Of a stretch of DNA of 64,000 bases, positions 1 to 64,000 are shown piece after piece. The translations under genes were made by a program, and so were the position numbers. The notes under the pieces were generated by a model. That model had not been told where the DNA came from, ran no database searches, and was given only the letters and a program-made list of their open reading frames with translations. Origin of the DNA: an uncultured Gammaproteobacteria bacterium (GTDB lineage: Bacteria > Patescibacteriota > Microgenomatia > UBA8517); NCBI GenBank assembly GCA_964430475.1, contig CAYSEQ010000001.1, positions 13,659-77,658 of the forward strand, given 5' to 3'. Positions within the stretch are counted from its first letter, which is position 1; each line of letters begins with the position of its first letter.

Positions 1-873
1 TCCCGATTGATCAATCCTTATGTCAAATTTGCCATAGTCGTACATTTTGGTTACATCGAAAGCCTTTTTAACATATTCTTTTAGTATTGGATCTTCATAT
101 TTTCCGTAGTGGAAACTGGTATACCCTTCACTGATCCATTGGTCCTCAAAAGTGGCGAATAAATATTTTTTATCTTTTTTTTGAAAAATTTTCTCTGCTA
201 GATAGACTTTTTTGTTTAATCCTTCAAGAAGTATTGCCGTAATTTCTCTTCCAACAATAAATTCTTCAACTATTACAGGTTGTTTATAGGTTTTTATTAA
301 GAATTTTAACCTTTCCCGAAGGTGTTTTTCATTTTCTGAGACAGCATTCTCAGTTATCTCAACAGCTCCGTGTACTTCATTTAATTTGGAAATCAGAGGA
401 AATCTAAGGGTAGGGTCAAGATAGTCACTTGGTGTATTAAATAGTTGGTAATTTGGTACTGGTATCCCGTTTTGTTGAAGAAGTTTTTTGACAATGAATT
501 TATTGCCGTCTATTGACATTCCCAAAACATCCGCGCCTGTGTAAGGAATTTCCAAAAGTTCCAAAACGCCTGGGACAACTGATGATAAACTCTCGCTTCC
601 TTTAACCGAATCAACGAGATTAAGAACCATATCAGGTTTACCTTTTTTAAGTTTCTCAGTCAAAGAGGAATTTCCAGGATAAAGGACGGTTTTGATATTC
701 ATTTTCCTAAGATAATTTGAAATGGTTTCGGCATCCCTTTTGGCGTCTTTTTCAGTTATGTATTGAGCCTCCGTGGGGAAGTATTCGCGTTTAACATCGC
801 TATAGATTATTCCTACCTTTTCAGGCAAGCCGTTTAGAACTTTTGAATTCTTATCTTTGACTTTTAGTTGCAT
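1..873 (-). CDS. ATP-grasp enzyme, D-alanine--D-alanine ligase family (N-terminal part; 3' end lies outside the window)
   Basis: Manual translation of the minus strand from the ATG at 873 gives MQLKVKDKNSKVLNGLPEKVGIIYSDVKREYF...SVVPGVLELLEIPYTGADVLGMSIDGNKFIVKKLLQQNGIPVPNY...EEFIVGREITAILLEG. The EDG..QG.LE...IPY.G and EEFI.GRE motifs are typical of Ddl. It is absent from the ORF track because there is no stop in the window. Confidence 0.55.
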   Translation of the reverse strand, partial: MQLKVKDKNSKVLNGLPEKVGIIYSDVKREYFPTEAQYITEKDAKRDAETISNYLRKMNIKTVLYPGNSSLTEKLKKGKPDMVLNLVDSVKGSESLSSVVPGVLELLEIPYTGADVLGMSIDGNKFIVKKLLQQNGIPVPNYQLFNTPSDYLDPTLRFPLISKLNEVHGAVEITENAVSENEKHLRERLKFLIKTYKQPVIVEEFIVGREITAILLEGLNKKVYLAEKIFQKKDKKYLFATFEDQWISEGYTSFHYGKYEDPILKEYVKKAFDVTKMYDYGKFDIRIDQSG

Positions 874-981
874 ATTTTTTAAATTCAAAAGTAAGAAATT
901 TTTATTGAAAAGTCAATTAGAGAAGTGATTTGTAAGTAAAATTTTGTTAAAATAAGCGGGAATTCAAAAAATCGTTGTCTT

Positions 982-1055
982 GCCCCTGTAGCTCAATTGG
1001 ACAGAGCAGGTCGGTTCTAACGACACGGTTGGGGGTTCGACTCCCTCCAGGGGCA
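982..1055 (+). tRNA. tRNA-Arg (anticodon TCT)
   Basis: Cloverleaf folded by hand. Acceptor is GCCCCTG/CAGGGGC, D-stem GCTC/GAGC, anticodon loop GTTCTAA, T-arm GGGGG-TTCGACT-CCCTC, discriminator A. Confidence 0.8.
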
Positions 1056-1282
1056 CAAAGCTGTTGTAGATGTTGGCGGTAGTATGTGTATGGAGGCTTA
1101 GGAAAGTTTCTGATTAAAAATTATGGATTCAATGGCGAAGAACTTGTAGAAGTTTGGAATTTATCGGATGGTTGCGGAGGGAGTGGAGAACATATTCATT
1201 AAAGGATTTTAAATCTCACAAGTCACAAAAGTTGAAACTTGGTTAATATTCACGCGCAATATTAAAAAATACAAAAAAGATA

Positions 1283-1733
1283 TTGGAGAAAATACATAGA
1301 GAAACAATTAATCGTACTATGAAAATTTATTTTTCAGGTTCAATTAGGGGTGGGCGTGATGACCAAAAACTTTATGTTAAGATTATTGGTTTGCTTAGTA
1401 AGTACGGTGAGGTTTTGACAAAACACATTGGAGATAAAAATTTGTCTGCCTTGGGGGAGAGTTATTTGACAGATGAAGTATTTACGAACGCGATATAGGT
1501 TGGCTTAACGAAGCTGATGTTGTGATTGCTGAGGTAACAATGCCGAGCTTGGGTGTTGGTTATGAGATTGGAAAAATCGAAGGAAAAAAGCCGATACTTT
1601 GCCTTTATCGAAAGCAAAGAAGTAAAAGATTATCCGCTGTGTGATTGCTGGAAATAAAAATTTGAAATTAAAGGTGTACAAGAATATGTATGAGCTTAAA
1701 AGAATTATTAAAAACTTTTTTACGAATTTATAA
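1283..1733 (+). pseudogene. 2'-deoxynucleoside 5'-phosphate N-hydrolase (DNPH1/Rcl)-like gene split into three reading frames
   Basis: Segment 1 reads MKIYFSGSIRGGRDD...GEVLTKHIGD. Segment 2 (another frame) reads [54 protein letters not shown]. Segment 3 (third frame) reads [31 protein letters not shown]. The three together match the DNPH1 fold end to end. The shifts sit next to a G5 run (~1452-1456) and a gtgtg dinucleotide repeat (~1636-1644). Confidence 0.55.
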
Positions 1734-1740
1734 AAAACTT

Positions 1741-2905
1741 TGACCTTATTATTATCGGCGGTGGGGCAGGAGCGTTCGCGGCAGCAATCCGAGCCAATGT
1801 GCTTGATGCAAAAACCACTCTTGTCAATAAGGGACTACCTCTTGGTGGCACATGCGTCAATGTTGGGGTGTGTTCCGTCAAAAACGCTTTTCTATGCCGG
1901 CGAGGTATTACAACGGGCGTTATACCACGGGGTTCCTGGTATTGAACATGAGGTGAAAAAATTTGATTTTCAAAAAGTTGTGCAAGATGAATTCTTACTT
2001 GTAGAAAAATTACGGAAAGAGAAGTATGAGAAAGTACTAACAGATTTAGAAAATGTAACCTTTATTGAAGGGGATGGGCAAAATTAGTGTCTCAAAATGA
2101 AGTTGAGATTAATTCGGAATAAAACAGTCAAGTGTATAGGATTCAAGGCGAGAAATTTATTATTACCACAAGTTCTAACGCTAATATCCTACCGATTGAG
2201 AATATCCGTGATGTTGGTTACCTGACTCACATAGAAGCCCTGAAACTTGAAAGACGGCCAAAAAATTGATAGTTGTAGGTGCAGGACCCTTGGGCTTGGA
2301 ATTTGCTTGAGATGTTCTCGCACTTTGGTCAAAAGTAATAATTTTACAGCGCGGCGATTCAATTCTTTCCCGTTTAGAAAAAGAGCTTACCAACAGACTT
2401 ACTGAAATACTTATTAAGGAAGGTATCATTATCAAAGCTAATGTTGAAGTAAAAAGTGCCAGCAAGGATAGTGACAAAAAGGTTATTTCCTATTCAATAG
2501 GCGGAGTACAAGAGGAAGTTTACGCGGATGAGATACTTTTGGTGGCTGGCAAAACGCCAAATACTCAAGGCCTTGGTCTTACCAAGGATGAGCAAATGAA
2601 GCAAATGGGTGTGTGCCTGCCGTACGCTTTCTTTTGAGGGTGTGCCTAAAGCAATTATTATGCGAGCTACTTTTGGACTTATCAAAATGTCGGTTCATCC
2701 TCAAACAAAGCAAATTTTAGGTGTCCACATTCTTGCGCCAAATGCTGGTGAAATTATTACCGAGGCGATGATGTTAATGAAAAATAAAAACACGATTGAT
2801 GATGTTGTAAATTCCCTGCCGGTATTTCTGACGCTATCTGAGGCAATAAAGCTTGTTGCTCTCTCATTTATTAAAGACATTTCTAAATTAAGTTGTTGCA
2901 TATAA
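1741..2905 (+). pseudogene. merA: Mercuric reductase merA remnant with multiple frameshifts and in-frame stops, and no start codon
   Basis: [42 protein letters not shown] then a frameshift at a G4 tract, then [13 protein letters not shown]... Downstream fragments are in other frames: GYLTHIEALKLERRPKKLIVVGAGPLGLEFA*DVLALWSKVIILQRGD...LLVAGKTPNTQGLGL...HPQTKQILGVHILAPNAGEIITEAMMLMKNKNTIDDVVNSLP...KLSCCI*. It has the redox CxxxxC and the C-terminal vicinal CC that are hallmarks of MerA. At least five lesions are present. Confidence 0.7.
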
Positions 2906-2913
2906 ATAAAAAT

Positions 2914-3272
2914 ATGAAAAACGACGACAGGATATTTCTTTAAATCGGGATTACGAGTGCCTTTCTCGCATCGCTTTGCTGTCTAGGATCTCTTATTCTT
3001 ATTGAACTTGGATTAGGCAGCGCTTCAAGCTTTCTTTCTATCGGGTACAACAAACCATATTTTCTAATCGGTACACTTATTTTTTTGCAGCTACTTCTTG
3101 GCTTTATTTTAGAAAAAAAAGAATGCAGTTTGTGATTGCGAGGATGGCTCGGAAAAACTCGCAAGTAAAAAGATGGCGGGTACAGATTGCCATCGCTTTT
3201 TTTACAATGCTCACGCTTTATTTTTTTTCTGACATTTGTACTCGTATCATTTCTTGCGCCATTAGTTTATAG
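2914..3272 (+). pseudogene. merT: Mercuric ion transporter merT-like remnant (in-frame TAA at 2941-2943 plus downstream frameshifts)
   Basis: MKNDDRIFL*IGITSAFLASLCCLGSLILIELGLGSASSFLSIGYNKPYFLIGTLIFLQ aligns to the MerT TM1 Cys-pair motif (LASACCLGPLVLIALG). The C-terminal TM helix IAIAFFTMLTLYFF continues in another frame. Confidence 0.5.
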
Positions 3273-3288
3273 ATATCTTTACTAGCCT

Positions 3289-3697
3289 ATGAACAAAACT
3301 TTTATTTTTGTACTAGTCGCTCTAGTGTTCGTTGGTAGCATTGTCTTTCGTCTAGCAACTCATAACACCAACTCCACCAATACAAAGCAAATGATGAAGT
3401 TAGACAACTTGCGTCATGCAACACTTAAGATTGACGGTATGGATTGTGTCTCCTGTGCTTACAATATAGAAAATGCTCTTAAGGATACACCTGGTATCGT
3501 AAATGTTTCGGTTGGGTTTGTTGGGGAGAAAGTAGTAAGCGGAACTGGCGAGGGACGAGGTTATTTACGATTCTACAAAAACAACCTCGGATAAAATAAT
3601 CTCAAAAATTTTACCTTACAAGGGAACACTCCTAACCGAACAAAACACCAATAATAGTGTGGAGCTTACGCCACTTCCTAAAACATTTGGTTTTTAA
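3289..3697 (+). pseudogene. merP: merP-like periplasmic heavy-metal-binding (HMA) protein, frameshifted near 3540-3560
   Basis: Signal/TM segment then LKIDGMDCVSCAYNIENALKDTPGIVNVSVGFVGEKVV (GMxCxxC). The rest of the HMA fold, VIYDSTKTTSDKIISKILPYKGTLLTEQ, continues in the +1 frame to a stop at ~3697. Confidence 0.5.
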
Positions 3698-3743
3698 CTT
3701 TCTTGTAAAAGGCCTTGAAAATTTTTAATAAATAAAAAAAGGA

Positions 3744-4838
3744 TCATATAAATTTTACTTGCATTCCTTCTAGCACTTTTGTGTTTAGAGAAACCTCCTG
3801 ACCAGGAAATTTAGCTCCATCCCCCCAGATTTTCGCGCCTTTCGTGTTAGCAAATTTCGGACCTAGTTTTAGTGTTATGTCGTACAATGTTTGTCCTTTT
3901 TGCATGATTATTGGGTTGTCAAAATTTGGTTTTTCATTTCTTTCTACAAGATATGCTCTAACAAGTCCTATTTTTTCCCAAACTTTTTCTTTAAGTTCGG
4001 AAATTCCTATCCCCTTTTCCGCGCTAATCAGGATAACGGGTTCGCCATTAATAAAAGAGAGATTTTCGTTTGAATTTTTTAATAGAGGTTGTAAATCAAT
4101 TTTGTTGATAGCATAAATCGCAGGTAAATAAGCCCTATTTTCGGAAAAAGAATCTATTAGGCGTTCAGTACTTATCTTTTCATTTATAAAAATTTCAGCA
4201 TTTTTCAGACCCGATTCCTGGGCTATCTTTATTATTGTCTCTTTCTTAAGTTCTTGCTCAAAATTTGAATGGATTATTATTCCTCCCCTAGCTTTCTTTT
4301 TGATCAAAACTTTTGGTCGCACAATATTAAGGCGTATTCCATTATCTTCTAATGATTTTTTAATACTTTGAAAAGCGTGTATTCTTTGTACATCAGTTAG
4401 TAAAATTATTAAATCCGCTCCTCTTGCAACTGATAGGACCTCGCGTCCTCTCCCCCTTCCTTCTTCTGCTTTCTCAATAAGTCCAGGGACATCTAAAATC
4501 TGGATCTGAGCATCTTTATATTCCATTATTCCTGGGATTACAGAGACTGTAGTAAAGGCGTAGGGCGCGACTTTGGATTTGGCATTGGTCAGTTTGTTGA
4601 AAAGTGTGGATTTTCCTGAAGAGGGAGGACCGATTAAAACAACTGTTGCATCACCTTGTTTTTTTACCGCATATCCTCCTCCACCCCCTCCTTTTTTAAA
4701 CGATTGTTCAAGAAGTTTGTCTTTTAATCTTGAAAGTCTTGCCCGTAGCAAGCCTATATGATGTTCTGTACCTTTGTGATAGGGAGTTTCTCTTATTTCT
4801 TTTTGGATTGCTTCAATTTCGTCTTGAATATTAACCAT
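3744..4838 (-). CDS. OBG-type GTPase of the DRG family (TGS domain)
   Basis: 364 aa. N-terminal ETPYHKGTEHHIGLLRARL, Gly-rich KKGGGGGGY, P-loop GPPSSGKSTLFNKLT, and a C-terminal TGS-like segment. Confidence 0.8.
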   Translation of the reverse strand: MVNIQDEIEAIQKEIRETPYHKGTEHHIGLLRARLSRLKDKLLEQSFKKGGGGGGYAVKKQGDATVVLIGPPSSGKSTLFNKLTNAKSKVAPYAFTTVSVIPGIMEYKDAQIQILDVPGLIEKAEEGRGRGREVLSVARGADLIILLTDVQRIHAFQSIKKSLEDNGIRLNIVRPKVLIKKKARGGIIIHSNFEQELKKETIIKIAQESGLKNAEIFINEKISTERLIDSFSENRAYLPAIYAINKIDLQPLLKNSNENLSFINGEPVILISAEKGIGISELKEKVWEKIGLVRAYLVERNEKPNFDNPIIMQKGQTLYDITLKLGPKFANTKGAKIWGDGAKFPGQEVSLNTKVLEGMQVKFI

Positions 4839-4932
4839 ACAATGAGATTATAATCTATAGGCTCTAAGTGGTAAAATTTTTGAGTGTGATTAATGTTAAC
4901 TAGCAATGAAGGTCTAAAAGATCTAGCTTCTA

Positions 4933-5736
4933 TCAAACTCTTCTTAGATAAAGATTAATTACTTTTCTGAAAGAAGCATTTAATTCACTTAGACTTCCAC
5001 CTCTTGATAAAATGTCTAGGATGCTTTGAGTTATTTGACTGGCATTTTCATTAAACACTAAGCCTTGAACGATTCTCAAAGGAGGGGGGAATAAATTAAA
5101 TTCAATAAAAAAGGGAGGTTTTCCTGAAAGTTTTGATCTTAAAAGATTATCCCATTTGCCGTTGGTATCTGGTATTTGAATATCTGGACCTAATGGGTAG
5201 GCTATGAAGAACTTATCCCCTTTAAATGTAATCAGAGGGTTAAGATCGGTTCCTTAAGAAGAAGTGTTTACGGCAAGCATTATTGGAGATTTATGTGTTG
5301 GTGAAGCAATGCTTAGAAAAAAACGCTTTGATAAATCGAGGGGACCTCCTTCTTTAAATAAATCTATAGGTGGTAAAAATCCAGGTGAAATTTGTGATAA
5401 TACTTTCTTTGAATTTTCGAAATCTTTTTCAACTCCTTTAAAAATTTGTGCTCCCAATAAAACATGATAGTGTGTTATTTTATCGTCCTCTTTCCACATC
5501 ATAATATTACAAGTTCCGAGTTCTTCAGATTTATAATCAAAATGTGGGGTTTCCTTTCCAGTGATAATAACTTGCTGAGGTTGGTAAGAAGATGGTCTGA
5601 ATTCAACAACATCACGTTCATTAATTTCAAGATCACCTGAGATTATCGGTAACTGGAAGTAAGGTGTTGCAGCGTCTAGTGAAATTTGCGTTCGGAAAAA
5701 CGGTACGAAATTATAACAATCTTTCTCCTTTGACAT
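4933..5736 (-). pseudogene. Hypothetical protein interrupted by an in-frame TAA (plus coordinates 5254-5256)
   Basis: The 160-aa ORF ends ...MLAVNTSS*. The same frame stays open for 106 further codons (GTDLNPLITFKGDKFFIAYPLGPDIQIPDTNGKWDNLLRSK...NLYLRRV) to a TGA at 4933-4935. No family recognised. Confidence 0.4.
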
Positions 5737-5881
5737 AGGTGCATATTATTAACGAGGCTTACTCTACTTGTCAAGTTTTTGTACGGGTCACATACCTTAG
5801 CCTGATTTTGTCCGAACTGATGCTATTTCTCATCTTAAATGGGAAATATTTGGTTTTCTACTAAACTTGCTTTCCTTGCTG

Positions 5882-5954
5882 TGCACCCAGCAGGATTTGA
5901 ACCTGCAACCTCCTGTTCCGAAGACAGGCGCTCTGTCCATTAAGCTATGGGTGC
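5882..5954 (-). tRNA. tRNA-Arg (anticodon TCG)
   Basis: Reverse complement is GCACCCATAGCTTAATGGACAGAGCGCCTGTCTTCGGAACAGGAGGTTGCAGGTTCAAATCCTGCTGGGTGCA. It folds as a canonical cloverleaf with anticodon loop CTTCGGA. Confidence 0.8.
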
Positions 5955-6099
5955 TTGGTTTAATTATTTTTTTACCCTGTGTTTATTTTACACTTGTCGG
6001 TGAAATTTTTAAAGCTTCTCTAAGAAGAAGTGTTGAAAGTTTTGATTTTTTCTTAAAAAGGTTATATAGTTTATTTATTATCGGCTTTTTTGTTGGGGT

Positions 6100-6861
6100 G
6101 TGAAAGAGAAAGAGATAGGCCAAGATTTTTTGAAAGAGCTTCTCTTAAAGGAGCAGGATCTTTTCGGGCTGGGTAATTGGAAGATCCCATGTTCGTGGGC
6201 AAGTCCGGATGATATACAAAGGTTAAAAAATGAAGAAGCCACAGCTGCGATTTTTGTAGAACCACCTAACCTTGCTACAATCCTCCTTGATCCAACGATT
6301 CCTGAACAAAGACTTCTTAGGACAATTGATCACGAACTTGCCCACCTTTTTCTTAATACTGGTTACTCAAGTCCAACAGGCAAGGCTTTAGAACATACTC
6401 AAGCTTGTCATATTGATTTTGCTATAGATGAGTTAAGGAGAAACCCCGATAAGTACAGAGTTAAAAGTGATGATTTAGCCTGTATCTGTGAAAAATCTGG
6501 AAAATTGACAAGACTTTGGGGTGATGAGGAGGGTGTTGCAAACAATTGGAGAATTATCACTGAGGAGAAAGAAGATATTTTAGTAGACGGTATACGTTCC
6601 CCTGTGTTTATCATGAATCAGTATTGCGAATCTAGACGGCATCTTGGTGGATTGTGTGCAAGACAAGCAATACTTTATGTAGATAAGAATTATTTAGAAG
6701 CATTAGGAGGAGATTTACCCTACTTCGTCCTAAAGGAAATGTGGTGGATAGTTTTGTCACCTTATCAAGGTAAAAGGTTTGCTGCCCATGAAGTTAAAAT
6801 AAACAAGATTATGGAGATTATGCAGAGTTTAGGTTGGAAAAAAGGGCAACTTTATGATTGA
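6100..6861 (+). CDS. HExxH-motif protein, putative zinc metallopeptidase (ImmA/IrrE-like)
   Basis: 253 aa with TIDHELAHLFLNTG. Its stop overlaps the start of the next gene by 8 nt. Confidence 0.4.
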   Translation: MKEKEIGQDFLKELLLKEQDLFGLGNWKIPCSWASPDDIQRLKNEEATAAIFVEPPNLATILLDPTIPEQRLLRTIDHELAHLFLNTGYSSPTGKALEHTQACHIDFAIDELRRNPDKYRVKSDDLACICEKSGKLTRLWGDEEGVANNWRIITEEKEDILVDGIRSPVFIMNQYCESRRHLGGLCARQAILYVDKNYLEALGGDLPYFVLKEMWWIVLSPYQGKRFAAHEVKINKIMEIMQSLGWKKGQLYD

Positions 6862-7639
6862 AAGAGAAACTGCAACACCCTTTGTGGATTCTTTAAGACA
6901 TAGAGGAGAAAGAGAAGCGGTAGGAGGTTTGGCTGAAAGAATTATAATAAAAAAATTATTAAATGATGAAGCAAGGGGGAAGGCATGTGGATGTCCTAAA
7001 TGTTTGAGAATGGCGGATTGGAGTCATGAGATGCTTGAAGGACTGTTAGGTAGGGAAGTACAGAAAGAAAATTTGAAAAGTCAGTTAAGAGATTGGAACC
7101 CCGAAGATTTCGAATATCGTCCAATAGAAAAATTAAGGTCGTACAAGCAAAAGGAAGCTTGTGGGCCTTCCGCACTCAAGATTGTTTATGAAGGCTTTGA
7201 TATCTATTTAAAAGAAGAAGAAATAATTGAGTCAATGGGTTCAATTTTATCTTATTTACCAGAAGAGGATACGGGTAACTGGTGGGAATTTGTTCAGGCT
7301 CACCCTAAGATGGAATCCTTTAAGGTCATTTTTAAAGAAGAGTCAGATTTATCGGATATATCTACCTGTCTTAGTCTGGGACTTCCGGTTATTGTAACAT
7401 GGAAATCTATTGCCGACCCTGAGGATAACTCTCATTTTGGCGTTATTTATGGACTTGATAGGTTTCATATCAACTTGATCGACCCAACTATTGGGGCGTT
7501 TATTACTGTTAAGAAAGAGGATTTTCTTGATCGTTGGCAGAAAGATGATGAGGGTTATATCCGGCCTATGATGGTAATTTATCCGATTGCTCCAAGTTCA
7601 AGCACTCCTGGAAATACCCCCTCCCTTTCAAAAGTTTAG
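6854..7639 (+). CDS. C39-like papain-fold cysteine peptidase domain protein
   Basis: 261 aa. Cys motif QKEACGPSALKIV, His motif NSHFGVIYGLD, Asp motif INLIDPTIG, in the order of the C39 catalytic triad. N-terminal CGCPKC. Confidence 0.45.
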   Translation: MIERETATPFVDSLRHRGEREAVGGLAERIIIKKLLNDEARGKACGCPKCLRMADWSHEMLEGLLGREVQKENLKSQLRDWNPEDFEYRPIEKLRSYKQKEACGPSALKIVYEGFDIYLKEEEIIESMGSILSYLPEEDTGNWWEFVQAHPKMESFKVIFKEESDLSDISTCLSLGLPVIVTWKSIADPEDNSHFGVIYGLDRFHINLIDPTIGAFITVKKEDFLDRWQKDDEGYIRPMMVIYPIAPSSSTPGNTPSLSKV

Positions 7640-7673
7640 GGGATCAAAATTTGTGATTTTGGTTAGAATGGAG

Positions 7674-8072
7674 TTATGCCAGTTTGTAGTTTTTTAAAAT
7701 TTGCCACAATCCCCATTGGATTGTATTCATTACTAAACCCAGAATTATTGCCCAAAAAAATCTTGAAATGCCGAATCCCGAAAATTCAGCTACCCTTGCG
7801 AGAATCCATATCGTAATCGAATTTGAAGCCCAATAGAATATGAAATTTTGCGCTTCACCTTCAAGTTTTAATCCAATTTGGGTGATTACGGGTTTGGAAA
7901 ACCAAACGATAAAAGTAAGCCAAGCTCCTACCCAGAGAAAAGCCAAGTTTTCCGGTATAGTCGCGCTACCCAATTCGAAATTCCTCGGAAGAATTAAACT
8001 TGAAAGGTAAAATATCGTGGAATTTGCCAGCCAAAATATTATGTATGGAATGTATCTTTTAACCTCTTGCAT
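7674..8072 (-). CDS. Hypothetical integral membrane protein
   Basis: 132 aa with 4 predicted TM helices. Confidence 0.35.
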   Translation of the reverse strand: MQEVKRYIPYIIFWLANSTIFYLSSLILPRNFELGSATIPENLAFLWVGAWLTFIVWFSKPVITQIGLKLEGEAQNFIFYWASNSITIWILARVAEFSGFGISRFFWAIILGLVMNTIQWGLWQILKNYKLA

Positions 8073-8180
8073 TCTTTTTGAGTGTCTTTATTTTTAAGCT
8101 TATGATTAAATTAGATTTTTGTCAATATTATGAGATGATGATGATTAAGAAATTCCAAATTCCAAACAAATTCAAGATAC

Positions 8181-8240
8181 AAAATTCTAAATTCTTAATT
8201 CTTAATTCTAGATTCTATATTTTTGATTCTTGGTTCTAAA
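8181..8240. repeat. Partial inverted copy of the AT-rich intergenic repeat family (aattcttaattcttaattctagattc)
   Basis: Reverse-complement similarity to the gaatctagaatcaagaa...aagaatcaagaattt arm of the repeats at 13285 and 35610. Confidence 0.4.
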
Positions 8241-8416
8241 ATTTTTAACTTTTAACTTTGAACTTTTAAATTTTTTTATAGGATCGAAAGCTATATTTGC
8301 GCCTATAATATTTGTGAAAATGTGGGCATTTATGTTTAAAAGGTATTAAACTTATAAAACTAAAATATTGTTAGTGAGGAATTGACGAGTTTGTAGTAAA
8401 ATACATCATAATAAAC

Positions 8417-8506
8417 GCCGAGGTGGCGGAATAGGTAGACGCCCGGGCCTTAAGAGCCCGTGTTGCAACTAGCAACGTGTGGGTTCGAGTCCCACCCTCG
8501 GCACCA
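8417..8506 (+). tRNA. tRNA-Leu (anticodon TAA), type II with long variable arm, CCA encoded
   Basis: GCCGAGG...CGGGC-CTTAAGA-GCCCG...variable arm TGTTGCAACTAGCAACG...GTGGG-TTCGAGT-CCCAC-CCTCGGC-A-CCA. Confidence 0.8.
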
Positions 8507-8710
8507 AAACCCGCAAAAATTTTTCTTTCATTTTCTTTTAGGAAGCGCGCGCAAAATCCGCCGAAGGCGGACAAAAAGGTAAGAAAATTTTTGTGGGTTT
8601 TGTTCTGCGCTAAACGCGCAGGCGGAGCCGCTCCCTCCCTCACCGCGCCTTCGGCGCGGAAACAGACGGGCAAAAAGGAAGGGGGTCTGGGGGAAGGAAT
8701 TTTTGCCCGC

Positions 8711-8753
8711 CTGCTTGGATTTAACTCTGAAAAATTGGAGCGGAGGCGGAACA
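8711..8753. repeat. Left 43-bp inverted repeat bounding the arsenic cassette
   Basis: ctgcttggatttaactctgaaaaattggagcggaggcggaaca. Its reverse complement at 12054-12096 is identical except for 2 mismatches. Confidence 0.7.
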
Positions 8754-8825
8754 CATTAAAAAGTCGTCCTTGCCCCACCACATCCGTGCGCAGGCGACAA
8801 CAAGGAACTCCCCAAAATCTTACGA

Positions 8826-9074
8826 TTAACCGCAACACCCTCCGCCCGGATTGCAACCGCCAGCACGGCTTCGTAAATTCTTGACATAGTTGTCGAAATC
8901 AAAACTCTCCTTTTTTGTCGAACTCGTTTGCCTAAACTCGTCGCATTCAGAACCGCATTCGGAACATTTTGCCACGCGCTTCCAGCACGGGCCGTAAATG
9001 GAACTTGTATATTCCCGTTTTAGTCCCTCAGCTTCAAAAACCTTTTGACACTTTTGGCAATAGAATTTGTCCAT
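8826..9074 (-). CDS. FmdB-like CxxC...CxxC zinc-ribbon protein with a Gly/Cys tail (…GGCNPGGGCCG)
   Basis: Likely start is the ATG at 9074 (MDKFYCQKCQKVFEAEG...CSECGSEC...), 4 nt after the stop of the upstream gene. The longer ORF-track start at 9161 would overlap the upstream gene. Confidence 0.45.
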   Translation of the reverse strand: MDKFYCQKCQKVFEAEGLKREYTSSIYGPCWKRVAKCSECGSECDEFRQTSSTKKESFDFDNYVKNLRSRAGGCNPGGGCCG

Positions 9075-9078
9075 ATTT

Positions 9079-9438
9079 TTAGCCGCAACATCCGCCGCCG
9101 CCCGCAAAAGGCACGCCGGTAATGGCGGTAAGCTGATTACAAATTTTGCGCGCCAGAGCAACAGCGGTATTTTGTGCTCTTAAATATTCCATGCAAATTT
9201 CATTTTGTCTCATTTTTGCCTGCGCGTCGCGAAGTTCTTGCTGTTGTTCAATGGAAACCGGCAGGCCGTTTTGCTGTAAAATCGCAATAGTTTGTATTCG
9301 TTCTTGAACATCCTGAAACACATTCAATGCGCTTTTATCATTTTCCAGTTTTTCAGCCGCTTTTTGGAATCTGATAAACTCCGGCGTCTGCTTAATATAA
9401 TCGCTGAACTCTTTAATTTTTTGATCTAAATTGTTCAT
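9079..9438 (-). CDS. YheA/YmcA/YlbF-like (UPF0342) helical protein with the same Gly/Cys tail (…FAGGGGCCG)
   Basis: 119 aa. IKQTPEFIRFQKAAEKLENDKSALNVFQDVQERIQTIAILQQNG...EYLRAQNTAVALARKI is the YheA-like pattern. Confidence 0.45.
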   Translation of the reverse strand: MNNLDQKIKEFSDYIKQTPEFIRFQKAAEKLENDKSALNVFQDVQERIQTIAILQQNGLPVSIEQQQELRDAQAKMRQNEICMEYLRAQNTAVALARKICNQLTAITGVPFAGGGGCCG

Positions 9439-9470
9439 AGTGTGTTGATTGAATTATGGCTTTTTCTTTA

Positions 9471-11333
9471 TTATTGTTTTCCATAAAGCATATAACCAGC
9501 AATTTTTAGTTTCTCTTTTCCGATCAAGTCATCGACCAAAAGCGGTAATTTTACAATCGGCGCAGTGAACCTTTTATCCATTTCCGCAAGATATTTTTCC
9601 TCCATCGCCTTTCTTTGTCTTAAATAATCGTTGGTTATTATGGATTGCGGCAAAATAAAGTTTGCCACCACCAAGCTTGTGGGGACGCCGATGGTTAAAA
9701 GCTCTTCCATAGCGCGAGCCGCCTCTTCAATTGGCGTGGACTCCGGATACATCACAAAACTGAAAGTTGTTTGATTGATGTCTTGCATCATATCAATTAC
9801 TTCCTTAAAACGCGACTTGGTTATTTTATCAACCTCTGTTTCGCCGGTTGAAGTAAAAGTTTTGATCTCTATCTGTTTACTCCAATCAACCGGCAGCTCC
9901 AATAACCGCAAGGTGTGGCCGGTCGGGGCAGTGTCAAAGATAATTACTTCAAAATCTTTACGAGTCGCGAAATCAATAAATTTTTCAAAAGTAGCCATTT
10001 CTTCAGTGCAGGGTGAATCAAGTTCTTCTTCAATCGCGGATACTCTTTGTTTGTCATATTTTTGTCTTGCTTCTGACAAAATTTTTTCTTTGTATTCTTC
10101 GGTCGCCTTCTTGGTATCAATGTTGGCTGCCCATAAATTTGTTTCTCCATTTACTGCCGTCGGCTCGCCTGAAATTTCTTGCTCGAAGACCTGATTTAAG
10201 TGAGAGGCCGGATCAGTTGTTAAAATCAGAGTTTTGTATTTTTGTTCTGCCACCCAAATGCTGGTTGCCGCCGCAACCGAGGTTTTGCCTACACCGCCCT
10301 TGCCCGCAAAGAAGATCGCCCGTCTTTTTCCATTTTGGGGGACAAGCAGCTGTTTTATTCTTTCGTCTATTTTGGGGAAATTATTCCTTATTATCTTTGC
10401 TTTATCCACATCAACTTTTAACGGCTGATAGTCGCTTAATTTTAGGGCTTGTTCGTGAAGCTTTTTGCCTGTTTGAAGTAGTAGTTTTTTACCTTTGATT
10501 TCATTCGGCTCTAGCTCCATCAAGGTTATGGGAACGGAAAACTTGTTTTTGATAAGTTCCAAAAATTTCTGCTGTTTGGCAAAGCGAGCGAGCATAAAAG
10601 GATTATCGCAAGCACTTTTTGGATAAATGCCGTTGATAATGAGCTCTTGCGAGTTTATTTTGAGTTTCAAAAGTTCGGCGATTGAACGTTCCGCTTCATA
10701 AATAGGCGTAACTTCCGGGCGCAGGACAAAAACAAAAGTGGTTCTGGAAGTATCGCGCATTGCCGCAATCGCTTGGTCAAATTTAGCCTTTGACTCAGCT
10801 AGCGCGGCTGCCGGACCGATGCAGGTTTGGCCGCCGCCTTCTTCTTTGGCGGCTTTTTCAATAACCCCGCTCCACTCTACGGGTAGTTTCAAAAGCCGCA
10901 GCGTATGTCCAGTTGGCGCAGTGTCAAAAATGACTATGTCGTATTCCGGTTCTTGCAAAAAATCAGTAAAGCGGTCAAAGGCGGCCATTTCGGCGGTGCA
11001 GGGCGAATTTAGTTGTTCTTCTAAAACTTTAAAACTTTCAATCGGAATTAAGCCGCGCAGAGGAGATAAAGTTCGCTCTTTGTACTCGGCAGTGGCAATA
11101 TCCGGGTCAAGTTCCATGGCAAATAAATTTTTTATGCCATAGATTGGAGTAATTTTGTGTCCTATTTTTTGTTCAAACACATCGGCGAGATTTGACGCAG
11201 GGTCAGTGGTAATAATAAGCGTTTTCTTGTTTTGGCTTGCAAAATAAGCCGCACTGAAAGCGGCCATCGTGGTTTTTCCAACGCCGCCTTTGCCTGAAAA
11301 GAAATAAAATTTTGTGTTCATATTATTTTTCAT
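9471..11333 (-). CDS. arsA: Arsenical pump-driving ATPase ArsA (tandem A1-A2 halves)
   Basis: Two P-loops GKGGVGKTT/GKGGVGKTS and two DTAPTGHTLRLL motifs. Metalloid-site Cys motifs SPCTAEMAAFDRF and SPCTEEMATFEKF. Start taken at the internal MKNNMNTKFYFF; the track's 5' extension overlaps arsD. Confidence 0.9.
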   Translation of the reverse strand: MKNNMNTKFYFFSGKGGVGKTTMAAFSAAYFASQNKKTLIITTDPASNLADVFEQKIGHKITPIYGIKNLFAMELDPDIATAEYKERTLSPLRGLIPIESFKVLEEQLNSPCTAEMAAFDRFTDFLQEPEYDIVIFDTAPTGHTLRLLKLPVEWSGVIEKAAKEEGGGQTCIGPAAALAESKAKFDQAIAAMRDTSRTTFVFVLRPEVTPIYEAERSIAELLKLKINSQELIINGIYPKSACDNPFMLARFAKQQKFLELIKNKFSVPITLMELEPNEIKGKKLLLQTGKKLHEQALKLSDYQPLKVDVDKAKIIRNNFPKIDERIKQLLVPQNGKRRAIFFAGKGGVGKTSVAAATSIWVAEQKYKTLILTTDPASHLNQVFEQEISGEPTAVNGETNLWAANIDTKKATEEYKEKILSEARQKYDKQRVSAIEEELDSPCTEEMATFEKFIDFATRKDFEVIIFDTAPTGHTLRLLELPVDWSKQIEIKTFTSTGETEVDKITKSRFKEVIDMMQDINQTTFSFVMYPESTPIEEAARAMEELLTIGVPTSLVVANFILPQSIITNDYLRQRKAMEEKYLAEMDKRFTAPIVKLPLLVDDLIGKEKLKIAGYMLYGKQ

Positions 11334-11631
11334 TGATAAATTTCTTAAGCTCTTCGAGCGTGGGGTATGAGCCGGTTTTAACGACTTTTCCGTCACAAGT
11401 AGTAATTGGCAATGCTTTCAGCTGTTGTTCTTGGATTAGTTTTATTACATCCGGGTTTTCCTTGAATTTTTGAGGACTTTGAGTAATGAGCCACCGTTCG
11501 ACTTCCACGCCTAACTTTTTGACTTTTTCCAATGTATCCTGCAAATTGATAAGCGTTTGATCCGGGTTCGGCCCGCAGACGCCGGTTGAACAGCACATCG
11601 GAGGATCATAGATAACGATTTTATTTTTCAT
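11323..11631 (-). CDS. arsD: Arsenic metallochaperone / repressor ArsD
   Basis: MKNKIVIYDPPMCCSTGVCGPNPDQ, the ArsD CCxxGxCG motif. 102 aa. Confidence 0.85.
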   Translation of the reverse strand: MKNKIVIYDPPMCCSTGVCGPNPDQTLINLQDTLEKVKKLGVEVERWLITQSPQKFKENPDVIKLIQEQQLKALPITTCDGKVVKTGSYPTLEELKKFINEK

Positions 11632-11965
11632 AATTTTTGGTTAACTGACGACAAACATCATGCGAAGTGCATGGTTTATCGGAAATATTGTTAGAATTTA
11701 AAATTTTTTGGTACAAACTCTCCAACTCTTCAAATTTTTTCTTATTCAAGGAGCAATGCACCCACCTCCCGACCTTTCTGTCTTTGATAAGCCCGGCTTC
11801 TCGCAATGTCTGCAAATGATGGGACACGAGTGTTTGTTCCAAACCCAATTTTTCCGCCAGTACGCAAACGCATTCTTCGCCCCTCATTAAACACAGAACG
11901 ATCTTGTATCTGTTCTTGTCAGATAAAATTCTTATGTAGTTGAGTAATTTTTCGTTTTCCTTCAT
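11621..11965 (-). CDS. arsR: ArsR/SmtB-family metalloregulator
   Basis: HTH with the ECVCVL metal-sensing motif. Overlaps arsD by 11 nt. Confidence 0.85.
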   Translation of the reverse strand: MKENEKLLNYIRILSDKNRYKIVLCLMRGEECVCVLAEKLGLEQTLVSHHLQTLREAGLIKDRKVGRWVHCSLNKKKFEELESLYQKILNSNNISDKPCTSHDVCRQLTKNYEK

Positions 11966-11980
11966 TTTAATTGCTATCTG

Positions 11981-12010
11981 TTAATATGTGAATCCACATT
12001 CATATATTAA
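11981..12010. promoter_or_regulatory. Candidate ArsR operator: 8-bp inverted repeat TTAATATG-N14-CATATTAA upstream of arsR
   Basis: The palindrome sits 16-45 bp upstream of the arsR start codon. Confidence 0.4.
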
Positions 12011-12053
12011 TCCTTGCCGCAATCAATGTCAAGTGGATTTTTCTTTAAACTTT

Positions 12054-12096
12054 TGTTCCGCCCCCGCTCCAATTTTTCAGAGTTAAATCCGAGCAG
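12054..12096. repeat. Right 43-bp inverted repeat bounding the arsenic cassette
   Basis: Reverse complement of 8711-8753 (ctgctcggatttaactctgaaaaattggagcgggggcggaaca). Confidence 0.7.
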
Positions 12097-12224
12097 CGGA
12101 GCCGCGGGGTGGGTCATTCCGCGAGCGAAGCGAGCGGCAATCTTCCAATTTTCAGGAATTTTCGGTAAAATAAGTTCGAGCTTGGTTGTATAGATACACA
12201 TAAGATTAGTCACTTTATTTGATC

Positions 12225-12297
12225 CGGGGTGTGGCTCAGCTGGTAGAGCGCACGGTTTGGGACCGTGAGGTCCCCGGTTCGAATCCGGGCACCCCGA
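12225..12297 (+). tRNA. tRNA-Pro (anticodon TGG)
   Basis: CGGGGTG...CACGG-TTTGGGA-CCGTG...CCCGG-TTCGAAT-CCGGG-CACCCCG-A. Confidence 0.8.
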
Positions 12298-12507
12298 CAC
12301 ACAACAAAAGGAAATTTAAATTTTATTCTTTATTCTTTATTCTTTATAATAAGAGATTCTGAATTAGACAAAGAGAGATTTGAATCCTCGTATTCCAAGA
12401 CCCAAGCTTTATTCAGATGTTCAGATTTTTGGATCTAAAGATAGAGTTCAAGGCCAAAAGAGAGGAAGATTTTAGTCATTTTCTAATTTAAAAAGTTTTT
12501 TGTTTTT

Positions 12508-13128
12508 TTACCGCGTAAATAAGCCTCTGAAGATTAGGTTTATATTTTGCCAAACTTTGTTTATCATATTTGAGCTTCTTAAGTCTTGAATCCCTAATGT
12601 GTTTGAAAATGAAGTTATCGGTGGGGTGACTGATGGAGCTATTCCCTCAACCTTGACACTTAATGTATCAGTTGCCGCCTGATTTTCCCGCCATTCTACT
12701 CTGACTAAGGCTTGGTATAGTCCTTCATTTTTGTAGTCACATATATCTTTCACAGAGTAAGTAGTAAAGAGGGTAATTTTTTCGTGTTCATATTGACCAT
12801 TGCTTTCACAATCAAACCTATAGCGAATTAAACCTGGACCCCTAATTCCAACTTTGGCAAGTAGGTCAACACCTGTTAGCGGTGCTTGCCCTGATATTCC
12901 ATTTGAATTCCAGGAATCCTGAGAACTTACTCTTCCAAGGAGAAGAACTCTGCCTTCAATAATTTTAGAACTTTCATTTTGTTTTGCTTCAGGGAAAGCA
13001 ACCAGTAGCCTTTGCCTATTCTTAACTAAGGACAAAGTTGTCGCAAGCGTTGTGGTAAAAAGAATTACGGCTAGTAAGCCAAAGATTACGCCTAAATGCA
13101 CAATTCCATTATTGTGTTGATGTTTCAC
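12508..13128 (-). CDS. Hypothetical membrane-anchored secreted protein
   Basis: 206 aa with an N-terminal TM helix. No family recognised. Confidence 0.35.
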   Translation of the reverse strand: MKHQHNNGIVHLGVIFGLLAVILFTTTLATTLSLVKNRQRLLVAFPEAKQNESSKIIEGRVLLLGRVSSQDSWNSNGISGQAPLTGVDLLAKVGIRGPGLIRYRFDCESNGQYEHEKITLFTTYSVKDICDYKNEGLYQALVRVEWRENQAATDTLSVKVEGIAPSVTPPITSFSNTLGIQDLRSSNMINKVWQNINLIFRGLFTR

Positions 13129-13284
13129 TCTAAATTTATTCTAATTAGATTTTTTTAAAAAGTCTATAGCATCTTGGACTTTGTGCTTTTAAGGTGGCAC
13201 CGACCTGAAAATCAAAGCTTGAAAAATCAAAAAAAGTGACAAACAAATTCATTTTTAGGAATTAGGAGTTGGTATTTTGGGATT

Positions 13285-13445
13285 AGAATCTAGAATCAAG
13301 AAGCAAGAAGTAAGAATCAAGAATTTTTAATCATTAATCATTTTTTTATAATTTTGGATTTTGAAAATTTGAATTTGTTTAGGATTTAGAATTTAGGATT
13401 TGGAATTTTTCTAGGATTTAGCTTGTCTGCCGACTAGACAAAAAA
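13285..13445. repeat. AT-rich intergenic repeat element, copy A, in a divergent promoter region
   Basis: aagaatcaagaatttttaatcattaatca...ttggattttgaaaatttgaatttgtttaggatttag...ttctaggatttagcttgtctgccgactagacaa. About 115-150 nt are near-identical to 35610-35760. Contains the hairpin TTGTCT-N7-AGACAA. Confidence 0.6.
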
Positions 13446-13556
13446 TTTAGAGATTAGAATTTAACACTTAGGATTTTGAGTTTCAAACTTTACTTATAAG
13501 TTATACCGTCTCAGTTGAGAAATATGCTTTATTTCATCTTAAACTCATAAATATAT

Positions 13557-14006
13557 TTGACAACTGGATTCTGGTGCCCTATAATACGAGCCTGTATGAA
13601 AAGAAAGTTGATTGTCTTTATTTTATTTTTGGCTGTTTTGGTATTCCTAAATTTTGCTCAACTTAATTTTCTTAAAGTTGAAGCAAAAAGTAATTTTCCT
13701 TTAACAGGGCCGATTACCCAACCTGTTACATACTTTATTAGAGGGTTCGTATTTTAAAGAGCCTTTGGATGGATAAGGCCTGCTAGTGGTGCGAAGGTTC
13801 AAGCTACTAATTTAGTGACCCATGAGCAAATTGCTACAGAAGTTTCCCAAAATGGAAGCTACGCGTTAGGGATTAATAAACCCGGTTTTTACAAAGTTAA
13901 AGCATACGATACGCGTGGGACTATTTTTAGACCTTTATTAAGATTCGTACGGATAAATGACCAAGATGTCAACGGAATAAACTTCTTTGGTATTTGGGTA
14001 AGATAA
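13557..14006 (+). pseudogene. Carboxypeptidase-regulatory-like domain protein interrupted by an in-frame TAA (13755-13757)
   Basis: ORFs 13557..13757 and 13815..14006 are in the same frame and separated only by the TAA. The joined sequence ...PITQPVTYFIRGFVF*RAFGWIRPASGAKVQATNLVTHEQ...YALGINKPGFYKVKAYDTRG fits the G.V.D..G.P..GA.V...G.Y.L...PG.Y.V pattern. Confidence 0.4.
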
Positions 14007-14096
14007 TTTAAAAACTACTTTATTCCTCCTCTTTCCCCTGCACTTAATTGTATTTCGTAATATATAAAAGTTGTATTTTTGTGTAAAATCTAAGAT

Positions 14097-15181
14097 GTGT
14101 TGAGATTATTGATTTCACTTCTTATCTTTTGGCTTCCTTTGGTTATTTTTCCTTTTGGAACTTCGCCTTTTGAAATTCCTAAGGTCATTGTTGCCCAGGT
14201 ATCAATAGAGGTTCTTTTTTTGGCATGGCTTTATAAAAAAAGATGGAACTTTAAAAAGATTTTTGATCTTGAAAAACTTCCCTTTCAGGGCTTGATTATT
14301 TTAAGCCTAATCCATCTTATCTTCTTGGGGAGGGAGACATCATTTTTTGGAAATATTTTCCGATTACAAGGTATTTTTTTACTTTGGCACCTTATTCTAT
14401 TCTCCTATATTTCTAGTTCAATAAAAATTTACCAAGGTAAGAAATTTATTTTTATTCCTGCTATTCTTCTTTCAATATTGAGTTTTGTTTTTAGTGTTGA
14501 TAAGGCGGGAAGGTTTATGTTGTCTCTGGGAGAACCTAATGCCTTTGCTTCTGTGTTGGTTTTTTCTACCCATTTTTACTCTTCACACTTAAACGCCAAA
14601 AATCAAAAATCTGGAAAATTATTTTATTTTTGTGGATATTTACCCTTATTCTTTTTTCGGGCTCACGATCTGGGTTGATTGCGTTTTTATTGGAGAACTT
14701 GTTCTTTGCCATCACTCATAAATATAAACTTGGAGTTAGAAGCGCTAGTATTTTGATAATGATTCTACTTTTTACTAGCCTTTTTTTGCCTTTGATTCAA
14801 AAGAAAAAGATTTGGGAAAATAGGACTGAAATTTGGAGTACAGCACTTGCTGCGGGATTAGAAAGACCAATCTTGGGCTGGGGTTTTGGGAATGTGGAAT
14901 TTGCTCTTAGAGAAACTTCTTTTTTACTAAAAAATAATCTTCGCTTTCAGTATGTTGATAGTAGCCATAATCTGATTTTAGATTATTGGGTCCAGGGAGG
15001 AATTGTTGGTGTTATCTTGATTTTATATCTTATTTTTCTTACATTTAAGAAATTTATCTCAAAAAAAGATAGGCTGAGTTTAGGGGTTTTCTTTGGGGTC
15101 TTAACAGTGCTACAATTTAATCCTGTAAGTGTTGTTACATCGATACATTTCTGGTGGCTTATTGGGAAGATGTTTAGGTAA
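14097..15181 (+). pseudogene. O-antigen ligase family (Wzy_C/WaaL-like) membrane protein, frameshifted near 14600-14630
   Basis: Two overlapping ORFs in different frames. The second carries the signature GSRSGLIAFLL...HNLILDYWVQGGIVGVIL. The shift lies in an A-rich stretch (aaaaatcaaaaatctggaaaa). Confidence 0.5.
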
Positions 15182-15227
15182 TTTTTGATTGCCTTAAGGA
15201 GGTAAATTTAGTAGAATAAAGATCATT

Positions 15228-15298
15228 GCGGGTATAGTTGAATGGCTCAACGCCACCCTTCCAAGGTGGAAATGCGGGTTCAATTCCCGCTACCCGCT
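15228..15298 (+). tRNA. tRNA-Gly (anticodon TCC)
   Basis: GCGGGTA...CCACC-CTTCCAA-GGTGG...GCGGG-TTCAATT-CCCGC-TACCCGC-T. Confidence 0.8.
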
Positions 15299-15333
15299 CC
15301 TTGTTTAATTAAAGAGGAAATAAGAAACCTAAT

Positions 15334-16467
15334 TTATTTAGAAGAAAGATTAAACCCTATTTGTTTTTCCAGAAAGAAGCTGTTTTTAGTATTGGAATCT
15401 GCCTTTTTAAGATTTATAGAGATTGGATTTGTATCTTTAAATTCCTCTGTGTACCGTATCTTATTTCTCGACCGACCAGAAAAAACAAGAGTGAGTAGAA
15501 TAATTGTAATAAATAAGATTACTGGAAGAGTAGCGATGATATAAAATATTGCCTTTTGTTTATTTGTGGGTGTAAAGATCATTTCGCTTTTGGCGCTTTT
15601 TAGGAATTTATATAGCAGATATTCATATACAGCTGTTAATGGTGTCAGGAGTAAACGGATCAAAAATGCGCTAATTTGCTCTCCGAAAGAAGACTTAAGA
15701 AGATAAAAGAAAGATAGTGGAATGAGAGAAATTACTAAAGAAAATATCCAAATGAAAAGATAACGCAAAAAAACGTCAACCCACTTACCCCTTACATATT
15801 CGCGGCTTTTGATTAAAGCGTTTATACCTTTTAAATCTTCTGAAACTAAAATAAATCCTGCAAAACTAAACCAAACTATAAAAATAATCCCAAAAATACC
15901 AAAAAGAAAGAATCCACCAAGCGTAATTGCACCTCCCAATATTAAAACCCATACAAAGGAGATTAACTTATGTAAACTGCTTCGATATGATTCGATGATG
16001 CCAATTCTTTCTTGACTATTTACAACTGCATATAGCAATGCTATTTGTCCCCAAGCTTGGATGAAAAAAATAATAGTAAAAAAAATGATAGCTAAGGGTA
16101 TGAAAAAGGCAATTCCTCTGGTTATAGATTGTATAGAAAAGAAACCTATACTTAAAAATCCTATGCCACCAAAAATAAAAATAAGCGGTAAAATGATCAA
16201 GATAGGAATTATTGAGATTACCAGAAAAGTCACAAACCTTTGCTTATAAATGTTAAAAGCCTGATACAAAATAACTGTTGGTCTTGGTAAAGAAACTTCC
16301 TTTCTTTCCTGTACTTGTGATTGTTGGGAATTAGGATCTAAAAGTGAAAATGCCTTTTCAATATCCTCAGCCTGCCAACCTCGATCGGAGAGTGTTTTTC
16401 GGATTTCCTCTTTACTTACCCCCTTTTCTATTTGCTTCCTTATGTAATTTATAAGTTCGTCATTCAT
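15334..16467 (-). CDS. Hypothetical polytopic membrane protein with a soluble N-terminal domain
   Basis: 377 aa. About 60 aa hydrophilic N-terminus followed by many TM helices. Confidence 0.35.
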   Translation of the reverse strand: MNDELINYIRKQIEKGVSKEEIRKTLSDRGWQAEDIEKAFSLLDPNSQQSQVQERKEVSLPRPTVILYQAFNIYKQRFVTFLVISIIPILIILPLIFIFGGIGFLSIGFFSIQSITRGIAFFIPLAIIFFTIIFFIQAWGQIALLYAVVNSQERIGIIESYRSSLHKLISFVWVLILGGAITLGGFFLFGIFGIIFIVWFSFAGFILVSEDLKGINALIKSREYVRGKWVDVFLRYLFIWIFSLVISLIPLSFFYLLKSSFGEQISAFLIRLLLTPLTAVYEYLLYKFLKSAKSEMIFTPTNKQKAIFYIIATLPVILFITIILLTLVFSGRSRNKIRYTEEFKDTNPISINLKKADSNTKNSFFLEKQIGFNLSSK

Positions 16468-16654
16468 TCTCTATTTAGAAAAATGTTTTTTGATAACTTA
16501 AGAGTTTTTTATAAACCTACTCTATTAAATACAGTCTAGTCTTATATGTTTTTACGAGTCAATGAGCAAAATTTAGATATTCTAATCCTTAATATTTTTA
16601 ATAAGGTTTGTGTAAGATTTTGGAGTAAGTTAGTAGAGGCTAAATTCTACCTTT

Positions 16655-19600
16655 TTATTTAAGATTAAAAATTTCACCAAGCTTTCTAATTAAAAACAAA
16701 ATCCAAGTTAGAATCTTGTCTTTTATTGCTATTACTCTTTTAGCTACACTATTTATTTTTTTTAAATATTCTAAATTGTTTTCATTGGTTATTTTTGGCT
16801 TTAATTGAGGAATGGTCTTTTCCTCTGGAATGGTTTTTTGTGTGTTTGAGGGTACTGGCGGTATGTTTGTTTTTATAATTGATTGCCAAATGTTTAATGT
16901 TAATGTCCTTTGATTTTGATTACCGGCATTGTCCTTTGCGGTAAAAGTAATTTTGTAAGTTCCTGGATTTAATGTGCCGATGTTATGCAAGAAAGTAGTA
17001 TACTTGTCGCAATTTTTGTTTGGTATGATCTTTATTTCAGTGTTATCGCAACTTAAATAAGATTTTTCTAGCTGGATTTTGTAAGAAAGATGGGGTTTAA
17101 AAAAGATACCCTCTTTCTTTTCTATTGTTATATTCACCTCTTTAGGTCCTGATGCAACCCTCGGTCCATTTTCATCTTGAATTTGATTTGGATCTCCGCC
17201 CGCTAATAAATCGACAATCTCTCCATAAAGGGTTAGGGTCTTGTTAAATGTTGAGAACTCTCCTGAATGTATTTGGGAATCATTTATCTTTAGAATTTTG
17301 AACTTAGGAGGAGTCCTATCAACAAAAAGTGTTCTGGACGTTGAGACTTCGTTTCCAGCAGTATCAATCGCCTTTACTTTCCAAGTTACTTTACCTTCTC
17401 TTAACTTTCCGTCATTTTGGCCGGTGTTAGAATCATTACTCCATTCAGTTGAAGATTTAGTGAAGACGGAAATATAATTATTTTCTTCGTCTGAATCAAA
17501 AAAATTTTCATAACGAATAAAATATTTGGGTGTTTCATAGTCGCTATTTCCTGAAGGTTTTATATTATCAATTGTGAAATCCCCACTTGGATTGCCAGTG
17601 CCAAGTGAGGGGTTGTCTATCTCAAGGATATATTTAATTACGTTTGTTGTTTCATCGCTTGTAGTTTTCCATTTAAATATTGGTCTTTCGGAGTTTGTGT
17701 AAACCTTTTCTTCGGGTGAATCAAGACTTATTGATTTTGGAGGTTGAGTGTCTATTGTAAAAGAATCACTAGCTTCGTTTCCAGAACTTGTCGTATTTCC
17801 ATTACTATCGCTTGCGCGAATGTATATTGTGTGTAATCCTTCGGATAAGGCGCTAGATATAATGCAGGAAAAATCTTCTTGGGATTCGTCAAAACTACCA
17901 TCGTTTGAACTGCAATTTTCCCAACTCCCTGACGTTGAGTCTATTTGAAATTCAACATCTGCGACTGTTCCTATACTATCAGATACGCTTCCGTTAAATA
18001 CTGGAGTATTGTCAGAATGTGGGTCTGGAGTCAAAGGACTTAGATTAATGACTGGTGCTTCTACATCATAGGCTGAAAAATTGATTGTAATTTCTTCAAA
18101 AGTAGGCGTTGAGATGGAATCAGTATTAGAGAGAGTTATTTGATACTGGATATAACGGTGGGAATCGGTCACACAATTATTTGAAGAAATATCTGAGCCC
18201 GAATTTATAGGATTGCATGAGGAAAATGAACTTGCTCCTGACATTGAAGAGGAGTTACTTGTCCTTATTCTTACTGAGATAGAAGTATTTGAAGGCGTTG
18301 TGGCAGTATAGGTTAGTGTTCCCCATAACGCTCCACTTGAAGATTCTGTGTCAAAAATTGACGATGTAAGAGTTCCGTTTGCAATGGAGTAAACTTGTTC
18401 TTCTGAAGAAAAAGTATTGAAGTTGTCTATTGCTAAGTTGTAAGTGGCAGCTATCCAAGCAGGTGATCTTGCAGTATTTGAAATCCGAACTTCATCTATT
18501 CGACCATCTACCAATCCTTCGGTGGGATTGTCCGAAGTTAATCGTCCGATGGTGAGAATTTCTGAATTTGTAAACGGCGTTGCAGTAACATTTGTAAGTT
18601 GCGCAACTTGCGAGCCATTTTGATAAAGAGTAACTGTTTGGGTTCCTGAGCTGTAAGTAACTACAGCATAGTACCAAGTTCCTGTGGTGTGGGTGAAGTT
18701 GTAATAGGCCTGAAAATTAGTGCCGGTTGAGTTTTCAAAACCACCCACTAAATTTCTTCCGGTTAGCCCAAAATCATTATTTGCCAAAGCAAGAAAGTAG
18801 TTTTGTTGACCGTTTGGGTCCGAATCCCCAAAAGTGCCCTTACCAATAAGAGTCATATCATTTAAAGGAAGAGTGTCTAGATTGAACCATGCTTCTGCGG
18901 TAAATGCGCTTGTGAGATTAAGACTGGAATTGTGAGAGACATAAATATAGTCGTTTCCCCCATCAAAATCTTGAGCACCATCTATTCTTCCACTTGCGGT
19001 TGGATTGGGTTCGGTAGCTGAGACTTTATTTCCATCGTTGTTATTGGATGTAGAATCATTAGTTGTTGTTCCTGAAGTCTCTGAAAGATGTTGAACCAGA
19101 ACATAATTTGAATCCCAAACAGAGGTTACTTGTTGGTGATCAGTTGCTGAGGTGTTACCATAGTACATATAGATATAGTCAGTTGAAGAATTGGCATCTA
19201 TTTGAGGAACTTTCACCCAGACAAAAGAAGTTCCGGTCTCGTCCCATTTTTCAATTTCATAGGCGAGATCACTTCCATCGCTATCGGTAAAGCGAATATC
19301 ACTTCCATCATTGTTTGTTTTTGAGTAATCGATATTGGAGGATGAAAGTTTGATTAGAACCGGGAAATTAGTAAGATTTTCACTGGTTACCCCTAAATTA
19401 GTATCAGTATTGTCAAAGGTGATTTTATTTCTATACTTCCAGGTAGAATTGCAATATGAATTGTTGCACCAGCCCGAGGTTGGACTTAAAGTAATCTGTC
19501 CGGCTACAGAGGTAGTGACATTTGATGAAGACTCAAACTTGGTATTATCTGACCAGTTAGTTTGTCCTGATCCTCCTGACCAATCAGTTTGTGTCCACGG

Positions 19601-19732
19601 AGACGAAGCTATCGCTTTTATTGAATTAATATTTAATAAAAGTAGATTAATATTTATCAGAAAAATCAAAATTAAAGATTTTAAGTAAACATATTTCAAG
19701 TAAACCTTCTTTAGAGAATATTTTTTAAACAT
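16655..19732 (-). CDS. Large secreted surface protein with DUF2341 plus LamG (concanavalin-like lectin) N-terminal module and Ig-like repeats
   Basis: 1025 aa. Signal peptide. KITFDN...NFPVL...DIRF...EIEKWD...VWVKVP...YYGN (the DUF2341 pattern), then ...DGRIDEVRISNTARS (LamG end motif). Ser/Thr/Asn-rich. Confidence 0.55.
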   Translation of the reverse strand: MFKKYSLKKVYLKYVYLKSLILIFLININLLLLNINSIKAIASSPWTQTDWSGGSGQTNWSDNTKFESSSNVTTSVAGQITLSPTSGWCNNSYCNSTWKYRNKITFDNTDTNLGVTSENLTNFPVLIKLSSSNIDYSKTNNDGSDIRFTDSDGSDLAYEIEKWDETGTSFVWVKVPQIDANSSTDYIYMYYGNTSATDHQQVTSVWDSNYVLVQHLSETSGTTTNDSTSNNNDGNKVSATEPNPTASGRIDGAQDFDGGNDYIYVSHNSSLNLTSAFTAEAWFNLDTLPLNDMTLIGKGTFGDSDPNGQQNYFLALANNDFGLTGRNLVGGFENSTGTNFQAYYNFTHTTGTWYYAVVTYSSGTQTVTLYQNGSQVAQLTNVTATPFTNSEILTIGRLTSDNPTEGLVDGRIDEVRISNTARSPAWIAATYNLAIDNFNTFSSEEQVYSIANGTLTSSIFDTESSSGALWGTLTYTATTPSNTSISVRIRTSNSSSMSGASSFSSCNPINSGSDISSNNCVTDSHRYIQYQITLSNTDSISTPTFEEITINFSAYDVEAPVINLSPLTPDPHSDNTPVFNGSVSDSIGTVADVEFQIDSTSGSWENCSSNDGSFDESQEDFSCIISSALSEGLHTIYIRASDSNGNTTSSGNEASDSFTIDTQPPKSISLDSPEEKVYTNSERPIFKWKTTSDETTNVIKYILEIDNPSLGTGNPSGDFTIDNIKPSGNSDYETPKYFIRYENFFDSDEENNYISVFTKSSTEWSNDSNTGQNDGKLREGKVTWKVKAIDTAGNEVSTSRTLFVDRTPPKFKILKINDSQIHSGEFSTFNKTLTLYGEIVDLLAGGDPNQIQDENGPRVASGPKEVNITIEKKEGIFFKPHLSYKIQLEKSYLSCDNTEIKIIPNKNCDKYTTFLHNIGTLNPGTYKITFTAKDNAGNQNQRTLTLNIWQSIIKTNIPPVPSNTQKTIPEEKTIPQLKPKITNENNLEYLKKINSVAKRVIAIKDKILTWILFLIRKLGEIFNLK

Positions 19733-19829
19733 TTTTAATTTGCTTAAAAATCTCTGCCAATTTAAAATTACGGAATCCCGTAGTAATATTTTAATAGTTT
19801 TTTGTGTAGGTTTTTAGAAGAAAAAATCC

Positions 19830-20672
19830 TTATTTTTTGAGAGAGCCAATAACAATCAGAATATCGTATGGAAGATTAGAATCTAAGGGTTTTTCGGATC
19901 TTACAATCTCGTAGTCTGGTAAAGACTCCTTTATCTTTTGAAAAACTTCTTCGTCAACATTTTCCTTTAAGGTCACCAAGGTTTCCTTATAGTCGTATGT
20001 TTTGGCATTTCCTACTGATATTTTTTCTTCTGAAAAACCTCCTTCAATTAGTAAAGTTTTTACACTAGCTGCTTCTCCTTTCTTTCCTGAACCGTTAAGC
20101 ACATTTAAAGAAAATTTAGTCAAATCCACTTGCTTAATAGGCGTTGTTGGAATGGGCGTAGGTGAAGTTAGGATTTTTTCTTCGTTTTGGTTTTGGTTTG
20201 TGAGATCTTTGGGAGGTAGTTTTAAACTTCTCTGATAGTAAAACACACCTCCAGCAACTGCTCCAAGGATAATAAAAATAAACGCAGTTAAGATTACCAA
20301 CTTTAAATCTATACCCCTTGATTTTTCAAATTCTTTGGTTGTATCAGGTCTTACCTCTTGTAGCCATTCTTTAATCTCTTCTGAGGAAATTTGCTTTTTT
20401 GGTTCATTAGGAGTTTGGGATGTTGTTTCTTCTTGGATATTAGATTCTTTTGCTTCATCTTGAGAAGATGGAGTTTCCCCTTTGGATTCTTCAAAGGGTT
20501 TTACTGAGTCAAGTTGACTAAACGAGACTATCTTTTGTGGAAGCTCTCCTGTAGAATGATCTTCACTTGAAGAAACTTCTTTTTCTTTGGGTTTTGGTGT
20601 CGGTTGTGTTTTTTCTTCTTCAACTTCCTCAACTTTTATTTTCGGTCTAGTACTATCTTTTTTGTCGGGCAT
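19830..20672 (-). CDS. LytR_C (LytR/CpsA/Psr C-terminal) domain protein with an acidic disordered N-terminus and one TM
   Basis: C-terminal LNVLNGSGKKGEAASVKTLLIEGGFSEEKISVGNAK...TLVTLKEN. Confidence 0.5.
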   Translation of the reverse strand: MPDKKDSTRPKIKVEEVEEEKTQPTPKPKEKEVSSSEDHSTGELPQKIVSFSQLDSVKPFEESKGETPSSQDEAKESNIQEETTSQTPNEPKKQISSEEIKEWLQEVRPDTTKEFEKSRGIDLKLVILTAFIFIILGAVAGGVFYYQRSLKLPPKDLTNQNQNEEKILTSPTPIPTTPIKQVDLTKFSLNVLNGSGKKGEAASVKTLLIEGGFSEEKISVGNAKTYDYKETLVTLKENVDEEVFQKIKESLPDYEIVRSEKPLDSNLPYDILIVIGSLKK

Positions 20673-20778
20673 AGTATGGGATTGGTATTAATTACATTTT
20701 GATCTAAATAACCTGACTTGTCAAATATTTCTACTGGATTAAAGTGGCGGAAAAATGTAAAATAAAAGATGTTTATAA

Positions 20779-20853
20779 GGTGGATGTAGCTCAACGGTTA
20801 GAGCACTTGCCTGTGGAGCAAGGGGTTGGCGGTTCGAATCCGCTCATCCACCC
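20779..20853 (+). tRNA. tRNA-His (anticodon GTG) with encoded G-1
   Basis: G-GTGGATG...CTTGC-CTGTGGA-GCAAG...CATCCAC-C. The extra 5' G pairs with C73, which is the His identity element. Confidence 0.8.
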
Positions 20854-21009
20854 AAAATTTATTGTTTGTTATATCTTTCAAAGATCAGTACAAATTAAGA
20901 GGTTTATCTTAAGTCATAACCTTTACAATCTCCGGCAACTTTCCTTGGTTTTTCTCCCTATTTTTATTGAAAGTGCTAGAATAATAAACTAAAAAGCAGT
21001 CTTACTTAA

Positions 21010-22731
21010 ATGATAGTAATTTACAATAGTAAAACTGTTGAGAAAAATGCTTTTTCAAATAAAGGACAAGACCTTGATAATAAGGATAATCTTTCTTTAC
21101 AAACGCAAGCTGATGTTCAAGATCTTCCCCCTTATATAAGAAAATTTCTTTTAAATCTTGAGGTGAAACTTAAAGAAGAAGAAGATCAGACCGCTGAAAA
21201 AATTCAAGTCAGTCAAGTTTTTGGAGGATTAGCGAGGCTTTACGAACGAATAAGGAATGTTGTTGATTATAAAGGAGAGCATGTTTTAAGAAGGAATGCA
21301 ATTGAGAGGATTTTGAAAAGGTTGATTTGGGAAAAATCCGCGATTAATTATAGTGTTGATGAGAGAAAGGTGGCAGAAAATCTTATTAAAGAACTTACTT
21401 GGGCGCATTATCTTCCCAATAATACGATCACGGAATCCAAGCTAATCAATATTCAAAAGATAATTAGCAAGTATCTTTACCTTTTAAAAAACCTTGAAAA
21501 TTCTAAAAACAAGATTTCTCCAAGCATTCTTCAGAATTGGATCTGGGGTGTTGCCTCAAGCGAGATAGAAGATTTATTGGAGCCTTCGTTTAGAGAACTA
21601 TATGTTGAGCTAATGTTTGAGTGGTTTGTTAGAAATTATAACTGGATTGATGATAGATTTACGGATTTAGAAAAGGAAACGCAAATTTACATAGCAATTC
21701 ATAGAAGTTTAACAAAAAGTGATGATGCCATAATTCGTTATCACCTTATTTTGAGAGAATTTCCAAAGTTTAGGAATGCAGATAAAAATGATTTAGATGA
21801 GTTCCTTAGTAACTTTTTTTCCTACTACGAAAAGATAGAAAGAAACTTAAATTTTCCCGGAAATTTGATACTCTATCGACGGATTAATAGGCTCACTTCT
21901 TTTTTTGAGATATTCAAAGAGATTGTCAAAGATAATCCCCTCAAGATAAGGAAGCTTTTAAAAGATAAAGAAAAGTTTAATAAAAAGGCTCAAAAAATTT
22001 GTTCAGAAAAATATTCAACAATAAGAAAAAGGCTGCGTACTGGAATCATTAGGAGTATCATGTATATTTTTATTACAAAAGTGCTTTTTGCAATGTTGAT
22101 AGAAATTCCTTATGAAGTGTTTTTTTACGGTGATGTACGGTATCTACCACTTTTAAGTAATATCGTTTTTCCCCCGTTTATGATGTTTATTATAGGGTTT
22201 TCTATACGGCTTCCTGATGAAAAGGATACTGAAATCTTGGTTAAGAATTTAGACCGAATTGTCTTTCAAAAATCCAAAAGCGAAAAAATTAATTTTTCAA
22301 TTGAAAGTCCGGTAAAAAGTAGGTCCCTAACTTTATTTTTTGGTCTTATCTATACACTTCTATTTTTAGGCGTTGTAGGAGGGATAAGCTTTTTACTTCT
22401 TTCTTTGAGGTACTCAATCTTTGGTATATTTGTGTTTTTTATGTTCTTATCCTTGGTTATCCTTTTTGCGTATCGTTTAAAATTTAATGCTTCACAACTC
22501 AAAGTTCACGGTAGAGATGAGGGGTTACTAAGTCATGTATCAGACTATGTCACTCTTCCTTTGCTATATATCGGTTTTTATCTAAGTAAGACTCTTTCCA
22601 AATTGAATTTCTTAACAGTATTGTTAGATTTTTTCGTCGAGATACCGCTTAAGAACATGATACAGGTTTTTGAAGAATGGACTAAGTTTTTGAGGGAGAA
22701 AAAACAAGAAGTTGTGGAAACTCCTGAATAA
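21010..22731 (+). CDS. Hypothetical protein: ~330-aa soluble N-terminal domain plus C-terminal multi-TM domain
   Basis: 573 aa. No family recognised. Confidence 0.35.
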   Translation: MIVIYNSKTVEKNAFSNKGQDLDNKDNLSLQTQADVQDLPPYIRKFLLNLEVKLKEEEDQTAEKIQVSQVFGGLARLYERIRNVVDYKGEHVLRRNAIERILKRLIWEKSAINYSVDERKVAENLIKELTWAHYLPNNTITESKLINIQKIISKYLYLLKNLENSKNKISPSILQNWIWGVASSEIEDLLEPSFRELYVELMFEWFVRNYNWIDDRFTDLEKETQIYIAIHRSLTKSDDAIIRYHLILREFPKFRNADKNDLDEFLSNFFSYYEKIERNLNFPGNLILYRRINRLTSFFEIFKEIVKDNPLKIRKLLKDKEKFNKKAQKICSEKYSTIRKRLRTGIIRSIMYIFITKVLFAMLIEIPYEVFFYGDVRYLPLLSNIVFPPFMMFIIGFSIRLPDEKDTEILVKNLDRIVFQKSKSEKINFSIESPVKSRSLTLFFGLIYTLLFLGVVGGISFLLLSLRYSIFGIFVFFMFLSLVILFAYRLKFNASQLKVHGRDEGLLSHVSDYVTLPLLYIGFYLSKTLSKLNFLTVLLDFFVEIPLKNMIQVFEEWTKFLREKKQEVVETPE

Positions 22732-22748
22732 TTTTGGGGCTTATTTAA

Positions 22749-24065
22749 TCACTTTCTTGAGATTGTGTAATAGGTTGGATGATAAAGGAACGCAGCTGGT
22801 AAATCTTCGAGTAAAAATCTTTGAAAATCAAGATAAATTTTCTTTCTTTCCTCCAAATTAAGTTCAGTTCTGCCATCTTCTAGAAGTTTGTCTATCCTAG
22901 GGCTTGAAAAGTTTGAAATATTGTTGGATTTTTGCGTTGAATGCCATATTTCGTATTGGTCAGGGTCGACTGGTATTTCCAGTATAGTAAGGAATGCTGA
23001 AAAGTCAGAAGGCATTATTGAGGATACCTGAAGCGTAGTTTTTACTCCTATCTTTTCCCAATCCTTTGTTATACTTTCCGCTGTTGAGAGAAGAAGAGGC
23101 GTTGAGACTAGCCTGATTTCAATATTTTCTTTTATTTCTTTAGGTAGATTTTCGATTAGTTCTTTGGCTCGTTGTGGATCATACTTGTATTCTTTTACTT
23201 GTGGATTAAATGCCCATGAATTCGGAGATATAGGAGAAATTGCCCTTACTCCTAGCTTGTCTTTATCTATTGCATATGTTAAAGCTTGTCTTAGGGATTT
23301 TTCACTTAGGTATTTGTCAGTTGTTTTAAAAAAAAGCGTTACTACTTGGTTCAAATTTGGGGAGGATGAAATTTTGAGATTTTGCCAAGTGTTAAAGGGG
23401 GAAGGATCAAGTGTTTCCTCGATTTGGTCTATCTCTCCTAACTTCATTGCTAGTTTGGTGGCTTCAAGCGTAGGATAGAACTTAAAAATTTTTTTCTGTG
23501 AGGCGCTTTTTAAAATAAGTTCGTTAACATAAGCTCCTGATAGTGTTATTTTTTCAACCCTCCACTTTCCTGTTCCTAATAGTCCCTTTTTAAATGTTGG
23601 GCGAGAGACAACAACAGGAAAGGCAGAATAAGGATCTTTTAATTCAAATACGAGGGTTTTTGTGTCGGGTTTTTTTATTGTGACATCGGAGAATTTGTAA
23701 ACGATTGTATCGCTTGTGACAGGTGTTTCATCTTGCCAGTATACGCCGTCTTTAATATGGAATATCCAAGTTTTACCTTTGTCAGGAGTTTCCCAGGATT
23801 GTGCAAGATTAGGTTCGGGGTTGCCTGTTGAATCTACTTTTGTAAGACCATCGCCTATTAGATTTAAGATTCTAGGAGGTAGGTCTTCTGTGTGGTACCT
23901 ACCGGTTAACCCTATCTTTTCCACACTTCGGTTAAAAATTAAAGGAATAATGGTTCTCACGAAGATGAAAATTATAATGCCGAGAAAGACGCCAAAAACT
24001 ATCACCGCTTTGAAACGTTTCAGATAGGCTAGGCTAAGTTTTAAAAAAAAACTTAAGCTGGGCAT
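22749..24065 (-). CDS. ABC transporter substrate-binding protein, family 5 (oligopeptide/nickel type)
   Basis: 438 aa with an N-terminal TM/signal. ...NLAQSWETPDKGKTWIFHIKDGVYWQDETPVTSD is typical of SBP_bac_5. Confidence 0.6.
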   Translation of the reverse strand: MPSLSFFLKLSLAYLKRFKAVIVFGVFLGIIIFIFVRTIIPLIFNRSVEKIGLTGRYHTEDLPPRILNLIGDGLTKVDSTGNPEPNLAQSWETPDKGKTWIFHIKDGVYWQDETPVTSDTIVYKFSDVTIKKPDTKTLVFELKDPYSAFPVVVSRPTFKKGLLGTGKWRVEKITLSGAYVNELILKSASQKKIFKFYPTLEATKLAMKLGEIDQIEETLDPSPFNTWQNLKISSSPNLNQVVTLFFKTTDKYLSEKSLRQALTYAIDKDKLGVRAISPISPNSWAFNPQVKEYKYDPQRAKELIENLPKEIKENIEIRLVSTPLLLSTAESITKDWEKIGVKTTLQVSSIMPSDFSAFLTILEIPVDPDQYEIWHSTQKSNNISNFSSPRIDKLLEDGRTELNLEERKKIYLDFQRFLLEDLPAAFLYHPTYYTISRK

Positions 24066-24074
24066 AGAAAAGTT

Positions 24075-24284
24075 TTAAATAACGAGTGAAAGAATTGAGA
24101 TAATAAGAAATAGGATAGAGAGGACAAATGTGGCTCTAAAAACCACCCTTTCAAGGCCTCTTCTTGTAAAAGATGAAGCACCTCCCCAACTTCTACCAAA
24201 TCCCGTTCCTCTAGTTTGGATAAGGATAAAAACTATAAGTACTGCTGAGATGATTGTCTGAAGGATAATGATGTAGTTTTTCAT
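24075..24284 (-). CDS. secG: Preprotein translocase subunit SecG
   Basis: 69 aa with two TM helices flanking the G-rich loop TRGTGFGRSWGGASSF. Confidence 0.6.
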   Translation of the reverse strand: MKNYIIILQTIISAVLIVFILIQTRGTGFGRSWGGASSFTRRGLERVVFRATFVLSILFLIISILSLVI

Positions 24285-24340
24285 TGAGTAAAGTATTAAT
24301 CCCCTTGATATTCTAACCTAGAATCTTACAATTTTACAAC

Positions 24341-24742
24341 TTATTTTATAAGCCAATAAATAAACGAAGTAATAAATGAGAGTAAAAACGCAAACGCTAT
24401 GAAAGCGCCAATTCCGCTAAGCTGAATCGCAGGGATATCTATCCATTTGTTACTAAAGCCTGCGTATAAGAATCCCTCAATTTTAAAATCTTTAACTATT
24501 AATGTGACTAGATAAAGAACGACTGCGGATGCTACCCATCTAAAAAGACCGAAAGTTACAAGATTTAAAGGCAGAAGTAGTAAATTTATCACGGGTTTTG
24601 CTAAAAGCGACACGATGGTTAGGGCGGCTCCTGCTATGATTAGGGTTTTAAATCCTTCTTGAAAAACTAACCCTGCGGCAATTTGTGATACTGCCCAAAA
24701 TGAAAATGTATCTACTACAAAATGTCTTAATATTCGTTTCAC
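24341..24742 (-). CDS. DUF360/YvlD-like (holin-IV superfamily) membrane protein
   Basis: 133 aa, 4 TM helices, Pro-rich loops in the pattern of that family. Confidence 0.45.
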   Translation of the reverse strand: MKRILRHFVVDTFSFWAVSQIAAGLVFQEGFKTLIIAGAALTIVSLLAKPVINLLLLPLNLVTFGLFRWVASAVVLYLVTLIVKDFKIEGFLYAGFSNKWIDIPAIQLSGIGAFIAFAFLLSFITSFIYWLIK

Positions 24743-24839
24743 AAGACTAGTATAGCAACTTTACGAAACTTATAAAAATCAATCAAGGTCTGTAAGGATA
24801 ATTTTTATGCTAACCTCCTTCAGCATTTCCGTTTCATTT

Positions 24840-26201
24840 TTAAGCTTTGAGGAGTTCTTTTTGGATTAGCTTATGATGAAGTTTTCTTGCAAATCTGTGA
24901 GCCTCGTCTCTTATTCTCTGGAGAAGATTAAGAGCATGACCTCTTGGTATGGAGATTGGCTTAAAAATAGGTCTTCCAGGTGCTGGGGTTGGAACAATTA
25001 GAGTTTCGTATCTTTTCGCAAGTCCAATTACAGGAATGTGGTATTTTTTCATCTCATTCCAAAATACTGCCACCTGCGCCTTACCTCCATCAACTAAAAT
25101 TAAATCCGGTATGCCCCAATATTCTTTTGTATTTAGTGCATTAAAGTGTCTAGCTCTTCTTTGGGATACTTCTTTAAGTGAAGCAATATCGTCTGCTCCC
25201 CTTTTTTGCCTTATCTTGAATTGTCTATAAAGATTTTTTTCAGGTTCAGCGTTTATAAAGGTAACCATAGATGCTGTTGGAAATGTGCCTGAAAGATGTG
25301 CAACATCATAACACTCAATTCTATAAGGAAGGGTCTTGAGTTTAATGTAATTTGACAAGAGGTTTTTAAGCTCTTGAAGTTCTTGTTTTCGTAAGTCTTG
25401 TTCTAGGTTTGGATTTTTAATAAATTCTATGGCTGGAATTGGAGTCTGAGTAATGTATCTGAGTTTTTGGATTTGATCCCTAATAATTAGTGCTTCCTCA
25501 TATCTTTCTTCTTTTGATAATTTTTCCATTTTCTTATCTAGTTCTAAGATAACTTTGTCGATTTTTCCGGACAAAACTTCTTTTATCCTTTTTATATTTT
25601 CTAAATATCTTTTTTTTGAAAGGATTTTTTCTTTTTTGTCCTTAGTTTTTGCAATAACGGAAGGGCAAGGGTCACAAAGCCCCAGTTGATTATAAAAGCA
25701 AGCTTTTTTAGAAACTTTGTGTTGGGAAAAAGGGAAGATTTTCCTTAATAAAGAAAGCACTGTTTTCACATTTTGGCTGGAGGGAAAAGGTCCGAAATAA
25801 GAAAGTTTTCTACCTGTTTTTAAGTCTAAGTCTATCTTTCTTGCGGTTAGAACCTGAGGATACTCCTCTTTGGTTATCTTTATATATAATGGATTTTTAT
25901 CATCCTTTAGGTTAAAGTTGAACTTCGGCTGGTATAATTTTATTAAGTTTGCTTCCAGAAGAAGAGCTTCAAGTTCTGAGGTCACCTTTATTATTGAGAA
26001 AAATGAAGTTTTATTTATCATACTTTTAGTCTTTTCCGGCAAATTTTTTCCAATATAGAACCTTATTCTTGCTTTTAGATTCCTTGACTTGCCTATGTAA
26101 AGAGGAGAATTTTCTTTATCCCAAAAGATATAGATCCCTGGGAGCTCGGGAAGATTATTGATATTATTTTTGTTGAAAGATTTTCGTTCTAATTTCTCCA
26201 T
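24840..26201 (-). CDS. uvrC: Excinuclease ABC subunit C (short form; lacks the C-terminal HhH region)
   Basis: GIY-YIG N-terminus (LPELPGIYIFWDKENSPLYIGKSRNLKARI...), a Cys cluster, and the UvrC endonuclease-domain motif IRDEAHRFA near the C-terminus. Confidence 0.8.
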   Translation of the reverse strand: MEKLERKSFNKNNINNLPELPGIYIFWDKENSPLYIGKSRNLKARIRFYIGKNLPEKTKSMINKTSFFSIIKVTSELEALLLEANLIKLYQPKFNFNLKDDKNPLYIKITKEEYPQVLTARKIDLDLKTGRKLSYFGPFPSSQNVKTVLSLLRKIFPFSQHKVSKKACFYNQLGLCDPCPSVIAKTKDKKEKILSKKRYLENIKRIKEVLSGKIDKVILELDKKMEKLSKEERYEEALIIRDQIQKLRYITQTPIPAIEFIKNPNLEQDLRKQELQELKNLLSNYIKLKTLPYRIECYDVAHLSGTFPTASMVTFINAEPEKNLYRQFKIRQKRGADDIASLKEVSQRRARHFNALNTKEYWGIPDLILVDGGKAQVAVFWNEMKKYHIPVIGLAKRYETLIVPTPAPGRPIFKPISIPRGHALNLLQRIRDEAHRFARKLHHKLIQKELLKA

Positions 26202-28053
26202 TTAAAGATATTAGTTTTTCTTTGAAGTTAGTTAAAAGTATTGAAAAAATGTTAGGTTTAACAATTTTAACGTAAAATGAAAGAAAAAATAACAACAGCA
26301 TCAAAAACATTAATACTGATTGAAGGATAATAATTTTCCCTTTTTCAGTTGATACTTCTACCTGTTCTCTATCTGCTTTGACTAAAATTGAATTCGGAAT
26401 TTTTTTAGCCATTAAGCCTGTGGGGATACTGATTTCTTTTTGGAATTTTGCAAAAGGAGGAAGCAAGGCTAGATTGAAAGATAGTTTTTGGTCTCCGATG
26501 ATGATTTCAGGATTAACTTTGTAAAGCGCTGATGGACCAGTATTAGTTATGATGATTTTGAATTTTTTGGTAGATAAAGGTAAAAAGCTTGTAGGTAAAA
26601 TCTTTATCTCAAGGCTACTTAATCTCTCTTTTGGCAACTCTCCGAGTTCAACAAATACATCCTTTTGGGCATCGTTTAATGTCTTGTATGTCCCGGCGGG
26701 TTTGGGTTCGTAAGGATTTAACCCGTGGATTACAAAGGTGATGTGGTTTAAATCAAAGTTGTTAAAATAGTCAAGTCCGGAAGTGGCACCCCATGTAGGA
26801 TCTACCGCTACCCATGTTTTTGTTTTTTCGTCCCAATATTCAGGCCAGGCATGAAGTACATCCGCTACCAAAGAAAGTGGTTTTAGGATGGGATTGTCGG
26901 AATATGCAAATCCGTTAATTTCTCTTGCGGGGATTCCGTTCGCACGCGCTAGCGCTATGAATAAATCGGTAAACTCGGTGCAAAGGAAAGAGTTGGGATT
27001 TTTGAGCGCGTCCTTTGCTCCCAAACGTGAGGGATCAGAGTTTAGTCTTTCGTAATTATATTTGAAATTATTTACAAGATATCTGTAGATTGATTCTGGG
27101 GTCTTTAAGGAACTTGCGAGATTTTTAATTTCAGGATCATTTGACTGCCAAGTTTGTGTAGGTTTTGTGTTGTTGATAAGGTTCATATTTGGAGTTAGGT
27201 TTTCGTTAACTGGTTTGGAAAAAACTTGTGCTACTGCTTCTGCGTTAACTGTTAATGTTTGTTTTGGGTTAAGACTATAGATTGCTAGCCAATTTCCGTC
27301 TTCATCAACCTTTATATCTTCCGGCAAAGGCTCGATTTTTTGGTAGTAGACTTTTTGAAGGAATGTATCTGGTGGAAGAGCAATTTCTATATCTTTTTTA
27401 TCGCTTGAGTTATTTTCAAGGTGGTATGTAAGTTTAAGTTTATATACCTGGTAGTTGCCAAATACTATTAAGATTCCTTGGTTAACAACATCCTCTTTCT
27501 CGAATTTGTAATTTATTTTTTTATTACTGTATTCTATTTTTCTTGGGCTTGGATTCACAAAAGCTTCGGCACCGAATTCTTGAGGAACAGAGATTGTCAC
27601 CTTATAGTTTTTGAACTCTTCATAATTTTCTAGTTTTGGTATTCTTATTTCCCTTACCTCTCCTAATTTTTCCGCAATAGTTTCATCTTCATAAGTAACG
27701 ATAAATGTTCTTGATGCGCCCTTTCCCACAACAGGTTTTTCAAAATCGATTGTCAGATCTACTACATTATTTTTCGTCTCCCTAAAAAAGTTTAGAGTTC
27801 TTCCTTGTTCATATACCTTTATATTTTTAGGATTTAGTCCAGAGATTCTGAAAATGAAACTTCGAGAATAGAATTCAGGAATATTGTTGATAATTGTAAT
27901 GGTATTTGTTACTTTTGTTGTTCCGTTCAAATCGATCTGGTATTCAATGTTTGCGGTAACTGTGAAGTTTTCTTGAGCGTTTGCTTTTTTGGAAAACGAA
28001 ATCAAAAGGATAAAAAAAAGTAGAATGATTTTTCGCATTTTTCTTAAAATCAA
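26164..28053 (-). CDS. Secreted transglutaminase-like cysteine-protease-fold protein
   Basis: 629 aa with a signal peptide. Core is ...CTEFTDLFIALARANGIPAREINGFA...HAWPEYWD...WVAVDPTWG (Cys/His/Asp). A C-terminal TM is present. Confidence 0.55.
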   Translation of the reverse strand: MILRKMRKIILLFFILLISFSKKANAQENFTVTANIEYQIDLNGTTKVTNTITIINNIPEFYSRSFIFRISGLNPKNIKVYEQGRTLNFFRETKNNVVDLTIDFEKPVVGKGASRTFIVTYEDETIAEKLGEVREIRIPKLENYEEFKNYKVTISVPQEFGAEAFVNPSPRKIEYSNKKINYKFEKEDVVNQGILIVFGNYQVYKLKLTYHLENNSSDKKDIEIALPPDTFLQKVYYQKIEPLPEDIKVDEDGNWLAIYSLNPKQTLTVNAEAVAQVFSKPVNENLTPNMNLINNTKPTQTWQSNDPEIKNLASSLKTPESIYRYLVNNFKYNYERLNSDPSRLGAKDALKNPNSFLCTEFTDLFIALARANGIPAREINGFAYSDNPILKPLSLVADVLHAWPEYWDEKTKTWVAVDPTWGATSGLDYFNNFDLNHITFVIHGLNPYEPKPAGTYKTLNDAQKDVFVELGELPKERLSSLEIKILPTSFLPLSTKKFKIIITNTGPSALYKVNPEIIIGDQKLSFNLALLPPFAKFQKEISIPTGLMAKKIPNSILVKADREQVEVSTEKGKIIILQSVLMFLMLLLFFLSFYVKIVKPNIFSILLTNFKEKLISLNGEIRTKIFQQK

Positions 28054-28069
28054 CTTTTTAGATTGTTAA

Positions 28070-31000
28070 TCAGTTTGAAAATCTTTTAAGAAACAACCCA
28101 GTATAAGAATTTTTATAGCTTTTAATATCATCTACTTCGCCTTGAGCTACTATATATCCTCCATTTTTCCCTCCTTCAGGGCCCAAATCAATGATCCAGT
28201 CAGCGTTTCTTATAACATCTAAGTTATGCTCGATTACAATGACTGTATTACCACGGCTAACCAGAATTTTAAGAACTTTTATCAGATTTTCTACATCTAG
28301 AAAATGCAGTCCAGTGGTTGGTTCATCTAAAATATAAAGCGTTTTTCCTGTTTCTTTTTTCGAAAGCTCAGCAGCAAGTTTTACGCGTTGAGCCTCGCCT
28401 CCGGAAAGAGTTGTTGCTGGCTGACCAAGTTGAATATATCCAAGTCCTACCGCCTTTAAGGTTTTGAGTTTTGAAATTATTGGACTATAGCCGTGGAAAA
28501 ATTCCAACGCTTCGTCCACAGATAAATTCAGAACTTCTGCGATGTTTTTCCCTCTGAATGTAATCTCTAAAGTTGATTGGTTATATCTTAAACCCTTACA
28601 TGTCTCGCAAGTTATCCAAATATCACTCATCAACTGCATCTCGATCTTAATTTGGCCTTGACCTTCGCAAGTTTCGCAACGCCCTCCTTTAATGTTAAAA
28701 GAAAATCTACCCTTTCGAAAACCCGAAGCTTTTGACTCGCGAGTTTGAGCAAAGACTTCTCTTATTAAATCAAAGACTTTGGTGTAAGTTGCTGGATTGC
28801 TCCTTGGGGTCCTACCGATGGGAGATTGATCAATTAAAATTACTTTGTTGATATTTTCAACTCCTTCAATCTTTTTGTAATTTCCGCTTTGACCTCTAAA
28901 CCTTGGGTTTAAATACGATTCAAGAGCAGGATATAAAGTTTCTACAACCAATGTTGACTTTCCGCTTCCAGAAACGCCCGTTACCGCAATAAGCTTTCCC
29001 AAGGGAAAAGAGACATCGATGTTTTTAAGATTATGCTGCGAACAACCATATAATGTAATTAGTGAATTTTTGGAAATTTTTTGCGGGGTAGACGTGTTTC
29101 TTTTAAATGCTTTGAAATCTGTTTGCTGATTAGTCTGTTGAGTATTTAAGCTTATGCCGTTTTTTAAATCAATTTTTCTTTTCCCTGATAAATACTGCCC
29201 TGTAATGGATCTTGGGTTTTCTAAAATTTCTTGAGGGGTACCTGTTGCAACTATTTCACCTCCAAATTTTCCGGCACCAGGTCCAAAATCCACTACAAAA
29301 TCAGACTCCTGTATCGTTTGTTTGTCGTGTTCTACTACTATTACTGTGTTGCCTAAATCCCTTAATGTCTTAAGAGTATTTATTAGTCTTTCGTTATCAC
29401 GCTGATGAAGGCCAATCGTGGGTTCATCAAGGACATAAAGAACTCCGGTTAGACCTGATCCTATTTGTGATGCTAACCTTATTCTCTGGGCCTCTCCAGC
29501 CGAAAGTGTTGATGAGGCTCGGTCAAGAGTCAAATAACCCAGTCCAACGGATATGAGAAAGTTTACTCTTGTTAATATTTCTTTTAAGATAAGATTTGCG
29601 ATTTCTTTTTCTTTTAAGCTTAAAGAGGTTGAAGAATCGCTCATTAATTTTTCAATCCATTCTTTAAGTTTATCAATAGGTAATAAAACTACATCGGATA
29701 TAGACAATCCATCTACAGTTATCCCAAGTGCTTCTTTTTTGAGCCGTGTTCCTTCGCATTTAGGACAGACTTTCTCCCTCATAAATTTTTGGATTTCGTT
29801 TCTTACCCATTCAGATTCTGTTTCTGAATATCTTCTTTCTAATTCGTTAACAAAACCCGTGAATATCTCGTAAATGTATGTCCACCTCCCAAAGCGGTTT
29901 GTTCCTTCCACTTTATATTCTCGTGAACCAGTACCATAAAGAAGAATCTCTTTTTGCTTACTTGATAAATACTTGATTGGAGTTCTTGTATCTATTCCGT
30001 GTTCCTCACACACCTTTTGTACGAGTCTGCTAAACCAAGTTTCTCTCTCAAAAAGGCTTGAGAATGGTAAGATTCCACCACCCCTTATTGAAAGTTGTTC
30101 TTGAAAGATTAAGTTTGGATCTACTTTTAGTATTTTGCCAATTCCCGAGCACTCATCACATGCACCAAGGGGTGAATTGAATGAAAAAGTTCTGGGTTCT
30201 ATTTCGGCTAAGTTAATATTGTCTATAGGGCAGGCAAAACGTTCTGAGAAAAGATAGTCTGAGAAATTTTTGGGGAACTCCGGTAGCTCAAGGGATTTGT
30301 CCAAGATTTCTGAAATTATAACCTTGCCATCCGAGAGAGAAATCGCTTTTTCAATTGAATCGGAAAGTCTTCCTCTTAGATTTTCTAAAAAAATCCTATC
30401 CTTAAGATCTTTTTCCGAAAAAGAAATTCTATCAATTATTGCTTCAATAGTGTGTTTGTTTGTTTTAATAAGTACAAAATCTTCAGACAAATCTTTTACA
30501 AAGCCATCAATTCTTGCTTTGACTATTCCTTTTGCCTTAAGATTGGCGAAAAGTTGGGTAAACTCGCCTTTTTTTCCTACTACAATTGGTGAAAGAATTA
30601 AAAATCTAAAAGCCCTTTTTTCTTTGGTTTTGGTTTTGATTAGCTCAATAACCGCATTTACAATTTCATCAAGGGTCTGACTTGAAATTTCTCTTCCACA
30701 GACAGGACAGTGAGGATGCCCGATCCGAGCAAAAAGAAGTCTTAAATAATCATAGATTTCCGTACTTGTTCCTACCGTTGATCTAGGATTGTGGGATATA
30801 CTTTTTTGGTCAATTGAAATTGAGGGGGATAATCCTTCAATTAAATCCACATCGGGCTTTTCCATCACACCCAAAAACTGTCTTGCGTAAGAAGATAGAC
30901 TCTCAACATATCTTCTTTGTCCCTCGGCATAAATCGTATCGAAAGCAAGCGAACTTTTTCCGCTTCCCGATACACCCGTAAAGCAGACTAGTTTGTTTTT

Positions 31001-31087
31001 GGGAATTTCAAGGTTAATGTTTTTGAGATTGTGTTGCCTTGCTCCTCTTATTTTTATTACATTTTCCATAGAATTAAACCACAACAA
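28070..31087 (-). CDS. uvrA: Excinuclease ABC subunit A
   Basis: 1005 aa with two ABC ATPase modules ([20 protein letters not shown]), zinc-finger Cys clusters and LSGGEAQR signatures. Confidence 0.95.
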
Positions 31088-31160
31088 AATTCCCAGCGGA
31101 TGGTACCGTGGTTTATTGTAGATTATAGCAAATTATGTCTTAATTAGTGTTTGAAGTAGG

Positions 31161-31472
31161 TTAAAGAGTAGGAATCTCAAAATTTAGAAGATCTACACCA
31201 AAGAAGTTACTAACTAGGCCAAGAAGTGCCCATGTTGAAAAAACGATAACGATTCCGATAAGTGAATTAACTAAATGTCTTTTGGATTCGTCTAGCTTCT
31301 CTTTATTACCTCCAGATAAAATAATTTTTATACCACCAGTTAGAATGCTAAAGACAAAAATAATTGCGGCAAAAATAAGGCTTAAGTTTATAAACGCACT
31401 AATAATTCCGCTTAAAGTAATTTCGGAAAGTGGGGTAAATTGACCTTTCGGTAAGATTATTATTTGTTCCAT
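31161..31472 (-). CDS. Small two-TM membrane protein (possibly pilin-like)
   Basis: 103 aa with two hydrophobic helices. No firm family. Confidence 0.3.
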   Translation of the reverse strand: MEQIIILPKGQFTPLSEITLSGIISAFINLSLIFAAIIFVFSILTGGIKIILSGGNKEKLDESKRHLVNSLIGIVIVFSTWALLGLVSNFFGVDLLNFEIPTL

Positions 31473-31731
31473 ATTTTGTAATTATTGATTTTTTAACTGA
31501 AACAAAATTATATTGCTTTGGCTTTTTAATATCTATTTTTTCAGTTTGTAATCTATTATAAAAATTTTAGGTTAGGAGTCAAAGCTAATCAAAAAAATAG
31601 ATAGAAACTAATGAAATGTAAAACTTAAAAAAGCTACTCTAAAACCTACAGGTGCGAATGTAAGACACCTGACGGGTGGTTAATTTTATCCAGACGCCTC
31701 AACCAGCTGTGTACAGTTTTGACTCTAAAGA

Positions 31732-33810
31732 TTATAAAGAGTTTTCTATTTCTTTAATTTTGTCTCTAATTTCTGCTGCAAGCTCAAAATTCAAATCCTG
31801 TGCTGCAAGCCGCATTTCTCTCCGAAGTTTTACTATAAGTTTTCTTTTATCCATTGGTGTGAGAGATTCAATCTCAATTTCGGGAAGAAAACTAGCTACC
31901 TTTTCTTTAGTCTGAACCATTTTTAAAAGAAAGTTCTCTTCCTCGTATTCAATTAGTTTTTCCCTGATTGGTTTTTTGATAGATCGGGGTTTTATGTTGT
32001 ATTTCTTATTCATTTCTAACTGGTATTTTCTTCGTCTTTCCACTTCTGAAATTGCTCTTTTTATAGATCCAGTGATATTATCTGCATAAAGAATTACCCT
32101 TCCTTCAACATGTCTTGCTGCTCGTCCCATTGTTTGGACAAGGGAAACTTCAGAACGCAAGAATCCTTCTTTGTCAGCGTCCAAAATTGCAACCAAGGAG
32201 ACCTCAGGTAAGTCAAGTCCCTCGCGCAAAAGGTTGACCCCTACAATAACATCGTATTTCCCTCGTCTTAGGTCATCCAAAATATCCGTTCTTTCAAGGG
32301 TATCTATATCGGAATGCAGATAGTGAACCTTTATACCCCGCTCACGCAAATATTGGCTTAAATCCTCTGCGGTTTTTTTGGTTAAAGTAGTCACCAATGC
32401 CCTTTGTTTCTTTTTTGCGGTTTTTTTAATCTCCGAGATTACATCAGATACCTGATTTTTTGTGCTTCTTATAATAATTTCTGGATCAGGAATTCCAGTT
32501 GGCCTTAAGAGTTGCTCAACAATTCCATTTCTTGAAACATTTTTAGGAATATAGACATGCTTTCTTTTAAGCTCATTTATTGATTCCCTTGCCATCCTTT
32601 TCTCCCATTCTGAGGGTGTTGCAGATGTTGCGATAAAATTTGGAATCCTTCGCATGAACTCGTCAAATGTTAAAGGCCTATTATCAAACGCTGCCGGAAG
32701 CCTAAAACCATATTCCACGAGAACCTGTTTTCTTGATATATCGCCGTTATACATCCCTCGAATTTGTGGAAAAGTAATATGGCTTTCGTCAACAATGGTG
32801 AGCCATTTGTCTTTGTAAGGTTCTCTAAAGTAATCAAGGAGGGTGTAAGGAGGTTCTCCGGGTTTTCTACCATCAAAATATCTTGAATAATTTTCAATTC
32901 CTTTGACATATCCTATTTCTTTAATCATCTCAAGATCGTATTCAACCCTTGTTTTAAGTCTATTTGCTTCAAGAATTTTTCCTTGCTTCATAAACCAATT
33001 AACTCTCTCTTCGCAATCTTTTCTTATTTGATCAAATAAGTCACGGTTTTTATTAGGATCGGTAATGTAATGTTTTGCGGGATAAAGAATAAAGTTTTGT
33101 ATTGTGGGTAAAATCAGTTTTCCGGATATGGGATTGATAATTTTGATTTGCTTAAGCTCATTTAGATCAAGTTCAAGCCTAACACCTTCATCTTGGTAGG
33201 CAGGATAGATATCTATAATGTCACCCATAACCCTGAATGTGCCTCTGTGAAAGCCAAAATCCGCCCTTTCGTATTGAAGTTCCAAAAGTCTATCAATTAT
33301 TTGTTCACGGGTAATTTTGACACCCTTTGAAAGTTCGAGGACAAAATGCCCATACTCTCTTGGAGATCCTATATTGTAGATACACGAGACGGATGCAACA
33401 ACTATTGTGTCGTTTCTTGTAAGAAGGTTGGTTGTTGCCTGAAGTCTTAATTTATCAATAAGCTCGTTAATATCTGCGTCTTTTTCTATATAGGTGTCTG
33501 TTGAAGGGATGTATGCCTCGGGTTGATAGTAGTCGTAATAAGAGACAAAATAGGAAACTGCGTTTTCAGGGAAAAAACTTTTAAATTCTTGATAAAGCTG
33601 TGAAGCTAAAGTTTTATTGTGAGAAATAATTAAGGCAGGCATTTGAAGGCGTTCAATAACATTTGCGACTGTAAATGTCTTTCCAGAGCCCGTTATTCCC
33701 AATAGAACTTGGTATTTAACGCCACTTTTAATCCCCTCCACTAAGGCATTTATTGCCCTTTCTTGGTCAAATGTTGGTTTGAAGTCTGAGTAGAGCTTAA
33801 ACCTTGGCAT
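31732..33810 (-). CDS. uvrB: Excinuclease ABC subunit B
   Basis: 692 aa. GITGSGKTFT Walker A, helicase motifs, and a C-terminal UvrB/UvrC interaction coiled-coil. Confidence 0.95.
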   Translation of the reverse strand: MPRFKLYSDFKPTFDQERAINALVEGIKSGVKYQVLLGITGSGKTFTVANVIERLQMPALIISHNKTLASQLYQEFKSFFPENAVSYFVSYYDYYQPEAYIPSTDTYIEKDADINELIDKLRLQATTNLLTRNDTIVVASVSCIYNIGSPREYGHFVLELSKGVKITREQIIDRLLELQYERADFGFHRGTFRVMGDIIDIYPAYQDEGVRLELDLNELKQIKIINPISGKLILPTIQNFILYPAKHYITDPNKNRDLFDQIRKDCEERVNWFMKQGKILEANRLKTRVEYDLEMIKEIGYVKGIENYSRYFDGRKPGEPPYTLLDYFREPYKDKWLTIVDESHITFPQIRGMYNGDISRKQVLVEYGFRLPAAFDNRPLTFDEFMRRIPNFIATSATPSEWEKRMARESINELKRKHVYIPKNVSRNGIVEQLLRPTGIPDPEIIIRSTKNQVSDVISEIKKTAKKKQRALVTTLTKKTAEDLSQYLRERGIKVHYLHSDIDTLERTDILDDLRRGKYDVIVGVNLLREGLDLPEVSLVAILDADKEGFLRSEVSLVQTMGRAARHVEGRVILYADNITGSIKRAISEVERRRKYQLEMNKKYNIKPRSIKKPIREKLIEYEEENFLLKMVQTKEKVASFLPEIEIESLTPMDKRKLIVKLRREMRLAAQDLNFELAAEIRDKIKEIENSL

Positions 33811-33854
33811 CCTTTAATTATAGTATCCGATGACAAGAAAGAATTTTTAAAAAA

Positions 33855-35501
33855 TTATTGAGATTGAGGATTGGATTTTGTTTTTATTTCTAAAAGATTT
33901 TTTACCGCCCTTTTCCATCTCCAAGGAGCTTCTAACGATAGAAATCCTATCGCTTCTTCAATTGAATAACCTGAATTTAGCAAACGATCAAAGGCTTCAA
34001 CCCCTTCTCTTATTTTTGAATTGTATTCTGAAATAAGGATTTTATTTACTAAGCCTCTTACCCTAAATTTCGGAATTTTACCCCCTTTGTAGTTTATTAT
34101 TGACTCTCTTAATTTACGGCTATAGTCGTAAGATATGCTGTTACCTGTAAGAATTTTAATAATTTCTTCTGAAGAGTAGTTTTGATCTCTCTTGTAAGCA
34201 AATATTTCATATTTTGCTTCTAGAAGATATTTTTTTTGGTATTTTTTCAAGTAATCTGTTAGCCAACTTAGTGCTTGTGCAGAATCTGGTGATTTATCTT
34301 GGATATCTTCCAAAGATGGGATTTCGGAAAAGTTAGGGAAATGTCGGATCTCCAACCACATTAGGAAAAAGTCAATAACATGTTGCTGTTCATGTCTTAA
34401 AGGTATTTCAAAGTCTACATCGCGTGTTAAATCAATGATGATTACCTTATTGTTAAGTGGGGCAAATTTTGTTGCTGTTAATACAGCTCCAGCTGCTTTT
34501 TCTGATTCTCCTTTTGAACTTTTAAAGACCCTTATAAAGTCTTCACGATTTCTGAATTTAAAAACTATAGCAATTTGCCATTTTTCTAGTTCAACAGCTC
34601 CTTTTGGTCTTACACCGGTCAACCTTTCACAAAAATCTTCAGGCGTTTCATTTGGTAATGGAATTCTTTTAATCATTTCGCGAGTTGCAATATAGTTGTC
34701 AATAAAGTATTCTACTGTTTCAATATGTTTTTCAGGAAAACCGTAACGGCTTCTATAAGTTTCAACCACATCAATAAGATTCACTCGAGAAATCTCAGGG
34801 TCGAATGTAATATCCTGAACGATTCTTTGTCTTAATTTAGCCCATCCTTCGCGCTGATAGTAAAGTTTTTCTTTGAAGGATTCAAGTAATCTCTTTCTTG
34901 CTTTATGATCGGTTTTTAGGAGATTTTTCATCTCTTCGTCAGAATCAAAAATTTCACCCTCGCGAATTGGTGCTTTTCCGTAAAGATTGGGATCAGATTC
35001 TGAAAAATACAAACTTTGTTGTCTTTGATATTCTTGTTTAGAAAGCGTAAGCTTGGCATTTTGGATGTTTTTTAGAATTTTTAGTCTTCTAAAAGAATAA
35101 GGTGGGAGTCTTTCAGTAGACCCTATTTCATAATATGGGATAAAAGTTCCTTGTTCTTCCTCATCTTCAAGCATTGCTCTAATCATCTGGCGGTAATTTT
35201 TAAGTCTTATATTAAAATCGAAAGTCTTAGTAAGATTCCCTGTATCAGGGTCTATAACCTCTTCTGGAAAACCTAATTCAGACACACAAAGTTCACAGGC
35301 TCTTGCTCTTAAGTCCGCAATCTGCTCTTCAGTTGAGAAAAATGTGAGTTCTGGACTTTTGTTGGGATCGAAAAGGTTTGGTGAATATGTAAAGTATCTT
35401 CTTCTAATGCCGAATTCCTTTTCTAATTGTTCAAGTTCTCTTCTTATTTCATCTTCTCTTTCTAGATCGTAAATTTGGGAATGTATACCTTCTTCTTCCA
35501 T
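33855..35501 (-). CDS. Hypothetical soluble protein (548 aa) divergent from lexA
   Basis: No motif recognised. It is transcribed divergently from lexA, across repeat copy B. Confidence 0.35.
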   Translation of the reverse strand: MEEEGIHSQIYDLEREDEIRRELEQLEKEFGIRRRYFTYSPNLFDPNKSPELTFFSTEEQIADLRARACELCVSELGFPEEVIDPDTGNLTKTFDFNIRLKNYRQMIRAMLEDEEEQGTFIPYYEIGSTERLPPYSFRRLKILKNIQNAKLTLSKQEYQRQQSLYFSESDPNLYGKAPIREGEIFDSDEEMKNLLKTDHKARKRLLESFKEKLYYQREGWAKLRQRIVQDITFDPEISRVNLIDVVETYRSRYGFPEKHIETVEYFIDNYIATREMIKRIPLPNETPEDFCERLTGVRPKGAVELEKWQIAIVFKFRNREDFIRVFKSSKGESEKAAGAVLTATKFAPLNNKVIIIDLTRDVDFEIPLRHEQQHVIDFFLMWLEIRHFPNFSEIPSLEDIQDKSPDSAQALSWLTDYLKKYQKKYLLEAKYEIFAYKRDQNYSSEEIIKILTGNSISYDYSRKLRESIINYKGGKIPKFRVRGLVNKILISEYNSKIREGVEAFDRLLNSGYSIEEAIGFLSLEAPWRWKRAVKNLLEIKTKSNPQSQ

Positions 35502-35609
35502 TTATTTTTAAGTATAGCAATAAATCTCTGTCTTAGAATTTGGCTCTTGACAACTTCGGGTTTTATTTGCTACTCTAGTATTGGAAAATTAAATTAAAAG
35601 TTTAAAGTT

Positions 35610-35800
35610 TTAGAATCAAGAATTAAGAATCAAGAATTTTTAATCATTAATCATTTTTTATAATTTTGGATTTTGAAAATTTGAATTTGTTTAGGATTTA
35701 GGATTTAGGATTTGGAATTTTTCTAGGATTTAGCTTGTCTGCCAACTAGGCAGAGATTTAAAATTTAGGGTTTCTTAATCATTAATCATTTTTTGAAAAT
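35610..35800. repeat. AT-rich intergenic repeat element, copy B, directly upstream of lexA
   Basis: Near-identical to 13285-13445 over about 115 nt. Carries the hairpin TCTGCC-N5-GGCAGA at the place where copy A has TTGTCT-N7-AGACAA. Internal 20-bp direct repeat ttaatcattaatcatttttt at ~35641 and ~35776. Confidence 0.6.
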
Positions 35801-35811
35801 TTGATACTTAA

Positions 35812-36435
35812 ATGGCATTAGTAGTTTATTCAAGACAAAAACAAATTTTAGACTTCTTAAGACAGTATATTCAGGCAAATGGGCATGCACCAAAACTTAA
35901 AGAGATAGCTGAAGCTTTGGGTGTCTCTTCGTTGGCTACTGTCCATGAGCATTTAACCACCCTTGAAAGTAAGGGGCTAATTAAAAGAAAAATCGGAAAA
36001 AATAGAGCCATAGAAATAGTTGGAGAAGATGTAAAACACTCTCCGGAAGGTGTGGAAGTTCCAATTCTAGGCTATATTGCGGCAGGTTCACCCATTGAAC
36101 CCTATACTGATCCTAACGCTTCGATGGATATACCTAGTAGTTTCGTTTCAGGCAAAAAAAGAACTTATGTCCTTCAGGTTAGAGGAGATTCAATGATTGA
36201 AGAGCAGATAAGAGACGGGGATTATGTGATTGTTGAACAAACAGAACAGGCAAATGATGGCGATATAGTCGTAGCGCTTCTTGATAATGGAATGGCCACA
36301 CTCAAAAGATTCTTTAAAGAAACAACCAGGGTAAGGCTAGAGCCTGCAAATGCCAAGATGCAGCCAATTTTTGTCAAAAATGTACGAATTCAGGGTAAGG
36401 TTGTGGGTTTGATTCGAAGTTATACGAGAAATTAA
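35812..36435 (+). CDS. lexA: LexA repressor
   Basis: 207 aa with an N-terminal winged HTH and a C-terminal S24 peptidase (VLQVRGDSMIEEQIRDGDYVIV...GDIVVALLDNGMATLKRF). Confidence 0.9.
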   Translation: MALVVYSRQKQILDFLRQYIQANGHAPKLKEIAEALGVSSLATVHEHLTTLESKGLIKRKIGKNRAIEIVGEDVKHSPEGVEVPILGYIAAGSPIEPYTDPNASMDIPSSFVSGKKRTYVLQVRGDSMIEEQIRDGDYVIVEQTEQANDGDIVVALLDNGMATLKRFFKETTRVRLEPANAKMQPIFVKNVRIQGKVVGLIRSYTRN

Positions 36436-38075
36436 AAAAGTCTAAGGTCGGAAAGTAAATTTCTTCCTGTCATACTAGAAGGAACAGGAAGGTTTAAAGA
36501 TGATAGAATTGTGGGAGCAACATCAGCAAGGATTCCACTCCTCAGTCCATGTCCCTTACCTATGAGATTTTTTGCAACAGCGATAAAAGGAACAGGATTT
36601 GTTGAATGTTCAGTATCAATATCTCCTGTTTCAAGATTGAGCATTTCTTCAGCGTTTCCGTGATCTGCAGTAACGACCAGTAATCCTTCATAAGCAAGTG
36701 TAAAATCGGCAAGTTTTCCCACACATTCATCCACTACCTCAATCGCGGAAATAGTAGCTTCAATATTTCCTGTATGTCCAACCATGTCTGGATTAGGATA
36801 ATTTATTACCACAAAGTTATATTTTTCAAATGCAAGTTTGGATAAAACTGTTTGGGTAATTTCTCTAGCTTTCATTTCCGGCTTTTGATCGTAAGTTGCT
36901 ACTTTTGAAGACGGGATAATAATTCTTTCCTCCAAGGGGTAGGGTTTTTCTCTAAGTCCGTTAAAATAAAAAGTGACGAATCTTTCTTTTTCACTTTCGG
37001 TAATTTTGAGCTGTCTTAATCCAAGATTAGAAAAAACACCTGAGATAGGTATGTCAACAATCTCTGGTGGAAAAGCCGGAATGGCACCCAAATTTGTTAC
37101 AGGTTTACCATAATCAGTCATGGTTACGAAGTACAAATTTACAAGTCTTTTTTTAGAAGGCGAACTGGATTTGAAATTTTTATTATCGTAATTTTTTTGA
37201 GGTGTTTGAGATTCAGAAGCGTTAGTAAAGGGATAGTCTTTATCTAGAAAAGCTCTTGTTAATTGTCTTGGTCTATCAATCCTGAAATTAAAAAAAATGA
37301 TTGAATCGTTATCTTCTATTAGGCTTAGGGGATTGCCGTCTGGATTAGTTATAATTGCAGGAGTTATAAATTCATCAGTCTCGCCTTCTGCATAGGAGAA
37401 ATCTAGAGCTTCCTCAGGGTCTTTAAAAAATCTTCCTGCTCCTTGAGTTAACGCTTGATAAGCTTTGTCCGTTCTTTCCCATCTTTGATCTCTATCCATG
37501 GCCCAATAACGCCCAATAATAGTTGCGATTTTTCCTATATTTTCTTTCTGCATTACTTTTTGCAAATTCCTAAGATAAGTTTTTGCAGATGTTGGAGGTG
37601 AGTCTCGTCCATCGGTAAAAACATGGATGAAAACATTTTCAAACTTTAACATTTTAGCCAAGTGAATAAGCGCGTATAGATGTTCTACATTTGAGTGAAC
37701 TCCTCCTGCACCGACCAATCCCATCATGTGAACTTTAGAATGATTTTTTTTAGCATGTTCAAAAGCTTCTATGAGCACTTTATTTTTGAAAAAGCTTCCA
37801 TCTGCTATTGCCATGTTTATTCTTTGTAAGTCTTGGTAGATGATCCTTCCTGCCCCCAGATTTAAATGTCCTGTTTCTGTATTTCCGTCCTCTCCTCTGG
37901 GAAGGCCTACAGCCTCACCTGATGCTTGAAGTTGGGTATGAGGATAAGACATCCATAACTTATCCATATTTACCTTTTTTGCAAGCTCAATTGCATTTCC
38001 TGGACCTTCCTTTGCTATTCCCCAACCATCAAGTATTGCAAGGATTGCAAACTTTGGAGTAAATTTTAAATTCAT
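36432..38075 (-). CDS. gpmI: 2,3-bisphosphoglycerate-independent phosphoglycerate mutase
   Basis: 547 aa. ...GRDSPPTSA..., ...TADHGNAEEM... Confidence 0.9.
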   Translation of the reverse strand: MNLKFTPKFAILAILDGWGIAKEGPGNAIELAKKVNMDKLWMSYPHTQLQASGEAVGLPRGEDGNTETGHLNLGAGRIIYQDLQRINMAIADGSFFKNKVLIEAFEHAKKNHSKVHMMGLVGAGGVHSNVEHLYALIHLAKMLKFENVFIHVFTDGRDSPPTSAKTYLRNLQKVMQKENIGKIATIIGRYWAMDRDQRWERTDKAYQALTQGAGRFFKDPEEALDFSYAEGETDEFITPAIITNPDGNPLSLIEDNDSIIFFNFRIDRPRQLTRAFLDKDYPFTNASESQTPQKNYDNKNFKSSSPSKKRLVNLYFVTMTDYGKPVTNLGAIPAFPPEIVDIPISGVFSNLGLRQLKITESEKERFVTFYFNGLREKPYPLEERIIIPSSKVATYDQKPEMKAREITQTVLSKLAFEKYNFVVINYPNPDMVGHTGNIEATISAIEVVDECVGKLADFTLAYEGLLVVTADHGNAEEMLNLETGDIDTEHSTNPVPFIAVAKNLIGKGHGLRSGILADVAPTILSSLNLPVPSSMTGRNLLSDLRLF

Positions 38076-39343
38076 TTTTGTGAAAGGAGAATTTCCGCTT
38101 CAATAGCTAAGAGGCGATTATATTTTACGACTCTTTCTCCTCTGGCAGGTGCGCCGAATTTGACATAGTCTGAACCCACACCTGTTGCAAAATCCGCGAT
38201 AAAGCTATCTGTAGTTTCTCCCGAACGATGCGAGGTAACAACTTTCCATCCTGCGTCTTTTGCCATTTTAATTACCTCTAGAGTCTCAGAGATCGTTCCT
38301 ACCTGATTGGGTTTTACAAGTATTCCATTACAAGCTTTTTCTTGGATTGCCTTTCTTACTCTTTCCGGGTTTGTCGCAAGAAGATCATCACCCACAATGA
38401 TGAGTTGTCCTTGGAATGCTTCGTATAACTTTTTCCAGGAATCCCATGCATCTTCCTGAAACATATCTTCAAGAAGAGCAAGATGATACTGACTGTTTAT
38501 ATATTTATAATATTCCAAAAGACCTGTATCGCTTAAGGGAGCAGATTTATCTCGGATTACATATTCTCCGTTTTTATAGAAAACTGTAGCCGCAACATCA
38601 AGACCCAAAAAGACATCTCGTCCCATCTGATAAGGTGTGGTTTTAATGGTTTCGTAGATAACCTCTAAGGCATCTGCGTTCGTAAACAAGTTTGGCGCAT
38701 AACCACCCTCATCTCCTACTGAGTGTATTGCTCCTCTTCTTTCAAGATCTCTTCCAATAGTTAAATAAATTTCAACTCCCATCCTTAAGGCTTCGGAAAA
38801 ACTTTTTGTGGTTGCTGGAATTACATGAAATTCTTGAAAATCAAGATTTCCTGCTCCATGAAGACCGCCATTAATCATGTTGAAAATAGGTGTTGGGACA
38901 TGGATTTCTGCACTTATTCCAAAAGCTTTCGCAAGTCTATTTATCCAAAGGTAGGTAGGGATCTTTTGTGCAAGGGCGGCTGCTTTACTAGTGGCAATTG
39001 AGACAGCAAGAATGGCGTTTGCTCCATATTTTGATTTATTAGGTGTTCCGTCAAGTTCAATAAGTTTTTTATCTATACGCACTTGTTCGGCAACATCCAT
39101 TCCCCAAAGCGCGGGACCAAGAGTTTCGTTGATATTTGCTACTGCCTTGCTTACACCTTTTCCTAAGTATTTGGAAGGATCGTTGTCCCGAAGTTCCAAA
39201 GCCTCGTAAGTTCCAGTCGATGTTCCGCCTGGAACTGAGGCTACCGATATCTCACCTGTATCAAGTTGACACGCAGCTTCCACTGTTGGGATACCTCTTG
39301 AATCCAGAATTTGTCTTGCCCAAATTTTAGAAATTTTACTCAT
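38072..39343 (-). CDS. eno: Enolase
   Basis: 423 aa. ...SHRSGETTDSFIADFA..., and an N-terminal MSKISKIWARQILDSRG. Confidence 0.95.
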   Translation of the reverse strand: MSKISKIWARQILDSRGIPTVEAACQLDTGEISVASVPGGTSTGTYEALELRDNDPSKYLGKGVSKAVANINETLGPALWGMDVAEQVRIDKKLIELDGTPNKSKYGANAILAVSIATSKAAALAQKIPTYLWINRLAKAFGISAEIHVPTPIFNMINGGLHGAGNLDFQEFHVIPATTKSFSEALRMGVEIYLTIGRDLERRGAIHSVGDEGGYAPNLFTNADALEVIYETIKTTPYQMGRDVFLGLDVAATVFYKNGEYVIRDKSAPLSDTGLLEYYKYINSQYHLALLEDMFQEDAWDSWKKLYEAFQGQLIIVGDDLLATNPERVRKAIQEKACNGILVKPNQVGTISETLEVIKMAKDAGWKVVTSHRSGETTDSFIADFATGVGSDYVKFGAPARGERVVKYNRLLAIEAEILLSQK

Positions 39344-39373
39344 ATTTATAAAAAAGTATTATCTAAATTTATA

Positions 39374-41668
39374 TTACAGTCTATGTTTTCCTTTAGCAAC
39401 CAGTTCTTTTTCAGCCTCTCTTATGACTAATCTAACCTTATCAACAACATCAGGATTTACCGAAATACTTGTGATTCCCCAAAAAACAAGTTTTCTTACG
39501 AGTTCTTCGTACTCTGAGGGAGCCTGACCACATATTGATGTTGTCACACCATTCTTTGAACATTTTTTAATAACTCTTCTTATCGCCCATAAAACACCGG
39601 GCGATCTTTCATCAAACGCTTTCGCAACCTCCGCGTTGTCTCTGTCGGTTCCGGTAAGAAGCATCGTTAAATCATTAGATCCAATAGAAACACCATCAAT
39701 TCCAACTTTTATAAAATCTTCTATAAGAATGACATTTACGGGAATCTCAACCATCATCCAAAATTTGAAGCTCGGTGAAGAAAAAAGACCTTCTGCCGCA
39801 ACCAACCTTCTTACCTTCGCAAGCTCTTGAGGACTTCTTACGAAGGGTATCATAAGCATGAGATTTTTATATTTTTCTCGGGTCATTTTTATTGCCTGAA
39901 GCTCTAGATTGAAGACATCAGGGTTTGCGATGTATCTATACGCACCTCTGAAACCTAGCATCGGGTTAGGCTCTTCAGGTTCCCAAGCTTCGCCTCCCGG
40001 GAGGCTTCTGTATTCGTTTGTTTTAAAATCAGTCGCACGATAGACAACCGGGCGAGGATAAAAGGCTTTGCAAAAAACCTTTAAGTCGTGGGCAAGTTTT
40101 TTTATAAATTCAAGTTGTTCCTTCTTTTTAATAGCCTCCTTTGGATGAATACCGATATTGGCGATCATAAACTCCGCTCTTAGAAGCCCTACACCATCTA
40201 CATTGAGTTTGGCTGCCTCTCTTGCTCGCTCAACTTCCGCTAGGTTGACATAAAGCTTTGTTGCGGTTTTGAAATGAATTTCTTTTGGAGTAAATTTTGT
40301 TTCTTGGACTTCTATCTTTGCTCCAAGGTAGACCAATCCTCTTTCTCCATCAACGGTAACGATTGTATTATCTTTTAAGGTTTGGGTTGCGGATTTAGTT
40401 CCAACCACACATGGTATTCCAAGTTCTCGCGAGACAATCGCCGCATGCGAGGTCATTCCTCCCTCATCCGTCACTATCGCGCTGGCTTTTTTCATAGCAG
40501 GTACATAATCTGGTGAAGTCATTTGGGCAACCAAAACATCCTGGGTTTTAACCTTGCCGATCTCTTTCGGGCTTTTGAGAATTTTCACAGGTCCTGTTCC
40601 AATTCCGGGAGAGGCACCAATTCCAGTTAAAATCGGAACCTGAGCAAGTTTCAATTTTTTGCCGTCTTCAGCCTGAATTTTTATCTCTGTATCGCTTCCT
40701 TTACCTTTGAGGGTTGTAACTGGTCGGGTTTGAACTATAAATAAGTGTTTACCTTCTTTGGCCCACTCAATATCTTGAGGAAAATAATAATGGTTTTGAA
40801 GGTTTTGCCCTATCTTTGCAAGTTTTATAATCTCTTCGTCTGTAAGTTTTGGTTTATCTTTAAGACTTTCCGGAACTTCTGTTTCTAAGGTCTTATCGCC
40901 TATTTTTACAAGTCTTATAGATTGATCTGAAATTTCTTTTGAAAGAATTAGAAATGTTTCTTTTTGAACGACATAGCGATCCGGAACAACTGCGCCTTGG
41001 ACAATCATTTCTCCCAGACCCCAAACAGCCTCAATGATGATTCTATCTTTGTCATTGGTTACAGGATCGATAGTAAACATCACGCCTGATACATCAGATT
41101 GAACCATCTTTTGGACTATTACTGATATTTTTACTTTTTCATGAGGAATTTTATTTTGTTCACGGTAGAAAATCGCGCGAGCTGTAAAAAGCGAAGCCCA
41201 ACAATCTCTTATTCTGATAAGGAGATTTGTTTCACCTTTTACATTCAAGAAAGTTGCCTGTTGTCCGGCAAACGAAGCGTTGGGAAGGTCTTCCGCTGTT
41301 GCTGAAGATCGCACAGCAACCAAAGCAGGTCGAAAGATTTTTGAAAGTTTTTTGTAGGCTTTTACTGTTTCTAGAATTACTTCTTTTGGTATTTCGCTTG
41401 TTGTGATAAGTTTTGATATTTTCTCTGAAGCACTTTGCAGTTCATTGGAATCGTTTATATTGGTCTTTGAAAGAATTTCTCCAATTTTGGGTTGTATTTG
41501 ATTTATTTCTAAAAAATAATCGTAAGCTGAGACTGTTACGCAAAAACCCTCAGGGACAGGAAATCCAGCTTGGGTCATTTCGCCTAAATTTGCTCCCTTT
41601 CCCCCCACAATCGGGATGTCATTTTTGTCAATCTCTTTAAAAGTTAGTACAAAAGGCCGGGCAGACAT
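39374..41668 (-). CDS. ppsA: Phosphoenolpyruvate synthase (pyruvate, water dikinase)
   Basis: 764 aa. Phosphohistidine domain GGMTSHAAIVSRELGIPCVVGT, a PEP-utilising C-terminal TIM barrel and an N-terminal ATP-grasp. Confidence 0.85.
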   Translation of the reverse strand: MSARPFVLTFKEIDKNDIPIVGGKGANLGEMTQAGFPVPEGFCVTVSAYDYFLEINQIQPKIGEILSKTNINDSNELQSASEKISKLITTSEIPKEVILETVKAYKKLSKIFRPALVAVRSSATAEDLPNASFAGQQATFLNVKGETNLLIRIRDCWASLFTARAIFYREQNKIPHEKVKISVIVQKMVQSDVSGVMFTIDPVTNDKDRIIIEAVWGLGEMIVQGAVVPDRYVVQKETFLILSKEISDQSIRLVKIGDKTLETEVPESLKDKPKLTDEEIIKLAKIGQNLQNHYYFPQDIEWAKEGKHLFIVQTRPVTTLKGKGSDTEIKIQAEDGKKLKLAQVPILTGIGASPGIGTGPVKILKSPKEIGKVKTQDVLVAQMTSPDYVPAMKKASAIVTDEGGMTSHAAIVSRELGIPCVVGTKSATQTLKDNTIVTVDGERGLVYLGAKIEVQETKFTPKEIHFKTATKLYVNLAEVERAREAAKLNVDGVGLLRAEFMIANIGIHPKEAIKKKEQLEFIKKLAHDLKVFCKAFYPRPVVYRATDFKTNEYRSLPGGEAWEPEEPNPMLGFRGAYRYIANPDVFNLELQAIKMTREKYKNLMLMIPFVRSPQELAKVRRLVAAEGLFSSPSFKFWMMVEIPVNVILIEDFIKVGIDGVSIGSNDLTMLLTGTDRDNAEVAKAFDERSPGVLWAIRRVIKKCSKNGVTTSICGQAPSEYEELVRKLVFWGITSISVNPDVVDKVRLVIREAEKELVAKGKHRL

Positions 41669-41740
41669 AATATAAAAACAATTTAAAAATCTTCTTATTC
41701 CACTATAGCATATTTTTAGAAAATTATGGCAAGCTACTTT

Positions 41741-42790
41741 TTACTTTTGGCTTAATTTTTTCTTAAAGTAGTTAACCCAAGGAATATCAATTACATCAAC
41801 CTTGTAATTTTGAGCCAGAAAAAGGGCAAGAAAAGATCCAAAGATTAAAACTTCAAAAATTTGCGAAAGTCTTTCCTGAGTATAAGGTACAAAAGTAAGA
41901 TATTCAAAAGCGTTTTTAGAGATAACCTCCTGTGTGAGCGGATATCTTTTTCCTACCTCCTTACTGTATAGTTTTGAGTCTATAAATATAAAAAAAAGTG
42001 CTTGTTTTATCTTTGCAGGATTAAGTAGACCTTCCATTAGGTGGTGGTTTAGTTCCGGTATATCAAAGATCAAGCTAAAAGTTTTTGCGTTTTCGTTTAA
42101 CTGGTTTCTAATAGCATAACTTACTCCTATTAAATGTTCTGAAGCGATAAATACTGGTACCTTCCTTTGGAGTTTGTTTGCGTAAGATTTCGCCAAATTT
42201 CTCTCGGATGGAGCGTCCTCGTGGTATTCACCTAGAACATTGTATATTCTTGATAATGTTAAGTCAATTTCTTCTTGACTTATGTTTGCTAAACCGAGTT
42301 TATTAAGGATTCCAAGAATCGCCCCGATACTAAAACCCAAGGACATCCTCGGTTGCTTTGAAGGGTTTAAAGTTTCATCAATTTGGTAAAAAGGGATTCT
42401 CCTTTTTTTAAAAATTTCCATTAATGTTGAGCCTTTTGTGATTCCAAAAATCTTTGCTTTCTTGTTGATGGCTTCGTTGGTAAAATTTAGCGTCTCCTCA
42501 GTCTTGCCGGAGTAGGATGAAGAGATAACAAGAGTATCTTGGTTAAGATAATTTGGCGCGTGATAACTACTGCTTATTTCAAATGGCACTCTTAATCTAC
42601 TTGCTAAAAAAGAGTGAACGATTCTTCCTCCTAGTGCGGATCCACCCATCCCAGCAAGAATCACATTTCTTACCTCAAAATAATCCTCGGGAAAATTTAT
42701 AGAATTGACACTACGCCAGGATGCTTCTAATTGAAAAGGATACGCCCTTATTGAATCCGCTATGATTTTATATTTTTGTGATAACTCCAT
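41741..42790 (-). CDS. SIS-domain bifunctional phosphoglucose/phosphomannose isomerase (archaeal type)
   Basis: 349 aa with two SIS modules (SSYSGKTEETL). Confidence 0.65.
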   Translation of the reverse strand: MELSQKYKIIADSIRAYPFQLEASWRSVNSINFPEDYFEVRNVILAGMGGSALGGRIVHSFLASRLRVPFEISSSYHAPNYLNQDTLVISSSYSGKTEETLNFTNEAINKKAKIFGITKGSTLMEIFKKRRIPFYQIDETLNPSKQPRMSLGFSIGAILGILNKLGLANISQEEIDLTLSRIYNVLGEYHEDAPSERNLAKSYANKLQRKVPVFIASEHLIGVSYAIRNQLNENAKTFSLIFDIPELNHHLMEGLLNPAKIKQALFFIFIDSKLYSKEVGKRYPLTQEVISKNAFEYLTFVPYTQERLSQIFEVLIFGSFLALFLAQNYKVDVIDIPWVNYFKKKLSQK

Positions 42791-42799
42791 ATTTTATAT

Positions 42800-44161
42800 T
42801 TAGCTTCGAATTAAAGAGAGAAGTTCTCGGGTTTTTTCTTCAACAAGGTCTTGCGATTTAGCCTCAAGTGTGAGGCGTAGAAGCGGTTCGGTATTTGATG
42901 GTCTTACACAAAATCTCCAATCTTTATATTCAACAGCAATCCCATCAAGTCGTGATCTTTTAGTATCCTTATATTTTTCAAATATCATCTTAATCTTTCC
43001 CTCTTTATCCTCTACCTCGCTATTGATTTCGCCGGAAATGAAATATTTTTTCATTACAGGTTTTATCGCTTGGGATAATTTTTTATTAGTAGTTGATAAA
43101 AATTTAAGGATTTGCATAACAGGAATCATTCCACAATCCGAGTACCAAAAATGCTTGTAATAAGTATGACCGCTTGATTCTGCTGCGAAAACCGCATCAT
43201 ACTTTCGCATTGCTTCCTTTATATATGAATGTCCAACTCTGCTTAAAATAGGAGTTCCACCAAATCTTTTAATCGTATCAATTAGTGCCCAGGTATAGCG
43301 GATATCAAAAATTATCTTGCCTCTTGGATATTCTTTAAGAATTTCTTTTATAAGTATAGTATTTAAATAGTAGGGTTCAACGAAAATTCCTCCGTCAGTT
43401 GCAAAGAAAACTCTGTCTGCGTCCGCATCCCAAGCAATACCTAAATCCGCTTTAGTGTCTTTAACAAGTTTGATGAATTCTCCTCTATTTTCTGGAACGA
43501 ATGGATCAGGCCTTCCTTTTGGAAACCGTCCGTCAGGTTCGAAATTAAGAGGAATAATCTCAATGGGCAGATTGCCCTTTTTTATAATTTTTTCAAAAAT
43601 TTTTCCAGCAAGGCCAAAATTCGGATTAACCACAATTCGCATTGGTTTCATTTTAACTTCTTTGATATAACTTAAAATGAAATTGCAGTAATCTTCCCAA
43701 ATATCCACTCTCTCTACATTACCCCTTTCTTGTTTTGTTTTTTGCGGTTTTTTGTCATCCTTAAGAACGAAATCTCTAATTTGGCTAATTCCCGTCTCGA
43801 AGGTGATGGGTGAGGAGTTTTCCCTAACCATTTTAAAACCATGCCACTCGGGAGGGTTGTGGGAAGCCGTTGTTTGAATACCTCCTGCCTTTTTGTAATA
43901 TCCTACTCCAAAGTAAAGCATGTCTGTTGAGATTAAACCCACATCCCAAACTTTAACGCCAGTCTCTATAAGTCCTTTGATTAGGGCTTCTTTTAGTTTA
44001 TGAGAATGAATTCTAACATCCTCACCAACCAGAACTTCATTTTGAGGTTTAATCAAGTACGCGTAGGCTTTGCCTATTTTATAAGCAATTTCTTCGTTTA
44101 GTGTTACAGGATAAATTCCTCGGATATCGTAAGCTTTGAATATTGAGGGATCTATTTTCAT
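42800..44161 (-). CDS. Phosphoglucomutase/phosphomannomutase
   Basis: 453 aa with the active-site Ser loop TASHNPPEWHGFK. Confidence 0.85.
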   Translation of the reverse strand: MKIDPSIFKAYDIRGIYPVTLNEEIAYKIGKAYAYLIKPQNEVLVGEDVRIHSHKLKEALIKGLIETGVKVWDVGLISTDMLYFGVGYYKKAGGIQTTASHNPPEWHGFKMVRENSSPITFETGISQIRDFVLKDDKKPQKTKQERGNVERVDIWEDYCNFILSYIKEVKMKPMRIVVNPNFGLAGKIFEKIIKKGNLPIEIIPLNFEPDGRFPKGRPDPFVPENRGEFIKLVKDTKADLGIAWDADADRVFFATDGGIFVEPYYLNTILIKEILKEYPRGKIIFDIRYTWALIDTIKRFGGTPILSRVGHSYIKEAMRKYDAVFAAESSGHTYYKHFWYSDCGMIPVMQILKFLSTTNKKLSQAIKPVMKKYFISGEINSEVEDKEGKIKMIFEKYKDTKRSRLDGIAVEYKDWRFCVRPSNTEPLLRLTLEAKSQDLVEEKTRELLSLIRS

Positions 44162-44176
44162 AAAAAGTTTTTAGTA

Positions 44177-44857
44177 TCAGTCTTTTGATTCTAATTGCGT
44201 AACCACCAACAAATCAAGTTCGTTGTTTAACTCAGATTGAGAATTTTTTACTTTTATGTCTAGAAAGGAGAGTTTCAGAATAATTTCTTTAAGTTTTTCT
44301 TTAGAAAATTTGGAAGCTTGTTTTTTGAGTCTAGTTATTTTCCAACTTGGATAGTTTATAGTCTCAGCATCAGTTTTAATCCAAAATAAGTCTCTTATGT
44401 GTCTTGCAAAAAGAGCAAAAATCAATTCTAATGGCTCGTTTTTTACTGACTGGTGTAATAAGTTTAAGGCTTTGCGGGTATTACCAGGGAAAAAAGATTC
44501 AAGAAAAGACCAAACAATTTTGGGGAGATTATATATTTCTACAATTTTATCTTTTGGCAATTTGGTAAGAAATTTATCGTTTAAAATTCCTTGGTTGTAT
44601 ATGATAAGATTTATTTCAGGATTGCCTTTTTCTTTTTTTAGCCAGTTTAAGTCTTTTTGCGTAATAACTTTGATATCCTCAACAACTACAGCTTTCTTTT
44701 TTTGAAAAAGACTCTGATTTGCTAAAATTTCCCTTAAGTTTCCTTTTTGTTCAAATTTTATTACTTCCCAGTCTCTTTTTCTAAGACTATCTATTATTGT
44801 TTGTAGTCTTTCGTAAGATTTAATTAGGTCATCTCCGTGAATAACAAGTATTTTCAT
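44177..44857 (-). CDS. DNA polymerase III delta subunit-like (HolA-like)
   Basis: 226 aa. Weak resemblance to the HolA N-terminal fold and winged-helix C-terminus. Lies between pgm and ruvC. Confidence 0.4.
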   Translation of the reverse strand: MKILVIHGDDLIKSYERLQTIIDSLRKRDWEVIKFEQKGNLREILANQSLFQKKKAVVVEDIKVITQKDLNWLKKEKGNPEINLIIYNQGILNDKFLTKLPKDKIVEIYNLPKIVWSFLESFFPGNTRKALNLLHQSVKNEPLELIFALFARHIRDLFWIKTDAETINYPSWKITRLKKQASKFSKEKLKEIILKLSFLDIKVKNSQSELNNELDLLVVTQLESKD

Positions 44858-44870
44858 CTAAATTTTAATT

Positions 44871-45272
44871 TTATTTTCTTTTTAGGTATTTTATATACAT
44901 TTCCCTTATCTTGTCGTTAAATTTTCTCTTACCCCTTTTAATATGTGGTACAAGACTTCCTGAAAAGTTTTTAGGTATATGGAGTAGTTCATGGATGATA
45001 ACCTTATCTTTTTCGCTACTTTCTAGTTTATCAAAGTTTTCAGATAAAACCTCTATGATGTAATTAGGACTTTCTCTAAGGGCAATTTGCCATATTCTCG
45101 TTAATCCCCAGACCCTTGCGTAAGCCCGAGCTTTTGAACCGTAGGATCTATAGCAATGAATCTTTGAAGTATCTATCCAATCCATATCAAGCACTTTAGT
45201 CAAATGAAGTATTTTATTCTTAACATCTGGTGCTTTTTCCCACTTTATCCTTTTTCTTTTTTTTACTCTCAT
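44871..45272 (-). CDS. Small basic HExxH protein, putative Zn-metallopeptidase (SprT/DUF45-like)
   Basis: 133 aa with VIIHELLHIPKNFSGSLVPH. Confidence 0.35.
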   Translation of the reverse strand: MRVKKRKRIKWEKAPDVKNKILHLTKVLDMDWIDTSKIHCYRSYGSKARAYARVWGLTRIWQIALRESPNYIIEVLSENFDKLESSEKDKVIIHELLHIPKNFSGSLVPHIKRGKRKFNDKIREMYIKYLKRK

Positions 45273-45530
45273 TTACTCCACTATTTTAAAAACTTCGGTA
45301 CCCTCTTTAACCGGCTGGTCAACTTTTAATCCAATAATATCACCTTTCTTGGCGCTTTCTATTTTCTGGTGTTCAATCTGCATGGAGGCAACCGATTGTT
45401 CAAAAAGATCTTCTCCACCTCTTACGAACTTTATCCTGTCTCCGTTTCCCAAATCACCTTCAAGTTCTACTATTGCTACCCCAATCTTGTCGTAATAATG
45501 TGTAACCTTGCCAATTCTAAAATCTGCCAT
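45273..45530 (-). CDS. Small beta-barrel hypothetical protein
   Basis: 85 aa. Its stop abuts the downstream gene and its start overlaps ruvC's stop. Confidence 0.3.
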   Translation of the reverse strand: MADFRIGKVTHYYDKIGVAIVELEGDLGNGDRIKFVRGGEDLFEQSVASMQIEHQKIESAKKGDIIGLKVDQPVKEGTEVFKIVE

Positions 45531-46035
45531 TTATCTCACCTCCTTTGCTTTCTTTAAGAGCATATGTTATCGCGCAAGCTAAGGCATCTGCACAATCGTC
45601 AAAATGAGTTTTTTTATGAGCTCCACTTCTTATATGATTTCCTAAAAGTCTTCTTATTGATCTTTGTATTTCTTTCTTTTTGGCTCTCCCGTTTCCTGTA
45701 AGAGTTTTTTTGATTGTAGCAGGAGCGTACTCTATGACTTTAATCTTTGCTCTAGAAGCAGCAAGTAAAAGTACTCCTTGAGCTTGACCGACATCAATGG
45801 CAGTTTTGGCATTGGTTGCGAAAAATATTTTTTCCATTACGAAAACATCAGGGGAATAATCTTGGATTAGTCTTCCGGCACTTTTGTAAATTTTTTCGAG
45901 CCTTTTTTCTTTGAATCCGTTTTTGTCTGTTTGGATAAGACCCCAACTTACAACCGACATTTTTCCTTTTCCGTCAAGTTTTAAGATACCGTATCCTGTA
46001 GTTGCTGTACCTGGATCAATGCCAAGGATGAGCAT
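45517..46035 (-). CDS. ruvC: Holliday junction resolvase RuvC
   Basis: MLILGIDPGTATTGYGIL... Confidence 0.9.
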   Translation of the reverse strand: MLILGIDPGTATTGYGILKLDGKGKMSVVSWGLIQTDKNGFKEKRLEKIYKSAGRLIQDYSPDVFVMEKIFFATNAKTAIDVGQAQGVLLLAASRAKIKVIEYAPATIKKTLTGNGRAKKKEIQRSIRRLLGNHIRSGAHKKTHFDDCADALACAITYALKESKGGEINGRF

Positions 46036-46097
46036 TTTTTATTTAATTATACTCCATGTTGGTAGTTTCAAATAAAAACCCAAGTAATGAAGTCTAT

Positions 46098-46322
46098 TTA
46101 ATCTTTAGCTTTTCTTTTTACCATTTGGAAAAATTTTAAATAGATTATTTCAAGAATTCCAAGCGTGTTTAGCAAAAGGATTATCAGGAACCAAATTTTT
46201 TGATTATTTTCAACCGCCCTCCAAAGCGCCAATGCTTTCCAAAAAATTGACCATAATACTATAATTATTATTAATAGTGGAGGAGATTGAGCTGGCACGC
46301 CGAATAATAAATCTTGTAGCAT
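46098..46322 (-). CDS. Small two-TM membrane protein
   Basis: 74 aa, hydrophobic. Confidence 0.3.
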   Translation of the reverse strand: MLQDLLFGVPAQSPPLLIIIIVLWSIFWKALALWRAVENNQKIWFLIILLLNTLGILEIIYLKFFQMVKRKAKD

Positions 46323-46361
46323 AAGTTTTATCCAACTTCTAGTTTAAGGTAGTTTTTTATT

Positions 46362-47165
46362 CTAGACAATTGGTAGTTTGAGATTAAAAAGCTTGAAAGA
46401 GTTTTCTAAAACTATTTTTTTAAGTTCATTTTCTTTCAACTTTTTGATTTTACTAACATACTTTAGAATAAATAGAAGATTTTTAGGCTCGTTGAGGCTT
46501 TTAAATGATTTGTTTTTTTGTCTTGTGTCAAATTTTGGCGTGAGAAATGGTGAATCTGTTTCTAAGACAAGCATTTCTAGTGGAACTTTTTTGATAAACA
46601 AGGCTTTTTGGTCGTTATATGTTATATCTCCATCAACTCCAATATAGATCTTTCTTTTTTTAGCGTACTCTAAAATTTTTAAATTCGGTTCGCAACAGTG
46701 AAAGACGCATCTTTGCTCAAGCTTTTTGTCCCAACATTCGTCAATTGTTCTAATAATGTCTTTGGAAGCATTTCTATTGTGAATAATGAGACTTTTTCCA
46801 AAAAGGAGAGAAAGCTTTATTTGCATTTTGAAAAAAGTCATTTGAATTTTAGGATTAGCCCTAAACCAGTAGTAGTCAAGACCCGTTTCTCCCACCGCGA
46901 GGACTTTTTTTTCTTGTAAAAGTTTTTTGAGTCTTTCTTTTGCAGTTTTTATTTGAATTTTTTCTAAATCCTTAGTAGGATGAATACCCACAGAAGAAAA
47001 AACGCCCTTATATTTCTTGGCAATTTCAATTCCTTTTTTTGAGGTTTCAAAATCTGTGCCGACAATCATTAAATATTCAATTTCTGAAGATTTTGCTTTT
47101 TTTAGAGTTTCCTCTATCCTCCCCTTGAAAGCTTTGAAGTTTAGATGGCAATGAGTGTCAAACAT
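46362..47165 (-). CDS. tatD: TatD-family metal-dependent DNase
   Basis: MFDTHCHLNF...VGETGLDYY... Confidence 0.85.
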   Translation of the reverse strand: MFDTHCHLNFKAFKGRIEETLKKAKSSEIEYLMIVGTDFETSKKGIEIAKKYKGVFSSVGIHPTKDLEKIQIKTAKERLKKLLQEKKVLAVGETGLDYYWFRANPKIQMTFFKMQIKLSLLFGKSLIIHNRNASKDIIRTIDECWDKKLEQRCVFHCCEPNLKILEYAKKRKIYIGVDGDITYNDQKALFIKKVPLEMLVLETDSPFLTPKFDTRQKNKSFKSLNEPKNLLFILKYVSKIKKLKENELKKIVLENSFKLFNLKLPIV

Positions 47166-47184
47166 TACGCTTTCGTTTTAGATT

Positions 47185-47880
47185 TTAGAAGTTGACGAAA
47201 TATCTTATATTAGCTTCGCTTTTTAATTTGGAGATCCAATTTTGATATTCGTTTACGAGTTTTTCCTGGGTAAGCTGTCTTTTTAAATCTTCTTTGATGT
47301 CTTCATATTTAGAGTCTGGGTAGTATTGCTGGTTTTGCTCGTAATAGTTTTTAATCTCATCATCCGAAACTTGAATTTTGTCTTTTAGGAGTGTCTCTAA
47401 AGTTTTTTGAATTTTAATATTTTCCCTAAGAGTCTCAAGTGTTTGTTCCTGAGAGGCAAGTACTGCTTCTAGGCTAGAACCCTGATCTTGTATTTGTTTA
47501 CTTATTTTCTCTATTTCTTGATTTACCTGATCATCGCTGACTACAATTTTTTGTTTACTTGCTTCGCTTAAGATGAGTTCTTTGGTTATTAAACTATCCA
47601 AAGTTTGTTTTCCACCTTGCTTTTCAAGCTCCCTTATTAATGTTAAGCGACTGATGGGTTTGCCATTAACAGTTGCGGCAATAAATAGGCTTTTACTAAA
47701 GAAAAGAATTCCTAGTAAAACTATTAACAATAAGAAGATCCTCAAAAGTCTGGATTTTGGTGTAATTGAGTTTATTTTCTTAAAAAAATTAGATTTTAAA
47801 AAAATAGATTGAGGTTTTTTAACTTCCGAATATTGTCCTTTTTGTTTTACCCTCAAGTCATCTGCTTTTGTTTTTGCCAT
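47185..47880 (-). CDS. SurA N-terminal-domain-like chaperone, membrane-anchored
   Basis: 231 aa with an N-terminal TM. ...TVNGKPISRLTLIRELEKQGGKQTLDSLITKELILSEASKQKIVVSDDQVNQEIEKI... Confidence 0.45.
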   Translation of the reverse strand: MAKTKADDLRVKQKGQYSEVKKPQSIFLKSNFFKKINSITPKSRLLRIFLLLIVLLGILFFSKSLFIAATVNGKPISRLTLIRELEKQGGKQTLDSLITKELILSEASKQKIVVSDDQVNQEIEKISKQIQDQGSSLEAVLASQEQTLETLRENIKIQKTLETLLKDKIQVSDDEIKNYYEQNQQYYPDSKYEDIKEDLKRQLTQEKLVNEYQNWISKLKSEANIRYFVNF

Positions 47881-47937
47881 GTTAGTATCCTATACGGAAA
47901 AATTCTTAAAGTAAATAGGGAAAAAGAGGCAAAATGT

Positions 47938-48552
47938 TTAGGCTTCTGAGGTTGCCTGAGCGAACCTTTCGCCAACCTTATCCCAGTTTACTACATTCCA
48001 CCAGGCTTGAATATAATCTAGTTTGCGATTTTGGTATTTAAGATAATAAGCATGTTCCCAAAGATCTATTCCAAGAAGAGGGATATTGCCATGCATAACT
48101 GGAGAATTTTGAAACGAGTGTCTTTTCAGTCTTATTTCACCTTCTTTAGTCATAATTAAAAATGCCCAACCGCTTCCAAAAACACTCATTGCTTTGTTTG
48201 TAAACTCTTCTTTAAATTTTTCAATTCCCCCAAACTTTCCATTTAACATTTCCATTAATTTTCCGCTTGGTTGTGTGGATTTTGGAGTCATGATCTCCCA
48301 AAAGAAGCTATGGTTGACATGGCCTCCTGCATTGTTGATGACTTGTTGCCTTACGCCTTCAGGAATTTTGTCAAGGTTTTTTAAAAGTTCTTCGGGATTT
48401 TCCGGAGCCTCAAAGTTTATTGATTCTAGGACTTTATTTAGATTGTCAACATATGACTGATGATGTTTGGTATGGTGAATATTCATTGTCAACTCGTCAA
48501 TGTAAGGTTCAAGGGCGTTATAAGGATAGGGTAATTTGGGTAAACTATACAT
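47938..48552 (-). CDS. sodA: Fe/Mn superoxide dismutase
   Basis: LPYPYNALEPYIDELTMNIHHTKHHQSYV ... DLWEHAYYLKYQNRKLDY. Confidence 0.9.
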   Translation of the reverse strand: MYSLPKLPYPYNALEPYIDELTMNIHHTKHHQSYVDNLNKVLESINFEAPENPEELLKNLDKIPEGVRQQVINNAGGHVNHSFFWEIMTPKSTQPSGKLMEMLNGKFGGIEKFKEEFTNKAMSVFGSGWAFLIMTKEGEIRLKRHSFQNSPVMHGNIPLLGIDLWEHAYYLKYQNRKLDYIQAWWNVVNWDKVGERFAQATSEA

Positions 48553-48559
48553 AAATTCC

Positions 48560-48841
48560 TTAAAAGACTTTTTTCCTGATCAAAAGCCTGTAAAGAAAGT
48601 ATACAATAATAGAACTTACTACAAAATATAATAATTTAGTTGTCAAGGTAAAGTAAAGTACAATCGTTAAAACGATTGTTTCGCCAAAAGGAATATAGAT
48701 TCTTCTTGAACCTACTACCTTATAAAGATCCCCGGGAAAGACTATTTTAGAGTTACTAAAGTAAAAGATAATGTACGAGACCAAAAAAGAAATAACAATT
48801 AGATAAACCAAAAGCTTAATACTTGGCTCAAGCACTTGCAT
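48560..48841 (-). CDS. Small membrane protein
   Basis: 93 aa with 3 TM helices. Confidence 0.3.
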   Translation of the reverse strand: MQVLEPSIKLLVYLIVISFLVSYIIFYFSNSKIVFPGDLYKVVGSRRIYIPFGETIVLTIVLYFTLTTKLLYFVVSSIIVYFLYRLLIRKKVF

Positions 48842-48848
48842 AAGTTTT

Positions 48849-49256
48849 TTATGTTTTTAGCGGTATAAAATTAGTGACTATTTGCCTTTGTCTGGGCCCA
48901 TCAAGTTCAACAAGGATAACTTTCTGCCATTGCCCAAGGACAAGATTTGAGTTTTCAACAGGTAAGGTAATAGAGGTACCTATTATACTTGAAATAATGT
49001 GATCTGGAACATGCTCGGGATTATGGGGGTGGCGAAAGTTAAGTTTAGGGGTTAAACCTTCCAAAAAATCAAGGTAATCTTGATCAGTGCCTCCCGGATC
49101 AAGATCGGCAGTGGTTAAGGCACAGGTTGTATGTGTAGCAAAAATCTGACAAAGACCTTTCTCGTATTGACTTTTTGTAAGATAATCATCGAGGATTCCT
49201 GTGATATCAAGGACCTCTCTTTTTTTGTTTGTCGTTATAGTTAGAATAGCCATCAA
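48849..49256 (-). CDS. YjbQ/UPF0047-family protein
   Basis: 135 aa. ...TCALTTADLDPGG...HPHNPEHVPDHIISSIIGTSITLPV... Confidence 0.75.
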   Translation of the reverse strand: MMAILTITTNKKREVLDITGILDDYLTKSQYEKGLCQIFATHTTCALTTADLDPGGTDQDYLDFLEGLTPKLNFRHPHNPEHVPDHIISSIIGTSITLPVENSNLVLGQWQKVILVELDGPRQRQIVTNFIPLKT

Positions 49257-49458
49257 TTCTTAATATAACACAAAGCGTTTGTAAACCTCAAAATTTTTTA
49301 GAATTTTTATCTTTCTAAAAGTTTTTAGATTTGCTTAAAATTTATCAGTTGCAGGCAAATTGTTTGCAAAATTTTAATCAATGAATCCAATCAAATAACC
49401 AATTAAAATTTGCAGTTGCTTTACTTTTTAGTGCTATTGTATAGTAGAAATAGGTCAT

Positions 49459-50379
49459 ATGGAAAAGGATAAAGGCAATAAAAATTTTATCTTTCCCGAT
49501 GAAAGTACTGGCTATACTCAGGTAAAAACACAACAGGTTTTAGAAAAAAAGACAACTGAAGAAAAAAAAGCCCCTTCTGAAAATACCTCCTTTTCCCAAG
49601 CTCAAGAGTCCCAGGTTGCTTCCGCTCCACCACCTCCTTCCTCTCCTCCTTTGGCTTCTCCGACAATAGTCTCAGCACAAAGGAAAGGCCCTAGTTGGTT
49701 TAAAATTTTTGTGATTTTTGCATTAATTATTATCGCGATAATTTATTCAGCTGTTTTTTACCTTTATCTCCAAAATCGCAATCTTAGAAGCCAAACCTTA
49801 CAAACTGAACCAACATCAAACCTTCCATCAGCAACTCCTACTCCCTCCTTCAGTCCAAGTTGGATAAGAATTCAAAACGGCAATGTTGTAAGACACGAGC
49901 CTGGCAAAGAACCCATAATACTTGTGAATAAAAATGACTATCCCTCAACAGGCATTGTCGGCTTTGCAAGAGTAATTGTTTCTCCTGACAACAATCTTTT
50001 ATGTTTTGAAGCCCTTTCTCCCGCAGTTGAGCCTGCGATATATGTTTCCAATGTAGACGGAAGTAATGTAAGGATGATAAGCACCAATAAACAAAATTGT
50101 GTCTTTAGAAGCGACAGCAAGTCAATCTTCTACATAAATACCGCTCCTAAAAGCTCGCCTGTAAGCATCTTTCAATATGATTTAACCCAGGAGAACGCGG
50201 TTGAGATTGATCTGACAAAAAGCTCTGTTCCTGAGGGAGTTGTGAGAAGGTACGAGATTGTAGGATTCTCAGCTGATGATACAAAAATTATTTGTAAGTA
50301 CGAAGAAATTACTCAAGAAGAGGAGAAAACAGGTGAATGTGAAATAAACCTCGTGAGCGGTGAAGTTAATGTTTTTTAA
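49459..50379 (+). CDS. Single-pass membrane protein with a Pro/Ser-rich linker and a beta-rich extracytoplasmic domain (possible fibre anchor)
   Basis: 306 aa. APPPPSSPPLASP, then a TM helix, then PSATPTPSFSPS, then a ~200-aa beta-rich domain. Confidence 0.35.
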   Translation: MEKDKGNKNFIFPDESTGYTQVKTQQVLEKKTTEEKKAPSENTSFSQAQESQVASAPPPPSSPPLASPTIVSAQRKGPSWFKIFVIFALIIIAIIYSAVFYLYLQNRNLRSQTLQTEPTSNLPSATPTPSFSPSWIRIQNGNVVRHEPGKEPIILVNKNDYPSTGIVGFARVIVSPDNNLLCFEALSPAVEPAIYVSNVDGSNVRMISTNKQNCVFRSDSKSIFYINTAPKSSPVSIFQYDLTQENAVEIDLTKSSVPEGVVRRYEIVGFSADDTKIICKYEEITQEEEKTGECEINLVSGEVNVF

Positions 50380-50524
50380 TTTAGCTATCTTAAAAATTTC
50401 TATTATCAGGTATATTTTTATACAGAAATATATAGTTGACTTAAAAATCTCTTAATGTTATCGTAAAAAAAAGTCCCTAATTATTTACAACTTCCTGCCC
50501 CAAATCTCCTGCCCTATAAGGTAA

Positions 50525-51989
50525 ATGAATAAAAGTTTTCTCTTGAGCATATTGACAGTTGGTTTGGTAAGCATCGTCGCTTTTCGGCTTACATCCTCGT
50601 TTTTTTCGATATTGAAACCTCGCGTGACAATAGCCTCACAGCAGGCGAGCTAGATTTAAAAATAGACAATGTAAGTTATTTAAACGGTTCACTAAACTCC
50701 GGAACAACTTGGCCAACACCCATTGATTTGAAAAATAAACTCTTTTTTGATTTCAAAGATTTAAAACCTAGCGATTACGGCGAAGACACTATCTCTCTTC
50801 GCGCAGGAAACGATTATTGGCTGTGCATGGACATGGAAATATCTAAAGACGATGATGAAACCTGCACTGAACCCGAAACTCAAGATGATCCAAATTGTAG
50901 CGAACCTAACAATAATAATTTTGACGGTGAATTAGGAAGTTTAGTCAATTTTGTCTGGTGGCCGGATGACGGAGACAATGTTTTGGAAGATGATGAAACT
51001 CCATTTATTGATGTAAGTTCCGCTTCTGCCTCTCTTAATCAATCTGTCGCACTTGCTGATACAACTCACAACCTTTGGGGAACGCCCGGAACTCCTCTTT
51101 CGCCAACGAAAACTTACTATATCGGCAGGCTTGGTGTTTTGGAACCCTAACCCTTTCTCCTCTTTCCCAAGATGGAGTTGGCAATCAAAGAAGTCCGGCA
51201 GGAGATAATAACCAAAATGGGAAAAACGGCGAACCTCAAGATGGCGGATTTTTATGCGATGGCGCGTATATTGATAACGCAAGTCAAACTGATGTTTTGT
51301 TGGGGAATATTGAATTTAGAGCGGTTCAAGCAAGAAACAACAAAAACTTTACTTGTGAAGAGACAGACTTATCTCCAACACCCACGCCTTCTCCGACTTT
51401 AGCCTGCGCTCAGGCGGATGTCATGCTTGTTTTGGATAGAAGCGGAAGCATTAACCCAACTGAACTTAGTCAGCTCAAAACCGCCGCCAAAGCCTTTATT
51501 GACGCGCTTGGTCTATCAACATTTGGCATCCATGCAGGCTTCTCAAGTTTTGCAACTAATGGAACTCTCAACCAGCATTTGACAGATGATAGTTTAACGG
51601 TTAAAAGCGCAATTGATGCACTCGTCTCAGGCGGTTTCACCAACCTAAAAGAAGGGCTTGATCTTGCCAGAAATGAACACGCCAACCCCGGGGATGGACA
51701 TGATAGGGACGATTCAACTTCTCCCGACAAGGTTATTGTAATTACCGATGGTCATCCGAATAGACCCTTGCCATCCGACACTGCCGATGATGCTGCTGCT
51801 TCCTCCGCTGATGCTTATTGGGCGGATGGTGCGGAAATCTTTGTGGTAGGAGTGGGAAGTGATGTTAACACAACATACCTTAAAAACGAAATTGCAGATC
51901 CAGACGATCCCGGAGAACAACATTACTACTCTATCACAGATTACTCAGGTCTTGAAAATTTGCTTAAGAATCTTGATTTATGTCAATAA
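50525..51989 (+). pseudogene. TasA/camelysin (SipW-cognate signal) family protein fused to a C-terminal vWA domain, interrupted by two frameshifts
   Basis: Signal peptide MNKSFLLSILTVGLVSIVAFRLTSSFF in one frame up to a T7 tract (~50600-50606). The next frame reads FDIETSRDNSLTAGELDLKIDN...FFDFKDLKPSDYGEDTISLRAGNDYWLC, which is the AFFSD...G.LDL...LKPGD class motif. A second shift at ~51127-51135 leads into WCFGTL...GFLCDGAYIDNASQTD...VMLVLDRSGSIN... (vWA MIDAS DxSxS). Confidence 0.6.
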
Positions 51990-52049
51990 AAATTTTTTTT
52001 AGGCTTGATATTTAAAATTTAATATCTTTTTTAAAAAATTAGAAAGGAG

Positions 52050-52922
52050 GTGAGAAAAATGCGAAGGATACTTTTAAGCCTTTTATCAATCGGCGCGGTA
52101 TTGGCTGTTTCTGTTTTTGCCTCGCAGGCATTTTTTAGCGACACCGAAACCTCAACCGGAAATATCCTGCAAGCTGGCGCAATAGATTTAAAGATTGATA
52201 ATACAAGCTATATAACCGGACCTGATGGGAAATTAGTGAAAAGTGAAAGTACGACTTGGGAACTCGCTGATTTGTCAGGGCATCTTTTTTTCGATTTTAG
52301 TGATCTTAAGCCAGGAGATCTGGGCGAGGACACCATCTCAATTCATGTAAACAATAACCCCGCCTGGCTTTGCGCAGCAGCAAGGATAACCGAGGATTCG
52401 GATGTTGATTATACCGAGCCGGAGCTTGAGAGCGATACAACTGTAAATCCAACACCAACACCTCCAGGACTCGGAGAGTTGGATGACAATATTGAGATTG
52501 CCTTCTGGGCGGATGATGGAGACAATGTTTATGAGCAAGGAGAACAAATATTTCTTCAGGGTTTAATTAGCCAATTAGGACAAAGCGGTAAAATTGCCCT
52601 TGTTGATTCAACCACAAACATTTGGGAACAAACTCCTTCTCCCTTCCCAGGAGGCCAAACTCGCTACATCGGCAAGGCTTGGTGTTTTGGGGATTTAGTG
52701 CCATCAGCAGTTCCTCAGAGCAATGGAGGTCCATTAGAAGGGGATCCACCTCGAGGTACTGGATTTACCTGTGATGGGGCAAGTAGTATCAATAACGCCG
52801 CCCAAACAGATATGGTTAAAGGCGATATCCAGTTTTACGCTGTTCAGTCAAGAAACAACGCCAGCTTTACTTGTAGTAGTTGGACTCCTGTTTGGCCAAC
52901 ACCAACACTAACACAAGAATAA
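52050..52922 (+). CDS. TasA/camelysin-family (peptidase M73-like) secreted protein with a SipW-cognate signal peptide
   Basis: MRKMRRILLSLLSIGAVLAVSVFASQAFFSDTETSTGNILQAGAIDLKID...FFDFSDLKPGDLGEDTISIHVNNNPAWLC... The C-terminal half is paralogous to 50525..51989 (GFTCDGASSINNAAQTD...AVQSRNNASFTC). Confidence 0.65.
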   Translation: MRKMRRILLSLLSIGAVLAVSVFASQAFFSDTETSTGNILQAGAIDLKIDNTSYITGPDGKLVKSESTTWELADLSGHLFFDFSDLKPGDLGEDTISIHVNNNPAWLCAAARITEDSDVDYTEPELESDTTVNPTPTPPGLGELDDNIEIAFWADDGDNVYEQGEQIFLQGLISQLGQSGKIALVDSTTNIWEQTPSPFPGGQTRYIGKAWCFGDLVPSAVPQSNGGPLEGDPPRGTGFTCDGASSINNAAQTDMVKGDIQFYAVQSRNNASFTCSSWTPVWPTPTLTQE

Positions 52923-53061
52923 AGTAGGCTTTAAGCGCGTAAAACAAGGATAAAATTGTTAATAGGGGTACAAGGTTATAACCTTGTACCCAAAGCCAAC
53001 TGGCTAGAAGAAATAAAAAGTCTTTTAGCCGGTTGGCTTTGAAAGTTTAAAAAAATTAAAG

Positions 53062-54015
53062 ATGGACAAGAAAAATTTATTTCTTAATCTTTTTATTGCA
53101 ATCCTCTACGCTTTGATTTTTTCGCTTTCCGCGGTTTCCTCTTTTTTGGCCTTGGACATTTTAAAACCCAATTTGGATTTGGAGGTGCAATCGCCTGATT
53201 TAGGTTTTTTAAATTCGCTTAAGTCAAAGATTCCGAAATTTTATATAGTCCAATCCGGCTCAATGGAGCCTGCTATTAAAACCGGAAGCATTGTTGTTGT
53301 TATTCCTTCCCAAAACTACGCTCAAGGAGACATTATCAGCTTTAAAAAAGGCAAAAATATTATCACTCACAGGATTTACGCAAAAACATTTAACCAAGAC
53401 GAAAATCTTGAACCTCTGTATTTGACCGCAGGAGACGCCAACGAAGAGTTTGATGCCTGGAAGGTAAAAAATGAAGAGATTGTCGGTAAGGTTATTGTTT
53501 CTATCCCTTATCTTGGCTACATCGCAAATTTTGGAAAAACGCCTCAGGGCTTTATTCTTCTGGTTATCGTTCCCGCAACGATAATCGTTTACGAAGAAAT
53601 AAAAGCGATAATCAGCCAAATAAGGTGCCTTTTAAGTAAGTTCTTCTTAAACCCAAATTTTACTCCAAGACTTTCTTCGGAAAATTTCGGATTGCCCTTT
53701 TACACAATCTTGATTCCATTTTTTGGCGCGTTTGCTATAGTTGGCGTTTTGACAACATCTTATTTTTTGGATATTGAATCAAGCATTGGCAATATCTTAG
53801 GCGCAAGAGAGGTTTTCAATTCCACAAATAATCTTGATATCCAAAGTCAATCAATCAACATTAATGAGAATTTTCAACCCTCTCCATCAGTCTCAATTTC
53901 TTCCGACGAACAAAACCCTCCCAACCCAACCCCGAGTGAGCTTTCAGATTTAACCCCCACTCCCACAAGTGGTCCGCAAGAAACCCAAGAGAACATAAAT
54001 GAGTCCGGGATTTAA
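53062..54015 (+). CDS. sipW: SipW-type (S26B, ER/archaeal type) signal peptidase I with an extended C-terminal region
   Basis: IVQSGSMEPAIKTGSIVVV...GDIISF...ITHRIY...LTAGDANEEFDAWKVKNEEIVGKVIVSIPYLGYI. A C-terminal TM is followed by a ~90-aa tail. Confidence 0.75.
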   Translation: MDKKNLFLNLFIAILYALIFSLSAVSSFLALDILKPNLDLEVQSPDLGFLNSLKSKIPKFYIVQSGSMEPAIKTGSIVVVIPSQNYAQGDIISFKKGKNIITHRIYAKTFNQDENLEPLYLTAGDANEEFDAWKVKNEEIVGKVIVSIPYLGYIANFGKTPQGFILLVIVPATIIVYEEIKAIISQIRCLLSKFFLNPNFTPRLSSENFGLPFYTILIPFFGAFAIVGVLTTSYFLDIESSIGNILGAREVFNSTNNLDIQSQSININENFQPSPSVSISSDEQNPPNPTPSELSDLTPTPTSGPQETQENINESGI

Positions 54016-54021
54016 GAAGTT

Positions 54022-55092
54022 TTGCAATTTTGTGTTATGTTTTTAAAAAAATTTTACTTTTTTAAAAAAAATAGACGCCATGTTTTTATTTCTGTTTGTG
54101 TTTTTGCAATCCTTTCTTTAATTTTTATCAAAAAAAATGCCAATAATGAAATCTATGCAGTTGATCCATTGGTAGTTAGTTATAACGGACAGTCGCCACC
54201 CAGCCCAATTTTTGAAATTTCAAATTTTCTTCCAGGGGACGAAATTGAAAAGAATTTTGAAATAAAAAATTTAAGCCCGCAAACGCAAAGCGTTTTTTTA
54301 AAAGCTGTAAAAATTGAAGAAAGTCAAAATTTCTCTAACATTCTTGAGGTGGTTGTGGGATTAAAAAACGGAGCTTATATTTTTGGAGGTTCGCTAGGGG
54401 TAAAAACTTTAAACAATTTATTTTCAAGCGAGAAAATAGACTTAGGACAACTTTCGCCAAACGAGCAAAAGACATTTAGAATAAAAGTTAGTTTTCCGGC
54501 TCATGCGGGTAACGAATATCAAAACGCCAAGGTTATATTTGATTTAATCTTTGCCAATGAAATTTTTGAGATTAAGCTTCCTCCGGAGTGCGAGGAACTT
54601 CAAGGGTTAGTGACAAAAGTTGTTGAAGGAACTTTAGGCAACGACATTATTCACGCAAGTTCCGCCAACGAACTTATATTGGCTTTTGAGGGCAACGATA
54701 AAATTTACGGAAATTCAGGTCACGATTGCATTGTCGCTCACGACGGAAACGACCATGTTTTCGGCGGTTCAGGCAACGACATAGTGATCGCAGGCAATGG
54801 CAACGACAAGATAGAGGCGGATTCAGGAGATGATAAAATTTTGGCTGGCGATGGAAATGATGACATATTGGGAGGTTCAGGAAATGACAAGATTTATTTA
54901 GGATTTGGAAATGATGTTTTAAGAGGAGAAAGTGGTAATGATTTTCTTTACGGACAAGCTAGAAATGATAGTTTATTTGGCGAATCAGGGAACGATTTTC
55001 TCAACGGAGGTGAAGATATAGATAATTTGCATGGGGGTTCAGGCATTGACACTTGTCAAGAAGGTGAAACAAATCATTCTTGCGAGATTTGA
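54022..55092 (+). CDS. Secreted protein with a TasA-like N-terminal domain and C-terminal RTX-type calcium-binding nonapeptide repeats
   Basis: ...SNFLPGDEIEKNFEIKNLSPQTQSV... (compare TasA SNLKPGD...F.F.N.GSL), then GNDIIHAS...GNDKIYGNSGHD...GNDHVFGGSGNDIVIAGNGNDKIEADSGDDKILAGDGNDDILGGSGNDKIYLGFGNDVLRGESGNDFLYG... Confidence 0.55.
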   Translation: MQFCVMFLKKFYFFKKNRRHVFISVCVFAILSLIFIKKNANNEIYAVDPLVVSYNGQSPPSPIFEISNFLPGDEIEKNFEIKNLSPQTQSVFLKAVKIEESQNFSNILEVVVGLKNGAYIFGGSLGVKTLNNLFSSEKIDLGQLSPNEQKTFRIKVSFPAHAGNEYQNAKVIFDLIFANEIFEIKLPPECEELQGLVTKVVEGTLGNDIIHASSANELILAFEGNDKIYGNSGHDCIVAHDGNDHVFGGSGNDIVIAGNGNDKIEADSGDDKILAGDGNDDILGGSGNDKIYLGFGNDVLRGESGNDFLYGQARNDSLFGESGNDFLNGGEDIDNLHGGSGIDTCQEGETNHSCEI

Positions 55093-55095
55093 TTT

Positions 55096-55491
55096 TTAAA
55101 TTTTAGGAGTGTTTTGGAGAGGAACCTGGGTACTTTCTTTTAAATTCACCTTGATAGGTCTTAAAAATTGTACGCCCAGTGAGGATATCTTAAATCCTGC
55201 ATTTAACAAAAAACCCATAAGCACGAGGTGGGCAAGAAAGTTCAATGGTTGATTTATCAATTCTTTTTCAACTAGTTCGGTTTTAAGAGAAGAGTTTGAA
55301 GGTTTTTCGGAGTTTGATATTGGAACCTCGCCAGAGACAAATTTTCCAAGGTCAAGTGATATTCCGGGTAAGTTAAAAAGCGGATAAGGTTTAATCTTTC
55401 CCGTAAACGCAAAGTAAACTTCAAGGATGGAAAAAACCATGAGTAGAATTCCAGCCACCAAAATGAGATATCCTATCACTTTTTCAGTCAT
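55096..55491 (-). CDS. Hypothetical membrane protein
   Basis: 131 aa with 2-3 TM helices. Confidence 0.3.
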   Translation of the reverse strand: MTEKVIGYLILVAGILLMVFSILEVYFAFTGKIKPYPLFNLPGISLDLGKFVSGEVPISNSEKPSNSSLKTELVEKELINQPLNFLAHLVLMGFLLNAGFKISSLGVQFLRPIKVNLKESTQVPLQNTPKI

Positions 55492-55562
55492 TGATTTTAT
55501 ATTACAATAAAATATCCCTAAAAATAAAGTTGCAAATGGAAAATTTTTAATATAGGATAATC

Positions 55563-55931
55563 TTGAATATGGCTAAAAAAATACTTTTAATTGAAGACGA
55601 TTTAGACATTCAAAAAATATATAGTTCAAAACTTAGTAGTTCTGGATACGAGGTAATTTTAGCCGCTACAGCCAAACAAGGCCTTCACTTCGCAAAACAG
55701 GAGCATCCGGATTTAATATTTTTAGACATTATGCTTCCGGGAGAAATGAACGGGTTTGAACTTCTGGAGGTATTAAAGAAAGACCAAGAAACTTCTAATA
55801 TTCCGGTCATCGTGATTACCAACCTTGACACAGAAAAGCAAAGCGCTCTCAATATTGGTGCACAAGACTATCTTGTTAAGGCAAACATTGATTTAAACGA
55901 GATTATTGAGAAGGTTAAAAAATATATTTAA
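55563..55931 (+). CDS. Stand-alone response-regulator receiver domain (CheY-like)
   Basis: KILLIEDDLDIQK...DLIFLDIMLPGEMNGFELLEVLK...PVIVITNLD... Confidence 0.8.
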   Translation: MNMAKKILLIEDDLDIQKIYSSKLSSSGYEVILAATAKQGLHFAKQEHPDLIFLDIMLPGEMNGFELLEVLKKDQETSNIPVIVITNLDTEKQSALNIGAQDYLVKANIDLNEIIEKVKKYI

Positions 55932-55954
55932 ACTCCCAAGCCAACTTTTCTGTC

Positions 55955-56209
55955 TTATTTTCTGTAAGATCTATAACTTTCTGCTTCTAGAGGGAATTCC
56001 AGCCTTAATTTCTCTATTACTTTTTCTCTTATTCGGCTGGATTCTATCACATTGTCTTTGGCTTCTACCCTTGCCCAGTCTTCAATCTCTTTGCTTATTC
56101 TTTCGGCATCCGAAGGAGGAACCCCGGATTTTTCAATAGAAACAACAAGCTTGTCTAGAATCCATCTTTCGTAAGAACCATCTTTCTTTTTAACTTGAAG
56201 ATCTTTCAC
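55955..56209 (-). CDS. ATP-cone-like small protein
   Basis: VKKKDGSYERWILDKLVVSIEKSG...AERISKEIEDWARVEAKDNVIESSRIREKVIEKL matches the V.KRDG..E.F...KI..AI pattern of ATP-cone domains. Confidence 0.45.
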   Translation of the reverse strand: MKDLQVKKKDGSYERWILDKLVVSIEKSGVPPSDAERISKEIEDWARVEAKDNVIESSRIREKVIEKLRLEFPLEAESYRSYRK

Positions 56210-56220
56210 TTTTTAGGTTC

Positions 56221-56811
56221 TTAGCCTCCTCTTTTATAAGTGCCCACAAGCTGGGCGCTATCAATGATTTTTTCTTTGATTTCCTTTTCAAGTTCCTTTT
56301 TTGTTGCGCCTTCTTTAAGGTCTAAAACGGAATCAAGCGCGTAAATTTTGAAAAAATAGCGATGTGTCCCAGAGGGTGGACATGGTCCTCCATAAGTGAC
56401 TTTACCAAAATCGTTGATTCCTTGGTTAGCACCCCTTGGTACTTCCCCTTCTTTTATTCTTTGAGTTTTTGGATCAATGTTAAAAACAACCCAGTGAGTG
56501 AAAGTTCCCATCGGGGCATCAGGATCATCAACTATCAAAGCCAAACTTTTGGCATTTTCAGGTACATCTGAGATAACTAGCTCTGGGTTTATGTTTTGCC
56601 CGTCGCAAGTAAATTTAGGTGGAATCGGAGCGTTGTTTTCAAAGTTTGGGCTAGTAATTTTCATTCTACCTTCTTCGGCTTTTTGGGTAGAATCTAAGTT
56701 GATAACAACCTTATCTTCTTGAAAACTCGGTATTTTAATGATACCAAAAAATGCAAGTAAGAATAAAGATATAGTAAAGAAAATAGCAATTAAAGAGATG
56801 ATCTTTTTCAC
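56221..56811 (-). CDS. YbhB/YbcL-family PEBP (Raf-kinase-inhibitor-like) protein, membrane-anchored
   Basis: ...LALIVDDPDAPMGTFTHWVVFNIDP...YGGPCPPSGTHRYFFKIYALD... Confidence 0.8.
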   Translation of the reverse strand: MKKIISLIAIFFTISLFLLAFFGIIKIPSFQEDKVVINLDSTQKAEEGRMKITSPNFENNAPIPPKFTCDGQNINPELVISDVPENAKSLALIVDDPDAPMGTFTHWVVFNIDPKTQRIKEGEVPRGANQGINDFGKVTYGGPCPPSGTHRYFFKIYALDSVLDLKEGATKKELEKEIKEKIIDSAQLVGTYKRGG

Positions 56812-57198
56812 TATTTTTTAAGAATCATTTTCTTGCTTAAGAATTTGGACAGTTCCTTGCGTAATGGTAGGTTTTACTGATATTTCTGGAGGATACTTCT
56901 GATGTTGAGTTTTATGCCAAGTTGCATCACATTTAAATAAGTCAGATAAGTTTTTGTAGAATATCAAATTTACCTCATCCCCTTTAAGGTTAGAGCTACT
57001 TTCTAAGATTTCTTCTATGGTTCTGATGAATTACTCGACCCTTTCTACAACTTCGTTGCAAACATTAAAATACTCTTTTGACATTACCTTTATGATCTTA
57101 TTCTACTTAAGCTTCTAAAATAGTATTAAAAGTTTAAGACTATTATAACACTTTCCAATAATAATATAATAGATAATTCAAAACACTTAAAAGGTATT

Positions 57199-57978
57199 AT
57201 GAAAAAGCTTTTTATTTCGGTGTTAGCTATTTTTGGTTTTTCACTGATTGTTTTTTTATTGTTTCCTAAAAAGGTTGGTAATGAAGACAAAAGAAAAGTT
57301 TCTAAAGAAAGTGTTTTATCAAAAAAAGAGAGTATTTCTCCAACTAATTTTCAAGTTTTTTTTGAAGACGAATATAGAATTTTGAAAATTAAAATTTCGG
57401 ACTTGAGGAGACTTTCTTTACACTCAAATCTTGGGCAAAAGCTTTTCTCTCAGGAGGCGCTTAAAGAAAAAGGTTGTGAGAAATTGATAAGCGCGGGTTT
57501 TTATTCAAATAATGGCTTTATAGGACTTTTTGCATCAAATGGTACGATAATTAGCAAAGCAGTAAAAAATAAAACATTTAACGGATATTTTTATATCCAC
57601 GAAGATTCAGCCTATATCTCTAAAGAATCTCCATCTTTATTCCTTCACGCCCTTCAAGCAGGACCGATTGTTTTTTCAAATGGAAAAGCAACAGAACTAT
57701 CAATGAAAAACGACGAAAATGCCAGAAGAATTCTTGTCGCAACAACCAAAAATCCGAAAGAAATCTTTTTTCTTGCAATCCACAATAAAGAAAATTTTCT
57801 TTCTGGACCAAAACTTTCGGAACTTCCGAAAGTTTTAGAAAAGATTAATCAAGAAGAAAACCTTGGTATAGTTGATGCCCTTAATTTAGACGGCGGAACG
57901 CATTCTGCTTTTTTGTTAGGCGAGGAAAACTTATTTGAAGTAGCAACAATCGGAGGTTTTTTCTGTATCAAATCTTAG
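57199..57978 (+). CDS. Phosphodiester glycosidase family (DUF2233/NAGPA-like) protein, secreted
   Basis: ...ISAGFYSNNGFIGLF...LQAGPIVFSNGKA...LNLDGGTHSAFLL... Confidence 0.5.
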   Translation: MKKLFISVLAIFGFSLIVFLLFPKKVGNEDKRKVSKESVLSKKESISPTNFQVFFEDEYRILKIKISDLRRLSLHSNLGQKLFSQEALKEKGCEKLISAGFYSNNGFIGLFASNGTIISKAVKNKTFNGYFYIHEDSAYISKESPSLFLHALQAGPIVFSNGKATELSMKNDENARRILVATTKNPKEIFFLAIHNKENFLSGPKLSELPKVLEKINQEENLGIVDALNLDGGTHSAFLLGEENLFEVATIGGFFCIKS

Positions 57979-58225
57979 AAGAGCCCTTTTTGTAAGGATT
58001 AAATATTTTTGTCTTTGGGTAAAATTTTTTAAGATTCTGGATTTTTTTCAGAAATTGCTCTTTTGAAATTCTATACACTGTATAGAATAGATTTCTTCTT
58101 ATATGAGAAAAAACCTGAGTTTGTCTTAGAACCTTGAATGATCTTGGAGTCTGACGGAAGTAAACATTTCTTCTTTAGTACTTTCTTTTCATTTTAAATT
58201 AAAAGAAATGTAATACTTAATTTTT

Positions 58226-58591
58226 TTATACAGTTATTATCTTTGCTGATTTTATTTTGTTTTTCTCAAGTTCTATTGCGACGACTTCAATTCTTAGTTT
58301 TTTGAAATTGCTAGGATTTTTAATTAAATAATACTCCGCAACCTTTCTTATTGTTTGGAGCTTTCTTTCGTTAACCGCCTCTTCAGGTTTCCCAAATTTT
58401 TCGTTAAAGCGTGTTTTAACCTCAACAAAAACAAGTGCATCTTTATCTTGGGCAATAATGTCTATCTCTCCAAATTTAGTCCTGAAATTCTTGTCAAGAA
58501 TTTTATAGTTAAATTTTTCAAGTAGGCTAACCGCTATTTTTTCACCAATATTTCCTGATTCTCGCGTATTAACTTGCTTTAGGCGAGACAT
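58226..58591 (-). CDS. YraN-family (UPF0102) endonuclease
   Basis: ...GEKIAVSLLEKFNYKILDKNFRTKFGEIDIIAQDKDALVFVEVKTR... Confidence 0.75.
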   Translation of the reverse strand: MSRLKQVNTRESGNIGEKIAVSLLEKFNYKILDKNFRTKFGEIDIIAQDKDALVFVEVKTRFNEKFGKPEEAVNERKLQTIRKVAEYYLIKNPSNFKKLRIEVVAIELEKNKIKSAKIITV

Positions 58592-58997
58592 TGCGCTTTT
58601 CTCTTTTCTTCCTAGATTTTATGGAGATTTTACTTTTCAAAACTTGGGTAATTTTAGATTTTTTGAGGACTTTTTTGTATATTTCTTGGAGTTCTTTTTT
58701 AGGCTTATTTCTTAAATAATAAAGTTTTGCTCTTCTTACACCCTGTGTTCCACTTTTTATCACATCTATTCTTTCTAAAGTTGGTGATGACAAGGGAAAA
58801 ATCCTTTCAATGCCGATTTGTCCTGCTCCTATTCTTCTTACGGTTATGTTTTTGTTTTCGTTTGCTCCCTTAATAGCTATAACAACTCCCTCAAATACTT
58901 GGGATTTTTCTTTTTCTCCCTCTTTGATTTTTTGAATAACCTTAATTTTATCGCCAACTCCAAATTTAATGTCTTTATGTTGAACAAAAAGCGCCAT
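58569..58997 (-). CDS. rplS: 50S ribosomal protein L19
   Basis: ...FGVGDKIKVIQKIKEGEKEKSQVFEGVVIAIKG...ITVRRI...GIERIFPLSSPTLERIDV. Confidence 0.9.
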   Translation of the reverse strand: MALFVQHKDIKFGVGDKIKVIQKIKEGEKEKSQVFEGVVIAIKGANENKNITVRRIGAGQIGIERIFPLSSPTLERIDVIKSGTQGVRRAKLYYLRNKPKKELQEIYKKVLKKSKITQVLKSKISIKSRKKREKRNVSPKAS

Positions 58998-59035
58998 GCT
59001 AGAATTTTACTCTAAAAAATTTTCCCTAACAAGTC

Positions 59036-62000
59036 TTAATTACTATGATTAGTGGGATGTAATATTTCTGAAATTTTTCGAGAAAGTTCCTCACTCCAGC
59101 TGACGCCTATGTTTAATTCAAAAATCTCACCCTTTCCCTCAAAAGAAAGTACGACCTTTTGATTTCCAGGATGTTCTAGAAGAATTTCTTTTATTTTGCT
59201 CATCTGCTCATGGGTTGTATCTTTGGGAATATTTATAAAAAAAGTATCACCAGGATTAGCTTTAATTACTTCTTTAGTTTCTATTTTTTCTACTATCAAA
59301 GATGGTTCTTCATCCCTAAGGTCTACTTTTCCTGAAATAAGCAAAGCCTTTCCGTCTACAAGAATATTTTTAGCTGTCCGAAATAGACTCGGGAACACAA
59401 TAAGTTCTATAGACCCTGTCTCGTCTCTAACCTTAACAAAGGCCATTTCTTGAAGATTTTTTCTAGTTATCACTACCTTTACATCCGAAACCACTCCCGC
59501 AATCCTAACATTTACTGATTCCAAATTCGTTTCATTTTGGGTAATATCTTGAATTTTATGTGTAGCATACATGTTTAGTTCACCAATAATTTCACTGATT
59601 GGTCTTGCGGAAAGTGAAAATCCTAAAAGCTGCCTTTCTAGACTCTGGATTTCTTCTTCACTAAAATCTTCTTTTTTAAGGTCTTCCCTAATGAGATTTT
59701 CAATCGGTTGCGATTCAAATTCTTCCTCGGCAAAGAGCGTCTCTTGGTTAGAAGGTCCCTTAGGTTTAGCCACTTTACTTCTTATATCATCAAGAAGAGA
59801 TAAAAGAGTGCTTCTACTGCCAAACTCGGATAGCGCTCCAACTTTAATTAAACTTTCCACTACCTTTTTATTTACTTTTCTTGAATCAACCCTACTTAGA
59901 AAATCCGTAAAAGATTTAAATTTGCTTTTTCCCCTCGCTTGGAGAATTGCTTCAATTGCAGCTCTACCAACATTCTTAATAGCGTCTAATCCAAACATGA
60001 TTGCTTTGCCTTCTCTCGAATCCTTATCCTTTATAATTTTAAAGCCAACATCGCTTTCATTAATGCTTGGTGGATATACCTTAATGCCCATCCTTCTGCA
60101 CTCATTGACAGCTGAGGCAATTTTCTCTACATCTTTTGATTCTGCAGTTAAAAGTGCACACATAAATTCAACTGGAAAGTTTGCCTTCATATATGCCGTC
60201 CAATATGCCACAAGTCCGTAGCTTGCTGCATGAGCTTTGTTAAATCCATAACCCGAAAAAGGTTCAATCAACTTAAAAAGTTCCTCCGCTTTCCTTCTTA
60301 CCATACCATTTTTCACAGCCCCTTCAATAAATTTACTTTTTTGTTTTTCCATCTCTTCGGGTATTTTTTTGCCAACTGCTTTCCTGAATTTATCTGCCTC
60401 CTCCCAAGAATAACCCGCTATTTTTATGGCTGTCAGAAAGACATCATCTTGATAAACCAAAAGGCCATATGATTTATCAAGGTATTCTTTCATTCTTTCG
60501 TCAAAATATTTGATCTTTTCAGGTGAATTTTTTCTTTCAATGTATTCAGGAATTTGGGAGATAGGCCCGGGTCTATATAAAGCAACCATTGCCATGAGAT
60601 CTTCTACTCTCGTTGGTCTCAACTGTTTCAAATATTTGGTCATCCCCGCTCCGGACAACTGAAAAACCCCCATTGTCTCTCCGCGTGACAAAGATTCAAA
60701 AGTCTTTTTATCATCAAGAGGAATTTTTAGAAGATTAATTTCTATACCCTTTTCTTTTTTGACAATGTTAATTGCCTCTCCCAAAATTGACAGGTTTCTT
60801 AAACCCAAAAGATCAAATTTTAAAAGCCCCACTGCTTCGTTAGGCGAAACATTAGGATCCAGGGCATCCATATCGTATTGAGTAATAATCTTTTTTCCCT
60901 CGGGATCAAGCTGAATAGGGGTAAAGTCGGTAATCTCGCTGGGAGAAATTACCACACCCGCTGCATGAACGGAAACATGCCTTGCATTGCCTTCTATTTG
61001 TTTTGCCAAATCAATGATTTTTTTAGCATCAGAATCTTCCTTGTAAACTTTGGAAAGCTCTGGAGAAATTTTTAAAGCATTGCCTATCGTCATAGGAAAA
61101 CCTTGGGAACCAAGAGGAATCATCTTTGCAATTTTATCTCCTACTGAATAAGGGTAACCGAGTACCCTTGCTATATCTCTTACTGCACCTCTTGCCATCA
61201 TCCTTCCAAAAGTACAGATTTGAGCAACTTTCTCTTTACCGTATTTTCTAGTAATATACTCAATAACTTCTTCTCTTCTGGAATCTTCTATATCAAAATC
61301 AATATCAGGCGGAGATGGTCTCCATGGAGTCAGGAACCTTTCAAATGGAAGGTTGTACTCCAAAGGGTTGACATTGACAATCCCCAATCCAAATGCAACA
61401 AGTGAACCCGCTGTTGAGCCTCTTGTATTAGTAATTATGGATCTTTCTGCACACCACTGTGCCATATCAGCAACGATTAGAAAATAAGTTGCATAACCTT
61501 TTTTGCATATAATACCAAGCTCGTATTCAAGTCTTTCCTTAACTTCAGGAGTGATTTTTTTAATCCTTTTGCTTATTCCTTCCCACGCCTTTTTTCTCAA
61601 AAGTTTTTCCGGAGTTTCGCCTTTCTTAAGCTTAAATTCCGGGAAATACCACTTATTCAATTCAAGTTGGACATTACATCTTTCTGCAATTTTTGTTGTA
61701 TTGTTAATTGCATCAGGCAAATCTTTAAACAATTCAGCCATTTCCTCAGGACTTCTTAGGTAGAAGGTTGGTGAATCGATGTATCTTAGTCTTTTAAGGT
61801 CTTTAACAGTTTTCCCAGTGGCTATACATACAAGAGCGTCCTGGGCTTGAGCCTGTTCTTTTTTTATATAATGAACATCGTTAGTTGCGACAATTGGAAT
61901 ACCTAAGTTCCTACTTAAAGAAACTAATCCCCTGACCACTTTTTCTTCATTCTCTGCCTGTAACCTCAGATTTTCCTTTATTTCTGGACTTTCTGCCTCA

Positions 62001-62557
62001 TGGATAAATTTCTCATATTCGTGTCTTTGAAGTTCTAGATAATAATCTTTTCCAAAAAGATCCAAGTACCATTTGGCAATTTTTCTTGCTTCTTCAAGAT
62101 CGTCTTCTATTATTGACTGGGCAACCTCTCCAAGGTTACAAGCAGAAGTACAAATCAGACCTTTTGAATATTTCTCTAAAGTTTCTTTATCAATTCTGGG
62201 TTTGTAATAATATCCTTTTATATGAGCAATAGAGGTTATTTTCATAAGGTTTCTATATCCAACCTCGTCCTTGGCTAAAAGAAGAAGGTGAAAATTTTTA
62301 ATTTTTGAGCGTTCTGGACGGGACTCTAAATTGTAGTTACTTAGATAAGCCTCCATCCCGATAATCGGCTTTATATTTTCTTTTATACATTTTTTATAAA
62401 ACTCTATTACTCCATACATAGCCCCATGGTCTGTTATCGCAAGCGAATTCATGCCAAGTTCTTTTACATAGTTGATAAGCGGAGTTATTTTGCTTAGACC
62501 ATCCAGAAGTGAATATTCAGTATGGACATGGAGATGAACAAATTTTCCGGCTTCCAT
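59036..62557 (-). CDS. dnaE: DNA polymerase III alpha subunit
   Basis: 1173 aa. PHP domain (FVHLHVHTEYSLLDG), polymerase core, and an OB/tau-binding C-terminus. Confidence 0.95.
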   Translation of the reverse strand: MEAGKFVHLHVHTEYSLLDGLSKITPLINYVKELGMNSLAITDHGAMYGVIEFYKKCIKENIKPIIGMEAYLSNYNLESRPERSKIKNFHLLLLAKDEVGYRNLMKITSIAHIKGYYYKPRIDKETLEKYSKGLICTSACNLGEVAQSIIEDDLEEARKIAKWYLDLFGKDYYLELQRHEYEKFIHEAESPEIKENLRLQAENEEKVVRGLVSLSRNLGIPIVATNDVHYIKKEQAQAQDALVCIATGKTVKDLKRLRYIDSPTFYLRSPEEMAELFKDLPDAINNTTKIAERCNVQLELNKWYFPEFKLKKGETPEKLLRKKAWEGISKRIKKITPEVKERLEYELGIICKKGYATYFLIVADMAQWCAERSIITNTRGSTAGSLVAFGLGIVNVNPLEYNLPFERFLTPWRPSPPDIDFDIEDSRREEVIEYITRKYGKEKVAQICTFGRMMARGAVRDIARVLGYPYSVGDKIAKMIPLGSQGFPMTIGNALKISPELSKVYKEDSDAKKIIDLAKQIEGNARHVSVHAAGVVISPSEITDFTPIQLDPEGKKIITQYDMDALDPNVSPNEAVGLLKFDLLGLRNLSILGEAINIVKKEKGIEINLLKIPLDDKKTFESLSRGETMGVFQLSGAGMTKYLKQLRPTRVEDLMAMVALYRPGPISQIPEYIERKNSPEKIKYFDERMKEYLDKSYGLLVYQDDVFLTAIKIAGYSWEEADKFRKAVGKKIPEEMEKQKSKFIEGAVKNGMVRRKAEELFKLIEPFSGYGFNKAHAASYGLVAYWTAYMKANFPVEFMCALLTAESKDVEKIASAVNECRRMGIKVYPPSINESDVGFKIIKDKDSREGKAIMFGLDAIKNVGRAAIEAILQARGKSKFKSFTDFLSRVDSRKVNKKVVESLIKVGALSEFGSRSTLLSLLDDIRSKVAKPKGPSNQETLFAEEEFESQPIENLIREDLKKEDFSEEEIQSLERQLLGFSLSARPISEIIGELNMYATHKIQDITQNETNLESVNVRIAGVVSDVKVVITRKNLQEMAFVKVRDETGSIELIVFPSLFRTAKNILVDGKALLISGKVDLRDEEPSLIVEKIETKEVIKANPGDTFFINIPKDTTHEQMSKIKEILLEHPGNQKVVLSFEGKGEIFELNIGVSWSEELSRKISEILHPTNHSN

Positions 62558-62580
62558 TATACAAGCTTATTATATCAGTT

Positions 62581-63834
62581 TTATGTAGGGTTGCTGTTTA
62601 CCTTAAGCAAACTTGCGTGAAATTTGTCCAAAAGGAAATAAGTAACAAGAAAAAAGATCGCTAGTCCAAGAAGCAGAATTTTTATTCCGAGTATCTCTGT
62701 TATTGCGCCAGAAGCAAGGACCGGAAGAATGGTTGCGATGGTAGCCACAAACCAAAAATTTCCAAATACTCTTCCTCTAAAAGCTTGAGGTGTTTTTTCC
62801 TGTAAAAATGTTTGGCTTGGAATAACGATACCTACATAAGCACTTCCCAAGATCATCAAACCTAAAATGTCTAAAAGTATTTTTGCTCTTCCTAAGAGGC
62901 TTGTTGGGAATGTAATAAACAAGAAAAATAAAATTGAAAGTACAAAAATGGAGGATCTTATCACCTTTATTTTCCTGATCCCCTTTCTTAATAATCTAGG
63001 AATTAATATCGCACCAATTCCGGTTCCTAATCCCGTGGGAACAACAAGAAAAATACCTGCCTTCTTAATATCTATCGTAAAAATTTCAATTGCGATAATC
63101 GGGGCATTTACCAAAATAATAGCCAAACATACCTGCATTCCCAAAAGCAAAAGAAAAGGCGTAAGTACTGATTTTTCGTTCCTAATAAGCCTAAAGCCTT
63201 GAAGTATAAATACAAAAAATCTTTTAAAAGCATAAGAAAACCTGAATTTTTCTTCTTTCACATTTAAGGAAGGTAAAAAAGAAACTGACAAATGTGCTAA
63301 AAGTAAAAGAATGCTTAAGAAAAATATTAAATTATTAAATCCTAAGAACTCAGAAAGGTATGAGGCTAGGCCAAAACCTGTTATTAAGGCTAATTGTTGG
63401 GTTATGAAAAAAAGACCGTTAGCATGAGGAAGAGTTTTTATATCGACCAATAATGGAAGACTTGAAAATTCGGCAGGGATGTAAAACTGATTTACGAAAG
63501 AATAACACGCGGTTATTACAAAAATAAGAAAGACGGATTTATGATGAGTTATTCCATACACCAAGAAAATTAAAGATTGTACAAAAGTAGAAAGTCTAAG
63601 AAAAAATTTTTTATCAAGGAAGTCAGAGATCGTTGCAGCGAATGGACCGACAATCACTGCGGGTAAGGCGTAAGAAATCCAAAGAAGTGAGGTGGCAATT
63701 GTGGAATTTGTAAATTGGTAAAGCCTAATAATCAAAATGAAGTTCATAATATTGATAGTAAGTTGCGTCAAAATTTGGGAAAGCCATAGAAGAATAAAGT
63801 TTTTGTTTAAAAAAAGATTCCTATATTCTTGCAT
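62581..63834 (-). CDS. 12-TM transporter, probably MFS
   Basis: 417 aa with a two-times-six TM topology. Confidence 0.45.
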   Translation of the reverse strand: MQEYRNLFLNKNFILLWLSQILTQLTINIMNFILIIRLYQFTNSTIATSLLWISYALPAVIVGPFAATISDFLDKKFFLRLSTFVQSLIFLVYGITHHKSVFLIFVITACYSFVNQFYIPAEFSSLPLLVDIKTLPHANGLFFITQQLALITGFGLASYLSEFLGFNNLIFFLSILLLLAHLSVSFLPSLNVKEEKFRFSYAFKRFFVFILQGFRLIRNEKSVLTPFLLLLGMQVCLAIILVNAPIIAIEIFTIDIKKAGIFLVVPTGLGTGIGAILIPRLLRKGIRKIKVIRSSIFVLSILFFLFITFPTSLLGRAKILLDILGLMILGSAYVGIVIPSQTFLQEKTPQAFRGRVFGNFWFVATIATILPVLASGAITEILGIKILLLGLAIFFLVTYFLLDKFHASLLKVNSNPT

Positions 63835-63840
63835 TTTCTT

Positions 63841-64000
63841 TTAATCTTCTAGTTTTTTCTGAATTAACTTTCTTATTAATATTGGATCGTATTTTCCTTT
63901 TGTGATCTTCATAACATATCCGATGAGCGCGGATATTGCGTTAGTTTTTCCTTTTTTATAATCTTCCACTGCCTTATGGAGATTTTTTATTGCTTCTTCT
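63841..64000 (-). CDS. C-terminal end of a GatB/YqeY-domain protein (5' part outside the window)
   Basis: Manual translation gives ...EEAIKNLHKAVEDYKKGKTNAISALIGYVMKITKGKYDPILIRKLIQKKLED*, the GatB/YqeY C-terminal motif. Confidence 0.55.
   Translation of the reverse strand, partial: EEAIKNLHKAVEDYKKGKTNAISALIGYVMKITKGKYDPILIRKLIQKKLED

Follow-up and report, generated by a model that had tools for sequence, protein, structure and literature searches.

Within the window, a stretch of 64,000 nucleotides, four consecutive genes on the same strand are broken (1319-3697, +): a DNPH1/Rcl-like gene, merA, merT and merP. This block is very probably the non-functional and long-decayed remnant of a merA-merT-merP operon of the Patescibacteria (CPR) type that has lost its regulator, together with an adjoining upstream DNPH1-like gene; in this Woesebacteria-like genome it is flanked by a tRNA-Arg(TCT) gene on one side and by a GTPase gene on the other. 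It is an ordinary case of an accessory operon that is no longer needed and is eroding in a small CPR genome. The GTPase gene is convergent with merP and was used as anchor for taxonomy and synteny, its best named relatives being Woesebacteria. The initial annotation had described all four genes as broken, and all of them, with nearly all the lesions described, were found where it had placed them; of the span that it gave (1283-3697) the end is correct, and the first gene starts at the ATG at 1319 and not at the TTG at 1283.

Table 1. Coordinates of the decayed block, its flanking genes and the ars genes in the window. L002 and L003 are the Logan contigs SRR22387958_628236 and SRR27730024_32401, respectively.
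Feature	Position	Strand	Support	Remark
tRNA-Arg(TCT), intact	982..1056	+	ARAGORN; Rfam tRNA 59 bits	upstream boundary of decayed block
DNPH1/Rcl-like (Nuc_deoxyrib_tr family) pseudogene	1319..1733	+	Pfam PF05014 46.9 bits	
merA (mercuric reductase) pseudogene	1730..2905	+	TIGR02053 352.7 bits, E 3e-105	
merT pseudogene	2914..3285	+	68.6-69.4% identical to 123-aa MerT of L002/L003	
merP-like (membrane-anchored HMA domain) pseudogene	3289..3697	+	Pfam HMA (PF00403) 36.9 bits, cut-off 24.8	
DRG/Obg-like ribosome-binding GTPase, intact	3744..4838	-	Pfam MMR_HSR1, MMR_HSR1_Xtn, TGS	downstream boundary
arsR-arsD-arsA	9471-11965	-		GC 0.42-0.46, higher than host window

A frameshift-aware alignment against intact relatives has revealed 17 lesions in one contiguous block of 2.4 kb: 13 frameshifts, two in-frame TAA codons, the loss of the merA start codon (ATG to ATA) and an internal merA deletion of 246 nt. 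According to these lesion maps, the DNPH1-like, merA, merT and merP genes carry 2, 9, 5 and 1 lesions versus 3.0, 8.4, 2.7 and 2.9 expected from their lengths, a density that is statistically uniform (chi-square 3.7, 3 df). The rest of the window contains intact ORFs of up to 1173 aa, with an ORF coverage of about 88%, so the broken block exceeds what would be expected by chance. In the approximately 70 kb of available sequence, none of the four genes was found a second time. The frame-corrected translations also matched family profiles, namely TIGR02053 and the Pfam families Pyr_redox_2, Pyr_redox_dim, MerT, HMA and Nuc_deoxyrib_tr.

For the frame-corrected translation of merA, NCBIfam TIGR02053 was the best of 43 families, followed by lipoamide dehydrogenase (224.9 bits); the score remains under the curated cut-off (454.45) because 82 residues have been deleted. 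In frameshift-aware alignment this translation was 77% identical to protein P0012 over 382 aligned residues, and the relatives are annotated as mercury(II) reductase. The start codon is lost at 1730-1732, the frame is shifted at six positions (1865, in a G4 run, 2076, 2261, 2308, 2330 and 2611), a TAA lies in frame at 2120, and the deletion of 82 codons at about 2575 has eliminated residues 276-357, including the AVGDVT FAD motif, with a junction flanked by two G(L/V)G(L/F) codon blocks that resemble each other. The redox CxxxxC motif ([13 protein letters not shown]) is present, although split by the frameshift at 1865, and the C-terminal CC is retained, the reading ending in SKLSCCI. The absent start, the G4 frameshift, the further shifts and both cysteine motifs had been recognized initially, but the in-frame TGA also claimed (2308-2310) is more readily taken as the by-product of two nearby shifts, one of +1 at 2308 and one at 2330 that compensates for it; reading through both restores EMFSHFG, versus the conserved QMFSRFG. 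With no start, six frameshifts, one stop and the deletion, no intact frame is left for the FAD-, NAD(P)H- and dimerisation domains. Judged from its sequence, merA is a pseudogene of the MerA family and not a working member, and the changes at invariant residues and the loss of the FAD-binding segment indicate that no mercuric reductase would be made from it.

Relaxed constraint was analysed in merA and in the DNPH1-like gene (see below); for merT and merP only two close homologues were available. The window copy of merA has accumulated 44-59 lineage-specific amino-acid changes versus 10-26 in intact relatives (Tajima relative-rate test, p 6e-8 to 6e-3), a 3-5 fold excess of replacements, and the same test among intact genes was mostly non-significant (1/8 at p=0.03). 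Among the covered positions that are invariant in 20 intact CPR MerAs, 23 of 198 were changed and 39 more were deleted. The dN to the closest relatives was 0.148-0.166 versus 0.058-0.106 among those relatives; dN/dS on the pseudogene branch was dropped because dS was saturated (>1 or undefined), and was replaced by the relative-rate tests and the counts of invariant sites. At nucleotide sites invariant in six intact genes, merA showed 55 unique changes, distributed over the codon positions as 26/20/9, with 30 GC>AT versus 12 AT>GC changes, whereas in intact genes this ratio was near 1:1 and second-position changes were few. The GC content of merA (39.5%) compares with 43-49% in the intact homologues (donor-like) and 35.5% in the host window. 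merA has been free of constraint in its evolution, with a substitution rate and a pattern that both look neutral. The proposal of an obsolete locus caught in the middle of its erosion, in place and in a streamlined genome, is supported by this replacement excess, by the GC drift and by the recurrence of the lesions in a second assembly (see below).

The DNPH1-like gene retains its ATG and is broken, as initially described, by two frameshifts, a 1-nt deletion at about 1478 and a GT duplication at about 1639. Its PF05014 score is above the cut-off of 28.8, and the reconstructed protein aligns through residues 2-112 with rat Rcl and human DNPH1 at E values of 1e-34 to 1e-30 (1.1e-34 with PDB 2khz Rcl, about 1e-30 with human DNPH1). 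When the two shifts are allowed, it is 71-74% identical to intact CPR proteins of 137-147 aa across the whole length of these, and intact homologues of 137 aa are common in CPR genomes; the window copy differs from them in being broken, and the enzymatic specificity of the CPR members is a prediction. The stop codon overlaps the merA start codon in a shared ATAA, which was presumably ATGA in the ancestor. The relative-rate excess of this gene is small and for the most part falls short of significance, and changes affect only 3 of its 51 highly conserved positions. It may have died later than merA or independently. A conserved association of the two genes was considered and rejected: three homologue contexts showed unrelated neighbourhoods, and among the loci examined both genes occurred only in a Nealsonbacteria contig (L005), about 2.9 kb apart.

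In merT the frame is broken five times, by a TAA at codon 10 (2941), where the relatives have Lys, and by frameshifts at 3079 (T7 run), 3123 (A8 run), 3179 and 3222 (T8 run), in agreement with the in-frame TAA after codon 9 and the later shifts that had been reported; the CC motif of TM1 (LCCLG) and the CDC loop (CDCEDG) are still readable. The profile scores are under the curated cut-offs (Pfam MerT, PF02411, 24.3 bits vs 32.9, E 3e-5; NCBIfam MerT/MerTP, E 1e-7 to 5e-6); the identities in Table 1 were computed with shifts allowed, against L002 and L003 proteins that carry precomputed PF02411 matches. The single merP frameshift that had been noted is located at about 3556 and leaves the HMA fold without its last third but with the metal-binding motif GMDCVSC (GMxCxxC type). 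This gene is 57.6% identical to a 135-aa protein encoded downstream of merT in L002, and it scored only 27.2 against 92.55 for the NCBIfam MerP equivalog, so that it represents an HMA protein with a membrane anchor that occupies the position of MerP, and not the canonical periplasmic MerP.

The mild damage in merP raises the question of a remnant function, either of the 101-aa ORF at 3289-3594 as a truncated metal-binding protein or of the DNA itself in a non-coding role. This ORF keeps its ATG, membrane anchor and metal-binding motif, and the block has been little shortened except for one deletion. However, the ferredoxin-like HMA fold has lost its last helix and strand to the frameshift, a single lesion over 409 nt is consistent with the overall lesion density, promoter and terminator signals were not above those of shuffled controls, and only tRNAs were matched in the search for RNA families in the region. 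A retained function is therefore considered quite improbable.

The closest intact operons, those of L002 and L003, contain an ArsR-type HTH gene, merA, an optional phosphatase gene, merT and merP, and their MerA belongs to a Patescibacteria-dominated cluster. The order merA-merT-merP, initially called non-canonical, is so in relation to Tn21-type operons but is native in these two. The block does not constitute an entire operon as had been stated, because the ArsR-type regulator, whose gene overlaps the merA start in the relatives, is absent; no trace of the L002/L003 HTH and phosphatase genes was detected by tblastn in window positions 1-5000 (E up to 1). Intact mer operons therefore exist in relatives, as the initial annotation had suggested looking for, but an intact syntenic ancestral locus was not found: a scan of genome contigs with the flanking GTPase gave no syntenic relative, the nearest protein found was only 68% identical, and the neighbourhoods of this nearest GTPase and of one other lacked both shared synteny and mer genes. 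The suggested horizontal acquisition is plausible on indirect grounds, MerA being 79-91% identical across many CPR classes versus at most 68% for the core GTPase and its nearest relative. Gene transfer within the CPR, among which near-identical mer cassettes circulate, probably brought the cassette into this genome. The ars genes, considered initially as a newer cassette next to the block, are about 5.8 kb away, with several genes and two tRNAs in between, and their newer age would rest on GC content.

The lack of an intact syntenic relative and the position beside a tRNA gene would also fit the uptake of already broken DNA, for instance by natural transformation, and its integration there with no decay in place. 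Against this, the GC content has covered the greater part of the distance between donor-like and host values and the lineage substitutions are AT-biased like the host, which indicates a long residence in this genome, and the precise ATGA-type junction of the DNPH1-like stop and merA start suggests a once-functional arrangement. Neither the integrase nor the direct repeat of the tRNA 3' end that define a tRNA-associated genomic island was observed: a search of 900-5000 gave no downstream att-like repeat matching the tRNA-Arg 3' end and no recombinase remnant, no meaningful inverted repeats were present at the block boundaries, and other mobile-element traces were likewise not found. We regard this alternative as having little probability, and decay in place remains the preferred reading.

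It is very improbable that the frameshifts and stops arose as errors of sequencing or assembly and that the operon is otherwise intact. About half of the small indels do fall within homopolymers or dinucleotide repeats (G4 at 1865, A6 at 2261, T7 at 3079, A8 at 3123, T8 at 3222, and GT repeats at 1639 and 2611). However, 381 comparable runs (A/T runs of at least 6, G/C runs of at least 4) are located within intact ORFs elsewhere in the window, and Logan contig SRR11582147_1200 (run SRR11582147), a separate assembly whose reads are probably those of the source genome, is 100% identical over window positions 1-13340 (13,340 nt), with every lesion included. Such errors also leave unexplained the start-codon substitution, the two TAA codons, the 246-nt deletion, the 23 invariant-residue changes and the AT-biased substitution excess. 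The lesions are real consensus sequence and not assembly noise, and a minority intact allele may exist in the population. Functional expression through programmed frameshifting, transcriptional slippage or an alternative genetic code, conceivable insofar as some shifts lie in A or T runs where slippage is possible, is effectively refuted by the deletion of 82 codons with the FAD motif, and it is further contradicted by the missing merA start codon, by 13 shifts in both directions with no common slippery motif, by the use of TAA as an ordinary stop in these and the neighbouring genes, by the replaced invariant residues and by intact relatives that need no recoding.

Under the preferred reading of decay in place, the cassette would once have been functional, and after selection for mercury resistance lapsed it would, under a mutation bias towards AT, have collected point mutations, small indels of the slippage type and one deletion by microhomology. 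An excess of about 0.065 per site in non-synonymous divergence would correspond to several percent of neutral divergence since inactivation. As the stop of the DNPH1-like gene shares ATAA with the start of merA, the four genes probably formed one coupled transcription unit and were silenced together. A more specific proposal, that the DNPH1-like gene was translationally coupled to merA in a four-gene unit silenced jointly, which would have tied mercury detoxification to a nucleotide hydrolase of the DNPH1 type, and that the block preserves, as a dated "fossil", the neutral mutation spectrum of a Woesebacterium, is rather unlikely. In the spectrum of the block, small insertions and small deletions are about equally numerous, GC>AT changes outweigh the reverse by about 2.5:1 and a sizeable deletion occurs only once in 2.4 kb; were the proposal true, this small CPR genome would not be kept small by a strong deletion bias.

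The CPR MerA lineage was described by Christakis et al. 2021 (PMC8261052). CPR mer operons consist of an ArsR-type HTH gene, merA (467 aa, no N-terminal HMA domain), an optional phosphatase gene, merT and a membrane-anchored merP. The window block resembles them in gene order, protein lengths, motifs, the lack of an NmerA domain and frame-corrected identities (MerA 77%, MerT 69%, MerP 58%), and differs in that all genes are disrupted, a DNPH1-like gene takes the place of the regulator and merA has lost 82 codons. With the Tn21/Tn501-type merRTP(C)AD operons of Proteobacteria it shares a MerT-family CC transporter, an HMA MerP with GMxCxxC and a MerA with CxxxxC and C-terminal CC, but its order is A-T-P instead of T-P-A, it has neither a MerR-family regulator nor NmerA, and it is non-functional. 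The sequences are also only distantly similar: in a genome scan, non-CPR bacterial and archaeal MerA proteins, mostly marine and halophilic, matched the CPR query at about 36-45%. In Parcubacteria MAGs, about 5-10% of the genes are pseudogenes according to Pseudofinder (PMC11188291), and like these the window retains frameshifted and truncated genes in a very small genome; it differs in that four contiguous genes form one block whose lesion load is unusually high and was mapped lesion by lesion. As both MerA and pseudogenes in CPR have already been published, the feature is real but of low novelty.

The four ORF clusters are best annotated as pseudogenes, where automatic calls give short "hypothetical", "Pyr_redox_dim" and "HMA" proteins. 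Beyond annotation its importance is slight, although so densely mutated a block could be used to sample, on a small scale, the spectrum of neutral mutation in an uncultivated lineage. For the organism, it means that a Woesebacteria-like genome once carried a mercury-resistance cassette that circulates among CPR and is no longer needed.

Three-frame translation of window positions 1250-3720 showed recognisable protein text that jumps between frames; runs from different frames were joined and then scanned against protein families (NCBIfam, Pfam). The second gene matched NCBIfam TIGR02053 (mercury(II) reductase MerA) with 352.7 bits (E 3e-105), below the curated cut-off of 454 and well above all other flavoprotein disulfide reductase families, the runner-up being lipoamide dehydrogenase (224.9 bits); its Pfam matches were Pyr_redox_2, Pyr_redox and Pyr_redox_dim. 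The third and fourth genes matched MerT and HMA, respectively, and the first matched Nuc_deoxyrib_tr and aligned with solved Rcl/DNPH1 structures (E 1e-34). These matches confirm the identities proposed in the initial annotation (DNPH1-like, merA, merT and merP/HMA), and its core reading, a dead mercury-resistance cassette with a dead DNPH1-like gene, is essentially correct and describes a real feature.

Lesions were mapped with a purpose-written frameshift-tolerant protein-to-DNA aligner, using the closest intact homologues as queries. The 2.4 kb hold 13 frameshifts, two nonsense codons, one lost start and one large deletion, and their distribution (2, 9, 5 and 1 in the DNPH1-like gene, merA, merT and the merP-like gene, respectively) showed no departure from the gene-length expectation (chi-square 3.7, 3 df; hand arithmetic). 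In merA, the first codon is ATA instead of the ATG of relatives (MK[TNQK]FDLIIIGGG), the frameshift at 1865 is an additional G within a G run that splits CVNVGC, and the in-frame TAA sits within a variable loop. The deletion removed residues 276-357 of 467, the AVGDVT FAD motif among them, and joined GLGL to TKDEQ; since two similar G(L/V)G(L/F) codon blocks border this segment in intact genes, the loss is as would be expected from microhomology or slippage. In merT, TAA replaces the Lys codon 10. The initial annotation had already recognised two frameshifts in the DNPH1-like gene, one in merP/HMA, the merT stop after codon 9 with later shifts (four by the aligner), and the lost start, G-run frameshift and further shifts of merA, but the in-frame TGA that it placed in merA is better read otherwise: a +1 shift at 2308 with a compensating shift 22 nt on restores EMFSHFG against the conserved QMFSRFG.

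Features of the mer remnant, the ars region and other apparently broken frames (window coordinates)
Feature	Position	Strand	State or content
DNPH1-like gene	1319-1733	plus	ATG kept; frameshifts ~1478, ~1639
merA	1730-2905	plus	first codon ATA; frameshifts 1865, 2076, 2261, 2308, 2330, 2611; TAA 2120; 246-nt loss
merT	2914-3285	plus	TAA 2941; frameshifts 3079, 3123, 3179, 3222
merP-like gene	3289-3697	plus	single frameshift ~3556
Peptidase_C39-like protein	6854-7639	plus	
Holin-family (Phage_holin_4_2) membrane protein	7674-8072	minus	
tRNA-Leu(TAA), then compositionally foreign block	8417-11965		genes intact
Cys-rich small ORF	about 8829-9075	minus	intact; C-terminal GGCNPGGGCCG
arsR, arsD, arsA	9471-11965	minus	intact
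AT-rich degenerate repeat tract	13250-13520		variants of GGATTTAGAATTT
136-codon frame	13596-14006	plus	lone in-frame TAA 13755-13757
Overlapping ORFs	14097-15181	plus	14097-14678 and 14630-15181, different frames

It is very improbable that the frameshifts and stops are sequencing or assembly errors. About half of the small indels do fall in homopolymer or dinucleotide runs, but elsewhere in the window 381 runs of similar length leave the ORFs that contain them intact. A Logan contig from run SRR11582147, found through exact-protein look-up of the neighbouring GTPase, is 100% identical and gapless over window 1-13340, so that every lesion is present in this independent assembly, and errors cannot produce the substitution excess of merA. 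ORFs (up to 1173 aa) cover ~88% of the window. The Logan contig stops at 13340, inside the AT-rich repeat tract, itself part of a 968-nt gap without genes.

The 20 intact MerA proteins compared, of various CPR class labels (one labelled Margulisiibacteriota), were 79-91% identical to one another, and the window copy reached at most 77%. In Tajima tests with four outgroups it carried 44-59 unique amino-acid changes versus 10-26 in five intact relatives (p 6e-8 to 6e-3); when intact genes were tested against each other as controls, the counts were mostly balanced (1/8 at p=0.03). The intact proteins share 237 invariant positions; the window copy covers 198, of which 23 are changed (including G141S, P147L, T197I, R389A, E391F and P443L), and the other 39 are deleted. 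Saturation of dS made dN/dS unusable; dN itself was in excess on the window lineage by ~0.065 per site, whichever outgroup was taken. At sites invariant in six intact genes, the window copy had 55 unique nucleotide changes (26/20/9 by codon position; GC>AT 30 versus AT>GC 12), whereas intact genes had few second-position changes and a near 1:1 ratio. Its GC content of 39.5% falls between that of intact homologues (43-49%) and that of the remaining window (35.5%). Relative rates, invariant-site loss, dN excess, mutation spectrum and GC together indicate a long neutral, AT-biased decay of merA within the present genome. The DNPH1-like gene showed a rate excess in the same direction, mostly non-significant, with 3/51 highly conserved positions changed.

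Intact versions were found in relatives, the two closest mer loci having an ArsR-type HTH, merA, an optional tyrosine-phosphatase-like gene, merT and a membrane-anchored HMA protein. The merA-T-P order, previously described as non-canonical, is therefore native to the clade; the arrangements at other CPR loci are HTH-merF-merA, HTH-merA or merT-merP-merA. An HTH regulator remnant was looked for at the locus and none was present. In one intact operon (Logan contig SRR22387958_628236, 7401-7853), a dual-specificity/tyrosine-phosphatase-like gene (PTP-SAK, DSPc) lies between merA and merT with overlapping stop/start codons; it is not known as a mer component. In the window, the merA start exactly meets the end of the DNPH1-like gene (TTA TAA overlapping ATA AAA), and restoring the ancestral G gives an ATGA stop/start overlap, which suggests that the four genes were formerly one coupled unit. 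In CPR generally, this gene is frequent, without regular linkage of DNPH1-like genes to merA.

The flanking GTPase has its best named relatives in Woesebacteria (nearest non-self relative 68% identical), and no mer genes occur in the GTPase neighbourhoods of relatives. Neither an att repeat nor an integrase trace was found flanking the mer block. Horizontal acquisition, as initially proposed, is plausible though unproven; its main support is the very high identity of MerA across CPR classes relative to core proteins. A CPR MerA lineage was described earlier, with lateral transfer inferred (Christakis et al. 2021, PMC8261052). Another genome, a MAG labelled Acidobacteria (isolate nzgw76), also carries this cassette in decayed form: on one of its contigs, at 1710-2821, a CPR-type merA lacks residues 99-174 and has its halves in different frames, and a merT-like gene lies upstream of it.

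The ars genes lie ~5.8 kb from merP, with several genes and two tRNAs between. Their GC, taken jointly with that of the GC-rich block following tRNA-Leu, is 0.42-0.46 versus 0.355 in the rest of the window, which is compatible with a more recent arrival. The compositionally foreign block (GC 0.42-0.51 versus 0.355) contains the Cys-rich ORF, a Com_YlbF protein, arsA, arsD and arsR; the tRNA was its only Rfam match, and the scanned parts of the window showed no gene for an ArsB/Acr3 pump. A holin-family gene similar to that between the mer remnant and this block lies ~6.3 kb upstream of an intact DNPH1-like gene on another contig.

The 136-codon frame (signal peptide, weak CarboxypepD_reg match, E 0.0025) may be another pseudogene. 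The second overlapping ORF encodes a Wzy_C O-antigen ligase domain (E 3e-16), and as its frame is open already from ~14565, the two ORFs look like a single gene split by one frameshift, in a region outside the independent Logan contig.

In Parcubacteria MAGs, pseudogenes are reported to account for ~5-10% of the genes; in CPR MAGs generally their share is larger in groundwater than in seepage-water (PMC11188291). The mer/DNPH1 remnant is a further instance of a well-known phenomenon, mildly unusual only in the heavy lesion load kept in a compact genome and in the precise DNPH1-merA junction.

Follow-up and report, generated by a model that had tools for sequence, protein, structure and literature searches.

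Classical arsRDAB(C) operons include those of the plasmids R773 and R46. To our knowledge, little is known about gene movement between the tiny genomes of the candidate phyla radiation (CPR, Patescibacteria), in which recognisable transposons, plasmids or integrases seem to be scarce. In non-autonomous elements, passenger genes lie between terminal inverted repeats that enclose no transposase, and movement of such elements is attributed to a cognate enzyme acting in trans (PMC3129680), with examples in PMC5444012, PMC4337579 and PMC4133298. The recombinase-less dif modules of Acinetobacter are bounded by inversely oriented pdif XerC/XerD sites, which certain insertion sequences target, and can invert (PMC13141974, PMC10132070). 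Here, these systems are compared with an arsenic-resistance cassette found in a 64-kb stretch of DNA, referred to as the window.

The cassette lies exactly between tRNA-Leu(TAA), which has an encoded CCA (8417..8506, plus strand; Rfam tRNA score 57.7 bits), and tRNA-Pro(TGG) (12225..12298, plus strand; 70 bits), a placement given by the initial annotation and on which ARAGORN and Rfam agree. In the relative L019, the orthologous tRNA-Leu(taa) and tRNA-Pro(tgg) genes are 71 bp apart with no cassette between them, and tRNA-Gly(tcc) follows consecutively, so that this relative presents an empty site. L019 also carries orthologues of two nearby window genes, encoding a 132-aa protein (62% identity) and a GTPase (60% identity). 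In the single relative available for this comparison (n = 1), the tRNA-Leu/ars/tRNA-Pro arrangement is thus not ancestral. The higher GC content attributed to the block was borne out by GC and GC3 values. Overall GC of the cassette genes is 0.37-0.46, compared to a genome value of 0.36, while their GC3 is 0.41-0.46, compared to 0.296 ± 0.037 (maximum 0.387) in 34 background genes (z = 3.1-4.6), with every cassette gene exceeding all 34. The GC-richest DNA of the entire window is found in the non-coding flanks of the cassette (0.50-0.69 by block). Since the two tRNA genes of L019 are only 71 bp apart, the cassette genes are GC3 outliers and the same cassette occurs in unrelated contexts (see below), the proposal that the block is foreign, inserted DNA is supported. 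Approximately 3.65 kb (roughly 8541-12191) represent a horizontally acquired, self-contained arsenic module, the insertion site of which is a narrow gap within the conserved cluster tRNA-Leu(TAA)-tRNA-Pro(TGG)-tRNA-Gly(TCC).

All five cassette genes are on the minus strand. The first three encode an ArsR repressor of 114 aa (11621..11965; PF01022, ArsR/HTH_5, E=3.1e-15), an ArsD metallochaperone of 102 aa (11323..11631; PF06953, E=1.8e-32) and a two-domain arsenite-stimulated ATPase, ArsA, of 616 aa (9471..11321; PF02374, E=2e-147, in two stretches). ArsR, ArsD and a two-domain ArsA, each identified by Pfam, are thus present in one transcription unit, with a promoter and dyad on its upstream side and a terminator-like hairpin on its downstream side (see below), as in an ars operon of the arsRDA type. 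They are followed by a YlbF/YmcA-family protein of 119 aa that ends in GGGGCCG (9079..9438; PF06133, E=7.8e-15) and a Cys-rich, zinc-ribbon-like protein of 83 aa that ends in GGGCCG (8826..9077), which belongs to a small family with nine invariant Cys across eight homologues. The gene order initially read as arsR–arsD–arsA–yheA-like–fmdB-like accordingly holds for its first three members by Pfam, while the fourth belongs to the YlbF/YmcA family and the fmdB-like label of the fifth corresponds only to a sub-threshold match to Zn_ribbon_8 (E=0.15). No ArsB, Acr3 or ArsP pump was detected in the cassette, nor in the 41 larger ORFs scanned elsewhere in the 64-kb window, and arsC is deleted relative to the sister cassettes L012 and L013. 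A literature search on an arsRDA module in CPR bacteria returned nothing specific. The ORFs at 8477..8884 (plus strand) and 12007..12300 (minus strand) are considered spurious because they cross the repeat arms and the tRNA genes and have no Pfam match; the peptide LLGFNSEKLER that they share arises from reading through the repeat, as had been suggested.

A promoter with the hexamers TTGACA and TAATAT at a spacing of 17 nt was found upstream of arsR (12032..12004, minus strand; promoter scan 10/12), and the region that contains it (11966..12053, minus strand), which is kept in the aligned sister cassettes, holds the dyad ATATGAATGTGGATTCACATAT, an ArsR-operator-like site. At the other end, a hairpin followed by a run of five T (8757..8806, minus strand) resembles a terminator and probably marks the end of the operon; it was not called by a simple terminator scan, and it is conserved with L013. 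In the alignment, the window and L013 remain conserved for approximately 65 nt beyond the last stop codon of the operon. The module hence comprises its own sigma-70-type promoter, an ArsR-operator-like dyad, the genes arsR-arsD-arsA-ylbF-like followed by the gene for the Cys-rich small protein, and a probable terminator of its own.

The near-perfect 43-bp inverted repeats described at 8711-8753 and 12054-12096 were re-found, with 41/43 positions (95%) complementary, and when one indel was allowed the repeat lengthened to 8707-8753 and 12054-12099 (46/47). The left arm directly follows the operon terminator and the right arm is located 21 nt upstream of the -35 hexamer, so that the repeats, 3.3 kb apart, bracket the operon from promoter to terminator. 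A search with a 31-mer of the repeat, allowing up to three mismatches, returned just the two arms in the window, where none were expected from 100 shuffles; the repeat is far beyond chance. In a MAFFT alignment, the left arm shows homology to the flank segment that comes first behind the terminator of the sister cassettes L013 and L024. Derivation of the arms from a palindrome in the target was considered and rejected for the 43-bp arms, as these are homologous to cassette flanks in other genomes.

The foreign DNA does not end at the arms, and the claim that the 43-bp repeats delimit the insert did not hold. GC-rich DNA, parts of which are homologous to the flanks of sister cassettes, continues past both arms for about 95-170 bp, reaching ~8541 on the left and ~12191 on the right, and since it does so the arms are subterminal at best. 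Outside the left arm lies a GC-rich (63%) chain of hairpins (8603..8706), followed outward by an AT-rich hairpin of native-like composition (24-27% GC), the 30-nt arms of which (8505-8534 and 8573-8602) were recovered in the inverted repeat search. Inside this hairpin sits a 69%-GC piece (8541-8572), in which a small hairpin (TCCGCC-GAAG-GCGGA) is accompanied by a single copy of the motif GGCGGRCAAAAAGG; for this small piece, an origin from a target palindrome is possible. The motif lies just outside the upstream repeat of L013, and two further copies in the chain of hairpins bring its number in the left flank of the window to three. In addition, CCTTCCTTTTTGCCCG of L013 matches 8667-8682 at 16/16 positions (Smith-Waterman score 33, compared to 13.7 ± 2.0 for shuffles). 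As single-stranded DNA, the left flank (8500-8830) folds with a z-score of -4.2 relative to shuffles.

The outer right flank (12100..12191) is likewise GC-richer (50%) and is, read outward, homologous to the distal 3' flank of L024, with the core AAAATAAGTTCGAGCTTGGTT shared at 19/21 positions. The Smith-Waterman score of this match is 40, compared to 16.0 ± 2.3 for shuffles, and was reached by none of 300 shuffles, while the opposite orientation of the window flank gave no significant match to L024; the match is thus oriented as mirrored ends predict. Beyond it, what is left of the native spacer between the tRNA genes (12192..12224) is AT-rich (27% GC), and on either side ~33 nt of such native-like spacer separate the GC-rich block from the tRNA gene. 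Elsewhere in the window, native intergenic DNA contains AT-rich heptamer repeats. A permissive Rfam search of 8000-12700 matched only the two tRNAs, and the GC-rich flanks are therefore not a known RNA family. From the window, L013 and L024, the flank can be described as a terminator-proximal segment, the next outward segment, GC hairpins and a distal AAAATARGTTCGAGC block.

The cassette ArsA has a homologue with 97% identity in one other contig and homologues with 83-87% identity in many more; the sources annotate some of these contigs as Parcubacteria/Paceibacterota (CPR) and one as Omnitrophica. At the nucleotide level, the cassette matches L010, L011, L012, L013 and L014-16 with 77-92% identity, each in a different neighbourhood, be it a tRNA cluster, a metal-resistance island or a position beside an IS110 remnant. 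It is clear that several CPR lineages share the resistance module, and modules of this kind circulate among CPR bacteria. The homology between the window and L013 spans 8768 to 12034 of the window, i.e. just inside both arms, and in the two corresponding places L013 has a 38-nt repeat of its own (37/38), which continues inward in degenerate form and is built from a flank piece adjacent to the one used in the window. The two cassettes are only 79% identical in DNA, and each keeps a repeat that is 95-97% complementary. Between L013 and L024, the 3' flank is 85% identical over 55 nt, including 28 identical positions, compared to 80% for the adjacent coding sequence, and is thus at least as conserved as the adjacent gene. 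An IS110-family transposase pseudogene abuts the arm of L013. No flanking repeat was found around the ars cassettes L010, L011 and L014-16, and L017 has a direct repeat of a terminator in place of the inverted repeat. A direct comparison of the arms of the window and L013 gave only weak similarity (score 21, equalled by 3 of 1000 shuffles, in a non-collinear orientation); this marginal match was not relied on, as the alignment of the post-terminator flanks provides better evidence. With complete cassettes and both flanks compared in two cases (n = 2), the family appears to carry long, hairpin-rich mirrored flanks that match each other inside any one cassette but have diverged from one cassette to the next, as suggested by the fact that L013 keeps a different, adjacent flank piece as a near-perfect repeat.

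No recombinase, transposase or integrase was detected in the cassette, in agreement with the initial annotation, nor in the 41 largest ORFs from the rest of the 64-kb window, of which 40 were scanned and one, the 364-aa GTPase, was judged by its Pfam hits and alignment. Direct reading of the sequence, which continues outside the arms as ...GGAATTTTTG(CCGC) on the left and (CGG)AGCCGCGGGG... on the right, gave no target-site duplication beside either arm or at any plausible boundary, and the proposed check for one yielded no direct repeat immediately outside the arms. The search for further copies of the repeat likewise returned none beyond the two arms in the window, and no true copy in 596 Gb of species-representative genomes, JGI metagenomes, IMG/VR or 72,556 plasmids, in scans that required an exact 20-mer or BLAST-level similarity; the repeat is consequently not a widespread intergenic motif. 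Exact 20-mer matches to the core were obtained twice in genomes, five times in metagenomes and once in viral sequences, and the seven genome and metagenome matches were dismissed as chance, as they show no similarity beyond the 20-22-mer. Searches of viral contigs with the L013 repeat core and with ArsA gave no match, and nothing relevant was obtained with the cassette and arm against the 72,556 plasmids. The description of the locus as a MITE-like cargo bounded by inverted repeats therefore stands only in part: the repeats are real and enclose passenger genes only, while there is no target-site duplication, no further copy of the repeat was found in the window or the collections searched, and the arms are not the boundaries. 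Because no further copy was found and the core matches are due to chance, the term MITE-like is not supported.

The reading that we prefer, giving it about an even chance, is that the cassette was acquired horizontally, bears terminal inverted repeats of its own and was probably moved in trans. The 43-bp repeat would then be part of the cassette and not of the target, the terminator-side arm being the native 3' flank of the cassette family and the promoter-side arm an inverted copy of that flank, and would constitute the best-preserved piece of longer, hairpin-rich mirrored flanks. Whereas the insertion, the foreign origin, the repeat, the homology of the flanks and the second cassette with a repeat are shown by the data, we infer that the flanks act in mobility, most likely as ends for movement or recombination in trans by an enzyme encoded elsewhere, in the manner of mobile insertion cassettes or Acinetobacter dif modules; the likeness of the arms within a cassette would be kept by gene conversion or selection. 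A bolder version, which we regard as speculative and rather doubtful, would be that CPR bacteria carry a novel recombinase-less cargo cassette, with long hairpin-rich terminal repeats that evolve in concert and are put into tRNA spacers by an unlinked or host enzyme; this would parallel the Xer-driven dif modules, though with other sites and in chromosomes, and the pump-less arsRDA-YlbF-Zn-ribbon module would be the first recognised cargo. Alternatively, the repeat could have arisen passively when the 3' flank was duplicated locally in inverse orientation, or could be what decay has left of a longer palindromic duplication, in either case with no role in movement, while the block entered by tRNA-anchored homologous recombination after uptake from a related CPR cell, or by means of an integrase since lost. 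Such an origin, which we consider somewhat unlikely, would agree with the exact position of the block between conserved tRNA genes suited as anchors for homology, with the homologous cassettes that have no flanking repeat, with the foreign DNA past the arms and with the fact that neither a target-site duplication nor a recombinase nor a further repeat copy was found. It fits less well with two cassettes of 79% identity in both of which a repeat of 95-97% complementarity has been retained in corresponding places, and with a flank that is as conserved between L013 and L024 as coding sequence; passive duplication is disfavoured because a functionless copy should decay together with the surrounding non-coding DNA.

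The preferred reading, movement in trans by way of cassette-borne repeats, must also be set against explanations that concern the arrangement itself. Arms of 43-47 bp that are inverted and tightly bracket the operon from promoter to terminator could make it an invertible segment, flipped by homologous or site-specific recombination so as to alter its orientation to tRNA read-through; the operon is now antisense to both tRNA genes, and inversion between inversely oriented sites has been documented for Acinetobacter dif modules (PMC13141974). We nonetheless consider this quite improbable, as only one orientation is seen in two assemblies that are 100% identical, no invertase was found in the 64-kb window and the orientation of the flanks is explained equally well by mirrored flanks. 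A flip would also have no obvious regulatory effect, since the operon has its own promoter and terminator. The match of the promoter-side flank to the 3' flank of L024 was at first read as the trace of a past inversion of the operon, an idea that was dropped because mirrored flanks predict the same orientation without one. An assembly artefact, in which the graph path switched organism or strain at the conserved tRNA genes, might be suspected from the abrupt shift in composition and from junctions that both fall at tRNA genes, classic chimera points in metagenome assemblies. The same join is present, however, in a 166,662-bp NCBI contig (P0001), which has an identical ArsA and is apparently the source of the window, and in a 36-kb Logan contig that is 100% identical to the window across the 12 kb compared. 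Moreover, native-like AT-rich spacer of ~33 nt intervenes between each tRNA and the GC-rich block, and a chimera would still have to draw on a very closely related genome in which this tRNA pair likewise encloses the cassette, which makes this explanation highly unlikely. A chance origin of the repeat, or its being a motif common in intergenic DNA, might be entertained in a genome whose intergenic DNA is generally repeat-rich, but the repeats native to that DNA are AT-rich heptamers that differ clearly in sequence, and with two copies in 64 kb and no match in any of 100 shuffles we regard this as practically negligible.

A resistance module shared across CPR lineages is seen in a tRNA spacer with structured, mirrored flanks that are conserved like functional DNA. 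If movement proceeds by way of these flanks, their sequence would serve as a signature with which to find further CPR cargo cassettes, and would open a route to the moving enzyme; should they be inert, nothing more than an ordinary small genomic islet would be present. The module is unusual in either case, as it combines ArsA and ArsD with two small proteins that have Cys-Cys tails and has no pump, which raises the question of what ArsA energises in CPR organisms.

Compared to known systems, the locus differs from an integron gene cassette, a promoterless ORF with a single attC site behind it that has R''/L''-L'/R' (GTTRRRY) cores, in that it is a five-gene unit with its own promoter and repeats 3.3 kb apart, and no GTTRRRY core was seen on inspection at the arm ends. 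With tRNA-associated genomic islands it shares DNA of foreign composition with resistance genes beside tRNA genes; unlike integrase-type islands, it has no integrase, spans only 3.7 kb between two intact tRNAs and has no direct repeat of a tRNA 3' end, a repeat search of the flanks having returned no direct repeat of tRNA-Leu or tRNA-Pro sequence. It resembles mobile insertion cassettes and further non-autonomous elements derived from IS (MIC231 of Bacillus cereus, Tn3-derived MICs/TIMEs and integron mobilization units) in holding passenger genes between inverted repeats with no transposase inside. It differs from these in having neither a target-site duplication nor a parent IS identifiable by matching ends, nor a second copy in the collections searched, in that foreign DNA runs beyond the arms, and in that the arm sequence differs between sister cassettes and is not conserved in the manner of a transposase-binding site. 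The resemblance to dif modules lies in a discrete resistance module without a recombinase of its own, with inversely oriented bounding sites and found in many contexts, and the IS110-family remnant against the arm of L013 recalls the targeting of dif modules by IS. However, dif modules occur in alternating arrays on Rep_3 plasmids, whereas the present module is chromosomal and solitary, among tRNA and housekeeping genes, and dif sites are 28 bp long (11-6-11) with XerC and XerD half-sites, whereas the arms are 43-47 bp long and show no 11-6-11 dyad on inspection. Only GTTAAAT in the arms resembles what we take to be the outer XerD half-site of the dif consensus, and inspection of the arms for Xer/dif-like, attC-like and tRNA-att-like structures gave nothing convincing. 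Neither the dif site nor the Xer proteins of the organism lie within the window. Finally, the cassette shares with the arsRDAB(C) operons of R773 and R46 the gene order arsR-arsD-arsA and an ArsR-type operator that overlaps the promoter; it departs from them in having no ArsB/Acr3/ArsP pump, and the place of the usual downstream genes is taken by those for a YlbF-like and a zinc-ribbon-like protein, both of which are small and Cys-tailed.

The window, with a GC content of ~36%, carries scattered tRNA genes together with housekeeping genes (uvrABC, lexA, ruvC, glycolysis genes and dnaE). The interval between tRNA-Leu(taa) (8417-8506), the left neighbour of the cassette, and tRNA-Pro(tgg) (12225-12298), its right neighbour, is filled by a single transcription unit on the minus strand. 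A promoter (TTGACA-17-TAATAT, 12032..12004, minus strand) carrying the dyad ATATGAATGTGGATTCACATAT precedes arsR, arsD, a two-domain arsA, a YlbF/YmcA-family gene and a gene for a Cys-rich zinc-ribbon-like protein of 83 aa, all on the minus strand, and the 3' end of the operon is formed by a hairpin and T-run that is kept in one sister cassette.

Three lines of evidence, namely composition, an empty site and sharing, demonstrate that the cassette is foreign and inserted. Its elevated GC, as described in the initial annotation, was evident in the GC3 of the five genes, which ranged from 0.41 to 0.46 compared to 0.296 +/- 0.037 in 34 background genes, whose maximum (0.387) lies below every cassette gene; the GC-richest DNA of the whole window is found in the non-coding flanks of the cassette. 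The empty site was observed in one rather distant relative (L019; orthologues 62% identical for the adjacent 132-aa protein and 60% for a GTPase), where tRNA-Leu(taa), tRNA-Pro(tgg) and tRNA-Gly(tcc) follow one another directly and the Leu-Pro spacing is 71 bp. The window keeps this order (positions 8417, 12225 and 15228), the Leu-Pro interval being enlarged by 3.7 kb and the Pro-Gly interval by 2.9 kb, and an AT-rich spacer of ~33 nt is left on the cassette side of tRNA-Leu and of tRNA-Pro, giving a sum close to the 71-bp spacer of L019. Finally, cassette DNA 77-92% identical was found at seven further loci with unrelated neighbours, among them another tRNA cluster in L010, a copper/metal island in L011 and, in L013, the remnant of an IS110 element. 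The proposed insertion between tRNA-Leu and tRNA-Pro is thereby upheld. One other contig encodes an ArsA with 97% identity to that of the window, and identity is 83-87% for many more contigs, of which some are labelled by source as Parcubacteria/Paceibacterota and one as Omnitrophica. Since the closest source-annotated ArsA relatives bear the Parcubacteria/Paceibacterota label, the cassette, and probably its host as well, can be placed within the candidate phyla radiation (CPR, Patescibacteria).

The 43-bp inverted repeat (8711-8753 and 12054-12096) was confirmed with 41/43 matching positions, reaching 46/47 when one indel was allowed, and a chance origin is excluded, as shuffled sequence gave zero matches. 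The peptide LLGFNSEKLER is indeed common to two ORFs merely by read-through of the arms, and of the 41 larger ORFs that the window has outside the cassette, none encodes a transposase, integrase or invertase, in agreement with the reported lack of a recombinase. The repeat is real and cassette-borne, and probably functional. The initial view of a MITE-like element bounded by these repeats is only partly supported, and the repeat is not shown to end such an element in the simple sense. Foreign DNA overruns both arms as GC-rich, strongly folding hairpin DNA, which reaches ~8541 on the left side and ~12191 on the right side. Single-strand folding of 8500-8830 gave z = -4.2, and no target-site duplication lies beside the arms. 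No further copy was confirmed in the search that the initial annotation called for: the window holds no third copy, the 20-mer core gave only chance matches in representative genomes totalling 596 Gb and in JGI metagenomes, and one match in IMG/VR, and a plasmid search returned nothing relevant. Close by, an AT-rich 30-nt inverted repeat (8505-8602, 80% complementary) begins in the last bases of tRNA-Leu and encloses a 32-nt piece of 69% GC with a GAAG-loop hairpin, suggestive of a small GC-rich segment inserted into the loop of a native hairpin.

Two complete cassettes with both flanks could be compared, those of the window and of the sister contig L013, while a further sister, L024, provides the 3' part only. 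The DNA of L013 and the window is 79% identical over 8768 to 12034, the limits lying just inside both arms. L013 carries its own inverted repeat of 38 nt (37/38), different-looking in sequence from the window arms and placed as in the window, with one arm immediately upstream of the promoter and the other immediately downstream of the terminator. The L013 contig terminates exactly at the downstream arm, and comparison with L024 (85% identity over 55 nt including 28 identical bases, adjacent gene 80%) places this arm within a conserved 3' flank. In the flank alignment, the window arm sits on the segment directly after the terminator in L013 and L024, and the L013 arm lies one segment further out. 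Moreover, the outer right flank of the window aligns with the distal part of the 3' flank of L024 (score 40 vs 16.0 +/- 2.3 for shuffles), and does so only when read outward. A motif just outside the upstream arm of L013 has three copies in the left flank of the window, and the L013 repeat runs on inward in degenerate form, with one hairpin swapped for another and then a conserved GCGCCGCC. Taken together, these alignments indicate that the cassette family has long mirrored flanks, the upstream flank being an inverted copy of the 3' flank, and that different patches have been kept near-perfect in different lineages. The mirrored flanks are conserved and travel with the cassette. As the arms are 95-97% alike within a cassette and homologous segments only about 70% alike between cassettes, the data point to gene conversion between arms or selection for complementarity. 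No flanking repeat was found in the homologous ars cassettes L010, L011 and L014-16, and the L017 cassette has a direct repeat of a terminator hairpin instead, so the mirrored architecture may be limited to the sub-family ending in the zinc-ribbon gene. In L017 (ArsA 87% identical) the direct repeat lies at 1-32 and 3247-3277, with the hairpin AACCCGGCTCA..TGAGCCGGTGTTTTT, and beyond it come a structured leader and a methyltransferase gene, possibly arsM-like.

Relative to the two closest cassettes, where arsC (low-molecular-weight phosphatase type) is placed between arsA and the ylbF-like gene (L012 2259-2623, L013 3950-4369), a clean deletion over a 5-nt overlap (9452-9456) has removed arsC from the window. 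The YlbF-like and zinc-ribbon-like proteins (8826-9438) both end in GGG(G)CCG, and in the zinc-ribbon family, whose members span about 83 residues, 9 cysteines are invariant. No pump is encoded anywhere in the window. These Cys-rich features, combined with ArsD and ArsA in a pump-less window, suggest a thiol-based metalloid-handling set with an undetected membrane partner. In L020 (269-730; also L021 and L022), two tandem Cys-rich zinc-ribbon paralogues precede a separate ArsR-thioredoxin-ArsP permease-DsbD operon, which shows that the small-protein family goes with several arsenic modules.

The tRNA cluster is a plasticity zone. The Leu/Pro/Gly block (8417-15300 vs L019 5968-6517) is inverted relative to the LytR_C and 132-aa-protein genes that flank it, and the extra 2.9 kb between tRNA-Pro and tRNA-Gly holds a 206-aa ORF with no assigned function as well as a Wzy_C O-antigen ligase split in two (14097..14678, 14630..15181). 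Intergenic AT-rich heptamer tandem arrays (AAATTCT / AGAATCA / TTTATTC) occur at 8150-8274, 12322-12347, 13285-13408 and 35612-35720; those at 8150-8274 and 13285-13480 are mutually inverted, and the matching Logan contig, from a second assembly, ends within an array at 13340. Lying 5 kb from the ars cassette, a decayed mercury-resistance locus (1700-3600) is a second remnant of metal resistance next to a tRNA gene, here tRNA-Arg(tct) (982-1056); it comprises merA fragments in ORFs 1740..2087 (GCVPSK redox motif) and 2609..2905 (Pyr_redox_dim fragment whose last residues are CC), together with an HMA/MerP-like gene (3289..3594). GC is also raised (0.45-0.48) in a second patch at 51000-52900, which covers a VWA-domain gene plus an adjacent ORF with no assigned function and may be another acquired segment.

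How the cassette arrived can be read in several ways. An assembly chimera joined at the tRNA genes is unlikely, as the join recurs in two assemblies that show 100% identity over the 12 kb compared. It is quite possible that a passive inverted duplication produced the repeat and that the cassette entered by homologous recombination via tRNA genes, which accounts for the absent target-site duplication, enzyme and extra copies but leaves unexplained why two diverged cassettes kept near-perfect arms. That the arms make the operon invertible seems unlikely. What the comparisons show is a self-contained, ArsR-regulated operon acquired horizontally and now residing in a tRNA spacer. On the most likely reading, its flanks serve as ends for recombination or transposition by an enzyme encoded elsewhere. 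Consistent with such ends moved in trans, an IS110-family pseudogene in L013 (157-1258; DEDD_Tnp_IS110 and Transposase_20, split into three ORFs) stops ~40 nt away from the upstream arm of the L013 repeat. Frequent targets of the IS110 family are transposon ends, REP sequences and attC sites.

The locus is a case of a known theme, recombinase-less cargo cassettes, in a lineage whose mobile DNA is poorly understood. Its membership in mobile insertion cassettes or dif modules is not established; tests and inspection revealed no target-site duplication, no parent IS, no multiple copies and no 11-6-11 Xer site. For mobile insertion cassettes, a related IS supplies the transposase that moves them (PMC3129680). 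Acinetobacter dif modules carry inversely oriented Xer sites at both ends, are moved and inverted by chromosomal XerC/XerD, and are themselves targeted by specific IS (PMC13141974, PMC10132070). Both systems thus move by an enzyme encoded elsewhere, as proposed here for the flanks of the ars cassette.

Follow-up and report, generated by a model that had tools for sequence, protein, structure and literature searches.

Small proteins with terminal cysteine pairs accompany a distinct clade of ArsA in bacterial and haloarchaeal arsenic-resistance operons

The DNA analysed here, a stretch of 64 kb referred to as the window, carries an arsenic-resistance cassette on its minus strand, with the gene order arsR-arsD-arsA-HcsL-like (YlbF/YmcA fold)-zinc ribbon. 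The original prediction had drawn attention to the two small genes behind arsA, which were said to share a glycine- and cysteine-rich C-terminal tail. Both ORFs are present on the minus strand, and their products end as described, in GGGGCCG and in GGCNPGGGCCG directly before the stop. The features of the cassette are as follows.

8660..8716, minus strand: hairpin with a 17-bp stem and a C-rich 23-nt loop, downstream of the last gene; core sequence conserved
8711..8753, no strand: left arm of a 43-nt inverted repeat; arms 95% complementary
8826..9074, minus strand: zinc-ribbon gene, 82 aa, in the HcsS position, start MDKFYCQKCQ, end GGCNPGGGCCG-stop (ORF and translation)
8829..8864, minus strand: disordered tail of the zinc-ribbon protein, residues 71-82, Cys74-x5-Cys80-Cys81-Gly (pLDDT <50)
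8931..9074, minus strand: zinc-ribbon-type beta domain, residues 1-48, with CxxC at 6-9 and 37-40 and an IYGPCWK motif (AF2)
9079..9438, minus strand: HcsL-like gene, 119 aa, five-helix YlbF/YmcA fold, end GGGGCCG-stop (Com_YlbF, HcsL HMM, hhalign, AF2, Foldseek)
9082..9117, minus strand: flexible C-terminal tail of the HcsL-like protein, residues 108-119, GVPFAGGGGCCG, with vicinal Cys117-Cys118 (AF2 and homologues)
9471..11396, minus strand: arsA, two-domain ATPase of an "ArsA_halo"-like clade (best score on NF041417)
11323..11631, minus strand: arsD, metallochaperone with the canonical Cys12-Cys13-x4-Cys18 (MCCSTGVCG) (Pfam ArsD, E 1.8e-32; NCBIfam chaperon_ArsD, 114.5 bits, cutoff 90)
11621..11965, minus strand: arsR, ArsR/SmtB metalloregulator, first gene of the operon (Pfam HTH_5, E 3.1e-15; NCBIfam HTH_metalloreg, 85.5 bits)
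12054..12096, no strand: right arm of the 43-nt inverted repeat, between arsR and tRNA-Pro; arms 95% complementary

The longest ORF for arsA begins with a GTG at 11396; its real start is probably the ATG near 11333, because homologues have a length of 614-615 aa. A 4-nt spacing had been assigned to the junction behind arsA, which is the wrong junction: the 4 nt (TAA-AAAT-ATG) separate the two small genes, while arsA and the YlbF-like gene are 32 nt apart.

The cassette is compact and probably mobile. The two arms of the 43-nt inverted repeat flank it entirely and are the sole two copies in the 64-kb window, with a chance expectation of 0. The core of the hairpin is also found downstream of the same cassette at four other loci (L008, L010, L011, and L013), the outer flanks of which differ from each other. 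In the window, folding of the stretch behind the last gene is not significantly more stable than that of shuffled controls (z -1.8), and no terminator-like site was called there. Promoter-like hexamers occur near arsR (12032-12004 and 11992-11964) in a number that is not above chance. None of the ORFs of the cassette codes for a transporter. Queries taken from related loci (Acr3, ArsC, ArsM-like, and Usp; ArsB and the ArsP-type permease were outside this set) had no match in the 64-kb window by tblastn.

The HcsL-like protein is a member of the Pfam family Com_YlbF (PF06133), which it matches with 55.7 bits (cutoff 23.9, E 7.8e-15) over profile positions 3-101 of 105. It is modelled by AF2 with a pLDDT of 93.8 as a helical bundle, for which the top Foldseek matches in the PDB are 6prk (RicA/RicF), 2iaz, 2oeq, 2pih, and 2oee, with TM values of 0.55-0.74. 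RicA/RicF, YmcA, and YheA are thus the top structural matches, and the original assignment as a YheA/YmcA-like protein was correct. The last block of ten residues has a mean pLDDT of only 55 and is devoid of secondary structure.

The second small protein had been considered an FmdB-like zinc ribbon, and this identity had to be abandoned. The FmdB model TIGR02605 is matched with 10.3 bits at E 0.55 (cutoff 31.3), Pfam PF09723 is not matched, and the two CxxC pairs are 27 residues apart, compared to about 17 expected for FmdB/Zn_ribbon_8. The likeness lies in the overall design, as FmdB/Zn_ribbon_8 proteins are also small and combine a CxxC...CxxC ribbon at the N-terminus with a degenerate tail, while the window protein differs by its additional, invariant IYGPCWK motif. 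The same slot is, however, occupied at locus L016 by a genuine Zn_ribbon_8 protein, which ends in GCGPIYGPGCC-stop. No Pfam or NCBIfam family was matched by the window protein, and a Foldseek search of its model against the PDB returned nothing at E<0.2 and generic ribbons beyond. The model itself is of high confidence for residues 1-48 (pLDDT >90), which form five strands. Eight cysteines (C6, C9, C30, C37, C40, C74, C80, and C81) are invariant in 14 homologues, and these include the three cysteines of the tail.

The tails are encoded by similar DNA, as had been predicted: the codons GGA TGT TGC GGC TAA and GGG TGT TGC GGT TAA agree with ggNtgttgcggNtaa. Cysteine is rare in the long ORFs of the window (0.75% of residues), so that about 1.7e-4 of proteins would be expected to have a CC pair among their last four residues. 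Just one other of the 137 ORFs with at least 60 aa in the window has a CC-type ending, and the chance of finding two adjacent CC tails is about 3e-8.

Conservation among homologues is equally strong. The CC-x ending is retained in all 28 full-length close homologues of the HcsL-like protein, where Cys117 and Cys118 are nearly invariant, and in all 14 homologues of the zinc-ribbon protein. Both tails persist in homologues as distant as 25-30% identity. Across relatives with 25-66% identity to the HcsL-like protein, which had been chosen for their CC tail, only M1, C117, and C118 are invariant. The residue behind the pair is variable: among 77 CC-tailed relatives, 32 end with CC and 34 with CCG. 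A G-h-x-F motif that might be used for docking precedes the CC pair in the YlbF group, typically 7-9 residues upstream. The zinc-ribbon protein lacks it; its FDF motif is 19 residues from the CC pair and precedes a predicted helix, so that no common motif is claimed.

The arrangement is already catalogued, but at the level of annotation only. NCBIfam and PGAP name two "halo-CC-star" proteins, HcsL (NF041416) and HcsS (NF041415), and the gene order arsD-arsA-hcsL-hcsS is found on 26 haloarchaeal plasmids, including Halobacterium pNRC100. A literature search retrieved no paper on HcsL/HcsS or on YlbF in connection with ArsA and arsenic. The description of the two small genes as an uncharacterised accessory needs correction at the level of annotation, where the haloarchaeal counterparts already have names.

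The last two genes of the cassette are the bacterial counterpart of this haloarchaeal pair. The HcsL-like protein matches NF041416 with 50.6 bits (E 2.3e-13) over positions 2-113 of 113, which is below the cutoff of 140, and other bacterial relatives score 58-78 bits. When the YlbF-like alignment was compared by hhalign with HcsL from Halobacterium sp. BOL4-2, homology extended over the full length (probability 96.8%, E 2.1e-10, 112 columns including the tail). Judged by these profile comparisons, the window protein is a distant homologue of HcsL, and the similarity includes the terminal F-A-x-GGGCC. It does not conform to "CC-star" in the strict sense (CC followed by the stop), as it ends with CC-Gly-stop. 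Its context is that of HcsL: the gene is located directly downstream of an ArsA_halo-type arsA and is followed by a second small gene for a CC-tailed protein. The order arsD-arsA-long-short, with overlapping or near-abutting genes, and the clade of the linked ArsA are common to both systems. They differ in their hosts, which are uncultured bacteria in the case of the window cassette and not Halobacteria.

They also differ in the second protein. The zinc ribbon has no match to the HcsS model (NF041415) even at E<=10, while a genuine HcsS scores 92.7 bits; in the window, HcsS is replaced by the zinc ribbon. The tails correspond, with C74-x5-C80-C81-Gly before the stop in the window and C-x6-CC-stop in HcsS from BOL4-2, while the tail of the NRC-1 protein has the terminal CC only. 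HcsS itself resembles the final helix and the tail of a YlbF paralogue. Support for HcsS being a truncated YlbF paralogue comes from a bacterial YlbF paralogue that is matched by the HcsS model with E 4e-9; a comparison of the YlbF-like alignment with HcsS by hhalign reached a probability of 5%, with only the last helix and the tail in register.

The module comprises between one and three small soluble proteins with unrelated folds (a YlbF-like bundle, a zinc ribbon, or the short haloarchaeal HcsS). Each of them has a disordered, Gly/Ser-rich tail at its end, in which two cysteines stand side by side at most 2 residues from the C-terminus. Often, a third cysteine is found in the tail 3-6 residues upstream of the CC pair. 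It is the tail rather than the fold that is the conserved functional element.

The ArsA proteins linked to the module form a separate clade with the best score on NF041417 (ArsA_halo). All of them reach 630-655 bits on this model compared to 480-540 bits on the model for canonical ArsA. The window protein (653 bits on ArsA_halo, cutoff 800; 489 bits on the canonical TIGR04291, cutoff 650) is below both equivalog cutoffs. It has the two-domain architecture, with Pfam ArsA_ATPase matched twice (E 2.5e-147), and an alignment to PDB 9nbl shows that the three metalloid-binding cysteines (C113, C172, and C422 in E. coli) are kept, in SPCTAE, GQTCIGP, and SPCTEE, respectively.

Related loci were sought with the zinc-ribbon alignment; the divergent alignment of 47 YlbF sequences is without a conserved stretch of 7-10 columns. 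We found arsA immediately upstream of a CC-tailed YlbF homologue in about 18 distinct loci, out of 19 that were informative, and the hosts are Patescibacteria, Omnitrophota, unclassified bacteria, and Halobacteria. In the single exception, the CC-tailed homologue follows an ABC exporter, another transport ATPase. Other bacterial loci code for two YlbF paralogues, ending in GCK and GGCCG, in addition to the ribbon. When 72,556 plasmids were searched by tblastn with a bacterial CC-tailed YlbF protein, the only matches were to haloarchaeal hcsL, and no example from a cultured bacterium was obtained. The module is inherited together with the distinct ArsA clade plus ArsD, and its translation is coupled to theirs.

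Such small proteins might carry cysteines near their end irrespective of context, the tails being no more than the usual low-complexity ends of YlbF and zinc-ribbon proteins, which happen to be encoded next to ars genes. The FmdB family is known for degenerate tails, according to the description of TIGR02605, and of 72 non-CC YlbF relatives among the top matches, 21 contain two or more cysteines within the final 15 residues. We consider this explanation to have hardly any probability, as it is already contradicted by the context data. Relatives without a cysteine tail are encoded elsewhere in the genome, such as a YlbF homologue adjacent to fur, and the type of tail switches with context even within one zinc-ribbon family: C-x5-CC-x before the stop is found only after arsA, while C-x-C is found instead beside ArsP-type permeases. 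The persistence of the CC ending at low identity, the chance estimate for two adjacent tails, and the arsA link in two domains of life also disagree with it. What had been suggested from the window, a possible accessory to ars operons, is supported by the neighbourhoods of ars genes in other genomes: the two genes form a conserved module, and their tails are not family-typical termini irrespective of context.

The best explanation overall, to which our analysis would assign about an even chance, is that the tails act as thiol ligands which exchange As(III)/Sb(III) with ArsD and ArsA. ArsA holds As(III) as AsS3 through its three cysteines, and Cys12/13/18 of ArsD faces that site (PMC12415280). 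ArsD binds As(III) via these residues and hands it over to the cysteine site of ArsA (PMC12415280). Like the CC-tailed proteins, ArsD is a small soluble protein from the ars operon. It uses a vicinal cysteine pair and a third cysteine 4 residues off, and the C-x5-CC of the zinc-ribbon tail is a three-thiol motif that is the mirror image of CC-x4-C in ArsD. There is no sequence relationship between them, and ArsD differs in having a thioredoxin-like fold with the motif at the N-terminal end. ArsD is present in the same operons, and therefore the CC-tailed proteins are no replacement for it.

Some observations count against a role of the tails as As(III) ligands. Modules have between 4 and 6 tail cysteines, which leaves no fixed ligand set. 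In addition, the fold family of the HcsL-like protein has a proven role that is not related to arsenic, as tail cysteines of RicA/RicF ligate a [4Fe-4S] cluster (PMC6751060). Ligation of an Fe-S cluster in the manner of the Ric proteins is the main rival: the tails of the YlbF-like protein and its partner would jointly ligate an inter-subunit [4Fe-4S] or [2Fe-2S] cluster, and the complex might sense redox conditions or arsenic damage to Fe-S clusters or might regulate ArsA instead of binding As(III) itself. RicA (YmcA) and RicF (YlbF) from Bacillus subtilis share the helical fold (Foldseek 6prk and 2pih) and the Pfam family with the HcsL-like protein, they also have cysteines in disordered C-terminal tails, and paralogue pairs occur. 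Cluster 2 is ligated by C134 and C146 of RicF, C141 of RicA (both in C-terminal tails), and C167 of RicT, which has a CX4CC motif (PMC6751060) that resembles the C-x3-6-CC tails of the module. Moreover, ArsA and the Fe-S protein NifH are members of one ATPase family, and type-2 relatives of the zinc ribbon are encoded next to genes for FeS_assembly_P and ferredoxin.

We nevertheless regard an Fe-S cluster as unlikely. The Ric tails have spaced cysteines (C134, C138, C144, and C146) or a single one but no terminal CC, and adjacent cysteines seldom bind one cluster, as discussed in the Ric paper (PMC6751060). The Ric proteins serve RNA maturation together with RNase Y and RicT, and their genes lie outside ars operons, while the module is strictly tied to arsR, arsD, arsA, arsC, acr3, and arsM and not to genes of RNA processing or Fe-S biogenesis. 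A partner of the RicT/PSP1 type (CX4CCX30CX4CC), which would be a component of a RicAFT complex, is absent from the Pfam lists of all fetched loci. The count of tail cysteines is not fixed at four. Furthermore, the haloarchaeal hosts are aerobic, and a cluster on exposed disordered tails would be labile.

Some loci have additional genes, which code for AhpD-like and YedF/DsrE-like proteins, a CoaC-like flavoprotein, or radical SAM/SPASM proteins. These redox or sulfur/selenium-type genes hint at redox chemistry or modification of the tail, and they count against the tails being As(III) ligands. In a dithiol/disulfide relay, the vicinal CC pair would cycle and thereby keep the cysteines of ArsD and ArsA reduced or feed electrons to an LMWP-type ArsC in organisms without glutathione. 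In several loci, an LMWP-type arsC is indeed located directly between arsA and the YlbF-like gene, and genes for AhpD-like, thioredoxin-like (ArsE family), and VKOR proteins are nearby in some. A relay seems improbable to us, since arsC is absent from the window cassette and many others, the module comes after arsA and not after arsC, and a vicinal disulfide, with its eight-membered ring, is under strain and would be atypical as an electron carrier.

The tails could also be substrates or adaptors, with the C-terminal CC being a site of recognition or modification for anchoring, targeting, or the making of a chelator (by HFCD decarboxylation, radical-SAM crosslinking, or acylation) and with ArsA, a Get3 homologue, acting on the tail in a Get3-like manner. 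The CC pair is required at the true C-terminus, as seen from a fused double-YlbF protein where it is found solely there. In L016, the gene for a CoaC/HFCD-like flavoprotein overlaps the stop codon of the gene for the protein ending in GPGCC, and radical SAM/SPASM genes adjoin the module in L017 and L030. EpiD-type decarboxylases require a C-terminal cysteine, however, and half of the tails end with CC-G, CC-S, or CC-K and are thus without a terminal cysteine. The radical SAM proteins best match models for metalloenzyme maturases and not those for peptide maturases, the tails are not hydrophobic as those of Get3 clients are, and neither the window nor most of the loci contain the extra enzymes. 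Modification of the tail is thus a very improbable function.

With the tails as thiolate ligands for As(III)/Sb(III), as we prefer to read them, the C-x5-CC of the zinc-ribbon tail could make an S3 site alone, while the CC tail of the YlbF-like protein might complete such a site with its Cys100, with the tail of the partner, or with cysteines of ArsA. The folded domains may dimerise and dock in the manner of RicA/RicF, and the flexible tails would enter the metalloid site at the domain interface of ArsA, where As(III) ligands could be swapped within the hand-off from ArsD to ArsA. Since ArsD is always there as the donor and many cassettes lack a pump, the tails are favoured here as acceptor or buffer downstream of ArsA. 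They would then be a protein-bound carrier of As(III), which shields cellular thiols or passes the metalloid on to Acr3, ArsM, or an unidentified exporter.

ArsA is the textbook example of an ATPase that drives a pump, yet many arsA operons lack ArsB, and the window cassette is among those without a pump. The model system of Halobacterium NRC-1 belongs to this group as well; arsB does not contribute to resistance there, and the involvement of an unknown partner has been proposed (PMC3600143). A partner for ArsA seems to be needed because the cassette lacks a transporter and because arsB is without a resistance role in NRC-1 (PMC3600143), and a CC-tailed pair that is inherited with one ArsA clade in Archaea and Bacteria provides obvious candidates. 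More specifically, one may envisage a defence that is independent of a pump, in which the ArsA_halo-type ATPase would spend ATP on the transfer of As(III)/Sb(III) to the cysteine tails of dedicated carriers; these would either sequester the bound metalloid or deliver it to ArsM, Acr3, or an unknown exporter. This scheme is possible but rather doubtful. If it were true, the carriers would be the ArsA partner that has long been missing in Halobacterium and in bacteria without ArsB, and in organisms without glutathione, these proteins would stand in for the As(GS)3 pool. The question can be tested directly in a genetically tractable host.

The set of proteins has been extended here well beyond those covered by the haloarchaeal HMMs, and a new family of zinc-ribbon partners has been added. 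Entries in many metagenome-assembled genomes that are now annotated as "competence regulator YlbF" or "hypothetical protein" would thereby be corrected. A further hint in favour of the tails being As(III) ligands is given by methyltransferase genes, which neighbour the module in three lineages: in pNRC100 they follow hcsS and arsR2, in L005 the YlbF-like gene directly, and in L016 the zinc ribbon.

The ars operon of the window comprises five genes on the minus strand, arsR-arsD-arsA and two genes for small proteins:

11965..11621, minus strand, arsR
11631..11323, minus strand, arsD, with the canonical Cys12-Cys13-x4-Cys18 motif
11396..9471, minus strand, arsA
9438..9079, minus strand, YlbF-like gene (119 aa)
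9074..8826, minus strand, zinc-ribbon gene (82 aa)

The prediction that two small proteins with a shared Gly/Cys tail are encoded 3′ of arsA could be confirmed, both genes and the tail codons being present. The YlbF-like protein ends in ...GVPFAGGGGCCG and the zinc-ribbon protein in ...GGCNPGGGCCG (all tails are given up to the stop codon), and the end of both is encoded by GGN-TGT-TGC-GGN-TAA. The 4-nt spacing once placed after arsA is that between the two small genes (TAA-AAAT-ATG), while the gap from arsA to the first of them is 32 nt. Cysteine accounts for 0.75% of residues in the long ORFs of the window; at this frequency, about 1.7e-4 of proteins should have CC among their last four residues. 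Just one further ORF among 137 of at least 60 aa in the window has a CC-type ending (98 aa, 2609-2905, terminus ...LSCCI). Another ORF (101 aa, 3289-3594) carries a heavy-metal-associated-like motif, GMDCVSCAYNIENAL. The exact 82-aa sequence is not found in a collection of 15 billion proteins, in which the neighbouring YlbF-like protein is present; the gene has probably been missed, or given another start, in the source annotation. An alternative 111-aa ORF with a TTG start exists at this position and overlaps the upstream gene.

The YheA/YmcA-like helical fold proposed for the 119-aa protein is borne out by a Pfam match to Com_YlbF (55.7 bits), by an AF2 model (pLDDT 93.8) of five helices followed by an unstructured tail (residues 108-119), and by the best Foldseek matches in the PDB, which are RicA/RicF (6prk), SP1372, DUF964, YmcA and YheA (TM 0.55-0.74). 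For the 82-aa protein, neither Pfam nor NCBIfam gave a family match, its proposed FmdB identity had to be rejected (TIGR02605, E 0.55), and Foldseek returned no specific relatives for the ribbon model. AF2 predicts a confident five-stranded domain of zinc-ribbon type (residues 1-48), then a weaker helix and a disordered tail (residues 71-82). CxxC motifs occupy residues 6-9 and 37-40; an IYGPCWK motif is invariant. Judged from the model, "zinc ribbon" is a reasonable name.

The CC-x ending is kept without exception in the full-length close homologues, 28 of the YlbF-like protein (57-85% identity) and 14 of the zinc-ribbon protein (52-80% identity). A profile search for YlbF-like relatives among 1.84 billion representative proteins gave 200 matches, and in 77 of the best 149 of these CC plus 0-2 residues forms the C-terminus (CC 32, CCG 34, CCS 4). 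Gly or Ser precedes the CC, and a third cysteine occurs 1-5 residues before it in 31 of the 77. Some relatives with similar profile scores have no tail cysteine at all. Eight relatives (P0060, P0065, P0066, P0069, P0091, P0108, P0135, P0155) are of double length (260-289 aa) and, because the profile matches twice in six of them, are considered two-domain YlbF-like fusions. They fit the idea that paralogue pairs act as heterodimers.

NCBIfam holds models for haloarchaeal proteins of this kind: NF041416 ("halo-CC-star protein HcsL"), NF041415 ("HcsS") and NF041417 ("ArsA_halo"). The window YlbF-like protein matches the HcsL model over its full length (E 2.3e-13, 50.6 bits, below the 140-bit cutoff), and hhalign against real HcsL gives 96.8% probability. 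On a plasmid of Halobacterium sp. BOL4-2, PGAP annotates arsD-arsA-hcsL-hcsS, with tails ...STGGGCC (HcsL) and ...VCGADDDGCC (HcsS). HcsL matches occur on 26 haloarchaeal plasmids, including the classic pNRC100 ars region. Unlike the second protein of the window, HcsS is not a zinc ribbon; it looks like a truncated paralogue, since a bacterial YlbF paralogue matches its model through the last helix and tail (E 4e-9). A literature search retrieved no paper mentioning HcsL/HcsS-type proteins. What had been proposed as a possible uncharacterised accessory to ars operons is indeed an ars-specific module, but one already catalogued in NCBIfam. The window system is a new bacterial variant of this functionally uncharacterised HcsL/HcsS system, distinguished by CC-Gly tails and a zinc-ribbon partner.

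The tails recur in ars neighbourhoods elsewhere. All CC-tailed YlbF homologues with enough flanking DNA are located directly 3′ of arsA, with one exception. The loci, and those of a second branch of the zinc-ribbon family, are:

Saccharibacteria and Falkowbacteria MAGs, arsA-linked
Omnitrophota, arsA-linked, with two acr3, usp and an arsM-like methyltransferase
groundwater metagenome cassettes, arsA-linked, at least 4 different outer flanks
P0089, P0072, P0052, P0135, P0172, arsA-linked divergent members (25-30% identity to the window protein)
L027 5369-7886; L045-L050, L053, L054, zinc-ribbon second branch

The exception (P0028, locus L004 3-2315) has an ABC exporter (ABC_membrane + ABC_tran) upstream instead of arsA; this relative shares 57% identity with the window protein and is not followed by a zinc ribbon, and its cysteine tail is acidic and expanded (...CDCDDCGSDCDCCE). 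A control relative that lacks the cysteine tail adjoins fur.

The zinc-ribbon family is the cleaner test of the link between tail and context, since it splits by context. Members after arsA and a YlbF-like gene all end in C-x5-CC plus G, N or R. The second branch follows arsR, an MTH895/ArsE-type thioredoxin-like gene and an ArsP_1 permease, with tails ...YPFPKCACGG or ...SGCRLCGKF, and a single Lentimicrobiaceae member without ars genes nearby ends in ...PGCCCSGGSCGF. Tail type differs by gene context, and therefore the tail tracks the genomic partner rather than the fold; together with the fur-linked control this speaks against family-typical ends found whatever the context. Three observations point the same way: at locus L016 a genuine Zn_ribbon_8 protein ending in ...GCGPIYGPGCC occupies the ribbon's slot, the ribbon is preceded at some loci by a pair of YlbF paralogues (first ...GCK, then ...GGCCG), and a fused double-YlbF protein carries CC solely at its true C-terminus. 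The CC-tail module is thus a conserved one, linked to ArsA and with the tails as its defining feature. FeS_assembly_P (DUF59) and ferredoxin genes come next after the second-branch ribbon, another small and uncharacterised protein that partners a metalloid or thiol transport system.

The ArsA proteins are also distinctive. That of the window and all seven full-length bacterial ArsAs beside CC-tail genes score 630-655 bits with ArsA_halo and 480-540 bits with canonical TIGR04291, and both halves of a split ArsA (L031) likewise prefer ArsA_halo. On these scores they form a distinct clade travelling with the module. At L031 (3565-5381, GCA_034521955.1) the two half-size arsA genes lie beside two YlbF paralogues ending in ...GGGCC, with an AhpD-like 73-aa gene between the paralogues; at L030 (799-1484) arsA is present as fragments only.

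In the closed ATP state of ArsA, As(III) is coordinated as AsS3 by three cysteines, at a site facing ArsD Cys12/13/18 (PMC12415280), and all three cysteines are kept in the window ArsA. ArsD is found at every locus with sequence extending upstream of arsA and is thus not replaced by the tail proteins. No transporter is encoded in the window cassette, and tblastn found no Acr3 match anywhere in the 64 kb. In Halobacterium NRC-1 arsB has no role in resistance, and an unknown ArsA partner has been proposed (review, PMC3600143). The module is directly relevant to the question of ArsA's partner in systems without ArsB.

We consider the chances about even that the tails are As(III)/Sb(III) thiol ligands acting downstream of ArsA. 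The disordered Gly-rich tails would present vicinal thiols to the metalloid. The ribbon tail C-x5-CC, which mirrors CC-x4-C of ArsD, could form an S3 site by itself, while the YlbF-like tail would need a third ligand, for which Cys100 (nearly invariant in its clade), the partner's tail or ArsA are candidates. We favour a role as acceptor or carrier, given that the donor role is taken by ArsD and that a pump is missing from many cassettes.

The strongest competing reading is that the tails ligate an Fe-S cluster as the Ric proteins do. There, a [4Fe-4S] cluster is coordinated by RicT C167 together with cysteines in two C-terminal tails (RicF C134/C146, RicA C141), and RicT has C-x4-CC motifs (PMC6751060). 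However, a RicT gene is absent from all loci compared, the module strictly accompanies ars genes, and the number of cysteines varies. Redox relay and tail modification are minor alternatives to metalloid binding, suggested by LMWP-type arsC, AhpD-like, YedF/DsrE-like, CoaC/HFCD-like flavoprotein and radical SAM/SPASM genes at some loci. At L016 (6001-8681), arsA-arsC-YlbF (...GPGCC) is followed by four genes: a CoaC/HFCD-like flavoprotein gene overlapping the YlbF stop codon, a YedF/DsrE-like gene, the Zn_ribbon_8 gene (...GPGCC) and a methyltransferase gene. HFCD enzymes decarboxylate C-terminal cysteines, and with such a neighbour the tails may be modified in systems ending in CC. Similar radical SAM/SPASM proteins (415-417 aa) flank the module at two independent loci (L017 1316-2566, minus strand; L030 2439-3692, plus strand), their best matches being models for tungsten-cofactor oxidoreductase or metalloenzyme maturases, below cutoff.

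The ars cassette is located between tRNA-Leu (8417-8506) and tRNA-Pro (12225-12298). Its GC content is mostly 0.40-0.54, with dips to 0.37, against 0.24-0.39 in the flanks. Two features are associated with it:

8711-8753 and 12054-12096, arms of a 43-nt inverted repeat (95% complementary) bracketing the whole cassette
8507-8825, GC-rich non-coding stretch downstream of the last gene, containing a hairpin (8660-8716)

The arms are the sole copies of the repeat in the window and no transposase is encoded between them; the region looks like a non-autonomous mobile cassette. The hairpin has a 17-bp stem (GGGCAAAAA...TTTTTGCCC) and a C-rich 23-nt loop, with a folding z-score for the stretch of only -1.8. 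Its core is also kept 3′ of the cassette in metagenome contigs L008 (5127-5500), L010, L011 and L013, although the outer flanks differ; neighbours of those cassettes are IS200-type transposase, serine recombinase or toxin-antitoxin genes. Gene callers predict spurious ORFs of 93-129 aa in the hairpin-bearing stretch.
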